64,000 nucleotides of DNA from an uncultured Chloroflexia bacterium (lineage in GTDB: Bacteria > Chloroflexota > Limnocylindria > Limnocylindrales > CSP1-4): the NCBI GenBank assembly GCA_963813535.1, contig CAWEZH010000003.1, forward strand, positions 576,001 to 640,000. The letters are read 5' to 3'. Under the pieces are notes generated by a model that saw only the letters and a program-made list of their open reading frames with translations, ran no database searches and was not told the origin of the DNA. Each line of letters starts with the position of its first letter. Position 1 is the stretch's first letter. Shown here one piece after another: positions 1 to 64,000 of this stretch. A program made the position numbers and the translations under genes.

Positions 1-209
1 CGCGAGCCTCGATCTCGATCACCGCTCGTCACGACGGCGAGGCGCTCCTCATCGAGGTGCGCGACGACGGTCCGGGCGGTGCCGCCGCCTATCGAGGCTC
101 GGGGCTGCAGGGGCTGGAGGACAGGGTGGCGGCGATCCGCGGCCGGCTCAGTGTCGATAGTCCGCCAGGCGGCGGGACCACGATCCGCGCCGTGATCCCA
201 TGCGCGTAG
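1..209 (+). CDS. Sensor histidine kinase (NarX/DesK type), C-terminal HATPase fragment, 5' truncated by window
   Basis: Frame from nt 3 reads ...LLIEVRDDGPGG...GSGLQGLEDRVAAIRGRLSVDSPPGGGTTIRAVIPCA*; overlaps the start of the NarL regulator. Confidence 0.85.
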   Translation, partial: RASISITARHDGEALLIEVRDDGPGGAAAYRGSGLQGLEDRVAAIRGRLSVDSPPGGGTTIRAVIPCA

Positions 210-847
210 TCCTGGCCGACGATGCCGTGTTCTTCCGGGAGACGCTGGCCACAGCGCTCGCCTCGGCCGGCTTCGAGGTGGTCGGCCAGGCCGGCGATGT
301 CGACGCCCTGCTGGGGCTCGTCGAGAACGCTCAGCCGGACGTCGCCGTGATCGACATCAGGATGCCGCCGACGCACACCACCGAGGGCCTCGAGGCCGCG
401 TCGCGCATCCGCGCCGACCATCCGCGGGTCGGGTTGCTGATCCTGTCGAACGCCGTCGAGACTCGTCACGCGCTGCGTCTCCTGCGAGATGCGCCGCAGG
501 GCGTCGGGTACCTGCTGAAGGATCGGGTCGCGGATCTCGCCGACTTCGTCGCCGCCGTGCGGCGTGTCGGGACCGGGGGTTCGGTCGTCGACCCGGAGGT
601 CGTGTCGGCCCTGCTCGGGCGCTCGCGGGGACGCGGACCGCTGGACGAGCTGACACCTCGCGAACGAAGCGTTCTCGGGCTCATGGCGGAGGGCCGATCC
701 AACGCCGCCATCGCCGAGCGGCTGGGGCTGACCGAGAAGACCGTCGAGGGCAACGTCCGCGTCATCCTCAGCAAGCTCGGCCTCGAGCCTGCAGCCGAGG
801 ATCACCGTCGTGTGCTGGCGGTCCTCACGTATCTGCGCCAGGAGTAG
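200..847 (+). CDS. NarL/LuxR-family response regulator
   Basis: REC domain (VLADD, VIDIRMPP, YLLK) plus LuxR HTH (LTPRERSVLGLMAEGRSNAAIAERL). Confidence 0.95.
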   Translation: MRVVLADDAVFFRETLATALASAGFEVVGQAGDVDALLGLVENAQPDVAVIDIRMPPTHTTEGLEAASRIRADHPRVGLLILSNAVETRHALRLLRDAPQGVGYLLKDRVADLADFVAAVRRVGTGGSVVDPEVVSALLGRSRGRGPLDELTPRERSVLGLMAEGRSNAAIAERLGLTEKTVEGNVRVILSKLGLEPAAEDHRRVLAVLTYLRQE

Positions 848-867
848 CGACCGTCACCCGAGGCGGA

Positions 868-1245
868 TCAGGACCTGTTGCGCATCGCCTCGGCTGCCAT
901 CTCGAGATAGGCGTCGAGCTCCGCAGCGACGTCGTCCGGGGGCGACTCGGCGGCGAGCGCGGCGCGCATGAGCTGGAGCCATCGATCGCGAGCCGCGACG
1001 TCGATGGCGAACGGGGCGTGGCGCATCCGGAGCCGCGGGTGGCCACGCTCCGTGTCGTATGTCCGCGGACCACCCCAGTACTGCGCGAGGAACAACGTCA
1101 GGCGGCGCTGCGCCGGGTGGAGGTCCTGGTCGGGATACAGCGGCCGAAGGATCGGGTCGGTCGCGACACCGTCGTAGAAACGGCCGACGAGACGCTCGAA
1201 GAACGGCATCCCGCCGGCGCGTTCGAAGAGGGTCGTCGTGGCCAT
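868..1245 (-). CDS. glbO: Group II truncated hemoglobin (globin)
   Basis: GG...FYDGV...DPILRPLYP, FLAQYWGGP.TY...GHPRLRMRH, RDRWL motifs. Confidence 0.9.
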   Translation of the reverse strand: MATTTLFERAGGMPFFERLVGRFYDGVATDPILRPLYPDQDLHPAQRRLTLFLAQYWGGPRTYDTERGHPRLRMRHAPFAIDVAARDRWLQLMRAALAAESPPDDVAAELDAYLEMAAEAMRNRS

Positions 1246-1330
1246 CGATGGCCGAGGATAGCGGCTCGCCTCGCGAGGCCTCCGTCCGCAAGGTGCGACC
1301 GCCGGCCGAGTCGCGACCGCTGGCCGGGTT

Positions 1331-1456
1331 CTAGCGGGTGGTGCGGGTCGAGCGTCGGACGCGCCGCTGTCGTTCCGCTCCGCGGAGGTTGGCCGCCGCC
1401 ACCTCGAGCAGGGCGAGGGCGCTGATAGCGATGATCACCATGCCGACGCTGTCCAT
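1331..1456 (-). CDS. Putative 41-aa small membrane protein (below ORF-track cutoff)
   Basis: MDSVGMVIIAISALALLEVAAANLRGAERQRRVRRSTRTTR*; hydrophobic helix plus basic tail; CACGAT -10-like element 7 nt upstream. Confidence 0.55.
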   Translation of the reverse strand: MDSVGMVIIAISALALLEVAAANLRGAERQRRVRRSTRTTR

Positions 1457-1583
1457 GACCTGGATCGTGCGCGTGCGATCGCCCGCTCGAAACCGGGCGA
1501 ACGTCCTGTCGTGGATAGGCCGGATGATGGACTTGCAGACGCCGATGTCGGCGCGTGGCGAGTTGGGTCCGCCCCTGGAACCC

Positions 1584-2111
1584 TCAGGCTGGCGAGGCGA
1601 GTGGTCGAGCGACGGTCCGCTTGCGGGCGCCGGTCAGCGGTCGAGCGTCGGGTGCGGGCTTGGCCGCCGGGACCATGACGCGGTGCGCCTGCGGCTCGAA
1701 GCTGAACGGCTTGACGGCATAGCGTGCCGCGATCAGCCATGTGCCGATCATCCAGAGGAAGAAGCCCAGCGAGGTCGGACGGTCGGCGCCGAAGATCTCG
1801 ACACGGGTCGCCGCCAGCAGGGCGCCGAACACCGCGAGTGCGATGCCACCGGTCGCCACGTAGCCGACCAGCGAGGCGGCCCAGCGGCGGCCGCGCAGGA
1901 GGCCGACGACCGCGATCAGATGGGCGATCCCAGCCGTCGTCCCGATGATCACCGCCCAGGTCGCGACCAGCGGCGCGAGATCGAGTGTGGGCACGACGAA
2001 CAGCGCCGCGCCGAGGACGACGAAGCCATTCAGAGCGGTCAGGAACGCCGCGAACCCGCGCGTGCCGCGCGAGAAGCGGATCGGGTCGTAGGTGCGGGCA
2101 GCGACGGTCAT
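1584..2111 (-). CDS. Hypothetical membrane protein (about 4 TM)
   Basis: Four hydrophobic segments; GAGAGGA SD-like sequence upstream. Confidence 0.7.
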   Translation of the reverse strand: MTVAARTYDPIRFSRGTRGFAAFLTALNGFVVLGAALFVVPTLDLAPLVATWAVIIGTTAGIAHLIAVVGLLRGRRWAASLVGYVATGGIALAVFGALLAATRVEIFGADRPTSLGFFLWMIGTWLIAARYAVKPFSFEPQAHRVMVPAAKPAPDARPLTGARKRTVARPLASPA

Positions 2112-2211
2112 CTGGTCGGTCCTCTCGAAGCATCCGGATCGATGAGCCGAGGATGTCCCACCGGGATCGACGAGGGCATCGTCACCTGCCGCGAAACAGG
2201 ATGGACGGATG

Positions 2212-2679
2212 TCAGTCCCTGGCCTGGGACTCGAGCGTCAGCCGCAACGCCTCGACGTCGAGCACCGCCGCCCGCTCGACCTGCGGTCGCGCCATCGACT
2301 CGAGGACGCGATAGCGCAGTGGCAACCCGATCCGGATCGACCAGCGCAGCTCCGTCGACCGCTCGGCGGTCCCGGGCGTCGGGCTGACGCTGGCGTCGAT
2401 CGCGATCGTGACCCCGTCGGCGTCGCGGCCCTGGAGCGCGAGTCGCGCATCGGGGTCGGCCGTGCTGACGTCGACGTCGAAGATGCCGGCGCGTCCCGCC
2501 GCGTTCTGCTCCACCACCAGGTGCTCGCCCGCGACCGCCGGGCCGGTCCGGTCACGGCGGATCGCGATGATGCCGCTCGCGATCAGCCAGCGTGGCCACG
2601 TGTCGAGGTCGACGATCGCTGCGAAGACGTCTGCGGGCGGGCGCGCGATGGTCGATTCCACCGCGACCTCGATCGCCAT
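2212..2679 (-). CDS. SRPBCC/polyketide cyclase-family protein
   Basis: MAIEVAVESTIARPPADVFAAIVDLDTWPRW N-terminus; TGATG coupling to the upstream gene. Confidence 0.8.
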   Translation of the reverse strand: MAIEVAVESTIARPPADVFAAIVDLDTWPRWLIASGIIAIRRDRTGPAVAGEHLVVEQNAAGRAGIFDVDVSTADPDARLALQGRDADGVTIAIDASVSPTPGTAERSTELRWSIRIGLPLRYRVLESMARPQVERAAVLDVEALRLTLESQARD

Positions 2680-3026
2680 CAGGTCGCCGACGCCGCGGCT
2701 GGGCGAAGTCGGAACGATGGTCCGAGACCGAGTCGCTCGGATGGCGTGCCGTAGCGCAGGATGAGCTCGCGGATCGCATGGGCGTGGTCGGCGCCGGCGA
2801 GCGGTTCGGCGACCGCGTCGTAGGTGCGCGAACCCACCTCGACGGTGCAGGATGGGTCCTCGAGCAGGTTCGATGCCCAATCGCTGGCCTCGTCACTCGA
2901 CGCCACGAGCAATGCGCCGTCGGGCTCCTCCACGAACCCGATCGATACCGGACGACGCTGTCCCGTGCGCCGACCCATCGTCCAGATCCGCGCGAGCCGT
3001 CCGTCCCGGACCAGCTCATCGGCCAT
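2679..3026 (-). CDS. Deazaflavin (F420)-dependent nitroreductase-family protein
   Basis: TMGRRTGQRR, ASDWASNLLEDPSCTVEVG motifs of the DDN family. Confidence 0.8.
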   Translation of the reverse strand: MADELVRDGRLARIWTMGRRTGQRRPVSIGFVEEPDGALLVASSDEASDWASNLLEDPSCTVEVGSRTYDAVAEPLAGADHAHAIRELILRYGTPSERLGLGPSFRLRPAAASAT

Positions 3027-3061
3027 CTGGCGATCGCCGTCCGACCGATGGCTCCCCAGGG

Positions 3062-5110
3062 CTAGCCCTCCAGGTCGATCGACGCGCCGTCGTAGGTGCC
3101 GCTGACCGTCGTGCCGCCCTCGGCGTCACGCTCGTAGTGGAGGCGGTCCCCTTCACCGGTCACGTCCAGGACGAACGTCCCGGCCTCGTCGTCCGAGGCG
3201 CCTGTGCCGGTCATGGCCGCACCGGGCGTGAACGCACAGGACGAGAGCTGGACATCGGTCCCCGCGTCGCTCGGTGTGTACATCACCGTCCCACCGAAGT
3301 CGCAGCCCATCGTCAGTGCCTCGTCTTCGTAGCGGTACTGGTAGTCGTTGCTGTAGAAGATCTGATCGTCGAGTGACGTGGCGAAATCGAGGCCGTCCTC
3401 GTAGTCGCCGACCTGCCGTGCGGCCGTCGGGACGAAGTCGTCGGAGACCGCTCCCTCGCAGGTGAGGACGCGGACGCTCGGAAGAGTGCCGCTCCCGAGA
3501 TAGTCGCCGATCACCTCGTCCGGGCACGTCTCACCCCACCCGAAGATGACGTGCGGTCCACCCACCGTCTGGATGAAGTAGGCGTCACCGAGCCGGGAAT
3601 AGATCCGCATCCCATTCGCGATCGGCGTGGCCGGATCGGTGGTCGAGGTCAGGACGAAGACCGGATAGGACGGATCGGCGAGCGGACCCGGTCGATCGGG
3701 CCGGGTGGTCGCGGTCGGCCAGTACAGGCATGGCAGGTCGCCGTAGAAGGTCGTCCCCAGCCGGAGGTCGTTGATGCCGGTCGCGGCACCATCGGCGAGC
3801 CACGCGTCGAGCCGGGCGTCGGCATCCGCCAGCCTCGGATAGAACGCGTAGTCCTGGCACTCGACCGCGTAATACATCGCGTCGGACCAGGTCGGGTCGA
3901 GTTCCGCCTCGAGGGTCTCCGGGTCGACCCCGATGCTGTCGTACGCGGCGCGCGCCAGCGGCGCGAAGTTGTCATGCGAAGCAGCCGCCAGGGCGCGCAG
4001 GAACATCGCCCGGTCGCCGGGGCTGTAGATGTACCCGAACGCGGCATTCTCCAGGTCCGCCACCGACAGCTCGCGCTCGGTGGTCGTACCCTCCGCTGTC
4101 GGGAAGTCGATGGCGATCGGCGCCGCGGCCAGCCGCGCCTGCAAGTCGTCGTAGGCCGCCAGGGCATCACCGCCGGCGATGTCGGCCGCGCAGGCCTCGT
4201 CCGCGGTACAGGCGTCCAGCGTCGCGACCAGGGTGTCCTCGGCCGATCTGGCCGCCTCGACGTAGTAGGGGATGGCCTCGACCGTCAGGTCGACCGGGCC
4301 GTCGACGAAGAGCGCCGCGATCCGCTCTGGGTAGGCGGCGGCGTAGTACTGGACGAACTGTGTCCCGTAGCTCTCGCCGTAGAGGTGTAGCGTCTCGGCG
4401 CCGAGATGGGCCCGGACCGCCTCGAGGTCCTCGATCGCCTGGACCGTCGAATACAGCGGGAGATCCGACTCGGCGATGCCGGCTTCCGCGATGCAGTCGG
4501 ACGAGAACGTCTGGGCAGCGGTCGCGACATCCGCCCGTTGTGCCGGGTCCTGGGCGCGAGCGGTCGACGCGTAGTACGTCGCCGCGGCCGATACGCACTG
4601 GATCGGACCCGACAACCCGATGCCGCGCTGGTCGATGAAGACGATGTCGTAGTCGTCGGTCATCGAGGCCGGGTAGGCGTCCGTATAGCTGTCGGCCGAC
4701 GAGATCCCGGAGGTCCCTGGTCCACCGGTGATCACGACGAACGTCCCCTTCTTCGTCCCCGCCGCGCGCTGGATCGCATACGTCACGTCCCACGTCGGAC
4801 CGCCCGGTTCACCGTAGTGGTCTTGCGGCACCGTCAGCGTGACGCAGGTGAAGCGGCTGTCGGGGCACGGGGCGCTGGCCTTCTCCTTGTACCCACTCGC
4901 GGTGGGCGCCCCCGGTGAGCCGTCGGGCGCGGGCGGCGATCCCGATGCGTCGACGGCGGGCGCCGCGGATGTGGTCGGCGCGGCGCCCCCACCGGGCGGA
5001 TACGTCCAGCTGGCCCCGCTCGCCGGTGCACATGCGACCACGAGCGCCGTCGCCAGCAGGGCCGCTAGCGCGCCACGCAGGCGCCCTCCCGATCGTGCGC
5101 GATCATTCAC
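3062..5110 (-). CDS. Lipoprotein alpha/beta hydrolase (TAP-like tripeptidyl aminopeptidase family)
   Basis: Lipobox VVAC; GGPG, DQRGIG.S, GESYG nucleophile elbow, DPATP, catalytic His in GGPH. Confidence 0.85.
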   Translation of the reverse strand: MNDRARSGGRLRGALAALLATALVVACAPASGASWTYPPGGGAAPTTSAAPAVDASGSPPAPDGSPGAPTASGYKEKASAPCPDSRFTCVTLTVPQDHYGEPGGPTWDVTYAIQRAAGTKKGTFVVITGGPGTSGISSADSYTDAYPASMTDDYDIVFIDQRGIGLSGPIQCVSAAATYYASTARAQDPAQRADVATAAQTFSSDCIAEAGIAESDLPLYSTVQAIEDLEAVRAHLGAETLHLYGESYGTQFVQYYAAAYPERIAALFVDGPVDLTVEAIPYYVEAARSAEDTLVATLDACTADEACAADIAGGDALAAYDDLQARLAAAPIAIDFPTAEGTTTERELSVADLENAAFGYIYSPGDRAMFLRALAAASHDNFAPLARAAYDSIGVDPETLEAELDPTWSDAMYYAVECQDYAFYPRLADADARLDAWLADGAATGINDLRLGTTFYGDLPCLYWPTATTRPDRPGPLADPSYPVFVLTSTTDPATPIANGMRIYSRLGDAYFIQTVGGPHVIFGWGETCPDEVIGDYLGSGTLPSVRVLTCEGAVSDDFVPTAARQVGDYEDGLDFATSLDDQIFYSNDYQYRYEDEALTMGCDFGGTVMYTPSDAGTDVQLSSCAFTPGAAMTGTGASDDEAGTFVLDVTGEGDRLHYERDAEGGTTVSGTYDGASIDLEG

Positions 5111-6297
5111 CGCGCTCGTTGCCAGGATTTGCCTTCCGTCTGGGTCGAGGGCGCATAGACCATCTCGACGCGCTGCATGTCGCGGATCGTCCGTGCGCCG
5201 AGGGCGGCCATCGACTGACGCAGGGCGCCGACGAGGTTCTCGCTGCCATCTGTCACATGGGCCGGCCCGAGCAGGATCCGCTCGAGCGAGCCGGTCGTGC
5301 CGACCTTGATGCGCGTGCCACGGGGGAGCGTCGGGGACGGGGCTGCCATGCCCCAGTTCATGCCGCGTCCGGGCGCCTCCTCCGCACGTGCAAGCGGCGA
5401 CCCGATCATCAGCATGTCGGCACCCGCAGCGATCGCCTTGGCGAGCTCGCCACCTCGGCGCATCCCGCCGTCGGCGACGACCGGCACGTACCGGCCGGTC
5501 TCATTGAAGTAGGCGTCGCGAGCGGCCGCGACATCGCTGATGGCGGTCACCTGCGGCACCCCGATGCCGAGCACCTCGCGCGTCGTGCACGCGGCGCCAG
5601 GCCCGACCCCCACGAACACGGCGGCGGCACCCTGTTCCATGAGCGCGAAGGCCGCGTCCGCGTTCGTCGTGTTGCCGACCGCGACCGGGATGGGCATGTA
5701 GCGGGTGAACTCGGCGAGCGACAGCGGGTCGTACTCGCTCGCGATGTGGCGTGCCGACGAGACCTGGCTCTGCACGAGGAAGAGGTCGGCACCGTGCTCC
5801 GCGCTGAATGGCCCGAAGCGGCGCGCGACGGCCGGGGTCGCCGCGACCGCCGCTTTCGAGCCCGCCGCATGGATCGACTCGATCAGCGCCGCGATCAGGT
5901 CCTCGCGGATGGGCTGTCGGTAGGCCTCGGCAAGGACGTCGTGGACATCGGCATCGGGTGCCGTGGCGATCCGCTCGAGCACCTCGTCGGGATCGTCGAA
6001 CCGAGCCTGGACCCCCTCGAGATTGAGGACGGCGAGGCCGCCGAGCCGTGCCAGCTCCCCGGCCATCCGTAAATCGACGACCGCGTCCATCGCCGAGGCG
6101 AGGATGGGGACCGCCAGGTCGATGCCGCAGAACGTCTGGGAGAGGTCGACGTCGGCCGGCTCGATCGTATCGGTGCCCGGCGCGAGCGAGACATCCTCGA
6201 AGCCATATGTCGGACGGATGGTGTCGACCTTGGACCGGAAGGCGCGGCGTGCGGCCGCCGGAGTGCTTGCTTCGGGTACGTCGGTCCGGTCGATCAC
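5107..6297 (-). CDS. GuaB3-family IMP dehydrogenase-related protein (no CBS domains)
   Basis: YGFEDVSLAPG, ASAMD, GVGPGAACTTR catalytic loop, ADGG, WGMA. Confidence 0.9.
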   Translation of the reverse strand: MIDRTDVPEASTPAAARRAFRSKVDTIRPTYGFEDVSLAPGTDTIEPADVDLSQTFCGIDLAVPILASAMDAVVDLRMAGELARLGGLAVLNLEGVQARFDDPDEVLERIATAPDADVHDVLAEAYRQPIREDLIAALIESIHAAGSKAAVAATPAVARRFGPFSAEHGADLFLVQSQVSSARHIASEYDPLSLAEFTRYMPIPVAVGNTTNADAAFALMEQGAAAVFVGVGPGAACTTREVLGIGVPQVTAISDVAAARDAYFNETGRYVPVVADGGMRRGGELAKAIAAGADMLMIGSPLARAEEAPGRGMNWGMAAPSPTLPRGTRIKVGTTGSLERILLGPAHVTDGSENLVGALRQSMAALGARTIRDMQRVEMVYAPSTQTEGKSWQRAR

Positions 6298-6377
6298 GTC
6301 GCCCTCCCTGCCGCCTCACGGTGGGCCGCCTCGACCCCGAGTCTACCGCGCACGGTCGGCCGTCGCGCCCGGACCGG

Positions 6378-6890
6378 TCATGACGGACGGGGCTTGCGAT
6401 CGCCGTCCATCGTCAACTCGAACCAGATCGCCCGTTCGGGATCGGTGAGGTCGTCACGGATCCGCTCGATGGCCGTCCGATAGCCGGGCCAGATCACCTC
6501 GGCATGCGCGTCCTCGAGAGCGATCCAGCGGGCTGCATCGTGCTCATCGGACACGGTCGGTTCGGCACCATTGCGGATCCGCACCGCAAAGACCGCTGCG
6601 ATGACGATCGCGTCGTAAGTCGGCTCGTGGAACTGGTTCACGAAGTCCAGGTCGTAGAAGGCCTCGATATCGTCGGGCCCGTAGCCCGTCTCCTCGCGCA
6701 GCTCGCGGAGCGCGCCGGCCGCGACCCGGTCATCGGCCTCGAGCGAGCCCGAGACGCATTGCCAGAGGCCGGGCAGGATCTTGGCGGACCCTCGGCGCAT
6801 GAGCAGGATCTCCGTACTCGCGACATCCCTCGCGGACATGACGGTACGGAAGACCCAGCAGTCGACGAGATCGGGTCGCATCGGGCTCAC
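6378..6890 (-). CDS. NUDIX hydrolase (NudB-like); start approximate
   Basis: WQCVSGSLEADD...ALRELREETG Nudix box; SDEHDAARW. Confidence 0.85.
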   Translation of the reverse strand: MSPMRPDLVDCWVFRTVMSARDVASTEILLMRRGSAKILPGLWQCVSGSLEADDRVAAGALRELREETGYGPDDIEAFYDLDFVNQFHEPTYDAIVIAAVFAVRIRNGAEPTVSDEHDAARWIALEDAHAEVIWPGYRTAIERIRDDLTDPERAIWFELTMDGDRKPRPS

Positions 6891-6942
6891 TACGTGCACG
6901 CCTCCGGCTCCAGAGTATCGACCCAGGCATGACCCACGCCGG

Positions 6943-8196
6943 TCACCTGTGCCCGTTCGCCATCTTGATGGCGTCGGGCCGGCCGCGTAGCCGGAACATG
7001 GCGATGATCCCGACGACAGGACCCAGCGCGAGCACGAGCCATGCCAGCCGCCAGGTGTCGGCACCGCTCGGATCGAGCAGGCCGACGCCCAGGATCGTGA
7101 CGCTCGTCAGGGTGAAACCGACCGCGGTCTGGACCGAGAGCGCCGAGCCTGCCGTCCCGGGCGGGGCGAGCTCGGACACGGCTGACGAGAACTGGGCAGA
7201 GTCGGCAACGACCGATACGCCCCAGATGACGGCCACGAGGACGATGACCGGGATCGGCGCGCCGAACAGGATGCCCGCGACGATCGCCGACGTGCCGGAC
7301 GTGCCCAGCGCGACGATCGTGGTCGTCGTCCGGCCGACTCGATCGGCGATGCCACCCGCGACCGCCGAGCCGACGCCCCCGGCGGCGACCACGACGAAGG
7401 CCGTCAGCGAGGCTGCCGCCGGATCCGTGACGCCAGCAGCCGCGAACGTCGCGATCAGGAAGATCGGGATCCACGTCCACATCGCGAACAGTTCCCACAT
7501 ATGGCCGAAATAGCCGATCGACGCCAGCCGGACCGATGGTTCTCGGAACGCGGCGGCGGCGATCGCAGGCGAGAAGCGCGGGGCCGCGATGTCGAGTGGG
7601 CCGGCCCGCGCCGCCAGGCCCACCAGTACCGCACCGACGATCGCTGCCACGCTCGTCGCCACGACGACCGGTCGCCAGTCGACCCCCGCGTACACCCCCA
7701 GAGCGCGGAACAGGAACGGCAATGCCACGCCGACCGTGAGCGCCCCGTTCACGACCCCGATCGCCAGGCCGCGGTCGCGCCGGAACCAGCCGGCGGCGAG
7801 CTTCATCGCGACAGGGTAGACGGCGGCGAGTGCCGCTCCGGTGAGGAACCGAAACGGGACCGCAGACGCCGGGTCCGTCGCGACGAGCCCGAACCCGAGG
7901 TTCGCGAACGCGGCGATCATCGCCCCGACGGCGAACAGGCGTTGGCCGGGGATCACGTCGGGCGCGCCGATCGCCGCGAGTCCGATCGCACCGACGGCGA
8001 ACCCGAGCTGGACGACGACGGTGAGGAACGGGAGGTCGAGCAGACCGACCGTCCACTCCTCCCGGAGGATCGGCGCGACTGCAGCCGCGGCGAAGGACGG
8101 CGACATCGCGAGGACCATGCCGACGCTGAGGATCAGCAGCTGGATCCAACGCTCGGATGGCTCGTCCCCACGCTCGCCTGTAAGGGCGACCGTCAC
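6943..8196 (-). CDS. MFS transporter
   Basis: About 12 TM; GYFGHMWELFAMW, ADRVGR, VADSAQFS; GTGA overlap with the upstream gene. Confidence 0.9.
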   Translation of the reverse strand: MTVALTGERGDEPSERWIQLLILSVGMVLAMSPSFAAAAVAPILREEWTVGLLDLPFLTVVVQLGFAVGAIGLAAIGAPDVIPGQRLFAVGAMIAAFANLGFGLVATDPASAVPFRFLTGAALAAVYPVAMKLAAGWFRRDRGLAIGVVNGALTVGVALPFLFRALGVYAGVDWRPVVVATSVAAIVGAVLVGLAARAGPLDIAAPRFSPAIAAAAFREPSVRLASIGYFGHMWELFAMWTWIPIFLIATFAAAGVTDPAAASLTAFVVVAAGGVGSAVAGGIADRVGRTTTTIVALGTSGTSAIVAGILFGAPIPVIVLVAVIWGVSVVADSAQFSSAVSELAPPGTAGSALSVQTAVGFTLTSVTILGVGLLDPSGADTWRLAWLVLALGPVVGIIAMFRLRGRPDAIKMANGHR

Positions 8197-8615
8197 GCGG
8201 GATCCGTCGGGATCATCGTGTACACGACGCACGTGCCCGTCAGCACCTCGGTGCCATCCGATCGGCGGGCGACACAGCGGAGCGTGGTGATCGGCTTGTC
8301 CGCACGGGCATCGATGACCTCGGCCTCCGCCGTGACGGTGTCGCCGATGTAGACCGGTGACGGGTAATCCCATTCCTGATGGAGGAAGACGCTGCCGGGT
8401 CCCGGCAGGACCTCGGCGACCAACGCGTTGAACAGGCCGGTCGTCAGTCCGCCGTGGACGACGAGTCCGCCCGGGCGGGTGCGGCGCGCGAAATCCTCGT
8501 CGAAGTGCAGCGGGTTCCGGTCACCGGTCAGGCGCGCGAAGGCCTCGACGTCATCTGGCGTGAATGTCTTCGTCCAGGTCCCGCGCTGGCCGACCGCGGG
8601 CGGCCTCCATGGCAT
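8193..8615 (-). CDS. MaoC-family dehydratase
   Basis: FARLTGDRNPLHFD...VVHG hydratase motif; PVYIGD. Confidence 0.9.
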   Translation of the reverse strand: MPWRPPAVGQRGTWTKTFTPDDVEAFARLTGDRNPLHFDEDFARRTRPGGLVVHGGLTTGLFNALVAEVLPGPGSVFLHQEWDYPSPVYIGDTVTAEAEVIDARADKPITTLRCVARRSDGTEVLTGTCVVYTMIPTDPA

Positions 8616-8620
8616 CGGCC

Positions 8621-8950
8621 CTAGAGCCGTTCGTACCGGTCGACCGGGACGACGAAGACCGTGGCCCCGCCCACCTCGACCTCCAGCGGATACGGCATGA
8701 AGAACTCGCCGGGCTCCATGATCGGCGGCATCGGGTTGACCACCTGCGTGCGCGAGGTGCACGTCTCGCGGATGACGGCGAGGACCTCATCGACGTCGTT
8801 CTCCTCGACGCCAAGGAAGATCGTCGCGTTCGAGCGCTTGAGGAAGCCGCCGGAGCTCGACACACGGGTCGCGCGGAACTCCTTGTCCAGCAAGGCATCG
8901 ACGAGTGCGCCAGCGTCCTCGTTATGCACGATCGCCACGACGAGCTTCAT
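8621..8950 (-). CDS. darA: Cyclic di-AMP receptor, PII-like (DarA/PstA/YaaQ)
   Basis: MKLVVAIVHNED...ATRVSSSGGFLKRSNATIFLGVE...EVGGATVFVVPV, 109 aa. Confidence 0.92.
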   Translation of the reverse strand: MKLVVAIVHNEDAGALVDALLDKEFRATRVSSSGGFLKRSNATIFLGVEENDVDEVLAVIRETCTSRTQVVNPMPPIMEPGEFFMPYPLEVEVGGATVFVVPVDRYERL

Positions 8951-8957
8951 CGCGCGG

Positions 8958-8987
8958 AGTATCCGCGGCGGGCATGCGCGTGGTCAA
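8958..8987 (-). promoter_or_regulatory. Sigma-70-type promoter of darA (leaderless)
   Basis: TTGACC-18 nt-GATACT-7 nt-ATG on the minus strand. Confidence 0.6.
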
Positions 8988-9054
8988 CGCGCCTTCTGCC
9001 GATTCGGGCGGTGTACGATGCGGCCTCCGAACCAACGCGTGCAGGAGTCCACCC

Positions 9055-10038
9055 GTGTCCGACGGTCCGTCCCGCGACCCACGAAGCCCGTTGCCCGCGG
9101 CGATCCAGGCAGCGACAGGCGACGATCTCGATGCGGCGCTGCGCGGGATCATCGACGCCGGGGTCGCCGGGCTGGGGCCGACCGGCGCCGCGATCTTCCT
9201 TTCGGATCCGGATCGGGCTGGCCTCCAGCTCGCCGCGTCGGTCGGTCTCGATGAGACCGATGCCGGGACGCTGGCAGAGGCCACCGCCGGTCAGGCCGCC
9301 CGGTACGACCAGGCGTCGTCGGACGGCGAATCGCTCGTGGTCACCTCGGTCCCATTGGTGATCGGGCGGGGCGGCGTGGAATCGACACTCGGCGCACTGG
9401 TCCTCTCGTGGCCGGCTCCCCACACCACGTCAGATGACGATCGCGCCGTCATCGAGTCACTTGCGGCGCTGGCGGCCCTTGCCGCCGATCGTGCCCGCCG
9501 GGCATCGGACAGCGCTGAGCGGTCCGAGTGGTTCGAGCGGATGGCCCACACCGACCCGCTGACGGGCCTCGCCAACGAACGCACCGTGGCGCGCGTCCTC
9601 GAGCTCGAGCTGGCCCGCGCCGGTCGACAGGGCAGTGAGGTCGCGCTGGCGCTGTTCGACGTCGACGATTTCCGGTCGGCCAACGCCAGCGATGGCCAGC
9701 AGGCCGGGGATGACATCCTGCGTCGCGTCGCGGCGGTCCTCGCCGAGTCCGTCCGCCTTGTCGACACCGTCGGGCGGATCGGTGGCGACGAGTTCGTCCT
9801 GGTCGCCCCTGGCGCTGCAGGTGCCATCGTCGCCCGGCGCGTGCAGGACGGGATCTCGGCGCTGCCAGCGACCTCGGGTCGAGGCGTGACCGTCTCGGCC
9901 GGTGTCGCGACCTTCCCCGCCGACGGCGGCGACGTCGAATCGCTGATCGCGGCGGCGAATGCGGCGCTCGAGCGGGCGAAATCCGCCGGCGCTGGGACCG
10001 TCGCGGACGCCGAGCCGGTTCCCGGAACCCCGACCTGA
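9055..10038 (+). CDS. GAF-GGDEF diguanylate cyclase-family protein
   Basis: GAF-like N-terminus, TDPLTGLAN, RLVD I-site, GGDEF; CAGGAG SD before GTG 9055. Confidence 0.88.
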   Translation: MSDGPSRDPRSPLPAAIQAATGDDLDAALRGIIDAGVAGLGPTGAAIFLSDPDRAGLQLAASVGLDETDAGTLAEATAGQAARYDQASSDGESLVVTSVPLVIGRGGVESTLGALVLSWPAPHTTSDDDRAVIESLAALAALAADRARRASDSAERSEWFERMAHTDPLTGLANERTVARVLELELARAGRQGSEVALALFDVDDFRSANASDGQQAGDDILRRVAAVLAESVRLVDTVGRIGGDEFVLVAPGAAGAIVARRVQDGISALPATSGRGVTVSAGVATFPADGGDVESLIAAANAALERAKSAGAGTVADAEPVPGTPT

Positions 10039-10039
10039 G

Positions 10040-10954
10040 CTAGCCGCTCGACGCCGGGCTCGCGGTCCCGACCGAGACCGGATCGCTCGAGGGCGCGGTC
10101 ATCCCGGAACGGGGCTCACGCGTGACGGCCAGGACGATCCCGTCCTCGGCCGGGACACCGTCGGCCACGAAATACGCGACGCCGTCGTCTCCGACGCGGA
10201 CACCACCGAGGGCCGCAGGGGCGGTATCCGGCAGGATCATCCACGCCTCGTAGACCTCACTGCCGGTCGTCGGCGGCAGGTCGCGCATGGCGATCTGCAT
10301 CTCGCCATCGGCGGTGATGGCCGCCAGACCGTTCGGGCCCTGGCCGGACTGGTTCGTCATGATCGCGGTCAGCGCACCGGGCTGGCGGGCGGCGTCGAGC
10401 ACCGAGGCCACCTGGCGCTCGTACGCCCTCGCGTTGTCCAGCTGGCCCTGCAACGACAGGTTCCATGCCCCGACCAGCACGATGGCCAGGACCGCGGCGA
10501 TGCCCAGGACCCACGACAGGCGCGGCTGACGCCTCGAGTCGATCGGGGTCGGCCGTGGCGACGGGATCGCCTCGGCCGGGCGTGACGGCTCGTCGGCAGC
10601 GGGCGGCACGGTGGCGGCCGTCGTCGTGACGGTCTGGGTCGCGCCGGTCGCCGTCGCGGCGGGGGCGCTCGCCGTCGCCGCGGCCTCGCGTCGGCGAGCA
10701 TCCAGGTCCGCGGCCGCGGCCGCCATGATCCGGTCCTTGAGAGCCGGCGGTGGATCCATCGGTCGCAGGCCAGCGTGCAGCACAGGCAGCACGCCGCCGA
10801 GCTCGGCGATCTCCGGATGCGGTTCCGCGCAGGTCGAAAGATGCTCGCGAACCGCCGCCATCTCGTCGTCGGGCAGTGCGCCCAGCACGAACGAGGCGGC
10901 GAGGTCGGCGACCTCGTCACAGCGCAGCCCGCCCGGCGATCGCGGATCGGTCAC
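10040..10954 (-). CDS. Anti-sigma factor, RskA-like
   Basis: N-terminal ZAS-like segment, one TM, C-terminal YEAWMI...LAVTREP...PS. Confidence 0.88.
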   Translation of the reverse strand: MTDPRSPGGLRCDEVADLAASFVLGALPDDEMAAVREHLSTCAEPHPEIAELGGVLPVLHAGLRPMDPPPALKDRIMAAAAADLDARRREAAATASAPAATATGATQTVTTTAATVPPAADEPSRPAEAIPSPRPTPIDSRRQPRLSWVLGIAAVLAIVLVGAWNLSLQGQLDNARAYERQVASVLDAARQPGALTAIMTNQSGQGPNGLAAITADGEMQIAMRDLPPTTGSEVYEAWMILPDTAPAALGGVRVGDDGVAYFVADGVPAEDGIVLAVTREPRSGMTAPSSDPVSVGTASPASSG

Positions 10955-11538
10955 GGTGTGATCACCCTGCGCATGGCGAGCAGGCCGAGCCGCATGCGGC
11001 TCTTGACGGTGCCCAACGGCGTGCCTGTCCGCTCGGCGATCTCGACCTGGGTGAGACCACCGAAGTAGGCGAGCTCGAGCGCCTCACGCTGGACGTCGGT
11101 CAGTGACGCGAGAGCGGCACGCACCTCGTCCGCCTCGAGATTTGCCGATACCTCCGTCCATACGTCCGGCAGGCGCAGGGCGGGCGGCGGGGCGTCATCC
11201 CGCTCGGGCAGCTCGACGGTCGCCCGTCGGCGTCGGACCGCGTCGATCGCACGGTGGTGGACGATCGACAACAGCCATGTCTTGACGCTGCCGCGGCCCT
11301 CGACGTAGCGGGCTGCATTGCGCCAGGCGCCAAGGAACGCCTCCTGCACGACATCCTCGGCGAGGGTCGCGTCGTTCGTGATCCGATATGCGATGGAATA
11401 GGCCATGGTCTTGTAACGCTCGTACAGGTCGTCGAGCGCCCCGAGCTCCCCGCGGGCGATGCGCTCCAACGCCGCGCGATCCGCGTCGTCCGTGACGGTC
11501 GCCACGCGGAGCGGGAGTGGGCCCGACGACTCGCTCAT
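10951..11538 (-). CDS. ECF RNA polymerase sigma factor (SigK-like)
   Basis: AEDVVQEAF, WLLSIVHHRAID, LAYFGGLTQVEIAERTGTPLGTVKSRMR. Confidence 0.93.
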   Translation of the reverse strand: MSESSGPLPLRVATVTDDADRAALERIARGELGALDDLYERYKTMAYSIAYRITNDATLAEDVVQEAFLGAWRNAARYVEGRGSVKTWLLSIVHHRAIDAVRRRRATVELPERDDAPPPALRLPDVWTEVSANLEADEVRAALASLTDVQREALELAYFGGLTQVEIAERTGTPLGTVKSRMRLGLLAMRRVITP

Positions 11539-12224
11539 CCCCTACTGCGCACGCGGGGCGCCGGCGGTTCACTGTGCAGGACGCGATCGTCGACGATGGC
11601 CGCGATCTCCTCGCTCACCTGGTCGATGTCACCGGTGGCATCGACGATGGCGACGCGCCCGGGCTCCCCGGCGGCGATGGCCACGAACCCCTGCCGGACG
11701 CGGCGGTGGAAACCCAGGTCGTACTCGGCCTCGAACCTCGTCACATCGCCGGGCGCCTTGCGGGCGAGACCGGCCTCCACCGGGACGTCGAGGATCAGGG
11801 TCAGGTCGGGCCGCAGGCCGTCCGTCGCGGCATCCGCGAGGTCGCGCAGTCGCTCGATGTCGACACCCGCCCCGTAGCCCTGGTACGCCAGCGTCGAGTC
11901 CACGAACCGCGCGCAGATGACGGTGGTACCGGCCTCGAGGGCCGGGCGGATCACCTCGCGCACGAGCTGGCGGCGCGCGGCGTTGAAGAGCAGCGCATCG
12001 GCGAGCGGGTCGGTGGGTGCCGTCGAGCCGGTCCGTTCCAGCAACAGGTCGCGGATGCGCTCGCCGAGCCACGTCCCACCCGGCTCACGGGTCAGATGGA
12101 CAGCCGTCCCCCGCTCCCTCAGGTGTGCCGCGAGACGCTGGGCCTGCGTGGTCTTGCCGCCACCGTCCGGCCCGTCGATCGTGATGAACGCCCCGCGACC
12201 CGCGGTGGCGTGGCCTCCTGACAT
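11535..12224 (-). CDS. tmk: Thymidylate kinase
   Basis: FITIDGPDGGGKTTQ P-loop, TREPGGT, RFVDSTLAYQG, PDLTLILD. Confidence 0.95.
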   Translation of the reverse strand: MSGGHATAGRGAFITIDGPDGGGKTTQAQRLAAHLRERGTAVHLTREPGGTWLGERIRDLLLERTGSTAPTDPLADALLFNAARRQLVREVIRPALEAGTTVICARFVDSTLAYQGYGAGVDIERLRDLADAATDGLRPDLTLILDVPVEAGLARKAPGDVTRFEAEYDLGFHRRVRQGFVAIAAGEPGRVAIVDATGDIDQVSEEIAAIVDDRVLHSEPPAPRVRSRG

Positions 12225-12308
12225 CGGCCCGAGTGTAGCCGACACACCCCCATCGACCGGAGTGCCCGGGCTCATCCGATGGGGACTCCGGCGCGTACCC
12301 TCGACAAG

Positions 12309-13937
12309 ATGGGACGCTCCAGACGATCGCGCGCGATCCGCGTGCTCGCTGCCGCAGTGGCAGTGGGCCTCGTCCTGGCGCTCCCGTTGACCGTGATGGC
12401 CCATCCGCTGGGCAACTTCACGATCAACCACTTCGCGGAGGTCCGGGTCGAAGTCGATCGCGTCGTCCTCGACGTCGTGATCGACCAGGCCGAGATCCCG
12501 ACCTTCCAGGCTCGCCAGGACTTCGACCTCGATGCCGACGGTTCGCTCTCCGACGAGGAGATCGACGAAGGTCGACTGGCCGCCTGCGACACCATCGCCA
12601 GGTCGATCTCGCTGACGGGCGATGAGCGTCCGCTCGAGCCGCGGCTGGTCGAAGCGGGACTGTCGTTCCCGCTCGGCGTGGGCGGCTTGGCCACGATGCG
12701 CCAGGTCTGCGCCTTCGAAGCACCGCTCGGCCGGACGATCGATCCCGGTGGCGTCGACCTCGCCTTCACCGACGGCTCGTTCCCCGAGCGGGTCGGTTGG
12801 CGCGAGATCGTGGTGCGTGGATCCGGCGTTTCGGTCCGCGCCCTCGAGGGAGAGGTCCGCGCGGTCGGTGTCTCGGACCGGCTTCGTGCATACCCCGAGG
12901 ACCGGCTCGCCAGCCCGCTGTCGGATACTGCCGTGGTCGTTCGCGCCATACCGGGTGGCCCGGCTCTCCCACCGCTCGACATCCCCGATGCCGATCCCGT
13001 CGTGGCGGCCGCTTCTCCGGTCGGACCGTCGGCGGCCCCGTCAGCTGGGCCGTCGCCCGCGCCGTCCGGACTGCCAGACCCGACGCCTGCCGTCGTCCCG
13101 GGCGGCATCGCCGCCACCGAGCTGCCCGACATCTTCCGCCAGACCGATCTGACGCCCGTGGTCCTCCTCCTGTCGCTCGCGGCCGCGGCCGCCCTGGGTG
13201 CCGGTCACGCGCTGACGCCAGGGCACGGCAAGACCCTGATGGCGGCGTACCTCGTCGGGACGCGCGGTTCCGCTCGCCACGCGATCGGCCTGGGCGCCGC
13301 GGTGAGCGTGTCGCATACGGCCGGCATCCTCGTGCTGGCGACGATCATCGTGGCAGCGACCGACGTGATCGCCCCTGACACGGTCGTGCGCTGGGCGCCG
13401 GTCGTGGCAGCGGTCTCGATCCTGTTGATCGGGGGGTGGATGCTCCTGGGCGAGATCAGGCGGCGTCGAACGGCCCGGACCGGCCATCAGGGCGAGCATC
13501 GCCACGATCATGCGCATCCCCATGTCGAGGACCATGGCCACGTCCACCCCCACGTTCACGCCAACGAGCACGGACACCCGCACCCGCACGGCCACGCGGC
13601 GGGATCCACCATCACGTGGCGGAGCCTGTTCGTGCTCGGGCTGGCGGGTGGCTTGATCCCCTCGACCAGCGCCCTGCTGATCCTCCTCGGCTCGATCGCC
13701 GCCGGCCGACCCGCCTTCGGCCTCGTCCTTGTCGTTGCGTTCGGTCTGGGCATGGCCGCGGTCATGAGCGGGATCGGCCTCATCCTCGTGACGGCGCGTG
13801 ACCGGGTCGATCGGGTCCAGGCGGGTGCCGGCCTGGCACGCGTCCGCGAGGCCGTGCCGCTCGCCGCCGCGGTCGTGGTGCTCGGCTTCGGCGTCGTCCT
13901 CACGGCCCAGGCCCTATCGGCGGTGCGCGTCCTCTGA
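12309..13937 (+). CDS. RcnA/HoxN-like nickel-cobalt transporter with large extracytoplasmic N-domain; start approximate
   Basis: Signal peptide then HPLGNFTINH; GAGHALTPGHGK, SHT, His-rich loop, GGLIP...FGLGMA. Confidence 0.85.
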   Translation: MGRSRRSRAIRVLAAAVAVGLVLALPLTVMAHPLGNFTINHFAEVRVEVDRVVLDVVIDQAEIPTFQARQDFDLDADGSLSDEEIDEGRLAACDTIARSISLTGDERPLEPRLVEAGLSFPLGVGGLATMRQVCAFEAPLGRTIDPGGVDLAFTDGSFPERVGWREIVVRGSGVSVRALEGEVRAVGVSDRLRAYPEDRLASPLSDTAVVVRAIPGGPALPPLDIPDADPVVAAASPVGPSAAPSAGPSPAPSGLPDPTPAVVPGGIAATELPDIFRQTDLTPVVLLLSLAAAAALGAGHALTPGHGKTLMAAYLVGTRGSARHAIGLGAAVSVSHTAGILVLATIIVAATDVIAPDTVVRWAPVVAAVSILLIGGWMLLGEIRRRRTARTGHQGEHRHDHAHPHVEDHGHVHPHVHANEHGHPHPHGHAAGSTITWRSLFVLGLAGGLIPSTSALLILLGSIAAGRPAFGLVLVVAFGLGMAAVMSGIGLILVTARDRVDRVQAGAGLARVREAVPLAAAVVVLGFGVVLTAQALSAVRVL

Positions 13938-14006
13938 GCACCCGGCTCGGGATACGGAATCCACCCGAGTGCCGGCGCTCCCACCCGCTGGTAGGCTGAC
14001 CGACCC

Positions 14007-15455
14007 ATGCGAGACCTGACCGAGCGCGCGCTCGATACAGCCACGTCCCTCGGTGCCCGGTATGCGGACGTCCGGGTCGTTCGTCGCCTCGACGAGTCGA
14101 TCGCCATCAAGACCGGCCGGGTGGAGGGTGTCGCATCGAACGAGAGCGAAGGCTTCGGGATCCGCGTCCTCGTCGACGGCGCGTGGGGTTTCGCTAGCAG
14201 CCACCTCCTCGGCCTCGACGAGGCGGACCGCGTGGCGGGCGACGCCGTGCGAATCGCGCGAGCGAGCGCGACCGCCCTCCGCGAGCCAACCGAACTCGAC
14301 GACCGTGCGCCCGCCTACGGCCGCTACGAGACGCCGCTCGAAGAGGACCCGTTCAGCGTGCCGCTCGAGCGCAAGATCGGTGACCTCCTGGCCGCCGACC
14401 AGGCCGCCGCCAGGGTCACGGGCATCGCCTTCACCGAGTCGATGTACGCCGCCCAACGCGAATCGAAGACCTTCGCCGCCACCGATGGCTCGTTCACCGA
14501 GCAGACGATCACCCATGTCGGCTCGGCGGTCGAGGCCAACGCGGTCGACGGCGACGAGCATCAGCGCCGCTCCTACCCCGACTCCGGCGGAGGCTGGCAG
14601 GCGGCAGGGTATGAATACATCCGTGGCCTCGACCTGGCCATCCGTGCCGAGCCACTCGCCGACGAGGCAGTCGCCCTCCTGAGCGCACCGCAGTGCCCGA
14701 GTGGCCATTTCACGGTGGTCCTCGACCCGTCGCAGTTGTACCTCCAGGTCCACGAGAGCTGTGGGCATCCGACCGAGCTCGATCGGGTCTTCGGGACCGA
14801 GGCGTCCTACGCCGGGACGAGCTTCCTCACGACCGACAAGCTCGAGGAGGGGTTCCGCTACGGCTCCGACCTCGTGACGATCGTCGCCGACGCGACGGCC
14901 CCGGGCGGCATGGGCACGTTCGGCTGGGACGACGAGGGGGTCGGCGCGCAAGCGGTGCCGCTCGTGCAGGACGGCACGTTCGTCGGCTACCTGAGCAGCC
15001 GCGAGACGGCGCCGCGCATCGGCCGGTCGAGCAGCGGAGCGATGCGGGCCGACGGCTGGAACCGGATACCGCTCATCCGGATGACCAACATCAACCTGCT
15101 GCCCCGCCCCGGGATGAGTCTCGAGGACATCGTCGCGGACACCGACGACGGGCTGTACCTCGCATCGAACCGCTCGTGGTCGATCGATGACCGGCGCCTG
15201 AACTTCCAGTTCGCGACGGAGGTCGCGTACGAGATCAAGGGCGGCAAGAAGGGGCGGCTGTTCAAGAACCCGACCTACACCGGGATCACCTACGAATTCT
15301 GGCGATCGTGTGACGCCGTCGGCGACGAGCGGAGCTACGTGATGCTGGGCACGCCGAACTGCGGCAAGGGCGAGCCGAGCCAGACCGGACATGTCGGTCA
15401 TGCCGTCCCGGGCGCGCGCTTCCGGGATGTCCAGGTCGGGGTCGGCAAGTGGTGA
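14007..15455 (+). CDS. tldD: TldD metalloprotease subunit
   Basis: HESCGH (HExxxH), DDEG, RMTN, CGKG. Confidence 0.93.
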   Translation: MRDLTERALDTATSLGARYADVRVVRRLDESIAIKTGRVEGVASNESEGFGIRVLVDGAWGFASSHLLGLDEADRVAGDAVRIARASATALREPTELDDRAPAYGRYETPLEEDPFSVPLERKIGDLLAADQAAARVTGIAFTESMYAAQRESKTFAATDGSFTEQTITHVGSAVEANAVDGDEHQRRSYPDSGGGWQAAGYEYIRGLDLAIRAEPLADEAVALLSAPQCPSGHFTVVLDPSQLYLQVHESCGHPTELDRVFGTEASYAGTSFLTTDKLEEGFRYGSDLVTIVADATAPGGMGTFGWDDEGVGAQAVPLVQDGTFVGYLSSRETAPRIGRSSSGAMRADGWNRIPLIRMTNINLLPRPGMSLEDIVADTDDGLYLASNRSWSIDDRRLNFQFATEVAYEIKGGKKGRLFKNPTYTGITYEFWRSCDAVGDERSYVMLGTPNCGKGEPSQTGHVGHAVPGARFRDVQVGVGKW

Positions 15456-15462
15456 GCCGCCG

Positions 15463-16815
15463 ATGAACGACGATCGCGCGCACGACTCGCTCAGGCTCGC
15501 ACGACGCGCCCTCGACGCCGCGATGCACCAGGGCGCGACGGAGGCCGAAGCGCTGGTGCTGGCCGAGGACGCGTCGCTGACGCGGTTCGCCAACAGCCAG
15601 ATCCACCAGAACGTCGCCGAGCGCAACGTGACGGTCAACCTGCGCGTCGTGATCGGGAAGCGCGTCGGTGTCGCGTCGTCGGGGCGAACGGATGCCGACG
15701 GCCTGCTCCGGCTGGCTGAGAACGCCACGGCCATCGCGAGCGTCGTCGAGGAGCTCGACGATTGGGGGGGCCTCCCTCGCCCCACGACCGTCGAAGCCAC
15801 GACGGCGGGCTACGCGGCGGCGACCGCGGGGGCGTCTCCGGAGGTCCGCGCCGCAGGTGTTCGCCAGGTCATCGCCGCGGCGGACGATGCCGGCGTCACG
15901 GCCTTTGGCTCGTTCTCGTCGGGCACCGAGACGACGGCCGTCGCCAACTCGAATGGCGTCCGCGTCGGCGCAACGCGGACGGTCGCCCAGCTCCTCACCG
16001 TATCGATGGGACCCGGCGGCGGGAGCGGGTACGCCGAACAGGCCGCGGTCGACATCGACACCATCGACGCGGCCGGTATCGGTCGCGAGGCGGCCGGCAA
16101 GGCGCGTGCCACGGCGAACGCGGTGGCGATCGACGCCGGCGACTATCCGGTCGTCCTGGAGGAGTACGCGGTCGTCGACCTTCTCGACATGCTCGGATAC
16201 CTGGGGTTCTCGGCGCTTGCCGTCCAGGAGGAGCGCAGCTTCGTCGAGGTGGGCCGGAAGATCGGCAGCGACATCGTGTCGATCGTCGATGACGGGCACG
16301 ACCCAGCCGGCCTGCCGATGGCCTTCGACTACGAGGGTGTCGCCAAGCAGCGGGTCCCGTTGCTCGACGCCGGGGTGTGCCGTGGGGTGGTCCATGACTC
16401 GCAGACCGCGGCACGCGATGGCGTCGCCTCGACCGGCCACGGGCTGCCTGCCCCGAACCCGTGGGGACCGTTCCCGCTCAACATGGTGATGGCACCTGGG
16501 TCGGAGACCCGCGACGGATTGATCGCCGGTCTCGACCGCGGCCTGCTCGTCACGCGGTTCCACTACACCAATCCCGTCCACCCCAAGCTGGCGATCATCA
16601 CGGGCATGACCCGGGATGGGACGTTCCTCGTCGAGGACGGACGGATCGTCGGTCCGGTGCGAAACCTCCGGTTCACGCAGAGCTATCTCGAGGCGCTGGC
16701 GTGTACAGTCGCCGTAGCGAGTGAGCGCAAGACCCTCAAGGGCTTCCTTGGAGGGGTGGTCGTGCCGGCCATCCGGCTCGAGGGTTGGACGTTCACCGGA
16801 ACGACCGAACACTGA
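15463..16815 (+). CDS. pmbA: PmbA/TldE subunit
   Basis: LTRFANSQIHQN, FDYEG, STGH, TGMTRDG; no HExxxH; follows tldD. Confidence 0.88.
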   Translation: MNDDRAHDSLRLARRALDAAMHQGATEAEALVLAEDASLTRFANSQIHQNVAERNVTVNLRVVIGKRVGVASSGRTDADGLLRLAENATAIASVVEELDDWGGLPRPTTVEATTAGYAAATAGASPEVRAAGVRQVIAAADDAGVTAFGSFSSGTETTAVANSNGVRVGATRTVAQLLTVSMGPGGGSGYAEQAAVDIDTIDAAGIGREAAGKARATANAVAIDAGDYPVVLEEYAVVDLLDMLGYLGFSALAVQEERSFVEVGRKIGSDIVSIVDDGHDPAGLPMAFDYEGVAKQRVPLLDAGVCRGVVHDSQTAARDGVASTGHGLPAPNPWGPFPLNMVMAPGSETRDGLIAGLDRGLLVTRFHYTNPVHPKLAIITGMTRDGTFLVEDGRIVGPVRNLRFTQSYLEALACTVAVASERKTLKGFLGGVVVPAIRLEGWTFTGTTEH

Positions 16816-18216
16816 ATGAGCACGTTAGCTGGCGACTTCTGGGTCTGCGGCGACTGTCGGTCCATCAACAACGCTGGAGCCCGACAGTGCTACAACTGCC
16901 GCACGCCACGCGATAGGGCGGCGGTCGATCCGAGCACGATCGACCCGGCCCGACCCGGCAAGCTGCGAAAGGTCGAACTGCCCGGGTTCGAATCGTCGCG
17001 CTGGGCGGCGGTCCTGGCGACGATCCTCATCGTCGCGGTTGCCGTCCTGCAGGTCATCCAGTACAACCTCGTGGCGACGCTGCTCGGTCAGACCGTCGAT
17101 CCGACGGATGAGCAGATCCAGTACGTCGGCAGCGTCGGGATCGTCGCGTTCGGGATCGCGCTGCTCGCTCTGATCGCCTGGTCGTTGTGGCTGAGCCGGA
17201 CCGTGACGTCGATGCCTGCCCTCGGGCTGGGCTATCCACCGACGAACGGGATGATGGCGTTCGTCGAGAACTTCATCCCGATCCTGAACCTGTTCCGCGT
17301 GCCCGCGATCGTCCGCGATGTCGTCCGCCGGCTCGAACCCGCCGCCGGGCGCGGCGAGGCCCTCATCTTCGCTGCCTGGATCGGGCTGCTCGGTGGCTAC
17401 CTCGTCCCGCGGGTCTTTTCGTGGTTCGCGCGCGACCCCGACACCCTCGTCAGGGTCGCCGGGATCGGCACGGGCCTGGTCCTGGTCGGGGCGATCTTCA
17501 TGGTGGTGCTCATCTGGTGGGTGGAGCGCCACATCCGAGCGCGGCGCGAGATCCAGCTTGCCGAACTGCGTGACGAGGCACCGGCGGACACAGTCGGCAC
17601 GGTCACGTCGACGCTCGTCGATGTCGTCCAGACACGCACGGCGTTGGCTGCGGCGAGCGCGGCGCACGCAGCGGACGCGGCGGCGCCCCCGGCGGCCGCG
17701 GTCGGGCCGCTGGCCGCAGTCGCAGCATTCACGCTGCCGGTCGTGACGGAGCCCGAGCCGCAGGTCGCGGCCGAGCCGCCGGTCGCCGCCGAGCCACAGG
17801 TCGCCGCCGAGCCACAGGTCGCCGCCGAGCCGCCGGCAGCCACCGCGGCGCCGTTCGTGGCCGAGGCCGACGCCGTGGCGGGGGCGGAGCATGTCCCGGA
17901 ACCCGAGTCGGTGGCCGCAGAGCCTCCCGAACCGGCCGCTGCCGGGATCGAGCCTGCGCCCGAGACCGGGTCCGAACCTGCGGAGCCGCCGCACCTGATC
18001 ATCCGGGTCGCGAGCCGCGGCCTGATGACCGCCGAGATGGAGGGTGAGGTGGAGCACGTCATCCTCGACGACCTCGGTCCGTATGCGGCCGCCCTCGCCG
18101 AGGCAGGGGGGAACGCCACGATCGTCCTGCCGTCCGACGACGCGATGACGGACCTTATACGCCGTCGCGCGCAACGCATCCTCGAGGACGCCGGCGTCCA
18201 GGTCACGACCGACTGA
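16816..18216 (+). CDS. DUF4328-like membrane protein with N-terminal RanBP2-type zinc finger and acidic Pro/Ala repeat tail
   Basis: WVCGDCRSINNAGARQCYNC; FIPILNLF.VP..IVRDV; about 4 TM. Confidence 0.7.
   Translation: MSTLAGDFWVCGDCRSINNAGARQCYNCRTPRDRAAVDPSTIDPARPGKLRKVELPGFESSRWAAVLATILIVAVAVLQVIQYNLVATLLGQTVDPTDEQIQYVGSVGIVAFGIALLALIAWSLWLSRTVTSMPALGLGYPPTNGMMAFVENFIPILNLFRVPAIVRDVVRRLEPAAGRGEALIFAAWIGLLGGYLVPRVFSWFARDPDTLVRVAGIGTGLVLVGAIFMVVLIWWVERHIRARREIQLAELRDEAPADTVGTVTSTLVDVVQTRTALAAASAAHAADAAAPPAAAVGPLAAVAAFTLPVVTEPEPQVAAEPPVAAEPQVAAEPQVAAEPPAATAAPFVAEADAVAGAEHVPEPESVAAEPPEPAAAGIEPAPETGSEPAEPPHLIIRVASRGLMTAEMEGEVEHVILDDLGPYAAALAEAGGNATIVLPSDDAMTDLIRRRAQRILEDAGVQVTTD
17755..17841 (+). 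repeat. In-frame 18-bp tandem repeat, about 5 copies (EP[Q/P]VAA)
   Basis: gagcc(g/a)c(a/c)ggtcgc(g/c)gcc units starting at 17755, 17773, 17791, 17809, 17827 (last one partial). Confidence 0.9.
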
Positions 18217-18219
18217 TCG

Positions 18220-19470
18220 ATGTCCGAGCTCGACGTCGACGCCCTCCGGGCGGAGTTCCCGGCACTCCGGCGTCAGATGGACGGTCGAGCGGTCGTCTTC
18301 CTCGACGGTCCGGGCGGGACCCAGGTGCCGCAACGCGTCATCGATGCCGTGGCGGGCTATCTGACGGACACGAACGCGAACGCCGGCGGCGCGTTCGCGA
18401 CCAGCGAGGCGTCCGATGCGATGGTGGACGAGGCCCACGCCGCCGTCGCGGACTTCCTCGGCGCCGGCGGTCCCGACGAGATCAAGTTCGGCTACAACAT
18501 GTCGACGCTGACGCTCCACATCGGACGCAGCATCGGTGCGACCCTCGGACCGACCGATGAGATCGTCGTGACGACGCTCGACCACGAGGCGAACGTCAGC
18601 ACCTGGGAAGCCATGGCCGCCGAGCGCGGCGTCACGGTCCGCAAGGTCGACATCCGCGAGGACGACGTCACGCTCGACCTCGAGGATCTCGAATCGAAGC
18701 TCAACCCGCGCACCAGGCTGGTCGCGGTCGGCTATGCCAGCAACGCCGTCGGCACCATCAACCCGGTCCGCGAGATCGTGGCCAGGGCGCACGAGGTCGG
18801 GGCGCTGACCTACGTCGACGCGGTGGCGTTCGCACCGCACGGCCCCATCGACGTCCGAGCCCTCGACACGGACTTCCTCGTCTGCAGCGTGTACAAGTGG
18901 TTCGGCCCGCACCTGGGAGCCCTATATGGCAAGGCCGAGGTCCTCGACTCGCTGCCGGCGTTCAAGGTCCGTCCCGCTCACGACCAATTCGAGACGGGCA
19001 CGGCGGCGTTCGAGTCGGTCGCCGGGACGCTGGCCGCGACCGATTACCTGCGCGACATCGGTCGGCGCCACGGCGGGGCCGACGGCGCGACCCGGCGGGT
19101 CGAGCTCGTGGCGGGCATGACGGCGATCGTGGGCTACGAGCGCGCCCTCGTGACGCGCCTCATCGATGGCCTCGGAGCCATCCGCGGCGTGACGATCCAC
19201 GGCATCACCGAGCCGACGCGGTTCGACGAGCGCGTCCCGACCGTCTCGGTGTCCATCGACGGTGTCCACCCGCGGAACGCCGCGGAGACCCTCGGTCGGC
19301 GCGGGATCTTCGTCTGGGATGGCGACTTCTACGCGACCGGTCTCATCGAGCGACTCGGCAAGGCCGATGGCGGCGTCCTGCGGCTCGGGCTGGTCCACTA
19401 CAACACCGACGAGGAGGTCGACCGGACGCTCGAGGCGGTCGAGTCGATCGCCTCGGCGGCCGTGGTGTGA
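18220..19470 (+). CDS. Cysteine desulfurase-like PLP enzyme (class V aminotransferase lacking the catalytic Cys)
   Basis: FLDGPGGTQVP, LDHEANV, YVDAV, CSVYKWFGPH, WDGDFYA. Confidence 0.9.
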   Translation: MSELDVDALRAEFPALRRQMDGRAVVFLDGPGGTQVPQRVIDAVAGYLTDTNANAGGAFATSEASDAMVDEAHAAVADFLGAGGPDEIKFGYNMSTLTLHIGRSIGATLGPTDEIVVTTLDHEANVSTWEAMAAERGVTVRKVDIREDDVTLDLEDLESKLNPRTRLVAVGYASNAVGTINPVREIVARAHEVGALTYVDAVAFAPHGPIDVRALDTDFLVCSVYKWFGPHLGALYGKAEVLDSLPAFKVRPAHDQFETGTAAFESVAGTLAATDYLRDIGRRHGGADGATRRVELVAGMTAIVGYERALVTRLIDGLGAIRGVTIHGITEPTRFDERVPTVSVSIDGVHPRNAAETLGRRGIFVWDGDFYATGLIERLGKADGGVLRLGLVHYNTDEEVDRTLEAVESIASAAVV

Positions 19471-19928
19471 CCCGACCGGAGTCGATCCAGGCGCGCCTGG
19501 CGCGTCCTTTTGACCCCACGGAGCTGCGCCGCATCAAGCGGCTGTGGGTCCGTCATTCGATCGCCGAGGACCGGCGCGACATCGAGGGCCTGATCGCCAC
19601 CCTCTCGCCGGACTGCGTGTACGAGATCGCCGTCACCGGTCAGCGATGGGTCGGGCACGACGGCGCGCGGTCGTTCTACGCCGGATTGTTCGAAGCATTC
19701 CCCGACAACGCGTTCGCCCTCTCGGAGATCGTGATCGGCCCGCAGGGCGTCTTCGAGGTCGCGACGCTCAGCGGCACGAATTGCGGGCCGTGGGCCGGGC
19801 TGCCGCCGTCCGGGATGGCTGTTTCGCTCGAGGTCGTGATCCTGTTCCCGTGGGATCCGCTGAGCGGACGATTCCGCGGGGAGCGGATCTGGTTCGACCG
19901 GGAGTCGGTGTCGGGCGACCGCCCGTAG
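19467..19928 (+). CDS. SnoaL-like / NTF2-fold (ester cyclase) protein
   Basis: H..AED.RDIEG, GHDGARSFY..LF.AFPD, GERIWFD; GTGA overlap. Confidence 0.8.
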   Translation: MTRPESIQARLARPFDPTELRRIKRLWVRHSIAEDRRDIEGLIATLSPDCVYEIAVTGQRWVGHDGARSFYAGLFEAFPDNAFALSEIVIGPQGVFEVATLSGTNCGPWAGLPPSGMAVSLEVVILFPWDPLSGRFRGERIWFDRESVSGDRP

Positions 19929-19950
19929 CGGACGGCCCTAGGATGCACGC

Positions 19951-21402
19951 ATGGCACGGCACGCAGGTCGCGTTCGCATCGGGCTGACTGCGCTCCTGGC
20001 GGCCGTCCTCACGGCGTGCTCGTCGAGCTCGAACAGCCCGGGACCCGTCCGGACCGGAGAGCCCCCGACCGAGCGCATCCCCGTCATCATCGATTCAGAC
20101 TTCGACCTGAGCGACCTCGCCGCGATCGCCATCCTGCTGCGCGATCCGGCGGTCGACGTGCGGGCGATCGCCATCGACGGCACCGGTCTCGTCCACTGCC
20201 AGGCCGGACGACTGATGACACGCTATCTGCTCGACGAGCTCGGGTCGCCCGACATCCCGTTCGGATGCGGCCGCGAGGCCGGGGGCAGCGACGCTCATCC
20301 GTTTCCCGATGACTGGCGGGTGGTGGCCGATGCCGCGTACGGCCTGGACATCCCGCCACATGCAGAATTGGGCGTGCCGCGCGATGCGGTCGACGTCATC
20401 GCCGATGCGGTCGACGCGAGCCCGAGCGCCCCGACCATCATCACCCTCGGGCCGCTGACCAACCTCGAGGACGCCTTCGCCGCGGACGAGACCCTCGCCG
20501 ACCGCGTGGCCGCGGTCCACGCGATGCTCGGCACGGTCGACGCACCGGGCAACGTCTTCGTCGACGGGCTGGGTGCCACGGACCCGCTGGAGTGGAACGC
20601 CTACGCTGACCCGTCGGCGGTCACCGCGGTGCTCGACTCGGACGTGCCGATCTCGATCGTGCCGCTCGATGCGACCGACGACGTCCCCGTGCCGCCCGAT
20701 CTCGCTGATCGGCTGAAGGCCGATCACCAGGCCGCCGGCGCGGACCTCGTCTACGAGCTGCTCGTCCGCAACCCGCAGCGGCTCCGTTCCGACTTCGGGC
20801 AGCAGCTGTGGGACGAACTGGCGGCGCTGACATTGACCAGCCCGGATCTGGCGAGCTGGCAGGACGCATCGGTGACGGTCGAGGCCGACGGTCGGATGAC
20901 GCGGGACGAGGCCGGCAAGACCATCCGATTCGCGGCCTCGGCCGACCGGGCGGCGGTCGAGGACGGCTTGCTCGAGGCGCTCCGGCGTGGTGAGCCGCGG
21001 GTCACGCCGTTCACGCTGGCCGGCGCCATCGACGTGGTATTCGACGGCACGACCTGCTCGGTCAGCGGCGAATCCGACCAGCCCGGCGTCCACGAGCTCC
21101 GGTTCCAGGGACCGGCCGGCCGGCCGAGCGGGGTCGGTGTCGTCGGCATCCGGTCGCCGCACACCTGGGAGGAGGCCGCGGCGCTCCTTCCGGGGCTCGA
21201 CGTGGAGGCGCCACCGCCGGACTGGCTGGTGCAAGGGCCCGTCGCCGAGGACGCGACCGGGACCGGGCGGCCCGTGACGACGGCCGGCCCACTCACGGAG
21301 AACCTCGCCGGCGTCGCCTGCTTCGTCGGGACGTGGCCGGATCTGCGCTACACACCCGGCCGGCCGATCCAGGTCGGTGGCGGAGCCATCGAGCCGGCGT
21401 GA
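19951..21402 (+). CDS. Lipoprotein of the inosine-uridine nucleoside hydrolase family with C-terminal extension
   Basis: Lipobox LTAC; IIDSDFDLSD, LGPLTN, EWNAYADP, VPLDAT, LWD. Confidence 0.8.
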   Translation: MARHAGRVRIGLTALLAAVLTACSSSSNSPGPVRTGEPPTERIPVIIDSDFDLSDLAAIAILLRDPAVDVRAIAIDGTGLVHCQAGRLMTRYLLDELGSPDIPFGCGREAGGSDAHPFPDDWRVVADAAYGLDIPPHAELGVPRDAVDVIADAVDASPSAPTIITLGPLTNLEDAFAADETLADRVAAVHAMLGTVDAPGNVFVDGLGATDPLEWNAYADPSAVTAVLDSDVPISIVPLDATDDVPVPPDLADRLKADHQAAGADLVYELLVRNPQRLRSDFGQQLWDELAALTLTSPDLASWQDASVTVEADGRMTRDEAGKTIRFAASADRAAVEDGLLEALRRGEPRVTPFTLAGAIDVVFDGTTCSVSGESDQPGVHELRFQGPAGRPSGVGVVGIRSPHTWEEAAALLPGLDVEAPPPDWLVQGPVAEDATGTGRPVTTAGPLTENLAGVACFVGTWPDLRYTPGRPIQVGGGAIEPA

Positions 21403-22847
21403 CCGTCGCCCGCTCGGCGCTCGACGCCATCGTCGTCGGGTCCGGCCCGAACGGGCTTTCGGCGGCACTGACACTCGCCCGCGCGGGCCGCTCCGTTCGC
21501 GTCTATGAGGCGGCGGCCACGATCGGCGGAGGGACTCGGACCGAGGAGCTGACCCTGCCGGGGTTCCGCCACGACGTGTGTGCGTCGATCATGCCGCTGG
21601 CCCTCGCGTCACCGTTCTTTCGGACAGTCGACTGGGATGCGCTTGGCGTCGAGTTCGTCCAGCCGGATGCCCCGGTCGCCCATGCGCTCGACGACGGACG
21701 CGCGGTCGTGCTCGAGCGGTCATTCACGGCGACCGCCGCGAACCTCGACGAGGATCGACGGACGGACGATGGGTCGGCATGGCGGCGGCTCTTCGGTCCG
21801 CTCGCGAGGGACGAGGCCAAGCTTGGCCGGGAGCTCCTCCGACCGATCCTCCACGCGCCGCGCCATCCGCTGGCGCTGGCCCGCTTCGGGCTCCCGGCCC
21901 TGCGTTCGGCTGCCGGTCTCGCTCGGTCGCGCTTCCGGGGCGACGCGGCGCAGGCGCTGTTCGCCGGTCTCGCGGCACACTCGATGATCCGCCTCGACCG
22001 ACCACTGACGGCGTCGTTCGGTCTCGTGCTCGGGATGTATGCCCATGCCGTCGGGTGGCCGTTCGTGCGGGGCGGCACGGCGGCCATCGCTGACGCGCTC
22101 GCCGCCGAGGTCCGGCGCCTCGGCGGCGGCATCGTGACGGGGTACCGGGTCGAAACCCTCGACGACCTGCCGGAGGCCCGGGTCGTCATCCTCGATACCA
22201 CGCCGCAGGCGGCGGTCGACATCGCCGGCGATCGACTCGCGCCGCGGACCAGGCGGCGCTACGAGGGATTCCGCTACGGGCCGGGTGTCTTCAAGGTCGA
22301 CTGGGCCCTGGCGGGGCCGGTGCCCTGGACCGCTGACGGCCTGCGACGGGCTGCCACGATCCACCTGGGCGGGACGCTCGATGAGGTCATCCGCTCGGAG
22401 CGCCAGGTGGCCGCGGGCCGTCCGCCGGACCGCCCCTTCACCCTCCTCGCGCAGTACCAGCCGTGGGATCCGTCGCGGGCTCCTGCTGGCCGGCACACCG
22501 CCTGGGCGTACTGCCACGTGCCGCCCGGCTCGCCCATCGACATGACGGATCGCATCGAAGCGCAAGTGGAACGGTTCGCTCCCGGCTTTCGGGACCTGAT
22601 CCTCGCGCGGTCGACGCGCTCGCCGGCCGACATCGAGGCACACGACCCGAACCATGTCGGCGGCGACATCAACGCGGGCATCGCCGACGTCCGCCAGCTG
22701 CTCTTCCGTCCGACCCCGTCAGTGGACCCGTACCACGCAGGCGCGGGTCTCTACTTGTGCTCGTCATCGACGCCGCCCGCCGGTGGTGTGCACGGCATGG
22801 GCGGTCACCTCGCCGCGCGGTCGGCGCTACGGCGCGATCTGCGCTAG
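21399..22847 (+). CDS. Phytoene dehydrogenase-like NAD(P)/FAD oxidoreductase
   Basis: VGSGPNGL, GGGTRT...PGFRHDVC, YLCSSSTPPAGGVHGMGG. Confidence 0.9.
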   Translation: MTVARSALDAIVVGSGPNGLSAALTLARAGRSVRVYEAAATIGGGTRTEELTLPGFRHDVCASIMPLALASPFFRTVDWDALGVEFVQPDAPVAHALDDGRAVVLERSFTATAANLDEDRRTDDGSAWRRLFGPLARDEAKLGRELLRPILHAPRHPLALARFGLPALRSAAGLARSRFRGDAAQALFAGLAAHSMIRLDRPLTASFGLVLGMYAHAVGWPFVRGGTAAIADALAAEVRRLGGGIVTGYRVETLDDLPEARVVILDTTPQAAVDIAGDRLAPRTRRRYEGFRYGPGVFKVDWALAGPVPWTADGLRRAATIHLGGTLDEVIRSERQVAAGRPPDRPFTLLAQYQPWDPSRAPAGRHTAWAYCHVPPGSPIDMTDRIEAQVERFAPGFRDLILARSTRSPADIEAHDPNHVGGDINAGIADVRQLLFRPTPSVDPYHAGAGLYLCSSSTPPAGGVHGMGGHLAARSALRRDLR

Positions 22848-23539
22848 TCGTCGTCCTCGACGCCGACGGTCCCGCGCAGCCACGCCCCCAACCACAGGGC
22901 GCCCGCCGCCGGGATGATGATCCAGACGAGGAGCACGAGCATCACGATGATGACGGCGACCCGCAGGTCGTCGAGGCTTTCGCCCACCGTCCCGGTCTGG
23001 AGTCGCTCCGCGATCGTCCCCAGCTGCTCCCCGAGTGCGCCGAGCGAGGCGGCGTTGGCGAGGAGGGCGGTGCGGTTGCCCTCGAGGTCGCCCGCGATCA
23101 GCTCGAGCCTGGTATCGAGGCCGTCGAGGTTCGACGCCATCCCCCCGAACGCACCGGCCACCCCGGAGAGTGGCTGGCGGCCGAGGATCTGGACCTCGTC
23201 CATCTGCGCCTGGGCGGAGCGGAGGTCCGCCCGGATCTGGGCGACCGTGTCCGCGGTCTGGCGGACGACGGGCGGCGTCCGTTCGAGCGTGACCGCGAAG
23301 GAGGCCGCGGTCGCCGAAGCATCGGTCAGGACGGCCGCCGTCCGGTCGAGGGTCTCGACGACGGTGTCGATCTGTTGCTCCACCCGAGCGCCCGCCGCGG
23401 ACAGTCGTCCGCTGGCGTAGATAAGGGCGATCGCCGCGACGAGCGCCAGGATCAGGCCGATGACCCCGTAGACGATGAGGCCGGTGGCGAGCCGGCGCAG
23501 GCCGGCACGCAGGGATCGCGGGGCCGACCCGGCCGTCAC
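22844..23539 (-). CDS. Hypothetical membrane protein (TM - helical/coiled-coil - TM)
   Basis: Two terminal hydrophobic helices flanking a heptad-rich region. Confidence 0.7.
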   Translation of the reverse strand: MTAGSAPRSLRAGLRRLATGLIVYGVIGLILALVAAIALIYASGRLSAAGARVEQQIDTVVETLDRTAAVLTDASATAASFAVTLERTPPVVRQTADTVAQIRADLRSAQAQMDEVQILGRQPLSGVAGAFGGMASNLDGLDTRLELIAGDLEGNRTALLANAASLGALGEQLGTIAERLQTGTVGESLDDLRVAVIIVMLVLLVWIIIPAAGALWLGAWLRGTVGVEDDD

Positions 23540-25602
23540 CGCCAGGTGCTGCGCGCGGCGTCCGGATAGAGGCGGACCCTCCGGAACGGCTCTCGGCCGC
23601 GGGAGCGGGACACCAGGTTGGCGCGCTCCGCCATCTGGTGCTGGAGCCTGCGGATGTAGGCGTTCTGGGGGGACAGCTCGACCGCTTCGGACGATTGGAT
23701 GACGGCATCGATCGCGTCCTCGGTCTCCCGCAGCGCGGCCTCGCGGGGGTCGATCTCGAGCGAGAAGATCGACGTCAGGCTCGACTGCATCTGCGGGACC
23801 GTGTTGCTCTTGAGGACGTAGATCGGCATCGCGCGCTCCTCGGCCTCGCGGAGGAGTGGCGTCTTCTGCTTGTACTCGTTCTTGAGCGTCATGACGACAT
23901 CCGCTTCGTCGACGTCCCGGGCGATGACGACCGGCAGCCCGAGATCGCGGACCGCTTGCTCGAGCCGCTTGCGGCTGATGCCCTGGGGCAGGACCCGGAG
24001 CGTCGGCAGCGGTGAGCCGCCCGGCACGAGCACGGTCTCCCCGTGCTCGCCCTCGACCGCGCCGAGCGGCAGCGCCTCGGCTTCGTCGGCCTCGAGGTCG
24101 TCGGCGTTGACCGGCGCAGTGCCCTCGTCCGCCTTGTACGACTGCATCGCTCGCGATGCCTGATCCCGCCAGGCCTTCTGGCGTTCGAGCTCGCGGGCTT
24201 CGCGCGCGCGCTTCTCGAGGGTCGTAGCGGCGACCCCGCGCTCGAGCGGGCCGCGGTCGGCGATGTCACCGGCGACGAACGGGATGTCGCTAGGGCGTGC
24301 CGCGAAGCGCTCGCCGGGCATGACGTCGGGGTCGGCGCTCGACACCGGGCCGCGCGGCGCCTCGCGTCCCGGTCCGCCACGGGCCTGGCGCCAACCGCCG
24401 GACGCCCCGGGTCGATAGCCGGGCCGGTACGAGCCCCGCTCCGCTTCGCGGTAGCCGCCCCGCGCAGAGCCATCGCCGCGCCAGCCGGGCTCCATCCGCC
24501 ACGGCGAACCGCCACCGACCAGGCCCGCGAAGCGTTCGGCGCCCAGCTGCTCCCGGGGCGACGGCCTCGGCCGGCCCTGCGAGCGATGCACGCCCTCCTC
24601 GTCGCGCCAGCGCAGCTCGGGCGCCACGGCGTCGCCGCGCAGGAGCGCGTCGACGGTCTCGGCGACGTCGCTATGGACGGCCACCCGCTCCCGGTCCTGG
24701 ATCTCGACGATCACGTCGAACGTCGGGGGCGCCTTGCGCTCCAGCACGCTCTTCTGGGTCCGCCGCCGGCGAGCCTCCTCGTCACCGAGCGTCACGCTCT
24801 GGATCCCGCCGATGAGATCCGACAGCGTCGGATTGAGCATCAGGTTGTCGAGGTTGTTGCCGTGCGCCGTGCCGATGAGCTGCACACCGCGCTCGGCGAT
24901 CGTGCGGGCGGCCTGCGCCTCGAGCTCCGTTCCGATCTCGTCGATGACGATGACCTGGGGCATGTGGTTCTCGACCGCCTCGATCATCACCTCGTGCTGC
25001 AGCGATGGGGTGCGGACCTGCATCCGGCGGGCCTTGCCGATGGCCGGATGCGGGATGTCGCCGTCGCCGGCGATCTCGTTCGACGTGTCGACGACGACGA
25101 CGCGCTTGTCGACGTCGTCGGCGAGCACCCGCGCGGCCTCGCGGAGCATCGTGGTCTTGCCGATGCCCGGCCGGCCCATGATGAGGATCGACTTCCCGCT
25201 CTCGACGAAGTCCGCGATGATCTCGATCGTCCCGTACACCGCGCGACCGACGCGGCATGTCAATCCGACGACCTTGCCATTGCGGTTGCGGATCGCACTG
25301 ATGCGGTGGAGCGTGCGCTCGATACCCGCGCGGTTGTCGTCCCCGAACGAGCCGATGTGGTCGATGACGAAGGCGATGTCCGCCTCGACGATCTCACGAT
25401 CCAGGAGGGCAACCTCGGAATCAGGAAAGCGGCCCTCCGGGCGTCGACCGAGGTCCATGACGACCTCGATCAGCTCCTCACGATCGGGCAGCGCATGGAC
25501 GGCGTCGACGATCTCGGGCGGCAGCGATGACAGCATGGCGTCGAGATCGTCGATGGTCTCGCGCTGGCGGTCGTCGGATCCCACGCTGGCCTCCAGTCCC
25601 AC
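23536..25602 (-). CDS. Ycf45/SpoIIIAA-like AAA ATPase with C-terminal R3H domain
   Basis: DLGRRP, RAGIERTLHRIS, GRPGIGKTT, VDTSNEIAG, IDEIG, PQNAYIRRLQH. Confidence 0.9.
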   Translation of the reverse strand: MGLEASVGSDDRQRETIDDLDAMLSSLPPEIVDAVHALPDREELIEVVMDLGRRPEGRFPDSEVALLDREIVEADIAFVIDHIGSFGDDNRAGIERTLHRISAIRNRNGKVVGLTCRVGRAVYGTIEIIADFVESGKSILIMGRPGIGKTTMLREAARVLADDVDKRVVVVDTSNEIAGDGDIPHPAIGKARRMQVRTPSLQHEVMIEAVENHMPQVIVIDEIGTELEAQAARTIAERGVQLIGTAHGNNLDNLMLNPTLSDLIGGIQSVTLGDEEARRRRTQKSVLERKAPPTFDVIVEIQDRERVAVHSDVAETVDALLRGDAVAPELRWRDEEGVHRSQGRPRPSPREQLGAERFAGLVGGGSPWRMEPGWRGDGSARGGYREAERGSYRPGYRPGASGGWRQARGGPGREAPRGPVSSADPDVMPGERFAARPSDIPFVAGDIADRGPLERGVAATTLEKRAREARELERQKAWRDQASRAMQSYKADEGTAPVNADDLEADEAEALPLGAVEGEHGETVLVPGGSPLPTLRVLPQGISRKRLEQAVRDLGLPVVIARDVDEADVVMTLKNEYKQKTPLLREAEERAMPIYVLKSNTVPQMQSSLTSIFSLEIDPREAALRETEDAIDAVIQSSEAVELSPQNAYIRRLQHQMAERANLVSRSRGREPFRRVRLYPDAARSTWR

Positions 25603-25604
25603 GG

Positions 25605-26669
25605 CTAGCGGACCCCGGCCGGCACGAGGGCCGGCTCGGCGACGCGGACGAGCGTCTCCTTCATGAGCAGCGTGACGCTCGCGATCGATCCGAAGGATGC
25701 GTCCTCCAGGCGCCGGTCGATCGGCCCCTCATAGGTTCGCACGGGCGCGATGACGCCGTGGTCGTGTCGATGTTCGCTTCCTTTCGTCGTGCGTGCTTCG
25801 ATGATGCCCAGTCCGAATCCGATGAGCGCCGCGACATCGGTCTCGGGCCTTGCGAGCACCTTCAGGTAATGCGGCTGGTCCTCCTTGGCCACACCGACCT
25901 GCAGGAAGCCGTCGAGCTCCGTGCCGTCCTTGCCCCCGCCGGGTGCTTCCTGCACGAACGCTTCGATGTCGGCGAACCGCAGGATCGGGGCGAGGCTCGA
26001 GCGGGGCACGCGCCAGTGATTGCCCTGACGCTCCCAATCGGGGAGACGGATGGCCTCGAGGCGAGCCACCGGCGGCGGGGTAGCCGCGACATACAAGCGG
26101 TTGAGGGCCAGCGCATCGATCTGCTGGGCCGGACGGATCCGCGCGTCCCTGGTCGCCTTGTCGGTCCACGGCTTGGGCAGCTCCCCGTCCGGGCGGAACA
26201 TGATCCGTTCTTCCCCGTAGCGGATGAACCCGGCCTGCATCATCAGCTCCACGTTGCCGTCGACATCGGCACAGGCGACATGGAACCGCGCTGCCCCGCG
26301 CTTCGAGCCCTCTCGAAGGAGCTGGTTGACGAGCCGGTAGCGGATGTCGCCGGCGTCGGCCATCCCGACGGCATCGAGCTCGACGATCGTCCATTCGTCG
26401 CGGGTCGACTCGCGCTCCACACGGAGCAGCCCCGCGATCCGGCCGTCCTCCTCGTACACGTACATCAGGTCATTGGGGCGGAATGCCCCGAGCGGCAGCC
26501 GGAACAGGCTGAAGACGCCGATCGGCGGGCCGCTCACCGGCAGCCCGAGCGACCGGGTCGACGGATCGTCCGACTGGCACAGCCGTGAAAGCTCGCCCAG
26601 CGCGGCGAGGTCGGTGAGGCGGGCCGGGCGGACCTTGCCCTGCTTCCTGGGTGCGCGCGTGGCGGTCAT
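25605..26669 (-). CDS. Tandem GNAT-fold protein
   Basis: Two repeats starting VRPARLTD / IRPAQQID; AGFIRYGE. Confidence 0.65.
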   Translation of the reverse strand: MTATRAPRKQGKVRPARLTDLAALGELSRLCQSDDPSTRSLGLPVSGPPIGVFSLFRLPLGAFRPNDLMYVYEEDGRIAGLLRVERESTRDEWTIVELDAVGMADAGDIRYRLVNQLLREGSKRGAARFHVACADVDGNVELMMQAGFIRYGEERIMFRPDGELPKPWTDKATRDARIRPAQQIDALALNRLYVAATPPPVARLEAIRLPDWERQGNHWRVPRSSLAPILRFADIEAFVQEAPGGGKDGTELDGFLQVGVAKEDQPHYLKVLARPETDVAALIGFGLGIIEARTTKGSEHRHDHGVIAPVRTYEGPIDRRLEDASFGSIASVTLLMKETLVRVAEPALVPAGVR

Positions 26670-27301
26670 CGAACCTGCGTCCGCCTCGTCGGATGCGGTC
26701 GACGGCCGGATCCCTCGCCGGGGTCATCGTGCTCGGATGCCATCGTCGCGAGGAGGCGGTGGAAGCGCGTCTCGCCGGCGAGCTCCGGATGGAAGGCGGT
26801 GGCGAGCACGTTCCGCTCCCGGACGGCCACGATCCGGCCATCGTCGAGCCGCGCAAGGACGTCGACGTCGGGGCCCGCGTGCTCGATCACCGGTGCCCGG
26901 ATGAAGACGGCATGGACCGGTGTCGAGCCGAGGATGTCGATCGGGAGGTCGGTCTCGAACGAGTCCAGCTGGCGGCCGAAGGCGTTCCGTTCCACCCGGA
27001 CGTCGAGCAGGGGCAGGATCGGGTCCTCCTCGCCGGCGATGTCGCGTGCCAGGACGATCATCCCCGCACACGTGCCGAAGATCGGCGCGCCGGATCGCGC
27101 GAGGTCGAGGATGGGCTCGCGCAGACCCCAGCGGTCGATGAGCTGCCGCATGGTGGTGCTCTCGCCGCCGGGCAGGATCAGACCGCTGACGCCCTTCAGG
27201 TCGGCCGGCTCGCGCACGCGAACGCCCTCGACCCCGATGGCGTCGAGGGTGTCGAGATGCTCACGGAAGGCCCCCTGCAGGGCCAGTACACCGATCTTCA
27301 C
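26666..27301 (-). CDS. pdxT: PLP synthase glutaminase subunit
   Basis: GVLALQGAFREH, PGGESTT, GTCAG, RNAFGRQ, FHPE. Confidence 0.97.
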   Translation of the reverse strand: MKIGVLALQGAFREHLDTLDAIGVEGVRVREPADLKGVSGLILPGGESTTMRQLIDRWGLREPILDLARSGAPIFGTCAGMIVLARDIAGEEDPILPLLDVRVERNAFGRQLDSFETDLPIDILGSTPVHAVFIRAPVIEHAGPDVDVLARLDDGRIVAVRERNVLATAFHPELAGETRFHRLLATMASEHDDPGEGSGRRPHPTRRTQVR

Positions 27302-27419
27302 GGTCAGGTGAATGCTACGTCGTACCAGCACGTTCGCTCCGAGGACCGCGGCGACGCTCCCGTGAGCCAGCGGTCCGAGGACCTCCGCGGCGAAAGCGGC
27401 CCGGATCGACGAGACGTCG

Positions 27420-28307
27420 CTACCAGCCGCGGACGGCGAGGCGCTCCTGCTCCGGGATCTCCTCGAGGGCGATCCCGCGCATCGGGGCGCCTAGGCCCTT
27501 CGAGACCTCGGCGATCTTCTTCGCGTCGTCGAAGAACGTCGTCGCCTGGACGATGGCGTTGGCCATCCGTGCCGGGTCCTCGCTCTTGAAGATGCCCGAG
27601 CCGACGAAGACGCCCTCGGCGCCGAGCTGCATGACGAGGGCCGCGTCGGACGGGGTCGAGATTCCGCCCGCCACGAAGTTCACGACCGGCAGTCGGCCGT
27701 CGGTGGCGACGTCCTTCACGATCTCGAACGGCGCCTGCAGCTCCTTGGCGGCCACGAACAACTCGTCCTCGCGCATCCCCTGGAGACGGCGGATCTCGCT
27801 GTTGACGTCGCGCAGCTGGCGGACGGCCTCGACGATGTTGCCCGTCCCCGCCTCGCCCTTGGTGCGCATCATCGCGGCGCCCTCGTTGATGCGGCGGAGT
27901 GCCTCACCGAGGTTCCGGCAACCGCACACGAACGGCACGTTGAACGCGTGCTTGTCGATGTGGTTGGTCTCGTCGGCCGGGGTCAGGACCTCGGATTCGT
28001 CGATGTAGTCGACGCCGAGCGCCTCGAGCACCTGCGCCTCGACGAAGTGGCCGATGCGGGCCTTGGCCATGACGGGGATCGTCACGGCGTCCATGATCCC
28101 GGTGATCATCTCGGGGTCGGACATGCGCGCGACGCCGCCGGCCTTGCGGATATCGGCCGGCACACGCTCGAGGGCCATCACCGCGACGGCACCGGCGTCT
28201 TCCGCGATCTTGGCCTGGTCGGGCGTGACGACGTCCATGATGACGCCGCCCTTGAGCATCTGGGCGAGACCCTTCTTGGTCGCCCAGGTGGAGGTTTCGA
28301 CGGTCAT
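27420..28307 (-). CDS. pdxS: PLP synthase lyase subunit
   Basis: [43 protein letters not shown]. Confidence 0.98.
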
Positions 28308-28376
28308 GTGGGCTGTGGTTTCCTCATGGTTCGGGTCGCGCCGCGGGCCCGTCGGGGCGTGTCGCGCGCGTTCAGG

Positions 28377-28454
28377 ATTATGTCACGGGCCCCTTCCGAG
28401 GCCAATGAAGGAGGCCACCCGACCCGCCCTGCGAGCGCTGGACTCGAATGGACC
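28377..28454 (-). promoter_or_regulatory. pdxS promoter with repeated TGG(A/C)CTC sites
   Basis: TTGGCC-17 nt-CATAAT with extended TG; GAGGCCA at 28398 and 28411, TGGACTC at 28439, TGGACC at 28449. Confidence 0.5.
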
Positions 28455-28480
28455 GGTCGGGCGGTCAGGGACTGCGGTCC

Positions 28481-28990
28481 CTACGTGTCGACGAACGTGA
28501 AGCGGGTCATATCGTCGGGGAAGGTGGTCCAGGCGAATGCCTTCGTGGGCTGCAACTCCCACAGGCCGCCGTGCGTCCAGTGGTCCGCCGATGCCTCGTA
28601 CGTGGGCTTGTACTTCGCATAGCCCGCCAGGATCCGGTCGGCGATCGATGCCTCCGGCGCGGTCAGTTCCACGGCCGAGCCCTCGACGATGACCACCTCC
28701 GCGCCGGTCACGCCGGATCCGGCCCCTTCGACATGGATCGCCATCTGGGCGTTCTCGCGCAGGTTCCGCTGCCAGCGCGTCGGGCCGCCCTCGACATACC
28801 AATGACCGTCGACCCAGGCGCCCCAGATCGGGATGAGGTGCGGCGCGCCTTGGGCGCCGGCGGTCGCAAGCCAGTAGATCTCGGCGCGTTCGAGCCGCTC
28901 GACCGCCCAGGACCACGACAGCACGCCTTCGATCGTCGTGGGGATGCCGTACCCGGGAATGTGCGGCCGGTCGACGCGGGGTTCGCTCAC
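28481..28990 (-). CDS. Pyridoxamine 5'-phosphate oxidase-like (split-barrel, possibly F420) protein
   Basis: PGYG...LSWSWAVERL...YWLAT...PHLIPIWG, RNLRENA, DMTRF. Confidence 0.85.
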   Translation of the reverse strand: MSEPRVDRPHIPGYGIPTTIEGVLSWSWAVERLERAEIYWLATAGAQGAPHLIPIWGAWVDGHWYVEGGPTRWQRNLRENAQMAIHVEGAGSGVTGAEVVIVEGSAVELTAPEASIADRILAGYAKYKPTYEASADHWTHGGLWELQPTKAFAWTTFPDDMTRFTFVDT

Positions 28991-28995
28991 CCGAC

Positions 28996-29763
28996 CTAGC
29001 GCGAAACCGTCCGAACCACGCCGGACATCAGCTTCGTCGCGCGGCGTGCGGCCGTCGGCGAGAGTCGCGAGACCGCGTCGACGAGCTCCAGGACGTCGTC
29101 GTCGTCGAGGCCGCCGAGCAGGTCGAACAGCCGCAACACCGTGTCGTCCGGGATGCGATCCAGGAGGCGCAGCGCTCGTTCCAGCTCGCGCGGCTCGAGC
29201 TGCGGGACCAGGCCGACCGCCCGATCGAACAGCCGCACGAACACGACGAATGACGTCAGCCACTCCTCGAGCGCGGCGAGCTCGGCGTCGTCAGGGTCAG
29301 CTGCGGACGCCGCGGTCGCTTCCTTGGCCTTCTGCTCCAGGACGGCGACCACCGGGTCGCCCTCGCGGACCTTCCGCTCGGCGATCACGCGACCGAACCA
29401 CTGCCAGTGGTCGTTGACGGCCAGGAACGCGGTGCCCGCCGGGCCCCGACGACCGACGCGTCTCGGTTCCGACACGCGCGCGACGAGACCCCAGGATTCC
29501 GCCTCGGCGAGCGCGAGGCTCGCCGCACGATGCGACAGCCCGAGGGCCTCGCGGACTTCACGTTCGGTCAACGGCTCCTGGCGCGCCATCAGATAGGCCT
29601 GGACGCGAGCGATCGCCGGCGTGACGCCCCACGCCGCCCCCATCTCGCCCCACGCGTCGGCGAGGTCGAGCCTGATCGATTCTGCCGTCGATGGTCGGCC
29701 GGTGTCCGCCGCGGGATCGCCGTTCGATCCCTGGGCGTTGGTTGTGGCGATCGTTTCAGTCAT
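28996..29763 (-). CDS. GbsR/MarR-like transcriptional regulator with C-terminal extension
   Basis: WGEMGAAWGV...ARVQAYLM...PLT..EVREALGLS...L...WGLV. Confidence 0.8.
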   Translation of the reverse strand: MTETIATTNAQGSNGDPAADTGRPSTAESIRLDLADAWGEMGAAWGVTPAIARVQAYLMARQEPLTEREVREALGLSHRAASLALAEAESWGLVARVSEPRRVGRRGPAGTAFLAVNDHWQWFGRVIAERKVREGDPVVAVLEQKAKEATAASAADPDDAELAALEEWLTSFVVFVRLFDRAVGLVPQLEPRELERALRLLDRIPDDTVLRLFDLLGGLDDDDVLELVDAVSRLSPTAARRATKLMSGVVRTVSR

Positions 29764-29808
29764 AACTTGCTATGTGATGGTAGCACGAGACTGAGCGGGT
29801 TCTGGCGC

Positions 29809-30270
29809 TCAGACCGCCCCGCCGGCAGACAGCGCCGCTTCGACCGCCGCGAACACCGGATGATCGGCGTCGATCTCGGTCTCGCAGGAGGCGACGCGTT
29901 CGACGCCTCCCGGTGCACCGAACTCGTAGATGCGCTCCTGGCCGTCGAAGTTGACAGGGCATTCGCCGGTGAACGGGCGGGCGCGGATCGCCGCGAAATC
30001 GGTCGTCTTGATCGCCGCGTCCAGCGCCGCGAGCAGCTCCGGCGGGACCTGCCCCAGCACGACGTCCTCGGGCAGTGTCTGGCGGAGCTGCCCGTCGCGA
30101 TCGATCACGAGCGTCGAACCGCACGGTCCATCCGGGCACTCGCCACCTCGCGAGGTGACGGTGACGAGTGGTCCGGCCGTCGCAGGAAGGAGCGATGCCA
30201 CCGCAGCCGGTGAGCAGGCCGCAGCCACGAGCACGATCGCGACGACCCGGGCACCGATGCGCATCGACAT
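29809..30270 (-). CDS. Hypothetical lipoprotein
   Basis: [11 protein letters not shown] lipobox-like; Cys pairs GGECPDGPC and ECPVNFDG...ASC. Confidence 0.7.
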
Positions 30271-30321
30271 GGCTGCCGGACGGACGTGGCGTGCTGTCGG
30301 TTCCGACCTATCATCGGCGGC

Positions 30322-31920
30322 ATGCCGGTCCTCCGCAGCCGCCTCGACCCTGCGGCGCCGGATACCCGTGCCAATCACGACGCGATGGCCGCCCTCGTCG
30401 ACGACCTGCGGGCCCGTCAATCGGAGGTCGCTGATCGCGGAGCCGGCGGGGACGACCGCTCGATCGAGCGTCATCGCGAGCGGGGCAAGCTCCCTGTCCG
30501 CGAACGCATCGACCACCTGCTCGACCCGGGCTCGCCGTTCCTCGAGCTGAGCCCGCTCGCGGCGAACGGGCTCTATGACGGCGACGCACCGGGCGCGGGC
30601 ATCGTCACCGGCGTCGGGCGCGTCGAGGGCACGACCTGCGTGATCGTCGCCAACGACGCCACGGTCAAGGGCGGGACCTACTACCCCGCGACGGTCAAGA
30701 AGCACCTTCGAGCGCAGGAGATCGCGCTCGAGAACCGCCTGCCGTGCATCTACCTGGTCGACAGCGGTGGCGCGTTCCTGCCGCTCCAGGCCGACGTCTT
30801 CCCCGACCGCGATCACTTCGGGCGGATCTTCTACAACCAGGCGCGCATGTCGGCCGCGGCCATCCCACAGGTCGCCCTGGTCATGGGTTCGTGCACCGCC
30901 GGTGGCGCATACGTCCCGGCGATGAGCGATGAGACCGTGATCGTCAAGGGCACCGGGACGATCTTCCTCGGCGGTCCGCCGCTGGTGAAGGCCGCGACCG
31001 GCGAGGACGTGTCGGCCGAGGAGCTCGGGGGCGCCGAGGTCCATACGCGTCGGTCGGGCGTGGCCGATCACGAGGCGCTCGACGACGACCACGCGCTGGC
31101 CATCGGGCGCTCGATCATCGCGAACCTCAACCGTCGTCCGCCGTCGCCGCCGTGGGACCGCCGCGAGCCCGCCCAGCCGGCCGTCGACGCGGCCGGGCTG
31201 TACGGCGCCGTCTCGGCCGACCCGCGCCGACCCGTGCCGGTCCGGGAGATCATCGCCCGGCTGGTCGACGGCTCGCGGTTCCACGAGTTCAAACCGCTCT
31301 ACGGCGAGACGCTGGTCACCGGCTTCGGGCACGTCGACGGCTACCCGGTCGGCATCCTCGCCAACGACGGGATCCTGTTCAGCCAGTCGTCGCTGAAGGG
31401 CGCCCACTTCATCGAGCTGGCCTGCCAGCGCCGCATCCCGCTGGTCTTCCTCCAGAACATCACCGGGTTCATGGTCGGCCGTGAGTACGAGGAGGCCGGC
31501 ATCGCCAAGGATGGAGCGAAGCTCGTCATGGCGGTCGCCTCGGCCGAGGTCCCGAAATTCACCGTCCTGATCGGCGGCTCGTTCGGGGCCGGTAACTACG
31601 CGATGGCCGGTCGGGCGTACCAGCCCCGGTTCCTATGGTCGTGGCCGAACGCCCGGATCTCGGTCATGGGTGGCCAGCAGGCGGCGCGTGTCCTCTCGAC
31701 GGTTCGTGGCGACTTCCCCGACGACGCGGCTCGCGACGCGTTCGAAGCGCCGATCCTCGAGACCTACGAACGCGAGGGCTCGCCCTACTTCGCCACGGCC
31801 AGGTTGTGGGACGACGGTGTCATCGACCCGATGGACACGCGTCGCATCCTGTCCCTGGGCCTCGAGGCGGCGCTGCACGCGCCCATCCCCGAGACGCGGT
31901 TCGGGGTATTCCGTATGTGA
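30322..31920 (+). CDS. mccB: 3-methylcrotonyl-CoA carboxylase carboxyltransferase subunit
   Basis: [56 protein letters not shown]. Confidence 0.95.
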
Positions 31921-31938
31921 CCCGGCAGGGAGGCATCG

Positions 31939-32556
31939 ATGCTCAAGTTCTACAGCGAGATCCCGACTGCCCGCTTCCGTGAATTGCTCGCCGACCTCTC
32001 GACGTGGGGATGGGTGGCGCTCTGGACGATCATCGGCGTCCGCATCCATGACGCGATCTCGGGCTTCGCCGAGGCCGGCCGGATCCTCCGGGGAGGCGGT
32101 CAGAACATCCAGGGCGCAGGAGCCCAGCTGGGCGACGCCCTCGGCGGGCTACCGCTGGTGGGTGCCGGTGTCGACGACCTGACGACCCAAACGTTCGCGA
32201 CCGCCGGAGAGCCGTTCATCTACGTCGGCGGTGAGCTCGAGTCGCTCCTGCTCTTCATCGCGCGGTTGCTCGGCGTGCTCGTCGTCGCGGTGTTCCTGAT
32301 CCCGTGGCTCGTCAGGTACGTGCCATGGCGTGCCCAACGGTTGGCCACCGTCCGGGCGGCGCACCAGGCCATCCGCCGGGCGCCCGTCGACGTGTCCGAT
32401 GCCGCGATGCAGCGCAGCCTGGCGACGCGAGCGCTCAACCGGCTGTCGTACCCCGAGCTGCTCGAGCACACGTCCGACCCGTTCGGCGACTTCGCGGCCG
32501 GCCACTTCGAGCGACTGGCACGGGCCGAGCTCGCCAGTGTCGGCCTGCGACGCTGA
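31939..32556 (+). CDS. Hypothetical membrane protein
   Basis: GGGAGG SD; two TM segments; LATRAL...LARAEL..GL C-terminus. Confidence 0.75.
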   Translation: MLKFYSEIPTARFRELLADLSTWGWVALWTIIGVRIHDAISGFAEAGRILRGGGQNIQGAGAQLGDALGGLPLVGAGVDDLTTQTFATAGEPFIYVGGELESLLLFIARLLGVLVVAVFLIPWLVRYVPWRAQRLATVRAAHQAIRRAPVDVSDAAMQRSLATRALNRLSYPELLEHTSDPFGDFAAGHFERLARAELASVGLRR

Positions 32557-32591
32557 CGCCGTCGACCGGCAGTCTCCGCTAGCATCGCGTC

Positions 32592-33356
32592 GTGCCCACC
32601 GTCGCCCGCTTCTCGATCGCACCAGTCAGGAGTCTCGGCCTCCAGCACCCGAGCGAGATCGACGTCACCGAGCTCGGTGTCGTCGAGGACCGGCGGTTCT
32701 TCCTGACGAATGACGCCAATCGACTGATCGATCAGCTGATCGTCTTCAAGCTCGTGCAGGTCGCATCAAGGACGGACCCGGACGCGACCACGTTGTGGCT
32801 TCGCTTCCCGGACGGGACCGTCGTCGACGCCCCTATCGAGCTCGGCGAGGCGGTCGAGACGCCCATCCACGGGCGCACCGGCGTCGGGCATCGCGTGGTC
32901 GGACCGTGGGACGAGGCGCTCAGCGACTTCGTCGGCATGCCGATCCGGGTCATACGCTGCGATCGGCCCGGTGGCACGCGCAGTGGCAACCCGACCTCCA
33001 TCATCTCGGACGGATCACTCCGTGAGCTGGCGGCGCACGCCGGTGTGGATTCGGTCGACGGCCGGCGGTTCCGGATGCTGATCGACCTGGACGGTGCCGT
33101 GGCCCACGAAGAGGACGGCTGGATCGGCAAACGGATCGGCCTCGGCGAGGCGATCCTGCGCGTGACGAAGCACGATGCTCGGTGCGCGATGACGACGCAC
33201 GACCCCGAAACCGGCGAGCCCGACCTCGACACGCTCCGGACGTTGATCTCGTATCGCGGCCTGCGGGAGGGCAAGCACGCCGACTTCGGCGTCCTGGCCG
33301 ACGTCGATCAGCCCGGCCGGATCCGTGTCGGCGACGCGGTGACGTTGCTCGACTGA
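32592..33356 (+). CDS. MOSC-domain protein
   Basis: IAPVRSL, DRRF, RRFRM, EDGW, RCAMTT, FGV.A....GRIRVGD. Confidence 0.9.
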   Translation: MPTVARFSIAPVRSLGLQHPSEIDVTELGVVEDRRFFLTNDANRLIDQLIVFKLVQVASRTDPDATTLWLRFPDGTVVDAPIELGEAVETPIHGRTGVGHRVVGPWDEALSDFVGMPIRVIRCDRPGGTRSGNPTSIISDGSLRELAAHAGVDSVDGRRFRMLIDLDGAVAHEEDGWIGKRIGLGEAILRVTKHDARCAMTTHDPETGEPDLDTLRTLISYRGLREGKHADFGVLADVDQPGRIRVGDAVTLLD

Positions 33357-33853
33357 CCCCCGTATCGCCGCTCGAGGCGGCGGAGGGCGATCACCCAGAC
33401 CACAGCTGCGATCGCGACGAGCGGTGCGACTCGGATCGCCGACGCGACACCCATGCGGATGATCTCGCCGAGCGCGAGACCGGTGAACTCGGTGAATTCG
33501 GACACGGCGACCACGACGAAGACAGCGATCCCGGTCGACAGGGCCGCTGCGACCGGGGCGCCGATCGCCAGCGCGACGCCGACGACGACCGCGTCGACCC
33601 GCGAGCCGACCGCGGTGGGTGCCAATGCGGCACCGAGCAAAGCCAGGGCCGGCACCGCCATCAAGGCGATCGCGACGGGCACCGACCATGGTCGTCCGGC
33701 AGCCTCGGGAGCGACGATGCCGGCGATCGCCGTCACCCCGCCGAGCAGGACTGCAGCGAGCGCTGCCCCCCGTCGAGCCGTGCGGATGGACGCCAGCCGA
33801 TGACCCGTCGGATCGGGCCGCCAGTTCGGAGACCAGGGGTTCGCGGGACCCAT
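33308..33853 (-). CDS. Hypothetical membrane protein
   Basis: Four hydrophobic helices; TACTCT 6 nt before ATG 33853; 3' end overlaps the MOSC gene. Confidence 0.6.
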   Translation of the reverse strand: MGPANPWSPNWRPDPTGHRLASIRTARRGAALAAVLLGGVTAIAGIVAPEAAGRPWSVPVAIALMAVPALALLGAALAPTAVGSRVDAVVVGVALAIGAPVAAALSTGIAVFVVVAVSEFTEFTGLALGEIIRMGVASAIRVAPLVAIAAVVWVIALRRLERRYGGQSSNVTASPTRIRPG

Positions 33854-33946
33854 GGCCGGAGAGTACCTTCGTTCTGGGGGTTCGCGGTGCATACGGGCAC
33901 CAGAGGTTGATGCGTTGTCGCTGATGGCGGCCGGTACGATGCCCCG

Positions 33947-34756
33947 GTGAATCCGGCCCTACGGCTCGAGCGGACTGGTCCCGGTGGCGTGGTCGCGCAT
34001 GTCACGCTCGCGCGCCCCGACGTCCACAACGCCTTCGACGCATCCCTGATCGCCGAGTTGCTGTCGACCTTCATGGCCCTGGCGCGCGAGGACGAGTCGG
34101 CCCTCCGCGCTGTGGTGATCGCCGGCGACGGGCCCTCGTTCTGTGCCGGAGCGGACATCGCGTGGATGCGCGCGGCTATGGCACTCGATGTCGAAGGCAA
34201 CGAGCAGGACGCGATGGCGATGGCCGACATGTTCGAGACCATCGATGTCTGTCCGGTGCCGGTCATCGCACGGGTCCACGGTGCGGCCCTGGGTGGCGGC
34301 ATGGGGCTGTGCGCGGTCGCCGACCTGGTCATCGCCGAGAGCGGCACGAGGTTCGGGTTCACCGAGACGCGGCTCGGCATCCTGCCCGCCGTCATCGCCC
34401 CGTTCGTGATCGCCAAGATCGGCGAGACAAACGCTCGCGCCCTGTTCCCCGGTGGTCGCCGGTTCGATGCCGTGCGGGCACAGCGGATCGGGCTCGTCCA
34501 CGAGCTCGCCGAGGGCGAGGACGCGCTCGATTCCGCCGTCGAGTCGGCGGTGAGCGATGTCCTTGCCGCGGGACCGACGGCCGCTCGCGCGGCGAAGGCG
34601 ATCATCCGCGAGGTCCGCGGCCTCGGCCACGGATCGGCGAAGTGGCACACGGCGCGGGTCATCGCACGCCAGCGCGTCAGCGACGAGGCCCGCGAAGGCT
34701 TTGCGGCCTTCGCCGAGAAACGCCAGCCGGCGTGGCAGTCAGAGGTCGATGACTGA
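33947..34756 (+). CDS. Enoyl-CoA hydratase (methylglutaconyl-CoA hydratase, LiuC-like)
   Basis: RPDVHNAFD, FCAGAD, GGGMGL, ETRLGILPA; lies within the mcc/HMG-CoA lyase cluster. Confidence 0.9.
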   Translation: MNPALRLERTGPGGVVAHVTLARPDVHNAFDASLIAELLSTFMALAREDESALRAVVIAGDGPSFCAGADIAWMRAAMALDVEGNEQDAMAMADMFETIDVCPVPVIARVHGAALGGGMGLCAVADLVIAESGTRFGFTETRLGILPAVIAPFVIAKIGETNARALFPGGRRFDAVRAQRIGLVHELAEGEDALDSAVESAVSDVLAAGPTAARAAKAIIREVRGLGHGSAKWHTARVIARQRVSDEAREGFAAFAEKRQPAWQSEVDD

Positions 34757-35261
34757 GCCTCGTGTCGCGTGCGTCGGTTGCGGCGGGCTGGTGCCGGACA
34801 TCGAGGGACCGGTCCACCGCTACATGCTCGCCGCACCCGGGTGCTGGGCGGCCTACACCTCGCTCTTGGGTAGCGTGCTCGCCGGCCTGACCGTGCCGGA
34901 ACCGCACCTGTCGCTGATGGTCGATGCCTACGCCGTCCAGCATCCGGGTGTGCCCAACCCGCAGGCGACGCAGTCGGTGTGGGTCCATCTCATCACGCTC
35001 CACATGGCCCTGGAACGTGGCTGGCCGCCGGCGAGGCTGGTCCAGATCAGACGCGTCGGTGCCGATTCCGCGGACGGCTGGCCGTGGTTGGAACCACCTC
35101 GGTCGATGGGTGACGTGACGGCCATCGACGTCGCCTCGAGCATGCCCGACACCGCCCCTCATCTCGTCCGCGAGTGGACCGATGGCGCGTGGGCAGCGTG
35201 GGATCGCCACCAAAACGCCGTACGCCAGCGCGCGATGGACCTGGTCGCGTTGTTCGGCTAG
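34749..35261 (+). CDS. DUF5946-like hypothetical protein
   Basis: CVGCG...GPVHRYM...GCW, VDAYAVQHP, VHL. Confidence 0.7.
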   Translation: MTEPRVACVGCGGLVPDIEGPVHRYMLAAPGCWAAYTSLLGSVLAGLTVPEPHLSLMVDAYAVQHPGVPNPQATQSVWVHLITLHMALERGWPPARLVQIRRVGADSADGWPWLEPPRSMGDVTAIDVASSMPDTAPHLVREWTDGAWAAWDRHQNAVRQRAMDLVALFG

Positions 35262-35301
35262 TCGTCCGCCGCTAGTCGTACGCCGCGCCGTATGCGACAC
35301 T
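35257..35301 (+). promoter_or_regulatory. 14-bp tandem direct repeat overlapping the putative promoter of the HTH-carboxylase gene
   Basis: gctagtcgtccgcc (35257-35270) and gctagtcgtacgcc (35271-35284); TG-c-GACACT at 35293-35301. Confidence 0.5.
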
Positions 35302-35310
35302 CGCGACGGA

Positions 35311-37293
35311 ATGGCCGAAGAACTGAGCCCAAGCGAGGTCGCGCGTCGGCTCGGAACGTCCACCCGCTCCGTCCAGCGTTGGATCGCCAACGGTCGACTC
35401 CCGGCTCGGCGTGTTGGAGGGCGCTGGCGTGTCGCGTTTGACGCGTTTGACGCACCAGAACGCCCACAGGAACGCCCAGCCGCCATCGCGAACGTCTTCA
35501 TCGCCAATCGTGGCGAGATCGCGGACCGCATCGCCCGTACGTGCGAGCGGCTGGGGATCATCGCCGTCGCTCCGCCGATCAGCGGCGACAACGCCGTCGA
35601 CCTGCTTGACCCCACTGCGGTCATCGCCGCCGCACGCGCTGCCGGCGCTGACGCGGTCCATCCGGGCTTCGGCTTCCTTGCCGAGAACGCCGATTTCGCC
35701 CAGTCGGTGATCGACGCCGGCCTCCGGTGGATCGGGCCGCCACCCTCTGCGATCCGCGCGATGGGCGACAAAGCGGCCGCGCGTCGCCTCGCAGCACGTC
35801 TCGGCGTACCGACGCCGGCCGGCTACGACGACGCCGACCAGGCCGACGGGATGCTTGCGGCAGCGGCCGAGCGGATCGGCGTGCCGCTCCTGATCAAACC
35901 CGCCGCAGGCGGTGGTGGGAAGGGGATGCGCACGGTCCGCGACCTCGCGCGACTGCCGAGCGAGATCGCGGCCGCTCGGCGCGAGGCGCATGCCGCGTTC
36001 GGCGACGATCGCCTCATCCTGGAGCGGCTCGTCGAGGGCGCCCGGCACGTCGAGATCCAGGTCCTCTTCGACCGACACGGCCACGGCGTGCACCTCGGGG
36101 AGCGTGACTGCTCGATCCAGCGTCGGCATCAGAAGGTCCTCGAGGAGGCGGGTTCACCGGCCGTCGATGCCCCGCTCCGGGAACGGATGGGCGCGGCCGC
36201 GCTGGCCCTCGCGACAGAGGTCGGCTACGAAAGCGCAGGCACCTGCGAGTTCCTGCTCGACGATCGTGGCGCGTTCACGTTCCTCGAGATGAACACTCGC
36301 CTCCAGGTCGAGCACCCGGTCACGGAGTTCGTGACCGGCCGCGACCTCGTCGCCGACCAGATCCGGATCGCCGGCGGCGAGCCGCTCGGGTTCGACCAGG
36401 GGGACGTGCGACGCGACGGTCACGCGATCGAGGTCCGCCTCTACGCCGAGGATGCCGAGCAGGGGTTCCTGCCCGCGACCGGCGAGGTCCATCGACTGCG
36501 CTGGCCGACGGGCGAGGGCATCCGCGTCGACGCGGGTGTCATGGCGGGCGATGCGGTCGGTGGCCGCTTCGACCCGATGCTCGCGAAGATCATCGCGCAC
36601 GGCCACGACCGGGACGACGCGCTGGATCGCCTGACCCGGGCCCTCGACGACACGCTGATCCTTGGGCTGACGACCAACCTGCGTTTCCTCCGATGGCTCG
36701 TCCGGGAACCCGTCATCCGCGAGGGGGCCGCGCGAACCGACACCCTCGACCGGATCTGGCCGCCCGACGACTGGGCACGCCGGACGCGGATCCCGGAGGC
36801 GGCGTGGTCGGCCGCGACCCGCCTGCTGCTGGGTGGCCGGACATCGGGCGACGGATTCCGCCTCAATGCCGCCCCGACAGCCCGAGTCACGGCCGGGGAG
36901 GAGACACAGACGATCCGACTGGTACCGGGCAGCGCCACGCTGCGCTCCGCGAGCGTCGTCGTCGGCGACACCGTCCACCTCGACATCGCCGGGCGCAGCG
37001 TCGCCTTCCGGATCTCACCACCGCCGGATGTCGACCGGGCCGCCAGCGCCGCAGCGGCCGCGCACGGATCGGGCCCGGCCGAGCTCGTCGCGCCCATGCC
37101 GGGCCAGGTGCTCTCCATCGGCGCACCAGTCGGCACGATCGTCGAGGTCGGCGACACCGTCGTGGTCCTCGAAGCCATGAAGATGGAGCACGCCGTGACG
37201 GCTCCGCGGACGGGTGTCATCCGCGATGTCTTCGTGGGGGCCGGCGACCAGGTGGCCCGCGGCCAGCCGCTCGCGGTGGTCGAGCCCGCCTGA
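35311..37293 (+). CDS. mccA: Biotin carboxylase/biotin carrier subunit (MccA/LiuD) with N-terminal excisionase-type HTH
   Basis: LSPSEVARRLGTSTRSVQRWIANGRLPARRVGGRWRV, then IANRGEIA, HPGFGFLAEN, GGGGKGM, ERDCSIQRRHQK, EMNTRLQVEH, EAMKM. Confidence 0.92.
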   Translation: MAEELSPSEVARRLGTSTRSVQRWIANGRLPARRVGGRWRVAFDAFDAPERPQERPAAIANVFIANRGEIADRIARTCERLGIIAVAPPISGDNAVDLLDPTAVIAAARAAGADAVHPGFGFLAENADFAQSVIDAGLRWIGPPPSAIRAMGDKAAARRLAARLGVPTPAGYDDADQADGMLAAAAERIGVPLLIKPAAGGGGKGMRTVRDLARLPSEIAAARREAHAAFGDDRLILERLVEGARHVEIQVLFDRHGHGVHLGERDCSIQRRHQKVLEEAGSPAVDAPLRERMGAAALALATEVGYESAGTCEFLLDDRGAFTFLEMNTRLQVEHPVTEFVTGRDLVADQIRIAGGEPLGFDQGDVRRDGHAIEVRLYAEDAEQGFLPATGEVHRLRWPTGEGIRVDAGVMAGDAVGGRFDPMLAKIIAHGHDRDDALDRLTRALDDTLILGLTTNLRFLRWLVREPVIREGAARTDTLDRIWPPDDWARRTRIPEAAWSAATRLLLGGRTSGDGFRLNAAPTARVTAGEETQTIRLVPGSATLRSASVVVGDTVHLDIAGRSVAFRISPPPDVDRAASAAAAAHGSGPAELVAPMPGQVLSIGAPVGTIVEVGDTVVVLEAMKMEHAVTAPRTGVIRDVFVGAGDQVARGQPLAVVEPA

Positions 37294-37317
37294 GGGGCGA
37301 CGCGGTACGCTTCGGCC

Positions 37318-37533
37318 ATGGCGAACGACGACAAGGGACGACCGCCTTCCGGCGGCACCACGAAGCTCCCGAAGACCCGAGCCGAGCTCCTCGCCCTGCA
37401 CCGCGAGACACGGGCGCGTCGGAATGCAGCGGCACACGGTAGCCCGGAGCACGTGGAGGCGATCGACCTGATCGGTCGCATCGAGATCGAGATCGCCCGC
37501 ATCGAGCGGGCGATGGATCCGCCCGTCGTCTGA
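37318..37533 (+). CDS. Hypothetical 71-aa helical protein
   Basis: Clean ORF between mccA and the lyase; TACGCT 6 nt upstream. Confidence 0.7.
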   Translation: MANDDKGRPPSGGTTKLPKTRAELLALHRETRARRNAAAHGSPEHVEAIDLIGRIEIEIARIERAMDPPVV

Positions 37534-37543
37534 CCTCCGGCCG

Positions 37544-38488
37544 ATGACCCCGAGACCCGGCGATGGTCGCGTCCGGATCTATGAGGTCGGGCCCCGCGAC
37601 GGGCTCCAGAACGAGTCGGTCGCGATACCGACCGACGTCAAGCTCCGCTTCATCGAGCTGCTGGTCGACGCCGGTCTGCGGGAGATCGAGGCGACGTCAT
37701 TCGTCTCGCCGCGGGCGATCCCCCAGCTGGCCGACGCCGACGACCTCGTCGCACGGCTGCCGCTCCGGCCAGGCGTTCGCTATCCGGTCCTGATCCCGAA
37801 CCAGCGCGGCCTCGCGCGGGCGGAGGCCGCCGGCGTTGACGCCATCGCGGTCTTCACCGCGGCGACGGACGCGTTCACACAGCACAACATCGGGATGACG
37901 GTCGACGAGTCGCTCGCAGCCTTCCAGCCCGTCCTGGCCAGGGCCGACGAGCTCGGCTGGTGGCGCCGCGCCTACGTCTCGACCGCCTTCGGATGCCCCT
38001 ACACCGGGCGGGTGGACCCACGGGACGCGGTCGCGGTCGCCGTCCGCCTCATGGCGCTCGGCGTCGACGAGATCTGCTTCGGCGACACCATCGGTGTCGG
38101 TGTGCCGGATCAGGTCGCCGAGCTGGTGGGACTCGTCGAGGCCGCTGGCATCCCGCCCGCCCGACAGGCCTACCACTTCCACGACACGCGGGGAACCGCG
38201 CTCGCCAACGTCGCGATGGGACTCGCAGCGGGCGTACGGACGTTCGACGCGTCGACCGGCGGAACCGGCGGCTGCCCGTATGCGCCGGGCGCGGCCGGCA
38301 ACCTCGCGACCGAGGACCTGGTCTACCTGCTCGATGCATCCGGCTACGAGCACGGAGTCGCCCTCGACGGTGTCCTGACCGCGGCACGCTTCATCGCCGA
38401 TGCCCTGGGCAAGCCTCTCGCGACGAAAGTCGGTCAGGCGGGTGGCTGGGACGGGGCGACAGGCCACGCGACCGGCCGCGGGGACTGA
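37544..38488 (+). CDS. Hydroxymethylglutaryl-CoA lyase (LiuE-like)
   Basis: EVGPRDGLQNE, FGCPY, GDTIG, HFHDTRG, GGCPYAPGA.GN.ATED. Confidence 0.95.
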   Translation: MTPRPGDGRVRIYEVGPRDGLQNESVAIPTDVKLRFIELLVDAGLREIEATSFVSPRAIPQLADADDLVARLPLRPGVRYPVLIPNQRGLARAEAAGVDAIAVFTAATDAFTQHNIGMTVDESLAAFQPVLARADELGWWRRAYVSTAFGCPYTGRVDPRDAVAVAVRLMALGVDEICFGDTIGVGVPDQVAELVGLVEAAGIPPARQAYHFHDTRGTALANVAMGLAAGVRTFDASTGGTGGCPYAPGAAGNLATEDLVYLLDASGYEHGVALDGVLTAARFIADALGKPLATKVGQAGGWDGATGHATGRGD

Positions 38489-38551
38489 CGGCCGGCCGCC
38501 TGGTCGCGAACGGGGGGCCTGCTCCGGTGAACTTGCTATCCTCCGCCCACC

Positions 38552-39067
38552 ATGGACGGCGTCGTTCTCGTTCTGAACCAGAACTACGAGCCGCTCAACG
38601 TCTGCAATCTCCCGAGGGCCTTCCGTCTCCTCTTCGGTGAGAAGGCCGAGGTGATCGAGTACGACCACCAGATGATTCGGACGCCGCGGACGGAGTTCCG
38701 CGCGCCCTCGGTGATCCGGCTCCAGCACCTCATCAAGCGACCGCGACCCAGGGTCAAGCTGTCGCGGCGCGAGGTCTTCGCCCGCGATCGGCATACCTGT
38801 CAGTACTGCGGCCGGCAGACCCATGACCTCACGCTCGACCACGTGGTCCCCCGCCACCGTGGCGGTGGGCACAGCTGGGAGAACCTCGTGACCGCGTGCA
38901 AGTCGTGCAACCATCGCAAGGGCGGCAAGACGCTCGACGAGGCCCGGCTACGCCTCCAGCATGCCCCGTTCGAGCCGCGCAGCGACATCTATTCGCTCTT
39001 CACCCCGTACCTCTCGGACGACCGCAACGACGCATGGCGCACGTACCTGTTCCTGGGGAGGAACTGA
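38552..39067 (+). CDS. HNH endonuclease (stand-alone McrA-like family)
   Basis: VLVLNQNYEPL, PSVIRL, RDRHTCQYCG, DHVVP..RGG..WENLVTACKSCNHRK. Confidence 0.92.
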   Translation: MDGVVLVLNQNYEPLNVCNLPRAFRLLFGEKAEVIEYDHQMIRTPRTEFRAPSVIRLQHLIKRPRPRVKLSRREVFARDRHTCQYCGRQTHDLTLDHVVPRHRGGGHSWENLVTACKSCNHRKGGKTLDEARLRLQHAPFEPRSDIYSLFTPYLSDDRNDAWRTYLFLGRN

Positions 39068-40449
39068 CGCTCGACGCGGGTCCGTCTCCGGTCGATCCAT
39101 CTCCGGCGTTCCCCGCAGCCGTCCAGGAGCTGCTCGACGGGCTGTGGTCGGCCGGCCATGCCGCGTACGTCGTCGGCGGTTCGCTGCGCGACACGCTCGC
39201 CGGCCGCGTGCCGAAGGACTGGGACCTGGCCACGTCGGCGCTGCCCGAGGTGACCGCAGGTCTGTTCCCTGGCGCGGTCTACGAGAACGCGTTCGGCACG
39301 GTCGCGGTCCGCACCGCCGATCCCGAAGTCCAGGACGTCGAGATCACGACGTTCCGGTCCGACCACGACTACGCGGACTTCCGGCGTCCCCATCGGGTCG
39401 AGTTCAGCGACTCGATCGAGCTCGACCTCGCCCGGCGGGACTTCACCGTGAACGCCATCGCCTGGGGGGCCGAGCCGGGCGCCACGCCGCGGCTGGTCGA
39501 TCCGCACGGCGGGCGCGGCGACCTCGCGCGACGGACGCTCCGCGCGGTCGGCGACCCGGCGACGCGTTTCGGTGAGGACGCGCTCCGCATGCTTCGGGCC
39601 GCGCGGCTCTCGGCCACGCTCGACTTCACGATCGATCCGCCGACCTTCGAGGCGATGCGGGAGCAAGCGGAGCTCGTCCGACACCTCTCGGGCGAGAGGA
39701 TCGCTGCGGAGATGCGGCTGTTGCTGACGGCCGAGCGGCCATCGATCGGGCTCCGACCGCTTGCCGAGAGCGGACTGCTCGATCACATCGCGCCAGAGCT
39801 CGCATCGCAGCGAGGCGTTCCGCAGAACAAGGTCCCGGGCGAAGACCTTTGGGATCACACGGTCCGGTCGGTCGACGGCGCCGTGCTCGAACCGCCGCTG
39901 ATCCGGCTCGCGGCATTGCTCCACGACCTCGGCAAGCCATCCACGATGGCCGACGGACGGTTCGTCGGCCACGAGATCGTCGGCGCGGACATGGCCCGGG
40001 CACTGCTCGATCGCTGGCACTGGCCGACCGCGGAACGCGACCGGGTCGCCCGGCTCATCCGTCATCACATGTTCGGCTACGTGCCGAGCTGGTCGGACAC
40101 GGCCATCCGGCGGTTCATCGTGAAGGTGGGGACGGATGCCCTCGACGACCTGTTCCTCCTGCGCGAGGCGGACAACATCGGCTCGGGGCTGGCAGCCGAC
40201 GCCGGCGGTCTCGCCGAGTTCCGATCGCGCGTGGCGGGGCAGGTGGAGTCCGGGGCCGCCCTCGACCTGCGCGCCCTCGCCGTCGACGGCACCGACCTCA
40301 TGACCGAGTTCGGCTGGTCGCCCGGTCCGATCGTCGGCGAGACCCTGCAGCGGCTGCTCGATCGCGTCATCGGCGATCCGTCGCTCAACACCCGCGAACG
40401 CCTGCTGGCGGTCGCGCGGTCGATGGTCGCCGTCGAGCCCGGCTCGTGA
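39064..40449 (+). CDS. cca: CCA tRNA nucleotidyltransferase with HD domain; start approximate
   Basis: VGGSLRD...DWDLAT, DLARRDFTVNA, EDALRMLR, LLHDLGK. Confidence 0.88.
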   Translation: MTLDAGPSPVDPSPAFPAAVQELLDGLWSAGHAAYVVGGSLRDTLAGRVPKDWDLATSALPEVTAGLFPGAVYENAFGTVAVRTADPEVQDVEITTFRSDHDYADFRRPHRVEFSDSIELDLARRDFTVNAIAWGAEPGATPRLVDPHGGRGDLARRTLRAVGDPATRFGEDALRMLRAARLSATLDFTIDPPTFEAMREQAELVRHLSGERIAAEMRLLLTAERPSIGLRPLAESGLLDHIAPELASQRGVPQNKVPGEDLWDHTVRSVDGAVLEPPLIRLAALLHDLGKPSTMADGRFVGHEIVGADMARALLDRWHWPTAERDRVARLIRHHMFGYVPSWSDTAIRRFIVKVGTDALDDLFLLREADNIGSGLAADAGGLAEFRSRVAGQVESGAALDLRALAVDGTDLMTEFGWSPGPIVGETLQRLLDRVIGDPSLNTRERLLAVARSMVAVEPGS

Positions 40450-40859
40450 TCGAGCTGCTGCTCGAAGCCGAGCGGGCCATGTCGTTCGGTCGCCTCGACC
40501 GCGCCGAGGAGATCTATCGGCAGGTCGTCGCGTCCGACCCGCACAACTCGATCGCGGTCGTCGGACTGGCCCGAGTCGCGCTCGATCGCGGCGACGACCT
40601 GGCCTCCTATCGCCTCGCCCGCCAGGCCCTGGGCATCGACCCCGAGAACGACGCCGCGCGTCGGATGGCCGTCCGGCTCGAGGAGGTGCTCGCCACGCGC
40701 GGTCAGCCCGTGGACGACCCGATGCCGCAGGTGTCCGGAACACCTCCGCCGCCGTCGGCTCCGCCGGCTGCGCCGGATGCGCCGGCCCCAACACCTGCAG
40801 CCGCGGCACCCGTCCCGCCCCAGCGCCGGTCCATCATCGACCGACTGCGGCAACGCTAA
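40446..40859 (+). CDS. Tetratricopeptide repeat protein
   Basis: AEEIYRQVVASDPHNSIAVVGLARVAL...ARQALGIDPEN. Confidence 0.8.
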   Translation: MIELLLEAERAMSFGRLDRAEEIYRQVVASDPHNSIAVVGLARVALDRGDDLASYRLARQALGIDPENDAARRMAVRLEEVLATRGQPVDDPMPQVSGTPPPPSAPPAAPDAPAPTPAAAAPVPPQRRSIIDRLRQR

Positions 40860-40869
40860 GGTTCGCGGG

Positions 40870-41868
40870 ATGGCGCGGATCCTCGTGACCGGCGGGGCTG
40901 GGTACGTCGGGGCGGTCTCGGCCGAAGCGTTCCTGGCGGTGGGCCACGACGTCGTGGTGCTCGACGACCTCTCGACCGGGCATCGGGCGGCAGTCCCGGA
41001 TGGCGCGCGGCTGGTCGTCGGGGACTACACGGATCGGGCGACCGTCGCCACCGTGCTCGCAGAGGGGTCGATCGATGCGATCCTCCACTGCGCGGCGCTC
41101 TCGCTGGTCGGTGAGTCGCTCCAGGACCCGGCGCGGTACTTCGGGGACAACGTCGCGGGCGGGATCGCGATGCTCGATACGGCCCGGGCCGCAGGCGTCC
41201 AGCGCTTCGTGCTGTCCTCGACCGCCGCGGTCTACGGGGTACCCGACACCACGCCGGTCGACGAGGATGCCCCGCTGCGACCGATCAACCCGTACGGCGA
41301 GAGCAAGCGGACCTTCGAAGCCGTGCTCCAGTGGTACGGCCGGGCCTACGGCATGCGGAGCGTCTCGCTGCGGTACTTCAACGTGGCGGGTGCCACGGAG
41401 GCGATCGGCGAGGACCATGATCCCGAGACCCACCTCATCCCGGCCGTCCTCGCCGCCGCAGAGGCCGGACGTCCCGCGACGATCTTCGGCGGCGACTACC
41501 CGACCCGCGACGGGACGAACGTGCGCGACTACATCCACGTAGCTGACCTCGCGGACGCCCACCTCCGGGCGATCGAAGCGACGGCGCCCGGGGACGAGCG
41601 GATCGGCGATGGCCTCCTCGTGTGCAACCTCGGGAACGGCGGCGGCTTCACCAACCTCGAGGTCCTCGCGGCGGCCGAGACCGTCGTCGGGCGCCCGATC
41701 CCGCGTGAGGTCGGGCCTCGCAGACCAGGCGACCCGCCGACCCTGGTCGCCGCCGCGGACCGCGCGGCTGATGTCCTCGGCTGGCGACCACGACGACCCA
41801 GCCTCGACGAGATGGTCGGATCGGCGTGGGCCTGGCGCCGGTCGCACCCGGACGGCTACGCCGACTAG
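40870..41868 (+). CDS. galE: UDP-glucose 4-epimerase
   Basis: TGGAGYVG, SSTAAVYG, PYGESK, LRYFNVAGA, GEDHDPETHLIP, RDYIHV. Confidence 0.95.
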   Translation: MARILVTGGAGYVGAVSAEAFLAVGHDVVVLDDLSTGHRAAVPDGARLVVGDYTDRATVATVLAEGSIDAILHCAALSLVGESLQDPARYFGDNVAGGIAMLDTARAAGVQRFVLSSTAAVYGVPDTTPVDEDAPLRPINPYGESKRTFEAVLQWYGRAYGMRSVSLRYFNVAGATEAIGEDHDPETHLIPAVLAAAEAGRPATIFGGDYPTRDGTNVRDYIHVADLADAHLRAIEATAPGDERIGDGLLVCNLGNGGGFTNLEVLAAAETVVGRPIPREVGPRRPGDPPTLVAAADRAADVLGWRPRRPSLDEMVGSAWAWRRSHPDGYAD

Positions 41869-43244
41869 GTCTCCCGCGGCTCGATCGGTGCGCTGGCAGG
41901 GGCGAGTCGCTCTGGCGGCACGACCACGGCATCTGCCGCGAGCTCGTGACTACCCGACCAGTCGTCGCGCACCGGCCACACGAGCCACACTCCGATCAGC
42001 ATCGTGACCAGCAAGCTCAGGACCGCGACCTGGAACGCGCCGTTCCCGATCCGGTCGATGAGGAGGAACAGGATCAGCCCGTACAGCAGCGTGCCGATCA
42101 CCTGCGAGCCCTTCCCGACGAGGCCGTAGAGACCGAAGAACTCGCCGATCCTCTCGGGCGGCGACAGGCGGATCATGAGGACGCGGTCGGCGACCGTGAC
42201 GCCGCCAAGCCCCGATCCCAGGATCGCGCCGGCGACCAGGAACGGCGCCAGGCCGGCCGGCCCGAGGCCGATCGCGAACCCGCCGAGCAGGAGGCCGACA
42301 GCCCACGTCGCGAGCACGGTGATGAGCGTCCGCTTCGGACCGATCCGGTCGCAGAGCCAGCCCCACAGGAAGCTCATGGCGATCGCGACGATCGTCAGCC
42401 CCAGCAGGATCGTGTTGGCGTCGCGGACGGAGACGCCGAGCGCCTCGACCGTCACGACGCTCATCACCACGATCACCGTGTTGACCGCGTCGCTGTAGAA
42501 GAAGCGCCCGACGAGGAAACGCCCGAGTCCCGGGACAGCCCGAGCGTGCTCGATCGACGTCCGCAGTTGCCCGAAGGCGTCGACCACGTCGCGCGCCGTG
42601 ATGCGCGGCTCGTCCTTGGGCCGCGGCTCGCGGACCACCAGGAAGATCGGGATCGCGAATACGAGGAACAGCAATGCCGTGAGCCGGAAGCGGTCGGCGA
42701 CCGGGATGTCGAGCAGGAAGATGAGCAGTCCGACGACGACGGTCCCGCAGTAGCCGATGGCGGTGCCGATGCCGGACAGCCGGCCGCGCGACACCGGATA
42801 GGACACGGTCTTGAGCGTCGCGTCGTAATAGATGAGCGCGGCCTGGTACGAGAAGTTGGCGACGATGAAGAGCGCCAGTCCGATGAGCGGCGGCACGTTC
42901 GCGATGAAGAACGTCGCGACGATGCACTGCGCGGTGAAGAGGAGCAGGAACGGCATCCGTCGGCCGCCCCGGTCCGAGATGGCGCCGAGGATCGGCGACA
43001 CGAGCGCATTGATCCCGACGCTCAGCGCTACGGACACCGCCAGAAGGACGCCGCCGTCGCGACGGCCGAACTCGTCGTTCAGGTAGAGACCGATGGCCCC
43101 CGATACGACGGCGAAGCTGAAGATCGTGTTCGCGAAGTCGTACAGGGCCCACGAGGCCGGCACGATCGCGCGCCCACTCGGCGTCAGGGCCGCGAGGCCG
43201 CGGGCGCTGGGCGCTGGGCCGACGGACGGGGCGGCGCTGGCCAC
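41865..43244 (-). CDS. MFS transporter (UMF1/Atg22-like)
   Basis: SWALYDFANTIFS, SPILGAISD, YDA.L, GEFFGLY. Confidence 0.9.
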   Translation of the reverse strand: MASAAPSVGPAPSARGLAALTPSGRAIVPASWALYDFANTIFSFAVVSGAIGLYLNDEFGRRDGGVLLAVSVALSVGINALVSPILGAISDRGGRRMPFLLLFTAQCIVATFFIANVPPLIGLALFIVANFSYQAALIYYDATLKTVSYPVSRGRLSGIGTAIGYCGTVVVGLLIFLLDIPVADRFRLTALLFLVFAIPIFLVVREPRPKDEPRITARDVVDAFGQLRTSIEHARAVPGLGRFLVGRFFYSDAVNTVIVVMSVVTVEALGVSVRDANTILLGLTIVAIAMSFLWGWLCDRIGPKRTLITVLATWAVGLLLGGFAIGLGPAGLAPFLVAGAILGSGLGGVTVADRVLMIRLSPPERIGEFFGLYGLVGKGSQVIGTLLYGLILFLLIDRIGNGAFQVAVLSLLVTMLIGVWLVWPVRDDWSGSHELAADAVVVPPERLAPASAPIEPRET

Positions 43245-43286
43245 GGCCGGATGATACGCGTGGCCCGTCCCGCTACGATGCCAGCG

Positions 43287-43988
43287 ATGGACGGCACCGA
43301 CCCGCACGACCTGGCCAGGGGACTCCACCCGCAGGAGTTCGGCAAGACCCGCCTCATGTCGATCGACGATCCGCTGGTCGAACCGGCGTGGCCGGGGCTC
43401 CGCGTGATCGTTGCTGTCGGCGAAGGACGGGCGACCCTCTGGCTCGACGGCGAGCGCCTCGAGGAGCACGTATCCCTTGGCCCGGCACTCAGGGCCGCGA
43501 CGGTCGGCGTTGCTGGTGCCGACGCGATCTTCGATGGCTACCTCACCAAGACGAAGGCGACCGAGGGCATCGGGACCCAGATCGGGGTCTACGAGTACCC
43601 CTCGATCGGCAGCCAGGTGACGAGGTTCTTCATCGGCGGACGACGGGATCGCGCGGAGGAGATGCAGAAACGTCGCGAGGCGGAAGCCGAGGACGCGCGA
43701 TTCGACGAGACCGATGTCGTGAGCCTCATCGTCAACGACCTGCTCTGGCTCGACGGCACGTGGCTGCTCGACGTCCCGCTGCTCGAGCGCAAGCGCGTCC
43801 TCGAGTCGATCCTCCCGCCGGGCCGACTGGTCCGACCTGGGCTCTACGTGCGGATGCCGATCGACTCGTTGATCGGCTCCTGGCGGGCACAGGGCTTCCG
43901 GGGCATGGCCTTCAAGGCGGCCAATTCGCGCTACCGCCCGGGCGAGACGGCCGACGACTGGACCCTCGCCGACATGCCCCGCCGCTAA
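43287..43988 (+). CDS. Degenerate ATP-dependent DNA ligase adenylation-domain protein
   Basis: EPAWPGLR (motif I), FDGY, DLLWLDG...PLLERK..L, GMAFK..SRYRPG....W; no OB domain. Confidence 0.7.
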   Translation: MDGTDPHDLARGLHPQEFGKTRLMSIDDPLVEPAWPGLRVIVAVGEGRATLWLDGERLEEHVSLGPALRAATVGVAGADAIFDGYLTKTKATEGIGTQIGVYEYPSIGSQVTRFFIGGRRDRAEEMQKRREAEAEDARFDETDVVSLIVNDLLWLDGTWLLDVPLLERKRVLESILPPGRLVRPGLYVRMPIDSLIGSWRAQGFRGMAFKAANSRYRPGETADDWTLADMPRR

Positions 43989-44008
43989 AGGGGAGTGGCG
44001 GGCACTTC

Positions 44009-44129
44009 GGCGGGCGCCAGCCTCGGTCCATGGCGGCGTTGCATCCTCCGCGCGCTCGCTCACGCACCTCGAGGTGCGCTCGCTCACGTGCTCGGCTGCG
44101 CCTTGCCACGTCCCGCTCTGGCACCCGCT
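44009..44129. repeat. Long imperfect palindrome (REP/MITE-like)
   Basis: Arms 44009-44020 and 44118-44129; central perfect palindrome gcacctcgaggtgc; direct repeat gcgctcgctcacg at 44052 and 44076. Confidence 0.55.
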
Positions 44130-44189
44130 ACCAGTTCAGGGGGCCGGTGCACCAAGCGCGGGATCGTCGTGCGGTGTACGGTCTAGGGG

Positions 44190-45605
44190 ATGCCCTCAAC
44201 CGTGCTGACACCGACGGTCCGGGATCAGATCGCCCGCCTCGGCAAGGCCGACATCATGGTCGGCATCCCAAGCTTCAAGAACGCGGCGACGATCGGCTAC
44301 GTCGTGCGCGCCGCGCAGGCCGGCCTCGTCCAGTACTTCCCCGACCTCCGGCCCGTGGTGGTCAATTCGGACGCCGGCTCGCCCGACGGCACGGGTCGCG
44401 TCGTCATCGAGACCGAACCGCCCGACTACGTCGAGCAGATCCTGCTCACGCGGCCCAACCACAAGCTCGAGCGGGTCAGCCTGACCTACCCCGAGATCGA
44501 TGGGGTCGGTGGCAAGGGCGCCGCGCTGCGGACGATCTTCGAGATCGCCGCAGCGCTGGAGGTCCAGGCGCTCGTCGTCGTCAATTCCGACCTGCGCTCG
44601 ATCGTGCCCGAGTGGATCGAGTTGCTGTCCGGCCCGATCCTCAAGGGCGGCTACGACTTCGTCGCCCCGCTCTACGCGCGATACAAGTACGACGGCACGA
44701 TCACCAACACCGTCACGTATCCGTTGACGCGAGCACTGTACGGACATCGCATCCGCCAGCCGATCGGTGGCGACTTCGGGGTGAGCGGCGACCTCGTGCG
44801 CCACTACCTCACGCTCGATGACTGGACCGACGACGTCAGCAAGTTCGGCATCGACATCTGGATGACGACCTCGGCGCTGACCGGCGGGTTCGCCGTCTGC
44901 CAGACCCGGCTCGGCGCGAAGATCCACGACCCGAAGGACCCGGGCTCGGACCTCGGGCCGATGTTCCGCCAGGTCGTCGGCACGATCCTGCGCCTCGCCG
45001 TCCGGAACGCCGACGAGTGGTTGACGATCCGCGGGAGCCACAGCGTGCCGGCCTACGGCTTCGAGCGGATGATCGACCCGCCGCCGCTCGAGGTGAACAC
45101 GCTTCGTCTCCTCTCGGAGTTCCACGCCGGCTCGCTGACCCTGACCGAGATGTGGCGATCGATGCTGTCGCCCGAGTCGCTCGAGGCCGTGCTGGAGCTG
45201 GCGGCCGAGGCCGGCCGGCTGGGCGATGTCGCGCGGGCCCGACTGGGCATCGGGGGCGACGTGGCGTCGACGACGGCGACGACGCTCGAGATGGCCGAGG
45301 CGGCCAGCACGTTCCACTTCCCCGATGACCTGTGGGCCAAGGTCGTCTACGACCTCGTCGTGACGGCGCGCAACCCGAGCCATCCCCTCGAGAGCCTGGT
45401 CGCCGCCCTTGTGCCGATCTATTTCGGGCGGGTCGGCTCGTTCGTGATCGAGAACCGGCACATCACGACCGAGCAGGCGGAGGAGCGCGTCGAGCGCCAG
45501 GCGCGCGAATTCGAGCTGCTCAAGCCCTACCTCGCCCAGCGCTGGACGGCCGCGACCGACAGCGGCGACGGCTCTGCCACGACCGACGGCAAGGGCGGCG
45601 CATGA
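44190..45605 (+). CDS. Glucosylglycerate/mannosylglycerate synthase-like glycosyltransferase (Ggs/Mgs family)
   Basis: VGIPSFKNAATI, NSDAGSPDGT, GKGAA, YARYKYDGTITN, RQPIGGDF, FGIDIWMT. Confidence 0.8.
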   Translation: MPSTVLTPTVRDQIARLGKADIMVGIPSFKNAATIGYVVRAAQAGLVQYFPDLRPVVVNSDAGSPDGTGRVVIETEPPDYVEQILLTRPNHKLERVSLTYPEIDGVGGKGAALRTIFEIAAALEVQALVVVNSDLRSIVPEWIELLSGPILKGGYDFVAPLYARYKYDGTITNTVTYPLTRALYGHRIRQPIGGDFGVSGDLVRHYLTLDDWTDDVSKFGIDIWMTTSALTGGFAVCQTRLGAKIHDPKDPGSDLGPMFRQVVGTILRLAVRNADEWLTIRGSHSVPAYGFERMIDPPPLEVNTLRLLSEFHAGSLTLTEMWRSMLSPESLEAVLELAAEAGRLGDVARARLGIGGDVASTTATTLEMAEAASTFHFPDDLWAKVVYDLVVTARNPSHPLESLVAALVPIYFGRVGSFVIENRHITTEQAEERVERQAREFELLKPYLAQRWTAATDSGDGSATTDGKGGA

Positions 45606-47548
45606 GCCCCAGATCGCCGCTCCCTGCTCGCATCCTGATCCCGGTCGCCAACCCCGGCACGGCCGAGGAGCTGATCCGGCTCGGCGCCGCGATGCTCGAC
45701 CCACGGGCTGGTGAGCTGTCGGCGCTGGGCATCGTCGAAGTGCCGGAGGGGATGCCGTTGTCCGAGGGCGCGACCCGAGCGCGGCACGCGCGGCGGCTGC
45801 TCCAGAAGGTCCTCGACTACGCCCCCGACGGGACGCCGATCCATCCGATCGTCCGAATCGGGCGGCATGCCTCGGAAGGCATCATCGAGGCATCCGCCGA
45901 GCAGGAATCCGATCTCATCATCTTCGGCTGGGGCGGCAAGGCGCCGATCGGCAACGACGGTCGCAACGGTGGCCCGACGGTGTTCTCACCGACGATCGAC
46001 GAGGTCGTCCGCGAGTCGCCCTGCGATATCGCGGTCGTCAAGCAACGAGGGTCCCGGGACATCAAGCGCGTCCTGGTCCCCGTCCGCGGCGGACCGCATG
46101 CCGAGCTGGCGATGCGCTTCGCCGATGCCATCGCGACCTATCACGGCGGCACGGTCGTCGTGCTTCACCTCGTCCCGCCGGGCATCACCATGGCCGTCCG
46201 GGCGCAGGCGGAACGGGCGCTCGCCACGTTCATCAAGCAGCACCTCAAGGGCAAGGGCGAGGCGGTTCTTCGTGAGGCGCCCAACGTCCGGAACGCCATC
46301 CTGCGCGAGGCCGAGAAGGCCGACCTTGTCGTGATGGGCGCATCGGCAGTGCCGGGGGCCGACGGCGCGGACTCCTACCTGTTCGGCGCCCTGCCGGAGG
46401 CGATCGCGGCCCGCGCCAAGCCGTCCGTCGTGGTGGTCAAGACCCGCGAGGAGATCGGCGGCACGACGTTCGACACGCTGGCATCGAAGGCAGAGTCGCT
46501 CATCGCCGCCGACCGTGCGGCCGAGGAGGCGCGCGCCGTGCCGGCACGCGTCGAGCGCTGGTTCGGCGAATCGAACTTCCACCATGCCGAGTTCGCCGAC
46601 CTGCGACGGCTCGTCCAGCTCAAGGAGAAGCAGGGCGTGACGGTCTCGCTCGTCCTGCCCACGCTGGACGAGGAGGAGACCATCGGGCCGATCGTGCGCA
46701 AGGCGGTGCGCGAGATGATCGGACGCGTCCCGCTGCTGGACGAGATCCTCGTGATCGACTCGGCCTCGACCGACCGCACGCGCGAGATCGCCGAGGCGGA
46801 GGGAGCTCGGGTGATCCAGCACCCCGACGTCCTCGCGCGCTACGGCTCATTCCGCGGCAAGGGCGAGGCGCTCTGGAAGTCGTTGTTCGCGACGACCGGC
46901 GACATCGTCGTGTGGGCCGATACCGACGTCCGCCACTGGCACCACCGGATGGTCTACGGGACCCTTGGACCGCTCCTCCACGAGCCGCGTCTGCAGTACG
47001 TGAAGGGCTACTACCAGCGGCCGATCGTGCAGGAGGGCGTCCTCAAGGAGGGCGGTGGCGGTCGGGTCACGGAGCTCGTCGCCCGTCCGCTGATCAACCT
47101 GTTCTACCCGGAGCTCTCGGGGATGATCCAGCCGCTCGCGGGCGAGTACGCCGGCCGCCGCACGCTGCTCGAGTCGATCCCGTTCTTCACCGGCTACGCC
47201 GTCGAGATCGGCCACCTCATCGACGCCGCCGAGCGGGTCGGCATCGAGGGTCTCGGCCAGGTCGACCTGGAGCGACGCGTGCATCGCAACCAGGAGCTCG
47301 AGGGCCTGTCGCGGATGTCGTTCGTGATCCTGCAGGCCGTCATGAAGCGGCTCGAGGAGCGCCGCAAGGCGCGCCTGTTCGCGGAGCTCGGTTCGACGAT
47401 GAAGTTGCCGCGCTCCGGCAAGGGGCGACTGTCGCTGGAGGTCATCGAGCTGGCCGACCAGGAGCGCCCGCCGATGATCCGCATCCCGGAGTACCTCGAA
47501 CTGCGACGCCCTGCGGCCGAATCGATCCTCGACCCGTCGGTCCGGTGA
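45602..47548 (+). CDS. gpgS: Glucosyl-3-phosphoglycerate synthase with two N-terminal universal stress protein domains
   Basis: USP folds ILIPVANP...PCDIAVVK and VLVPVRGGPH...SVVVVK; then LPTLDEE, GKGEALWKS, GGGRVTEL, QPLAGEY, GYAVEIG, RVHRNQ. Confidence 0.88.
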   Translation: MSPRSPLPARILIPVANPGTAEELIRLGAAMLDPRAGELSALGIVEVPEGMPLSEGATRARHARRLLQKVLDYAPDGTPIHPIVRIGRHASEGIIEASAEQESDLIIFGWGGKAPIGNDGRNGGPTVFSPTIDEVVRESPCDIAVVKQRGSRDIKRVLVPVRGGPHAELAMRFADAIATYHGGTVVVLHLVPPGITMAVRAQAERALATFIKQHLKGKGEAVLREAPNVRNAILREAEKADLVVMGASAVPGADGADSYLFGALPEAIAARAKPSVVVVKTREEIGGTTFDTLASKAESLIAADRAAEEARAVPARVERWFGESNFHHAEFADLRRLVQLKEKQGVTVSLVLPTLDEEETIGPIVRKAVREMIGRVPLLDEILVIDSASTDRTREIAEAEGARVIQHPDVLARYGSFRGKGEALWKSLFATTGDIVVWADTDVRHWHHRMVYGTLGPLLHEPRLQYVKGYYQRPIVQEGVLKEGGGGRVTELVARPLINLFYPELSGMIQPLAGEYAGRRTLLESIPFFTGYAVEIGHLIDAAERVGIEGLGQVDLERRVHRNQELEGLSRMSFVILQAVMKRLEERRKARLFAELGSTMKLPRSGKGRLSLEVIELADQERPPMIRIPEYLELRRPAAESILDPSVR

Positions 47549-48060
47549 ACATCGAGGCACTCGATCCCGCGGCGTACGACGCCGCGATCGAGGGGCTCGG
47601 CGCCCTGCTCAGGGACGCGGTCGACGGCGGGGCCTCGGTCAACTTCCTGGCCGGCGCGACGCCCGGGGAGACGGCCGGCTGGTGGGCCGACCGGGCCAAC
47701 CTCGTGAAGGCAGGCACGATCACCGTATTCGTCGCCCGGGAGGACGGCCGTATCGTCGGCTCCACGCTGCTCGAGCGCTCGCGCAACCCGAACTCACCGC
47801 ATCGCGCCGAGATCGGCAAGGTCATCGTCCATCGGTCGATGCGGCGGCAGGGCCTCGGCCGAGCGCTGATGGAGGCCGCCGAGGAACGCGCCCGCGCCGA
47901 GGGCCGCTGGATGCTCATCCTGGACACGGTGACCGGGAGCGCGGCCGCGGCCCTGTACGAGTCCCTCGGCTGGCAGACGGTCGGCACGATCCCCGCCTAT
48001 GCGCTCGACACCGGGGGCGAGCCCGAGGCCGCCACCTATTACTACAAGGACCTGCGATGA
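47545..48060 (+). CDS. GNAT-family N-acetyltransferase
   Basis: VDGGASVNF, HRAEIGKVIVH...RRQGLGRALM, LDT, LYESLGW..GTIP. Confidence 0.9.
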   Translation: MNIEALDPAAYDAAIEGLGALLRDAVDGGASVNFLAGATPGETAGWWADRANLVKAGTITVFVAREDGRIVGSTLLERSRNPNSPHRAEIGKVIVHRSMRRQGLGRALMEAAEERARAEGRWMLILDTVTGSAAAALYESLGWQTVGTIPAYALDTGGEPEAATYYYKDLR

Positions 48061-49127
48061 CCACCCGGCGGACCGTGCTGATCGCACCCGATTCGTTCAA
48101 GGGGTCGCTGACGTCGGTCGAGGTCGCGCGCGCCCTGGCCGACGGCTGGTCGCGTGCCCGCCCGGACGATGCGGTGGTGATCTGTCCGCTGGCCGATGGC
48201 GGTGAAGGCACGCTCGCCGCGATCGAGGCGGCCGGCGGCTGGACGTCCCGTCGCGCGACCGTGCACGACCCGCTGCGGCGGCCGATCGAGGCCCGCTGGC
48301 TGCTGTCGGCCGATGGGTCGCGTGCGGTGGTCGAGATGGCCGAGGCATCGGGCTTGTCGCGCCTCGCGGCGGACGAGCTCGACCCGATCGGCGCGACGTC
48401 GGTCGGGACGGGAGAACTCGTCGCCGTCGCGATCGACGCCGGCGCCCGGCACATCACGCTCGGCATCGGCGGCAGCGCGACGACCGACGGCGGGCGTGGA
48501 CTGCTCGAGGGCCTCGGTGATGGGACGCGACTCGACACCGTCGACGTCGAGGTCGCCTGTGACGTCTCGAACCCCCTCCTCGGGCCGACCGGCGCCGCGG
48601 CCACCTACGGACCGCAGAAGGGCGCCTCGCCGGACGATATCGTGGCGCTCGATGCACGGAACGCCGCATGGGCCGACGAGCTCGAGGCATCGGAGGGTCG
48701 CCGGGAACGCGACACCCCGGGGGCCGGCGCAGCCGGGGGCGTGGGGTTCGGATTACTGGCCGCGCAGGGTCGCTTCCGATCGTTCGCGCTGCGGCCGGGG
48801 ATCGACCTCGTGATGGAGGCGACAGATTTCCCGGCGCGTCTTGCGCGCGCCGCACTCGTGATCACTGGCGAGGGCCGGATCGACGCGCAGACGGGCTTCG
48901 GCAAGACGGCACTCGGCGTCGCGAAGCGGGCCGCGACGGCCGGCGTGCCATGCATCGCGGTCGGGGGCGGCGTCGAACCTGATGGGATCGCCGCGCTTTC
49001 GGGCGTCGGGGCCGTGGCGGTCCCGGTGATCGAGCGGCCGATGTCCATCGAGGAAGCGATGGCCGCCGGCACGGCGCCGCTCGAACGGACCGGCGAACGG
49101 ATCGCCCGGCTCGTGTCGACATGGTGA
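48057..49127 (+). CDS. glxK: Glycerate kinase (GlxK/GarK family)
   Basis: IAPDSFKGSL, ADGGEGT, EMAEASGL, GIGGSATTDGG, YGPQKGA, GAGAAGG, TGEGRID.QT..GK. Confidence 0.93.
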   Translation: MTTRRTVLIAPDSFKGSLTSVEVARALADGWSRARPDDAVVICPLADGGEGTLAAIEAAGGWTSRRATVHDPLRRPIEARWLLSADGSRAVVEMAEASGLSRLAADELDPIGATSVGTGELVAVAIDAGARHITLGIGGSATTDGGRGLLEGLGDGTRLDTVDVEVACDVSNPLLGPTGAAATYGPQKGASPDDIVALDARNAAWADELEASEGRRERDTPGAGAAGGVGFGLLAAQGRFRSFALRPGIDLVMEATDFPARLARAALVITGEGRIDAQTGFGKTALGVAKRAATAGVPCIAVGGGVEPDGIAALSGVGAVAVPVIERPMSIEEAMAAGTAPLERTGERIARLVSTW

Positions 49128-49957
49128 CGCCGGGCGCCGCACCGCGGCCGAAGAAGCGCCGCCCGAAGAAGCGCAAATTCACGAACCCCGGTGCGAGCTA
49201 CGCGAAGCGCCTCGAGCGGTACCGCCCAGGGCTCGCCCGATTCACGCTCGTCGAGCTGGCCGGGCTGTACGGACGTCCGGTCTGGGAGCGCCGCCTGGAC
49301 CCGACCAGCGAGCTGATCCTCACGATCCTCACCCAGAACACCGCCGACGTGAATGCCGAGGTCGCGTTCGAGGCGCTCCGCCACACGTACCCCAGCGGCC
49401 TGCCGGCAGTGGCGCACAACCCGGGTGCCGGCTGGGGCGGGGTCGGGCTTCCCGATGGAGCGCCGCCCGATTGGAGCGCCGTCGAGGTCGCGCCGCTCCC
49501 GGAGCTGACCGACGTGATCCGGCCGGGTGGCCTGGCCAACCAGAAGGCGCCACGTATCCAGGCGGCCCTGCGCAAGATCCGCGAAGAGCGCGGCGATCAC
49601 TCCCTCGAGTTCCTGGGCGACATGCAGGCGATCGAGGCGCGCGACTGGCTGACCCAGATCGATGGCATCGGCAAGAAGACCGCCTCGATCGTCCTGTTGT
49701 TCTGCTTCGGCCAGCCGCTCTTCCCGATCGACCGCCACATCGAGCGGATCCTGCTCCGCGTCGGCCTGATGCCACCCAAGGCGACGCTCGAGGAGGCCCA
49801 CGAGCTGTTCCTCGGCGTCTTCCAGCCGGACGAGATGTACGAGGCCCATGTGAACCTCATCCAGCACGGCCGCAAGGTGTGCCACGCCCAGCGACCGGAC
49901 CACGACGCGTGCCCCCTCCGCGTGCGGTGCCGGTTCTACGACCCCAAGGCGCCCTAG
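49121..49957 (+). CDS. Endonuclease III-like HhH-GPD DNA glycosylase
   Basis: LILTILTQNT.D, GGLANQKA.RI, GIGKKTA, FPIDRH, Fe-S motif variant C-x6-H-x2-C-x5-C. Confidence 0.88.
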   Translation: MVTPGAAPRPKKRRPKKRKFTNPGASYAKRLERYRPGLARFTLVELAGLYGRPVWERRLDPTSELILTILTQNTADVNAEVAFEALRHTYPSGLPAVAHNPGAGWGGVGLPDGAPPDWSAVEVAPLPELTDVIRPGGLANQKAPRIQAALRKIREERGDHSLEFLGDMQAIEARDWLTQIDGIGKKTASIVLLFCFGQPLFPIDRHIERILLRVGLMPPKATLEEAHELFLGVFQPDEMYEAHVNLIQHGRKVCHAQRPDHDACPLRVRCRFYDPKAP

Positions 49958-49996
49958 CGCGGCCTGCCTCTCTCGCACGAACCTATACTCGCCGCG

Positions 49997-50746
49997 ATGC
50001 TCGGTGGCGGCCGCGTGTACCGGATCCTGTTGGTCGACGACGATCACAACATGCTCGCGCTGCTCGCCGACCAGTTGCGGGCGGATGGCTTCGAGGTCAT
50101 GACGGCACGCGACGGCGAGGAGGCGCTTCGTCGACTGCGGGCGAGCTGGCCTGACCTCCTGGTCATCGACATGATGATGCCGCGGCTCGACGGCCTGTCC
50201 CTCGCACGGGAGATCAAGGCCCAGGCCGACCTGCCGATCATCGTCCTGTCGGCCATCGACGCGGGTGACTCGAAGGCGGACCTCCTCGAAGAGGTCGCCG
50301 AGGACTACGTCACCAAGCCGTACCACTACCCGGAGCTGCGCGCACGGATCAACCGCGTCCTGCGGCGTCTCGGCGATTCCGTCCCGCGCAGGAGCCTGGT
50401 CCTCGGTCCGGATCTGACCCTCGACCTCCATCGGCGCGAGGCGACGGTCGGCGGCCAGACGGTCCAGCTGACGCCGACCGAATCGCGGCTTCTGTACGCC
50501 CTCGCGGCGAAGATCGGTCAGACGGTCCCCACCGAGACGCTCCTGGCCCGTGGCTGGGCCGAGACCGAGGACGCCGACCCGTCGTACGTCTGGGTCACGA
50601 TGCGACGGCTGCGCCAGAAGGTGGAGATCGACCCCAATCGGCCCGTCCACCTGCAGACCGTGCGTGGCGTCGGCTATCGCCTGGTGGGTGCGACGACCAA
50701 CGTGCAGGCCGGGGCGGGTGGGACCGAGGACATCGGGCCCTCCTGA
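49997..50746 (+). CDS. OmpR/PhoB-family response regulator
   Basis: LLVDDD, IDMMMP, DYVTKP, LTPTESRLL, RRLRQK...TVRGVGY. Confidence 0.95.
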   Translation: MLGGGRVYRILLVDDDHNMLALLADQLRADGFEVMTARDGEEALRRLRASWPDLLVIDMMMPRLDGLSLAREIKAQADLPIIVLSAIDAGDSKADLLEEVAEDYVTKPYHYPELRARINRVLRRLGDSVPRRSLVLGPDLTLDLHRREATVGGQTVQLTPTESRLLYALAAKIGQTVPTETLLARGWAETEDADPSYVWVTMRRLRQKVEIDPNRPVHLQTVRGVGYRLVGATTNVQAGAGGTEDIGPS

Positions 50747-52224
50747 TGATCGACGAACGAACGGAGCGCTCGACGACCTCCGCCGACGGTGCGGCCGTGG
50801 ATGACGAGGAGGATGCCTCGGCCAGCGGGCGCCTGAGCTTCAGGATGCGGCTGGTCCTGGCCCTGCTCCTGACGTCGATCATGCCGCTGGCGGTGTTCGG
50901 GGTGATCGTGCTGTTCGCCGAGTTGATCCTCGGCCGCCAGGGCGCCGATGCCGCGATGGGTCAGGTGGTGCTCTTCGCGTTCGCCGTGCTGCTGGCGGTG
51001 GCGATCTTCACCTCCTTCGGCCTGGCGAACGAGCTGACGGCCCCGCTGCGCCATGTCGCAGCCGCGGTCGATCGTGTCTCGAAGGGTGACCTCGGGAACC
51101 CGATCCGCGTCGCCGGCGACGACGAGCTGGCTCGTCTGGCCGACAGCCACAACCGGCTGGCCGCCGACCTCGAGCGGCGGAATCGCGAGCTCGGACGCAT
51201 CCTCGAGTCGATCGACGAGGTGTCGCCGCGCGACGATGTCGATGCGATCGTCGAACGCGTCGGGCCTGATGCGATCGCCGCCTTCGAGCTGATCGACGCG
51301 GTGGTGATCATGGGCGATCCGGGCACGATCGGACTCGAGGACGTCGTCCCCGGGGTGTCGCGACCGCTCCGTGCCGTCATGCGCGCGGGAGGCGCCGATA
51401 TCGGCGTGCTCATCGGGCGACTGTCCGCGACACGCCGCTGGGAGCCCGCCGACCAGGACCTCTTCGAGCTGTTCGCGAGCGCGATGGCGGCCGCCATCCG
51501 CAACGCCCAGTTGTTCGCGACCGTCGAGAGCCAGAACCGCCAGCTGCTCGAGCTCGACGCGGCCAAGGACGAATTCTTGCGCGGTGTGAGCCACAACCTC
51601 CAGACGCCCCTGACGAGCATCCGCGCCTATGCCGAGCAACTGGACCAATCGGCACCCGATCGTCGGCTGGGGATCATCGCCGAGCAATCGGAACGGCTGT
51701 CCCGGATGGTCCGCCAGCTGCTCACGGTGACCCGCCTCGAGTCGGGCGCGCTCCGGCCGCGCAGCGAGGTCGTGTCACTCGCCACCCGGGTGCGGAAGGC
51801 GTGGGAGGGGCTTGGCGCCGACGCGGTCGCGTTCGAGGTCGACGATGACGCGCGGGGCTGGCTGGCCGTCGCCGACCCCGACCAACTCGACCAGGTCCTC
51901 TGGGCGCTTCTCGACAACGCGATCAAGTACGGTGACGGCGCCCCCGTCACCGCCGTGGTCGTCGTGGACGACGAGGACCAGCAGATCCACCTCACGATCG
52001 CGGACCGCGGGCCCGGCGTGGACGAGGCGGATCGCGACCGACTGTTCACGCGGTTCCAGCGGGGATCGTCGAGCGTGAGCGACGGTGGGAGCGGGCTCGG
52101 CCTGTACGTCTCGCGCGAACTGTGCCGCGCGATGGGGGGCGATCTCATCCTGGCCCCACCATCGAACGGCGGGGGCGCCGCGTTCACGGTCAAGCTCCCG
52201 GGGGAGGCGGGCGAGGAAGCCTAG
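50746..52224 (+). CDS. Membrane sensor histidine kinase (2 TM, HAMP, GAF-like, HisKA, HATPase)
   Basis: HAMP DELARLA; H-box SHNLQTPL; LLDNAIKY, DRGPG, LF.RF, GSGLGL. Confidence 0.92.
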   Translation: MIDERTERSTTSADGAAVDDEEDASASGRLSFRMRLVLALLLTSIMPLAVFGVIVLFAELILGRQGADAAMGQVVLFAFAVLLAVAIFTSFGLANELTAPLRHVAAAVDRVSKGDLGNPIRVAGDDELARLADSHNRLAADLERRNRELGRILESIDEVSPRDDVDAIVERVGPDAIAAFELIDAVVIMGDPGTIGLEDVVPGVSRPLRAVMRAGGADIGVLIGRLSATRRWEPADQDLFELFASAMAAAIRNAQLFATVESQNRQLLELDAAKDEFLRGVSHNLQTPLTSIRAYAEQLDQSAPDRRLGIIAEQSERLSRMVRQLLTVTRLESGALRPRSEVVSLATRVRKAWEGLGADAVAFEVDDDARGWLAVADPDQLDQVLWALLDNAIKYGDGAPVTAVVVVDDEDQQIHLTIADRGPGVDEADRDRLFTRFQRGSSSVSDGGSGLGLYVSRELCRAMGGDLILAPPSNGGGAAFTVKLPGEAGEEA

Positions 52225-52251
52225 GAGATCCGCGTTCGGACCGGGAATCGT

Positions 52252-52278
52252 GACGCCGACCCTTTCGGGGCCGGCGTC
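52252..52278. terminator. Hairpin between convergent genes
   Basis: gacgccgaccc-tttc-ggggccggcgtc imperfect stem. Confidence 0.4.
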
Positions 52279-52309
52279 GTCGCGTGCGCGTGCGGTCGGA
52301 AGCGTCGGG

Positions 52310-52531
52310 TCAGGCGGCCTTGGCCTTGACGGCAGGCACGCTGCCCGAGGCGTCGACTGCCGCCTTCGCCTTCCAGATGATGTGCCGGGGATCGCCGGCG
52401 ACCAGCGCCGCGGCCACCGCTCCGATGAGCGGGCCGAGCAATGGGCTGACGTGAACGAACTCGGCGATGATGGCGCCCGCGTACCAGCCGGCATAGAACC
52501 AGAGGAACGCAGCGAGGATGCGCTTCTTCAT
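52310..52531 (-). CDS. Small 2-TM membrane protein (73 aa)
   Basis: MKKRILAAFLWFYAGWYAG...PLIGAVAAALVAGDPRHIIW; CACGCT 7 nt upstream. Confidence 0.7.
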   Translation of the reverse strand: MKKRILAAFLWFYAGWYAGAIIAEFVHVSPLLGPLIGAVAAALVAGDPRHIIWKAKAAVDASGSVPAVKAKAA

Positions 52532-52694
52532 GTCCGAGAGCGTGCGCCCTCGGCCCGCGGTCGAACAGTCACACAGAGGTACCACTCACCGAGCTGCCAC
52601 AGGAACCGGTGGTGTCGTCGATGCGCACCACAAGACAGGTGGACTGCAAGCTACGCGTGGGACTATCGGCTTAGTACCTCGTATCTTGAGACCG

Positions 52695-54266
52695 ATGTCC
52701 CTCTCTCTTTTGTCCCGCGTTAGCCGCCGATGGGCCAGCCGTAGCCGAGCTGGCCGCGTACGCCGCCGTTCCCGAGGCCAGAGCATGGTCGAGTTCGCTC
52801 TGGTGGCTCCGATCCTGCTGCTGGCGTTTGCGGCCGCTGCCGATCTCGGCCGCGGCTTCTATGCCTACGTCGCCATCGAGAACGCGGCGAAGGAAGGGGC
52901 GTTCTTCGGGTCTCGTCAGCCGCTCTGCGATGACGCCTCAGCCCCAGGCTGCTCGGATCCGAACAACGTCAGATGGCGCGTTCGGAACGAACTGTACGAG
53001 CAGGGCATCCGGGACGCATCCGGCAACGAGCTCGTGCCGACGATCGAGTGTCTCGGGCCGGGCGGTGCGCCGCGAGTCCCTCTGAAGACCTGCACGGAGG
53101 GTGACACCTACTCCGTGTCGCTCGTCTACGAGTACCGGCCACTCACCCCGGTGATCGGCAGCATCGTCGGAAATCTCAACCTCACGTCGACGTCGCAGGC
53201 GGTCGTCCTCAACCTGGCCTTCGACCCGACGCCAGGCGCCAGCATCCAGAAGTTCGTGTCACCGATCGGTGCGACGAACGGCGGCGAGGTCATCGGCAGG
53301 TGTCTGGAACCGGACGATCAGGATGCAAATGGATTCTACCGATCCCCCTGCCTCGATTCGTCGACGTCCGACCCGAGCGACAGGGTCCAGCTCCGATTCG
53401 AGCAAGGAACGACGATCGCCTACCGGCTACGGGTCGGCAACAGCGGGGGGCAGACGCTGACCAGCGCGACCGTGAGTGACTCCAAGGGTTCCACCGGGTG
53501 CAGCTTCCCGTCGTCGATGCCGGTCGGGTACGTCCAGATCTGCAACTACACCCGTGTCGCCCCGAACGTCACCGGTTCGGGGGTCAGCCAGGATTACATC
53601 AACGTCGGCACGATCGATTCGGCGCAGACGCTGCCCACCACCTCTGACGTCACCGTGACGATCGAGAAGCCTCCCGCCCGGCTCCAGGTCGGAAAGTGGG
53701 TCAGCCCGTTCGCCCTCGGCGGGGACGAGGGTGACGGCGACCCGAATTTCGGTTTCGACGATGACATCACCGTGACCCATACGACGCAGGTCGCCACCCC
53801 GTCGGCGTGGTTCAAGATCATCGTCGTCAACACGGGCGGCCAGACTGCGACCGGTTTGCAGATCACCGACTCACGGGGGCCGCTGCCGACCAACTCGAAC
53901 TGTCCGGCGCTGTCGACTCTCGCGGCGGGCGCGGTGTACACATGTCGGTACCAAGCGACATTCACCTCGTCCTCGCCGGCGACGAACAGCAATACGGCGA
54001 GCGCCACTGGCACGAACGTGACCCCTGACGGTGATGACAGCCATACGGCCGTGGTGCGCGTGTCTGCCTGTACGGGAACGAATGACCGGACGGTCCCCAA
54101 CCTCATCGGGCTGTCCAAGTCGGCGGCGACGGCGGCGTGGACATCGGCGGGCTTCACCACGACCCTGTCGACATGGAACGGTGGCACGGGATCGTCGGTC
54201 GCCACGCAGACCCGCCCGGCCTTCGGCTGTATCCCGCGGACGTCGACGATGGTAGTCGACCGATGA
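52695..54266 (+). CDS. TadE-like pseudopilin with extended C-terminus (two DUF11/Ig-like repeats, PASTA-like end)
   Basis: RG|QSMVEFALV prepilin motif, AAKEGA; YRLRVGNSGG and FKIIVVNTGG repeats; TVPNLIGLS. Confidence 0.8.
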   Translation: MSLSLLSRVSRRWASRSRAGRVRRRSRGQSMVEFALVAPILLLAFAAAADLGRGFYAYVAIENAAKEGAFFGSRQPLCDDASAPGCSDPNNVRWRVRNELYEQGIRDASGNELVPTIECLGPGGAPRVPLKTCTEGDTYSVSLVYEYRPLTPVIGSIVGNLNLTSTSQAVVLNLAFDPTPGASIQKFVSPIGATNGGEVIGRCLEPDDQDANGFYRSPCLDSSTSDPSDRVQLRFEQGTTIAYRLRVGNSGGQTLTSATVSDSKGSTGCSFPSSMPVGYVQICNYTRVAPNVTGSGVSQDYINVGTIDSAQTLPTTSDVTVTIEKPPARLQVGKWVSPFALGGDEGDGDPNFGFDDDITVTHTTQVATPSAWFKIIVVNTGGQTATGLQITDSRGPLPTNSNCPALSTLAAGAVYTCRYQATFTSSSPATNSNTASATGTNVTPDGDDSHTAVVRVSACTGTNDRTVPNLIGLSKSAATAAWTSAGFTTTLSTWNGGTGSSVATQTRPAFGCIPRTSTMVVDR

Positions 54267-54712
54267 ACCGCCGCCAGCGCGGCCGCGGCCAGGCGCTCGC
54301 CGAGTTCGCCCTCGTCGTGCCGATCTTCCTGGTGTTCGTGTTCGCGATCATCGATTTCGGCCGGTACGTCTACACGGCCAATACCCTCAGCAACAGCGCG
54401 CGTGAGGCGGCCCGCATCGGATCCGTCGGCGCTCGGCCGACCGAGTGCAACGGGCTGTCCCGCCAGGCCTGTGTCGAGCGGATCGCCCGGGATCGATCGT
54501 GGGGCCTACCGGGACCGGTCACGACGACCGTCATATGCGAGCGCGTGTCCCTCGCCGGAGGGATCAGCGTCGTGGCCACCGCGACCTGTCGATCGGGAGA
54601 TCTGCTGCGGGTCCGCACGCAGATGCCGTTCTCTGTACTCACGCCCGTGGCCGGGCAGATCCTCGGCGGCGTCAGCGTCGCCGGCGAGACACGTGTGACC
54701 GTCAACCAATGA
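54263..54712 (+). CDS. TadE-family pseudopilin
   Basis: RG|QALAEFALVVP...IIDFGR...SAREAAR. Confidence 0.88.
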   Translation: MNRRQRGRGQALAEFALVVPIFLVFVFAIIDFGRYVYTANTLSNSAREAARIGSVGARPTECNGLSRQACVERIARDRSWGLPGPVTTTVICERVSLAGGISVVATATCRSGDLLRVRTQMPFSVLTPVAGQILGGVSVAGETRVTVNQ

Positions 54713-55824
54713 GGAGAACCAACGTGGCCCGCAACGCCGCTCCAAGGTCCGCACGGGGACAGATCCTCGTCATCGTCGCGGGAGGACTCATCGGGCTTCT
54801 CGCTTTCGCTGGACTCGCACTCGAGGGCGGCACGCTCGTGCTCAACCGGCGCGACGGCCAGAACTCGTCCGACCTCGCCGCCGTGGCTGGCGCCCGGATG
54901 GTCGCGCTGAACTACACGGAAGCCGGCGGCAAGACGCAGGCCGACGTCTTCGATGCGCTCACATCGAGCATGGACGCCAACGGCTGTGTCGCCCCTGCGC
55001 CGTGCACCTGGACGGCGAACTTCGTTGGGAGTGGCTTGTCGAACCTCAGCTCTGTCAGCAACAGCGGAGCAGCGATCCCCGGGGGTTCGCTGGGTGTCCG
55101 CGTGCAGGTCACCCGAACCCCGGGCGCGATGCTCGGTCGGATGCTCGGCTTCACCACGTGGACCGTGTCCACCGAAGGGACCGCGATCAGCACGAAGGTG
55201 TCGAGCGCCGCTTCGGGGATCGTGCTGCCGATCGCGATGTGTGGCTGGACGAACCCGACATCGAACGACTGCATCCAGGCGACGACGTCCAATGGCCTCG
55301 ATTTCCAGACCGGGCAGGTCTATGACCTCACCGATGGGAAGGATGCCCCGGGGGGCTTCGGCTGGCTGTCGTGGAACGGCAGCAACAGCGCAGGCGCCCT
55401 GTCCGACAGCGTCTGCACTCCCAACAACCCGGGGTTCAGCATCGACAGTCCGTACGACAGCCCGGGTTCGCCAGGCACGATGGGGACCAGCCCATCGAGC
55501 GGCGAGACCTGGTTCCCCGTTGACCCTGGCAAGTCCAACAAGAGCAGCGTGAGATCGTGTCTTGATGGCTGGATCGCCCGGGGGACGACCGTCCTCGTTC
55601 CGATCTACGACATCATCGAAACGACAGGCGGCGGAGGTGGGAACAACCTGTGGTACCACATCACCGGTGTGGCGGCCTTCGTGTTGTCGTCTCGCGACCA
55701 GCCAGCGGTCGACAACATCCAGGGCTATTTCGTCGAGTATGTCCCGTTCTCGGGCGACCCGACCGGCGGAACGCTGCCGCCAGATGAGAGTGACACCACG
55801 GTCTTCATCGGGCTCGTGAAGTAG
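54709..55824 (+). CDS. TadG-like pilus-assembly protein; start may be GTG 54724
   Basis: RGQILVIVA...LALEGG...QNSSDLAAVAGA; PGGFGWL, VPIYD, YHITG.AAF. Confidence 0.8.
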   Translation: MRRTNVARNAAPRSARGQILVIVAGGLIGLLAFAGLALEGGTLVLNRRDGQNSSDLAAVAGARMVALNYTEAGGKTQADVFDALTSSMDANGCVAPAPCTWTANFVGSGLSNLSSVSNSGAAIPGGSLGVRVQVTRTPGAMLGRMLGFTTWTVSTEGTAISTKVSSAASGIVLPIAMCGWTNPTSNDCIQATTSNGLDFQTGQVYDLTDGKDAPGGFGWLSWNGSNSAGALSDSVCTPNNPGFSIDSPYDSPGSPGTMGTSPSSGETWFPVDPGKSNKSSVRSCLDGWIARGTTVLVPIYDIIETTGGGGGNNLWYHITGVAAFVLSSRDQPAVDNIQGYFVEYVPFSGDPTGGTLPPDESDTTVFIGLVK

Positions 55825-55879
55825 CGGCGCCACCGGTGCGGCCGGGCACCACTCCCCGCGCCGCTGTAAGGATGGACGC

Positions 55880-56130
55880 AAGGTCGGCGCCGGAAGATAC
55901 GGCCCTGACGCACTCTTCCGATCTCAGACGGGGGTGAGTCGAGCGCCAGGTGGCGACAGGCACCTGGCGCTCGACGTGTCCGGTCATCGGAGTCCCGAAG
56001 CATGTCCGCCGGCACACGTGGTTCTGCAATGGCGATTGCAAGGTTGGTCCATCAGAATCGGTCGCAGTGAGCCGCCGTATGGCGGAGGACTCATGTGGGA
56101 AGCCGTGTCGGGGGACGCGGCTTTTCCATT
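55880..56130 (+). ncRNA. Candidate structured non-coding RNA, about 250 nt, family unassigned; ends approximate
   Basis: Lies between convergent genes; several stems including a perfect 15-bp hairpin 55938-55975; G-U pairs favour + strand; ends in a terminator-like hairpin. Confidence 0.6.
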
Positions 56131-56131
56131 T
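56100..56131 (+). terminator. Intrinsic terminator-like hairpin
   Basis: aagccgtgtc-gggg-gacgcggctt followed by ttccattt. Confidence 0.55.
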
Positions 56132-56163
56132 CCGGCCCGCAGTGGTCCGCCGGGCGCGACGCC

Positions 56164-56982
56164 CTACACCAGGCGGTAGGCGTCCGGTCGGCGGTTTGCG
56201 AGCGACGGGATCTGGCGTCGGACCGACTTGACGCGGTCGGTGTCGACCTCCGCTCGGACGATCCCGACGCCGTCGGGCGCCTGCGCGACGACCGTCCCCC
56301 ACGGGTCGATGACCATCGAGCGCCCGAATGCCGGCTGCCCGGGCGGTCCACCAGCCTGACCTGGAGCCAGGACCCATGCGCCGTTCTCGATCGCCCGCGC
56401 CCGCAGCAGGACCTCCCAATGGTCGCGGCCCGTCCGTTCGGTGAAATTCGCCGGGACCGTCAGGACCTCGGCACCGGCCAGCGCGAGCGTCCGATAGAGC
56501 TCCGGGAAGCGGAGGTCGTAGCAGATGCTCAGACCGACGCTCACGCCCTCGACATCGACGACGACCGGGGTGTCGCCGGCCGTCACCCGAGCCGATTCGC
56601 GATCCACGGGGCCGTCATCCACATCGACATCGAACATGTGGATCTTCCGGTAGGTCGCTGCGATCGAGCCGTCGGGCGCGAACAGCACGCTGGTGTTGCA
56701 CGGGCGATCCGGGTCGCCGCCCGACTCGGCCAGGCTGCCCGCCAGGATCCAGGCGCCGCGACGAGCCGCGACGTCAGCAAAGGCATCTGTGAATGGACCG
56801 GGGATCGGGCGGGCAGATGCACGGAAGCCCGCGTCGTCTCCGCGGTACTGCAGGTACTCGGGCAGCACGACGAGTCGCGCTCCCGAGGCGGCGGCATCGT
56901 CGGCCAGGCTCGTCGCTCGGTCGATGTTCGCGTCGACATCACCGGTGGCATCGAGCTGCACGAGGGCGACGGCCAATCGCAT
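56164..56982 (-). CDS. Carbon-nitrogen hydrolase (Nit1/YbeM deaminated glutathione amidase-like)
   Basis: LPE, YRKIHMFD, SICYDLRFPE, HWEVLLRARAIEN, DPWG. Confidence 0.92.
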   Translation of the reverse strand: MRLAVALVQLDATGDVDANIDRATSLADDAAASGARLVVLPEYLQYRGDDAGFRASARPIPGPFTDAFADVAARRGAWILAGSLAESGGDPDRPCNTSVLFAPDGSIAATYRKIHMFDVDVDDGPVDRESARVTAGDTPVVVDVEGVSVGLSICYDLRFPELYRTLALAGAEVLTVPANFTERTGRDHWEVLLRARAIENGAWVLAPGQAGGPPGQPAFGRSMVIDPWGTVVAQAPDGVGIVRAEVDTDRVKSVRRQIPSLANRRPDAYRLV

Positions 56983-57037
56983 CGCAGCATCCTATCGCCG
57001 ACACGGCGGCGGAACCCGGATGGGTCGCGAGGGCCGG

Positions 57038-57775
57038 TCAGCGGATGCCGGTGTCGAACGCCAGCGTGACCTCGGTGATCCGGCCGTCCTCCACCGTGAC
57101 GCGCTGCGCCTCCGGACCATCCATGAAACCGGCGACGCCCTCGGCGGTAACCGCGTAGGCGCCCGGCTGCAGGCCGAGGAACCGTTGACCCGCTGCGTCC
57201 AGGACGACCTTCTCCCGGACGGCTCCGCCCGCGTCCATCACGAGCACGGTGATATTGGGGACCGGCTTGGGAGCACAGGCCGGGTCGGGCGGCACGGTCT
57301 CGACCGGACAGGTCGGCCCGGCGACAGCGATCACGTGGATGCCCGTCCCCGTTCCGTCGCCTCCACCGGGCGACGGGAACGCCGCCGGCGGCACCTCGGC
57401 GCCACCCTCGGACTGGAGCGTCACCGTCCCGTCCGGACCCACGGCATACACCCATGTGTGCTCGTCGATGCAGCCAGCCTGGCAGTCGCCCCAGCCCACG
57501 CGCATGCTGACCAGGAACGCCCCGACACCGGACGCCGGTGCGACCTCGTACCAGCTCGACTGGCCGATCATGCCCGGGTCGCGCGGCCGGATGCCCGTGA
57601 AACGCGGCTCGTGGGCGATCACCCGGGCCACCGCATCGGCTCCCGTCGTCACCGGACCGCCGGCAGGAGGGACGGACGGGTCGGCCGATCCGGATGGGGC
57701 AGCGCCGGCACCGCATGCGGCGAGCGACAGCAGGGCCGTTACGATGAGCACGATCGGGATGACGAGTCTCGGCAT
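57038..57775 (-). CDS. Hypothetical lipoprotein
   Basis: LLSLAAC lipobox; GWGDCQAGCID; AGPTCPVE...DPAC.P; FDTGIR C-terminus. Confidence 0.75.
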   Translation of the reverse strand: MPRLVIPIVLIVTALLSLAACGAGAAPSGSADPSVPPAGGPVTTGADAVARVIAHEPRFTGIRPRDPGMIGQSSWYEVAPASGVGAFLVSMRVGWGDCQAGCIDEHTWVYAVGPDGTVTLQSEGGAEVPPAAFPSPGGGDGTGTGIHVIAVAGPTCPVETVPPDPACAPKPVPNITVLVMDAGGAVREKVVLDAAGQRFLGLQPGAYAVTAEGVAGFMDGPEAQRVTVEDGRITEVTLAFDTGIR

Positions 57776-57814
57776 GCCCTTCCGGACGGTCGCGTTCCGG
57801 CTACAGTTCCGCGG

Positions 57815-58522
57815 ATGCCGCCGATCGACTTCACCGACGTCGAGGCCCTGACCTTCGACTGCTACGGGACGCTGATCGACTGGGAGGCTGGGCTGACCGC
57901 GGCCTTCCAAGTCGTCCTCGACGCCCATGGCGTGCGGCACGACCCGGAGGACGTGCTGACTCGCTATGCCCGACACGAGGCGACCGCCGAGGGCGGCCCA
58001 TACCGGACGTACGCGGAGGTGCTCGCGGCGGGACTTCGCGGTGTCGGAGCAGAGCTCGGGTTCGAGCCGACGGGGGACGAGGTCGCCGCCTTCTCCCGGT
58101 CGGTCGAGGCGTGGCCCGCGTTCCCGGACGCTTCCGAGGCGCTGCAGCGGCTCAAGCGTCGGTTCCGACTCGGCGTCCTGACCAACTGCGATGACGATCT
58201 GTTCGCCCCATCGAACCGGCGCCTGGGCGTCGAGTTCGACTGGGTCGTCACCGCGCAGCAGGTCGGTTCCTACAAGCCGAACGAGCGCAACTTCAACGTC
58301 TTGCTCGACCGGCTCGGCCTGCCGACGGATCGGGTCGTGCACGTGGCCCAGAGCCTCTTCCACGATCACGCGCCGGCCAAGCGACTCGGGCTGACGACGG
58401 TCTGGATCGACCGGCGCCACGATCGTCCCGGCTCGGGTGCGACGCCGCCGGCCAATGCCCAGCCCGACGCCACGTATCCGGATATGGCGTCCTTGGCCGA
58501 GGCCGCGGTCCCGGACGTCTAA
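57815..58522 (+). CDS. Haloacid dehalogenase type II (HAD superfamily)
   Basis: FDCYGTLIDWE, LTNCDD, SYKP, HVAQSLFHD. Confidence 0.92.
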   Translation: MPPIDFTDVEALTFDCYGTLIDWEAGLTAAFQVVLDAHGVRHDPEDVLTRYARHEATAEGGPYRTYAEVLAAGLRGVGAELGFEPTGDEVAAFSRSVEAWPAFPDASEALQRLKRRFRLGVLTNCDDDLFAPSNRRLGVEFDWVVTAQQVGSYKPNERNFNVLLDRLGLPTDRVVHVAQSLFHDHAPAKRLGLTTVWIDRRHDRPGSGATPPANAQPDATYPDMASLAEAAVPDV

Positions 58523-58533
58523 ACGACCCGACC

Positions 58534-59427
58534 TCAACCGGCTTTCGGCGGTTCCTCGTTCGATGCGTCCAGGAACCCGCGGAAGCTTTCCGCCAATGCC
58601 GTGACCTCGAGCGGCAGGATGTACTTCGTCGACGGGCTGGCACCCAGTGCCTTGAACGCCTCGAGGTACTGGAGGGCCATCGTCTTCTGGTCCACCTGCG
58701 ACGCGGCGCGATAGATCTGCTCGAGCGCGAGCGCGAACCCTTCCGCGCGCAGGATCGCCGCCTGGCGGTCGCCCTCGGCCCGCAGGATCTCGGCCTGCTT
58801 GGTGCCCTCGGCCACGTTGATGGCCGACTGCCGACTCCCTTCGGATTCGGTGATGACCGCGCGGCGCGTCCGCTCCGCGGACAGCTGGCGGTTCATCGCG
58901 TCCTGGACGTCGCGCGGCGGCGTGATCTCGCGGATCTCGACGGTCGTGACCTTGCCGCCCCACCGCTCGGTCACCTCGTCGAGCTTGACGCGGAGGACCT
59001 CGTTGATCTGCTCGCGCTTGGACAGAACGTCGTCGAGGAGGATGTCGCCCACCACCGCTCGCAGCGTCGTCGTGGCGATGTTCTGGAGTGCGCCGTTGAA
59101 GTTCTGGACCTCGATGACGCTCTTGTACGGGTCGGCGATCCGCCAGTAGATCAGGAAGTCGATGCTGATCGGGGCGTTGTCCTTGGTGATACCCGTCTGG
59201 CTCGGGACTTCGATGAACTGCTCGCGCAGGTCGACACGCACACCACGCTGCAGGATCGGCACGACGAACACCCAACCCGGACCCTTGACCTCGTCGGGAC
59301 TGGTCCGGCCCAGGGTGAACACGAGAAGGCGCTCGTACTGGTTGACGATCTTGATCGCGGCCCAGAACAGGAGCAGGCCGACGGCAAGGAGGAAGGCGAC
59401 CGCCAAGGCGACGACCACGATGTCCAC
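58534..59427 (-). CDS. SPFH/stomatin-like (slipin) protein
   Basis: N-terminal TM, VDLRE, ITKDN, TTLRAVVG, AER.RRA.I..SEG, LQYLE. Confidence 0.93.
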   Translation of the reverse strand: MDIVVVALAVAFLLAVGLLLFWAAIKIVNQYERLLVFTLGRTSPDEVKGPGWVFVVPILQRGVRVDLREQFIEVPSQTGITKDNAPISIDFLIYWRIADPYKSVIEVQNFNGALQNIATTTLRAVVGDILLDDVLSKREQINEVLRVKLDEVTERWGGKVTTVEIREITPPRDVQDAMNRQLSAERTRRAVITESEGSRQSAINVAEGTKQAEILRAEGDRQAAILRAEGFALALEQIYRAASQVDQKTMALQYLEAFKALGASPSTKYILPLEVTALAESFRGFLDASNEEPPKAG

Positions 59428-59439
59428 TCTGGGCTCCTT

Positions 59440-59766
59440 CTACTGTGCCGGACTTTCGACCGGCGATGCGACGACGATGAGGATGAGGCCGTCCTGGCCG
59501 ACGACCCGGACCGACGCACCCGATCCGATGGTCGATCCGTTGCTCGAGCGAGCGGTCCATTCCTCGCCCGCCGCGTAGACGACGCCGGTCCGCGCGATCG
59601 CAGTCCGGGCGACACCGTCCGTGCCCACCGGGACGGTGTTCGTCCCACCGGCACCGAACGCCTCTGCATCGTGGCGGCGTCGGAGGATGATGCGGAGCAC
59701 GCCGACGATCGCGAAGATCGCGATCACCGTCACGAACGCTGCAGGCAGGACCTGATCGGTCGTCAC
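59440..59766 (-). CDS. Short NfeD-like protein (1 TM plus OB fold)
   Basis: GVVYAAGEEWTARS...VRVVGQDGLILIV; GTGA coupling to nfeD. Confidence 0.8.
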   Translation of the reverse strand: MTTDQVLPAAFVTVIAIFAIVGVLRIILRRRHDAEAFGAGGTNTVPVGTDGVARTAIARTGVVYAAGEEWTARSSNGSTIGSGASVRVVGQDGLILIVVASPVESPAQ

Positions 59767-61180
59767 GATGCGCTCCCCTCGATGGCCGACCCGGCTCCCG
59801 GTCCGGGTTCGACGATGAGGGTAAGCCCGTCCTGACCGACGACGCGGATCTCCTGACCGGGAGGGATCTCGTCCCCGCTGCTCGAGCGTGCCGTCCACTC
59901 CTCGCCGGCCGCATAGACGACACCGAGCGGCGCGAGCGAAGTCCGGACGATCCCCTCGCTGCCGGCCGGCACCATGCTGCTGCCACCGGCGCCATAGACA
60001 TGCGCGTATGCCAGGCTGCGGCGGCGGACGCGCACGATGGTGAACAGGGCGACGACCATGAACGCCGCCGTCGCGACGGCTGTGAGCACGACGAGCGGTG
60101 CCGCGACCGTGACGTCCGGGGCCGTCGGCGAGCCCGGCGCCGTGTAGAGCGTGGACGCGCCCAGCACGAAGCAGACGAGCCCGCCGACGGCCAGGAGGCC
60201 GTGACTGGCCACGGTCAGCTCGAGGACGAAGAGCAGCACGGCGAGCCCGATGAGGATCAGACCCGCCACGTTGAGCGGCAGGCTGCCGAAGCCGATGAAG
60301 GCCAGGATCAGCGCGATCGCGCCGAGGATGCCGGTCACGAAGTTCGGGCTCTGGAGCTCGAACAGGAGGCCGTAGAAGCCGAGCGTCAGCAGGATGAACG
60401 CGACATTCGGATCGGACAGCAGGTGGATGATCGACTGGAACGGGTTCATGCCGACATCGACGAACGCGGCGTCGGTCAGTTCGAGCGTCACGGGCTCGGA
60501 TCGGACCTCGACCGTCTGGCCGTCCGCCTGGCTTCGGACATCCTCGAGCGACGTGGCGATGCCATCGACTGCGCCGACCGCGACCGCTTCGCTGGCCGTC
60601 GACGACACCGCCTTGTCGACGGTCGAGACGGCCCACTCGACGTTGCGACCGCGATGCTCGGCGATCGACCGGATGTTGGCGATGGCATCGTTCTTGACCT
60701 TGTCCCCGATGGTGCCCGTCAGTTCCTCGCCGCCGGCACCGACCGGTGACGCTGCGCCGATGTTCGTTCCCGGCGCCATGTACGCGAGGTTGGCGGCGAG
60801 CGTGATGAACGTCCCGGCGCTGGCAGCCCGGCCGCCACTGGGCGCCACCCAGACGATCGTCGGCACGGGAGCCTCGAGCAGGGCCGACACGATCCGCTGG
60901 GTCGCGTCGAGGCTGCCGCCCGGCGTGTTGAGGGTCACGATCACGGCCGATGCACCACCGTCCAACGCCTGCGCCACGCCCTGCTCGACATACGTCGCCA
61001 TGACGTTGTCGACGACACCCGTCGCCGTCAGCACGTCGATATGCCTGCGGTCTCGTCGGCGCCGCGGACGATGACGACCGGCTGGCGTATGGCGGCCAGC
61101 AACAACCACGCCATCCCGGCGAGGAGGATCGAACGACTGAGGCGAGCCGCGGATCGGCTCGCCCGCGCGGATGGACGCAT
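59763..61180 (-). CDS. nfeD: NfeD membrane-bound serine protease, apparent frameshift near 61043
   Basis: LNTPGGSL, AASAG, GTNIGAASP, DPNVA, C-terminal OB; the signal peptide MRPSAR...ILLAGMAWLLLAA is in another frame, and the total length is one base short of a multiple of 3. Confidence 0.85.
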
Positions 61181-61308
61181 CGGAAACGCTCGTGCGCATT
61201 ATCGCGCGCCCTCGACCAAAACCTCCTCGATGACATCACGTCGCGTGCACACACGATGGCCGGGCCCTGTTCGGGACCCGGCCACCGAGTAGCGGCGTGC
61301 GCGGCGCG

Positions 61309-61647
61309 CTACATGATCCCGACGATGTGACCCTCGGGATCGGCGAAGAGTGCGACGTTCGTCTCGGGAGCGACCTCGGTCAGCGGCATGATCACGCGAC
61401 CGCCACCTGCCGCCGCCTTGTCGAGCACACCCTGCGGGTCGTCGGTGTGGACGTAGAAGGTCACGTGACCCTGACCGCCGTCCTGGCTGGCGCCGATCCC
61501 ACCGGTCAGCCCGCCATCCTGGCGATACATCCCGTAGCCGCCGGGATTGCTCGTGTCCAGGCTCCACCCGAACACGTCCTTGTAGAACTGCTGCAGCGCC
61601 GGCCCGTCCTTGCCGACGACCTCGACGTGTACGACCGTCGTCCCCAT
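61309..61647 (-). CDS. VOC/glyoxalase-family protein
   Basis: VVHVEV, FYKDVFGW, GGIG, FADPEGH. Confidence 0.92.
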   Translation of the reverse strand: MGTTVVHVEVVGKDGPALQQFYKDVFGWSLDTSNPGGYGMYRQDGGLTGGIGASQDGGQGHVTFYVHTDDPQGVLDKAAAGGGRVIMPLTEVAPETNVALFADPEGHIVGIM

Positions 61648-61758
61648 GGGAGACCTCCATTCTGTTTCGGCGGCAGATCGGCCGCCCCATCACTCACACG
61701 ACGAACGGGGACAACGCGAATCGACAGGGTGCAGATCGCGGCTCCCCGGGCCCAACGC

Positions 61759-62835
61759 CTATGGCAGCGGTCGCCAGGCCTGCGCGAGCAGGACGGCCAG
61801 CGCAACGAGCACCGCCCCGAGGGCCACGAACAGCACGCTGATCTCCATGATCTCGTGCTTGGTGATGAGGTTGGTCGGGAGGTTCTCGAAGACCGTGTGG
61901 AGCTCGTCGGCGCTCTCGGCCGGGTAGTACGTCCCGCCTGTCGCGTCGGCGACGGCTTTCAGCGTCTCCTCATCGATCGCGCGCCGGAACCCGCCGCCGC
62001 CCCCACCGCCGCCACCGGTCCCGCCGAAGCCGAACTGGTCGGCGGGTTCGCGACCGACGAACTGGAGGCCGCACGGTGGTCGCTCCGCGTTGGGGTCCGC
62101 CGTCCCGAAGCCGATCGTGTAGACGCGGATGCCTCGGGCCGCGGCCTCGGCGGCGGCCTCCACAGGGACGGGGCCGGCGTTGCTGGCGCCATCGGTCAGC
62201 AGCACGATGATCGCGGGGGCGTAGGCCCCACGCGGCACCGGGCTTGGCACGGTTGCTGGATCGGAGCCGCCGGCCGGCAGCGGGGCGACGCTGTCATCGA
62301 TCTCGGCGATGGCGTCGAGCAATTCGAGGATCGCGCTGCCGATCGCGGTTCGCCGTCCTGTCGTCAGGCTCTCGACGACGTCCAGCAACACCTCCTGGTC
62401 GGTCGTGGGTGTCTGCACGATCTCGGCGAAACCGGCGAACGCGACGATGCCGATCTGCGTGCTCGATCCCTGCCGGTCGATGAACGAGGCGGCGGCCTCT
62501 TCGGCTGCGACCAGTCGGTTGGGTGGGATGTCGGTGGCGCACATGCTGCGCGAGACGTCCATCGCGAGGATCACCGTCGTCCGGCCGGCCGGCACGCTCA
62601 CGATCTGGACCGGCCGCGCCATCGCCACGACCAGGCTCGCGAGACCGAGCGTGAACAGGGCGAACGGCAGGTGTCGGCGGATCCATGAGGAACCGGTCAC
62701 GGCCTCCCGGATGAGTGCGAGGCTGGAGTAGCGCAGTGCCGGCTTCCTGCGCCTCAGCAGCCAGATCCGGGCGACGACCAGGATCGGGACGATGGCCAGG
62801 AGCAGGAAGGCCCCGGGCGCGAGGACGTCCATCAC
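61759..62835 (-). CDS. VWA-domain membrane protein (BatA-like)
   Basis: MARP, MIDAS DVSRSM, PNRL.AA, TAIG, LLTDG, VYTIGFG. Confidence 0.92.
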   Translation of the reverse strand: MMDVLAPGAFLLLAIVPILVVARIWLLRRRKPALRYSSLALIREAVTGSSWIRRHLPFALFTLGLASLVVAMARPVQIVSVPAGRTTVILAMDVSRSMCATDIPPNRLVAAEEAAASFIDRQGSSTQIGIVAFAGFAEIVQTPTTDQEVLLDVVESLTTGRRTAIGSAILELLDAIAEIDDSVAPLPAGGSDPATVPSPVPRGAYAPAIIVLLTDGASNAGPVPVEAAAEAAARGIRVYTIGFGTADPNAERPPCGLQFVGREPADQFGFGGTGGGGGGGGGFRRAIDEETLKAVADATGGTYYPAESADELHTVFENLPTNLITKHEIMEISVLFVALGAVLVALAVLLAQAWRPLP

Positions 62836-63852
62836 GGCAGTCGCCCCAGCCAGAGGAGCGCCCCCGCCGCACCCACGAGGAGGATCAGGACGCCCGCCCC
62901 GGCGAAGAGCGAGGTGACCTCGGTCGCCTCGGGCCGGATGACGAACCGGGTCTCGATGTCGTCGTAGATCGACGCCAGCTCCGCCGGGTCCGCCGCGGCG
63001 TAGTACGCGCCGTCGGTGAGCTCCGCGATACGGCGGAGCGATGGTTCGTCGAGCTGGCTATGGACACGGAAACCCTCGACCTCCAGCGTCGCGCCCTCCT
63101 TCGTGCCGAGACCGACCGTGAAGATGCGGACGCCCCGCTCGGCCGCGGCCCCTGCCGCTTCGAGTGGATCCGGCCGCTGGTTGTTCTCGCCGTCGGTGAG
63201 CAGGACGATCGCCGCCGGGGCATGCGTCCCGGGCGGAACGACCGGGGGCAGCGGATCGGGATCCGGCGAGCGGTTCGTGTAGTAGCCGGCCTCTGGGTCC
63301 CGGTCGGCGGCCGCGATCGCGGTCAGCGAGGAGACGATGCCGCGGGCGATCGATGTCCCGCGTTCGGGTCCCAGCCGGTCGATCGCCGCGAGGACCTGCG
63401 CCTGGTCGGAGGTGGGCACGAGCATCGAGAAGCCGGTGTCACTGAACGCGACGATGCCGATGAAGGATCGTCGTCGGCTGGCGGGAGACGAACGTCCGAG
63501 CTGCGGCCTTGGCCGCCTCCATGCGGCTCGGATCCATATCCGTGGCGGCCATGCTGCCGGACACGTCGAACGACAGGATGACCGTCCCCTCGAACCGTGG
63601 GACGCCGATGACGCTCTGCGGTCTGGCCAGAGCCAGGACGAGGACCGTCATCCCGGTCAGCAACAGGGCGGCCGGGATCCGGCGTCGCAGCGTACTGCGG
63701 CGGCCCGCTCCTCCCGCTGGCGTCGGGCTTGCCCGGAGCGCGCCGAGCGCATCGATCCGTCGTCGACGCCGCGCTTCGCGCCGGGCGTAGAGCGCGGCAC
63801 CCAACGGGATAGCCAGGAGCAGCAGCAGCATCGACGGCCAGAGGAAGCTCAC
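62832..63852 (-). CDS. VWA-domain membrane protein (BatA-like), apparent frameshift near 63463
   Basis: The 5' ORF carries LARP and DVSGSM; reading continues in another frame as IGIVAFSDTG...LLTDGE...IFTVGLG; one extra base in atccttcatcggc. Confidence 0.85.
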
Positions 63853-63854
63853 GC

Positions 63855-64000
63855 CTATGTCCGTCGGCGCCGGCGGCGCAGTGTGGCCATCCGAACGATC
63901 GCCTGGACCAGGTCGTCATCGGTCGACAGGGCGACCGCGTCCACGCCCGCCTTCCGGAACGCATCCCGGAGCGTCACCTCTCGACGCTCCGACGCCTCGC
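63855..64000 (-). CDS. DUF58-family protein, C-terminal fragment (5' part outside window)
   Basis: ...LRDAFRKAGVDAVALSTDDDLVQAIVRMATLRRRRRRT*, directly upstream of VWA genes as in MoxR-DUF58-VWA operons. Confidence 0.7.
   Translation of the reverse strand, partial: EASERREVTLRDAFRKAGVDAVALSTDDDLVQAIVRMATLRRRRRRT

Follow-up and report, generated by a model that had tools for sequence, protein, structure and literature searches.

An excisionase-type winged helix fused to a methylcrotonyl-CoA carboxylase subunit that probably controls its own gene

Enzyme-repressors and small winged helices

Bifunctional enzyme-repressors are few and instructive. Among them, the biotin ligase and bio repressor BirA, PutA and NadR each carry a fused DNA-binding domain. 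The locus described here resembles them in its predicted logic, in that an apparently active enzyme has an N-terminal DNA-binding domain that would control genes of its own pathway, but its DNA-binding fold, its partner enzyme and its candidate operator are different (BirA, for instance, binds palindromes) and no co-repressor logic is known for it. In proteobacteria, several liu operons of leucine catabolism have palindromic operators for LiuR, a separate full-length MerR dimer with a coiled coil and an effector domain. Both cases tie an HTH of the MerR superfamily to leucine-catabolic genes, yet the dimer, the coiled coil, the effector domain and the palindromic operators spread over several operons are all missing here. 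Classical MerR regulators also differ in promoter geometry, with an over-long spacer of 19-20 bp and a palindrome as opposed to the 17-nt spacer (seen in clade 3, below) and direct repeats of the present locus.

Small winged helices of the excisionase type come closer. Among excisionases/RDFs (RdfS and P2 Cox are others), mycobacteriophage Pukovnik Xis provides the best sequence and fold match, and the domain here passes the HTH_17 and TIGR01764 thresholds, but it sits in a metabolic enzyme, with no integrase or mobile element. In Streptomyces, each protomer of BldC is described as binding one 9-bp direct repeat, head to tail and in variable number, the repeat being AT-rich, AATTXXXX(C), and partly read via a narrowed minor groove (PMC5859096). 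Like BldC, the domain studied here is a small winged HTH lacking the MerR coiled coil and effector domain, and it is accompanied by two or three direct repeats with a 9-bp period. Unlike BldC, a free-standing 68-residue global developmental regulator, it is joined to an enzyme of 600 residues in 37 of 37 loci, and the repeats to which its binding is predicted (GCGACA plus 3 nt) are GC-rich and unique in the genome. Finally, the biotin-dependent carboxylase subunit AccB of E. coli has been proposed to repress its own accBC operon (James and Cronan 2004, summarised in PMC11602165); as that summary presents it, no DNA-binding motif can be recognised in AccB, whose mechanism is unknown, whereas the subunit here has an explicit winged HTH and a candidate operator, and could offer a concrete counterpart to this long-proposed but mechanistically unexplained autoregulation.

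The fused gene and its two halves

Within the window, as we call the whole 64,000-nt stretch of DNA analysed, one open reading frame encodes an HTH_17/excisionase-type winged helix, a 10-residue linker, a biotin carboxylase (BC), a BT-like region and a biotinyl domain (BCCP) with its AMKM motif (Table 1). The original prediction had placed the HTH in frame with a biotin carboxylase that keeps its catalytic motifs and an EAMKM biotinyl site, with no ATG between the HTH and the IANRGEIA motif, and all of this is borne out: one HTH_17 and three BC Pfam domains lie in the single frame, and from residue 2 to residue 66 the frame is free of ATG, GTG and TTG codons, the only near candidate being a CTG at residue 5, so that an enzyme lacking the HTH cannot arise from an internal start. 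An alternative in-frame ATG at 35182 was set aside, as it overlaps the preceding DUF5946 gene and the stretch that it would add is unconserved in relatives. Short contigs from soil metagenomes span the HTH/BC junction (35411-35744 and 35413-35666) and the upstream element with the start codon (35086-35374), and the fusion is genuine, not an assembly artefact. No run listed was on record as RNA; the one that gave the 35413-35666 contig, which we guess to be a metatranscriptome, yielded contigs over 35413-35724 only, with no transcription start among them.

Table 1. Positions of the features of the fused gene and its neighbours within the window
Feature	Position	Strand	Remarks
MarR_2-like ORF	28996-29763	-	weak, 23.6 bits, below cut-off; divergent to MCC beta, head of cluster
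MCC beta (carboxyltransferase)	30286..31920	+	no element copy found upstream
Enoyl-CoA hydratase (candidate methylglutaconyl-CoA hydratase)	33947..34756	+	from domain/family searches
Candidate promoter/operator element	35285..35310	+	15-16 nt conserved block just upstream of start codon
HTH-MCC-alpha gene	35311..37293	+	660 aa; ATG at 35311, stop at 37293, no internal stops
HTH_17 / excisionase-type winged HTH (residues 5-48)	35323..35454	+	Pfam, TIGR01764
Flexible linker (residues 49-58)	35455..35484	+	length and sequence variable in alignment; unconstrained
Biotin carboxylase (residues 59-480)	35485..36750	+	Pfam; N subdomain ~19 residues shorter than Pfam profile
Biotinyl (BCCP) domain	37081..37278	+	AMKM lysine is K624, at 37180-37182
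orf71	37318..37533	+	conserved small gene between alpha and HMG-CoA lyase genes; no family found
HMG-CoA lyase	37544..38488	+	NF004283, 360 bits, cut-off 246

Three clades of a single Chloroflexota class (records named Limnocylindria/CSP1-4) supplied the 37 loci in which the fusion was read, the recurrence in relatives that had been suggested as a test. At least 120 proteins matched, and all those listed combine PF12728 with biotin carboxylase domains. Of 401 genomes sampled from the phylum, 25 had matches, including 8 of 23 in the same family and 16 of 16 in a second family of the class, and the fusion was not found in the remaining families of that sample. Nor was an unfused orthologue found within the class, five genomes without the fusion yielding only paralogues of 44-50% identity. 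Because of this the HTH and the upstream element are never seen apart, and their link reflects co-inheritance among kin and not independent events.

The enzyme half appears to be catalytically intact. Its Pfam matches are strong (Biotin_carb_N 81.7 bits; CPSase_L_D2, residues 153-359, 215 bits; Biotin_carb_C, residues 374-480, 114.6 bits; Biotin_lipoyl, residues 591-656, 51.7 bits), and across 26 sequences K154, K196, GGGGKGM at 200-206, H246, K275, E313, E326, N328, R330, Q332, V333, E334 and R376 are invariant, as are A622, M623, K624 and M625 of the biotinyl site; the invariant BC residues are presumably the equivalents of the catalytic residues of the E. coli enzyme. The best named PDB relatives are alpha subunits of methylcrotonyl-CoA carboxylase (MCC; 3u9s_A, 8e-135; human MCCC1, 1e-125), followed by PCC alpha at about 1e-115, and this is the only MCC-alpha-like gene among the three biotin carboxylase genes of the genome. 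The nearby carboxyltransferase gene likewise matches MCC beta (3u9r_B, 7e-224) ahead of geranyl-CoA carboxylase beta (6e-133) and PCC beta (about 1e-79). Since the gene is the sole one of its kind, has MCC alpha subunits as its PDB relatives, lies near an MCC beta gene and has no internal start, its product, HTH included, is best explained as the MCC alpha subunit at work in the cell.

The HTH half scores 45.8 bits for HTH_17 (PF12728; residues 5-48; cut-off 27) and 41.3 bits for the NCBIfam 'excisionase family DNA-binding' model TIGR01764 (cut-off 28.8). In AF2 models the domain consists of a strand, two helices, a wing of two strands and a short helix, after which comes a disordered linker with pLDDT below 50 at residues 47-55; residue 48 runs straight into this linker, and the coiled coil and effector domain of classical MerR proteins are absent. 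According to Foldseek, for which all E-values exceed 1e-3, the closest fold is Pukovnik Xis (PDB 4j2n; TM 0.72-0.77, 42% identity), also the best sequence match (E 7e-4), and the BldC-DNA complexes 6ama and 6amk superimpose with TM 0.61-0.73, rmsd 1.2-1.8 A and 30-32% identity, BldC being only weakly similar in sequence (E 0.16). RacA is among the closest matches in both sequence and fold, and BirA (1hxd) is far down the fold list. The domain is only 41-79% identical across the three clades; R19, V21, Q22, R23 and W24 of its second helix, together with G36, are invariant in 31 sequences. Its dN/dS (NG86, 12 orthologues, calculated per segment) is 0.14, lower than that of any other segment (linker about 1.0, BC-N 0.22, ATP-grasp 0.19, BC-C 0.29, BT 0.43, BCCP 0.39). 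By these measures the HTH is a real domain under purifying selection. That it should be a neutral or decaying leftover of the fusion event, without function, is contradicted by this analysis and by its retention in three clades of the class, and we regard the idea as extremely improbable.

The conserved element and the probable promoter

Two or three hexamers of the GCGACA type, with a 9-bp period, directly precede the start codon in every one of the 37 fused loci. In the window these are a degenerate GCGCCG (35285-35290), GCGACA (35294-35299) and GCGACG (35303-35308); four of five clade 3 loci have three hexamers with the same period. Fifteen to sixteen positions of the element are conserved in 28-37 of the 37 loci, as against 10-24 of 37 for the flanks. 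Only a 21-nt PWM and the exact 15-mer proved specific: the PWM scores 28.4 bits at the element and 20.5 bits at the second-ranking site of the genome, and in the second family the element occurs once in each of five genomes, one of which has in addition a single match elsewhere with one mismatch. At 10 unfused homologous loci the element was not found (PWM at most 9.9 bits). A loose pattern, TGCGACNNTCGCGMC with one or two mismatches, was discarded as uninformative, being common in a genome of 70% G+C, and a relaxed two-hexamer regular expression gave 20 matches in the window versus 5.6 in mononucleotide shuffles, most of them in coding DNA.

The element probably overlaps the gene's own promoter, a reading made from the layout, as a sigma-70 scan of 29200-38900 returned no promoter-like site. 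The -10-like sequence that had been predicted 9 nt before the start of the HTH is present as GACACT (35296-35301), inside the element and preceded by a TG at 35293-35294; in the second family exactly 6 nt separate the -10-like hexamer from the start at all 13 loci out of 13. Four of five clade 3 loci have TTGACA (TTGACG in one), 17 nt, GACATT and then 6-11 nt to the start (6-7 in three of them). These -10-like hexamers match the consensus at only three or four of six positions. The second hexamer of the element is 0-3 nt from the start codon with no Shine-Dalgarno visible, and the genome has leaderless-type starts at 21% of 188 unambiguous starts versus 2.8% of controls, which suggests that the mRNA may be leaderless or nearly so.

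How much of the conservation does a promoter explain? Part of it is explained by that role, since the TG and A2 and T6 of the hexamer occupy the positions expected of a -10, at a fixed 6-10 nt from the start. One could go further and suppose that the element is nothing but a core promoter with a leaderless start, of a kind common in this genome, and that the HTH acts otherwise, through a less conserved site elsewhere, a protein-protein role or unspecific tethering to the nucleoid in the manner of RacA, its relative in sequence and fold. However, the -10-like hexamer keeps its G1 and its C3 in 37 of 37 loci each, the CGCGAC that follows is kept in 31-37 of 37, and the spacer hexamer of clade 3 is also near-invariant, none of which a promoter needs, and they are so in front of HTHs that have themselves diverged; a 15-nt promoter so conserved and unique in its genome would be unusual. 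We consider it rather unlikely that the promoter is the whole explanation.

A role in RNA is less likely still. The element abuts the start codon in the place of any Shine-Dalgarno, and the hydratase gene, read in the same direction, terminates 20-60 nt ahead of it at many loci, as might be expected if the element were an operator of translation initiation, located at the 5' end of the mRNA or between cistrons, perhaps bound by the gene's own HTH in translational autoregulation. Yet the hairpin that can be drawn from it (GCGA-NNN-TCGC, 4-5 bp) is lost in clade 3 (L042, L046), with the 9-bp direct repeat persisting, and it is in clade 3 that the layout of a -35, a 17-nt spacer and a -10 is visible; to our knowledge RNA binding has not been described for the winged-helix fold of the HTH. 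We would give this reading little credence.

Probable autoregulation and the gene neighbourhood

A conserved element of the kind that Xis/BldC-type winged helices bind, located on the gene's own promoter, makes a self-regulating enzyme the best reading of the locus, and it is on balance probable that the alpha subunit represses its own alpha-orf71-HMG-CoA-lyase operon. In the mechanism that we propose, the winged helix, tethered by its flexible linker to the N-terminus of MCC alpha, would bind the tandem GCGACA-type hexamers overlapping the -10 hexamer and the transcription start, and two or three domains lying head to tail on the repeats would turn off transcription of the operon, a negative autoregulation. 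The conserved and selected fusion and the unique element with its geometry are seen in the sequences themselves; that the fused HTH and not another factor binds the element, and that binding represses, is inferred. Several points speak against the autorepression reading: the candidate site is GC-rich, unlike the AT-rich BldC repeat with its partial readout of minor-groove shape; the sequence similarity to BldC is weak and the Foldseek E-values are high; a promoter accounts for part of the element's conservation; and HTH and element are linked by shared descent. The gene for HMG-CoA lyase is probably co-transcribed with alpha, and the small orf71 between them is present in 15 of 15 loci of the same genus. 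The element was not found before the MCC beta or hydratase genes, only before alpha, and the unit that could be controlled is accordingly alpha-orf71-HMG-CoA-lyase and not the whole liu regulon. Of the original prediction of a self-regulating enzyme for leucine-catabolism genes, self-regulation remains the best reading, and neither the wider regulon nor control by assembly or ligand state finds support here.

A different transcription factor could own the site, with the fused HTH having some other target. The original prediction saw no separate regulator in the cluster, which is doubtful given the weak MarR_2-like ORF at its head, and there are seven further HTH_17 matches in the genome, some in ordinary regulator-like proteins. 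MarR dimers, however, typically bind palindromic sites, unlike the direct repeats found here, whose 9-bp layout fits the Xis/BldC type, and the element stays in front of the fused gene while the gene upstream of it varies from locus to locus. A separately encoded regulator is distinctly unlikely.

Returning to autorepression by the alpha subunit, it is tempting to speculate that an oligomeric form, gathering several HTHs, would be the one that binds, such that the level or the assembly of the subunit would feed back on its synthesis. In the architecture of the P. aeruginosa enzyme, a trimer of MCC alpha subunits sits at either end of the holoenzyme. In the most specific version, the assembled enzyme would itself be the repressor, with the HTHs of a trimer reading two or three 9-bp repeats by avidity, and the amount of assembled carboxylase would set the synthesis of alpha and HMG-CoA lyase, perhaps with release once the enzyme is engaged by substrate or in filament formation; we put this forward as an unlikely but specific proposal. 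If it is true, a biotin-dependent carboxylase would for the first time be seen to serve as a transcription factor, and quaternary structure would supply the cooperativity that free BldC and Xis proteins obtain by oligomerising on DNA. We found no description of this fusion in the literature nor, as far as we searched, of any biotin-dependent carboxylase with a DNA-binding domain.

Biotin-dependent acyl-CoA carboxylases are a large and well-understood class, joined here to a DNA-binding module and a simple, genome-unique candidate operator. Comprising a single protein, a single site and a single operon, this would be a clean system that could show how the abundance or assembly of an enzyme feeds back on transcription, and how a domain of the Xis/BldC type operates once attached to a large oligomer. 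It also adds a regulatory feature to the Limnocylindria, an abundant uncultured lineage of soil and freshwater. As a side observation, no trend towards fusion with enzymes was seen by eye among the other HTH_17 genes of the genome, which resemble ordinary regulators, their tails being sensor, TOBE-like or B12-binding-like.

Fused DNA-binding domain and enzyme

The original prediction placed a winged helix in frame with a biotin carboxylase, and this arrangement is borne out by an open reading frame in which HTH_17 (PF12728) and the carboxylase domains were all matched (see the table); the protein also exceeds the threshold of the NCBIfam excisionase family TIGR01764 (41.3 bits, cut-off 28.8). 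The prediction had found no ATG between the two parts, and indeed residues 2-66 contain no in-frame ATG, GTG or TTG, so that ordinary internal initiation cannot yield an enzyme lacking the HTH. A longer frame from 35182 was rejected: it runs into the preceding DUF5946 gene, and its extra upstream stretch is not conserved among relatives. Soil metagenome runs yielded short contigs that span the domain junction and the upstream element.

Features of the locus, in window coordinates unless residues are given
Feature	Position	Strand	Basis or remark
Weak MarR_2-like ORF	28996-29763	-	23.6 bits, cut-off 27; divergent to MCC beta
Carboxyltransferase, MCC-beta type	30286-31920	+	3u9r_B, 7e-224
Enoyl-CoA hydratase	33947-34756	+	domain/family search
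Element, window copy, TGCGACACTCGCGAC	35293-35307	+	5' of alpha ATG
HTH-MCC alpha ORF	35311 (ATG) to 37293 (stop)	+	660 residues, stop-free translation
HTH_17	residues 5-48		Pfam, 45.8 bits, cut-off 27
Biotin_carb_N	C-terminal to HTH_17		Pfam
CPSase_L_D2	residues 153-359		Pfam
Biotin_carb_C	residues 374-480		Pfam
Biotin_lipoyl	residues 591-656		Pfam
71-codon ORF, between alpha and HMG-CoA lyase gene	37318-37533	+	70-90% identity in 15/15 same-genus loci
HMG-CoA lyase	37544-38488	+	NF004283, 360 bits, cut-off 246

The closest solved relative of the alpha subunit by sequence, 9yx0_D (1e-148), is named only 'biotin carboxylase'. It outranks PCC alpha (about 1e-115), as do P. aeruginosa MCC alpha (3u9s_A, 8e-135) and human MCCC1 (1e-125). 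The carboxyltransferase matches geranyl-CoA carboxylase beta at 6e-133 and PCC beta at about 1e-79, and the hydratase and HMG-CoA lyase, as annotated, complete the lower leucine pathway at the locus. As predicted, the biotinyl site and catalytic motifs are kept: the AMKM motif and the residues taken to be catalytic in biotin carboxylase are invariant in 26 fused homologues. Given these relatives, neighbors and invariant residues, the fused protein is most likely the working MCC alpha subunit rather than an enzyme relic turned regulator. Of the three biotin carboxylase genes in the source genome (3.28 Mb in 3 contigs, 92.9% complete), the fused alpha is the sole one with the HTH. Other HTH_17 proteins of the genome (C2:1796789-1799752, C3:1000856-1001860 and C3:658622-659602) have tails that look, to the eye, like a GAF/sensor region, a TOBE domain and a B12-binding domain.

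The fusion is genuine and ancient, and it is under selection. Among the 120 matches listed for residues 1-160, all have PF12728 plus carboxylase domains (69-86% identity), with 'Candidatus Limnocylindrales' among the source names; most of 24 same-genus genomes match over these residues, some matches being broken by frameshifts in fragmentary assemblies. When the first 100 residues were searched against an even sample of the phylum (401 genomes, E <= 1e-12), 25 genomes matched, with 8/23 in the source family, 16/16 in a second family within the class and none in the remaining families sampled. A distant fused protein of a third clade, P0183, retrieved four fused loci from species-representative genomes (L046, L055, L057 and L058, the record of L055 being titled Chloroflexi bacterium CSP1-4). 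The remaining matches lack the HTH, their alignments beginning at about residue 47 or later; they include two Limnocylindria-labelled loci (L045 and L054) and records titled Eremiobacterota, Actinomycetota, Bacteroidota, several Proteobacteria and Methanosarcinales. In five fusion-free genomes of the class no orthologue was found, fused or unfused, only paralogues of 44-50% identity. The fusion recurs in three clades of one class. Pairwise NG86 comparison of 12 intact orthologues gave the HTH the lowest dN/dS of any segment (0.14, against 0.22 for BC-N, 0.19 for ATP-grasp, 0.29 for BC-C, 0.43 for BT and 0.39 for BCCP), and the 10-residue linker about 1.0.

In an AlphaFold2 model of the full protein (26-row alignment, mean pLDDT 86) the HTH forms an independent fold at pLDDT about 80, followed by residues 47-55 below 50. 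For an HTH-only model (31-row alignment, pLDDT 75.6), the nearest structures by Foldseek are Xis of the mycobacteriophage Pukovnik (TM 0.72-0.77, 42% identity) and BldC in DNA complexes (TM 0.61-0.73, rmsd 1.2-1.8 A), with RacA, RdfS and P2 Cox next; all E-values exceed 1e-3, as expected for only 50 residues. Sequence search gives the same ranking (Xis 7e-4, RacA 8e-3, BldC 0.16). All three clades keep the second helix unchanged (R19, V21, Q22, R23, W24). At 35560-35610 (residues about 85-100), the stretch of the biotin carboxylase N subdomain that follows the second strand is trimmed, and the subdomain is about 19 residues shorter than both the Pfam profile and the third-clade fused proteins P0183 and P0247; model confidence there is still high.

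A conserved element at the start codon

Immediately 5' of the start codon, every fused locus with upstream DNA has a 15-16 nt block, around which the upstream gene and remaining intergenic DNA differ. In the second family it reads TGCGACAATCGCGAC and adjoins ATG or GTG in 11/13 loci; the remaining two have a version that differs by one base. Across 37 aligned loci its positions are kept in 28-37 and the flanks in 10-24. It can be read as two GCGACA-type hexamers with a 9-bp period (three units in the third clade, the third degenerate), and in L026, of the source family, it holds a perfect 8-nt direct repeat. A palindromic reading was rejected, being lost in L042 and L046, where the direct repeat persists. 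We derived a 21-nt weight matrix from 13 instances; its top match in the source genome is the alpha site (28.4 bits), the runner-up reaching 20.5, and from -400 to +200 of ten unfused homologous loci it scores at most 9.9 bits. The 15-mer, with up to one mismatch, occurs once per genome, at the fused gene, in five second-family genomes, one of which has an additional 1-mismatch match. Since HTH and element were never found apart, what links them is shared inheritance within one class.

The -10-like sequence noted in the original prediction is present, as GACACT, and forms part of the element. The source and second families have a TG-extended form, TGnGACAAT or, in the window, GACACT, ending 8-10 nt before the start codon in 20 source-family loci and 6 nt before it in 13/13 second-family loci; four of five third-clade loci have TTGACA (one TTGACG), 17 nt, GACATT and 6-11 nt to the start (6-7 in three). 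A sigma-70 promoter scan of the region called nothing. No Shine-Dalgarno sequence is visible upstream of the fused gene starts, and at least nine second-family loci offer a single candidate start codon after the preceding stop and ahead of the HTH. Leaderless mRNAs appear common in the lineage: of 188 source-genome ORFs whose start is unambiguous, 21% are preceded at 5-8 nt by a -10-like hexamer, which control positions show in 2.8% of cases; only a third of the 188 have a Shine-Dalgarno-like word. We infer that the element overlaps a promoter placed as for a leaderless mRNA. Promoter function alone would not need G1 or C3 of the hexamer (each 37/37) or the following CGCGAC (31-37/37), and this near-invariance points to a further constraint, most simply an operator.

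At 35258-35285 lies a direct repeat, CTAGTCGT, 6 nt, CTAGTCGT; TAGTCG of the second copy is 17 nt upstream of GACACT and may be a weak -35. The closest relatives, L009 and L010, have similar words 17-18 nt upstream.

Putative autoregulation and its reach

That the fused domain would bind the tandem hexamers on its own promoter is the cheapest explanation of an invariant second helix, an invariant hexamer and 9-bp repeats as for BldC. Because the repeats cover the -10 and start site, binding should repress transcription. On this evidence autoregulation by the fused subunit is probable, by a small margin; control by assembly or ligand sensing is speculation.

BirA, PutA and NadR are enzyme-repressors, and the logic proposed here, with binding predicted from sequence, resembles theirs. 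Having neither coiled coil nor effector domain, the protein is not of the classical MerR/LiuR type. Passages of a BldC study describe each protomer on one 9-bp direct repeat, head to tail and in variable number (PMC5859096). The fused HTH departs from that family in two features: BldC is free-standing and its site AT-rich, whereas this HTH is joined to an enzyme and its element is GC-rich. Autoregulation by a carboxylase subunit, AccB, has likewise been proposed for E. coli accBC; AccB has no recognizable DNA-binding motif (PMC11602165). A full-text literature search, at the level of listings and abstracts, found no paper describing an HTH-carboxylase fusion, in agreement with the original prediction. 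The fusion is genuine and conserved, with a matched candidate operator; together they would represent a new form of the enzyme-repressor theme.

The prediction had extended self-regulation to the leucine-catabolism genes. A candidate operator stands at the alpha unit, but neither a matrix scan of the genome nor a pattern scan of the window found an element at MCC beta or the hydratase, which lie upstream of alpha with variable insertions between in same-genus loci. In 15/15 same-genus loci alpha, the 71-codon ORF (no Pfam family found) and the gene for HMG-CoA lyase adjoin one another, and the candidate regulon is therefore this one transcription unit. A DUF5946 gene (about 34760-35261, plus strand) separates hydratase from alpha here; in L009 the hydratase ends 61 nt 5' of alpha. 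Among same-genus loci the gap can be as short as about 30 nt or as long as 1700 nt; insertions thus occur at this joint, the element staying with alpha.

The claim that the cluster has no separate liu regulator is doubtful in view of the sub-threshold MarR_2-like ORF divergent to MCC beta, a possible regulator for the remainder of the cluster. NCBIfam gives no match to this ORF, and its sequence gives the impression of a GbsR/MarR-type regulator. Within the HTH coding region, the minus strand at 35427-35455 holds three GCGTCA/GCGAC hexamers with a 9-bp period, in DNA coding for VAFDAFDA. These may be a second operator; they are probably a coincidence, since the V/D-Ala codon repeats largely force the hexamers and the second-family protein is without the residue pattern.
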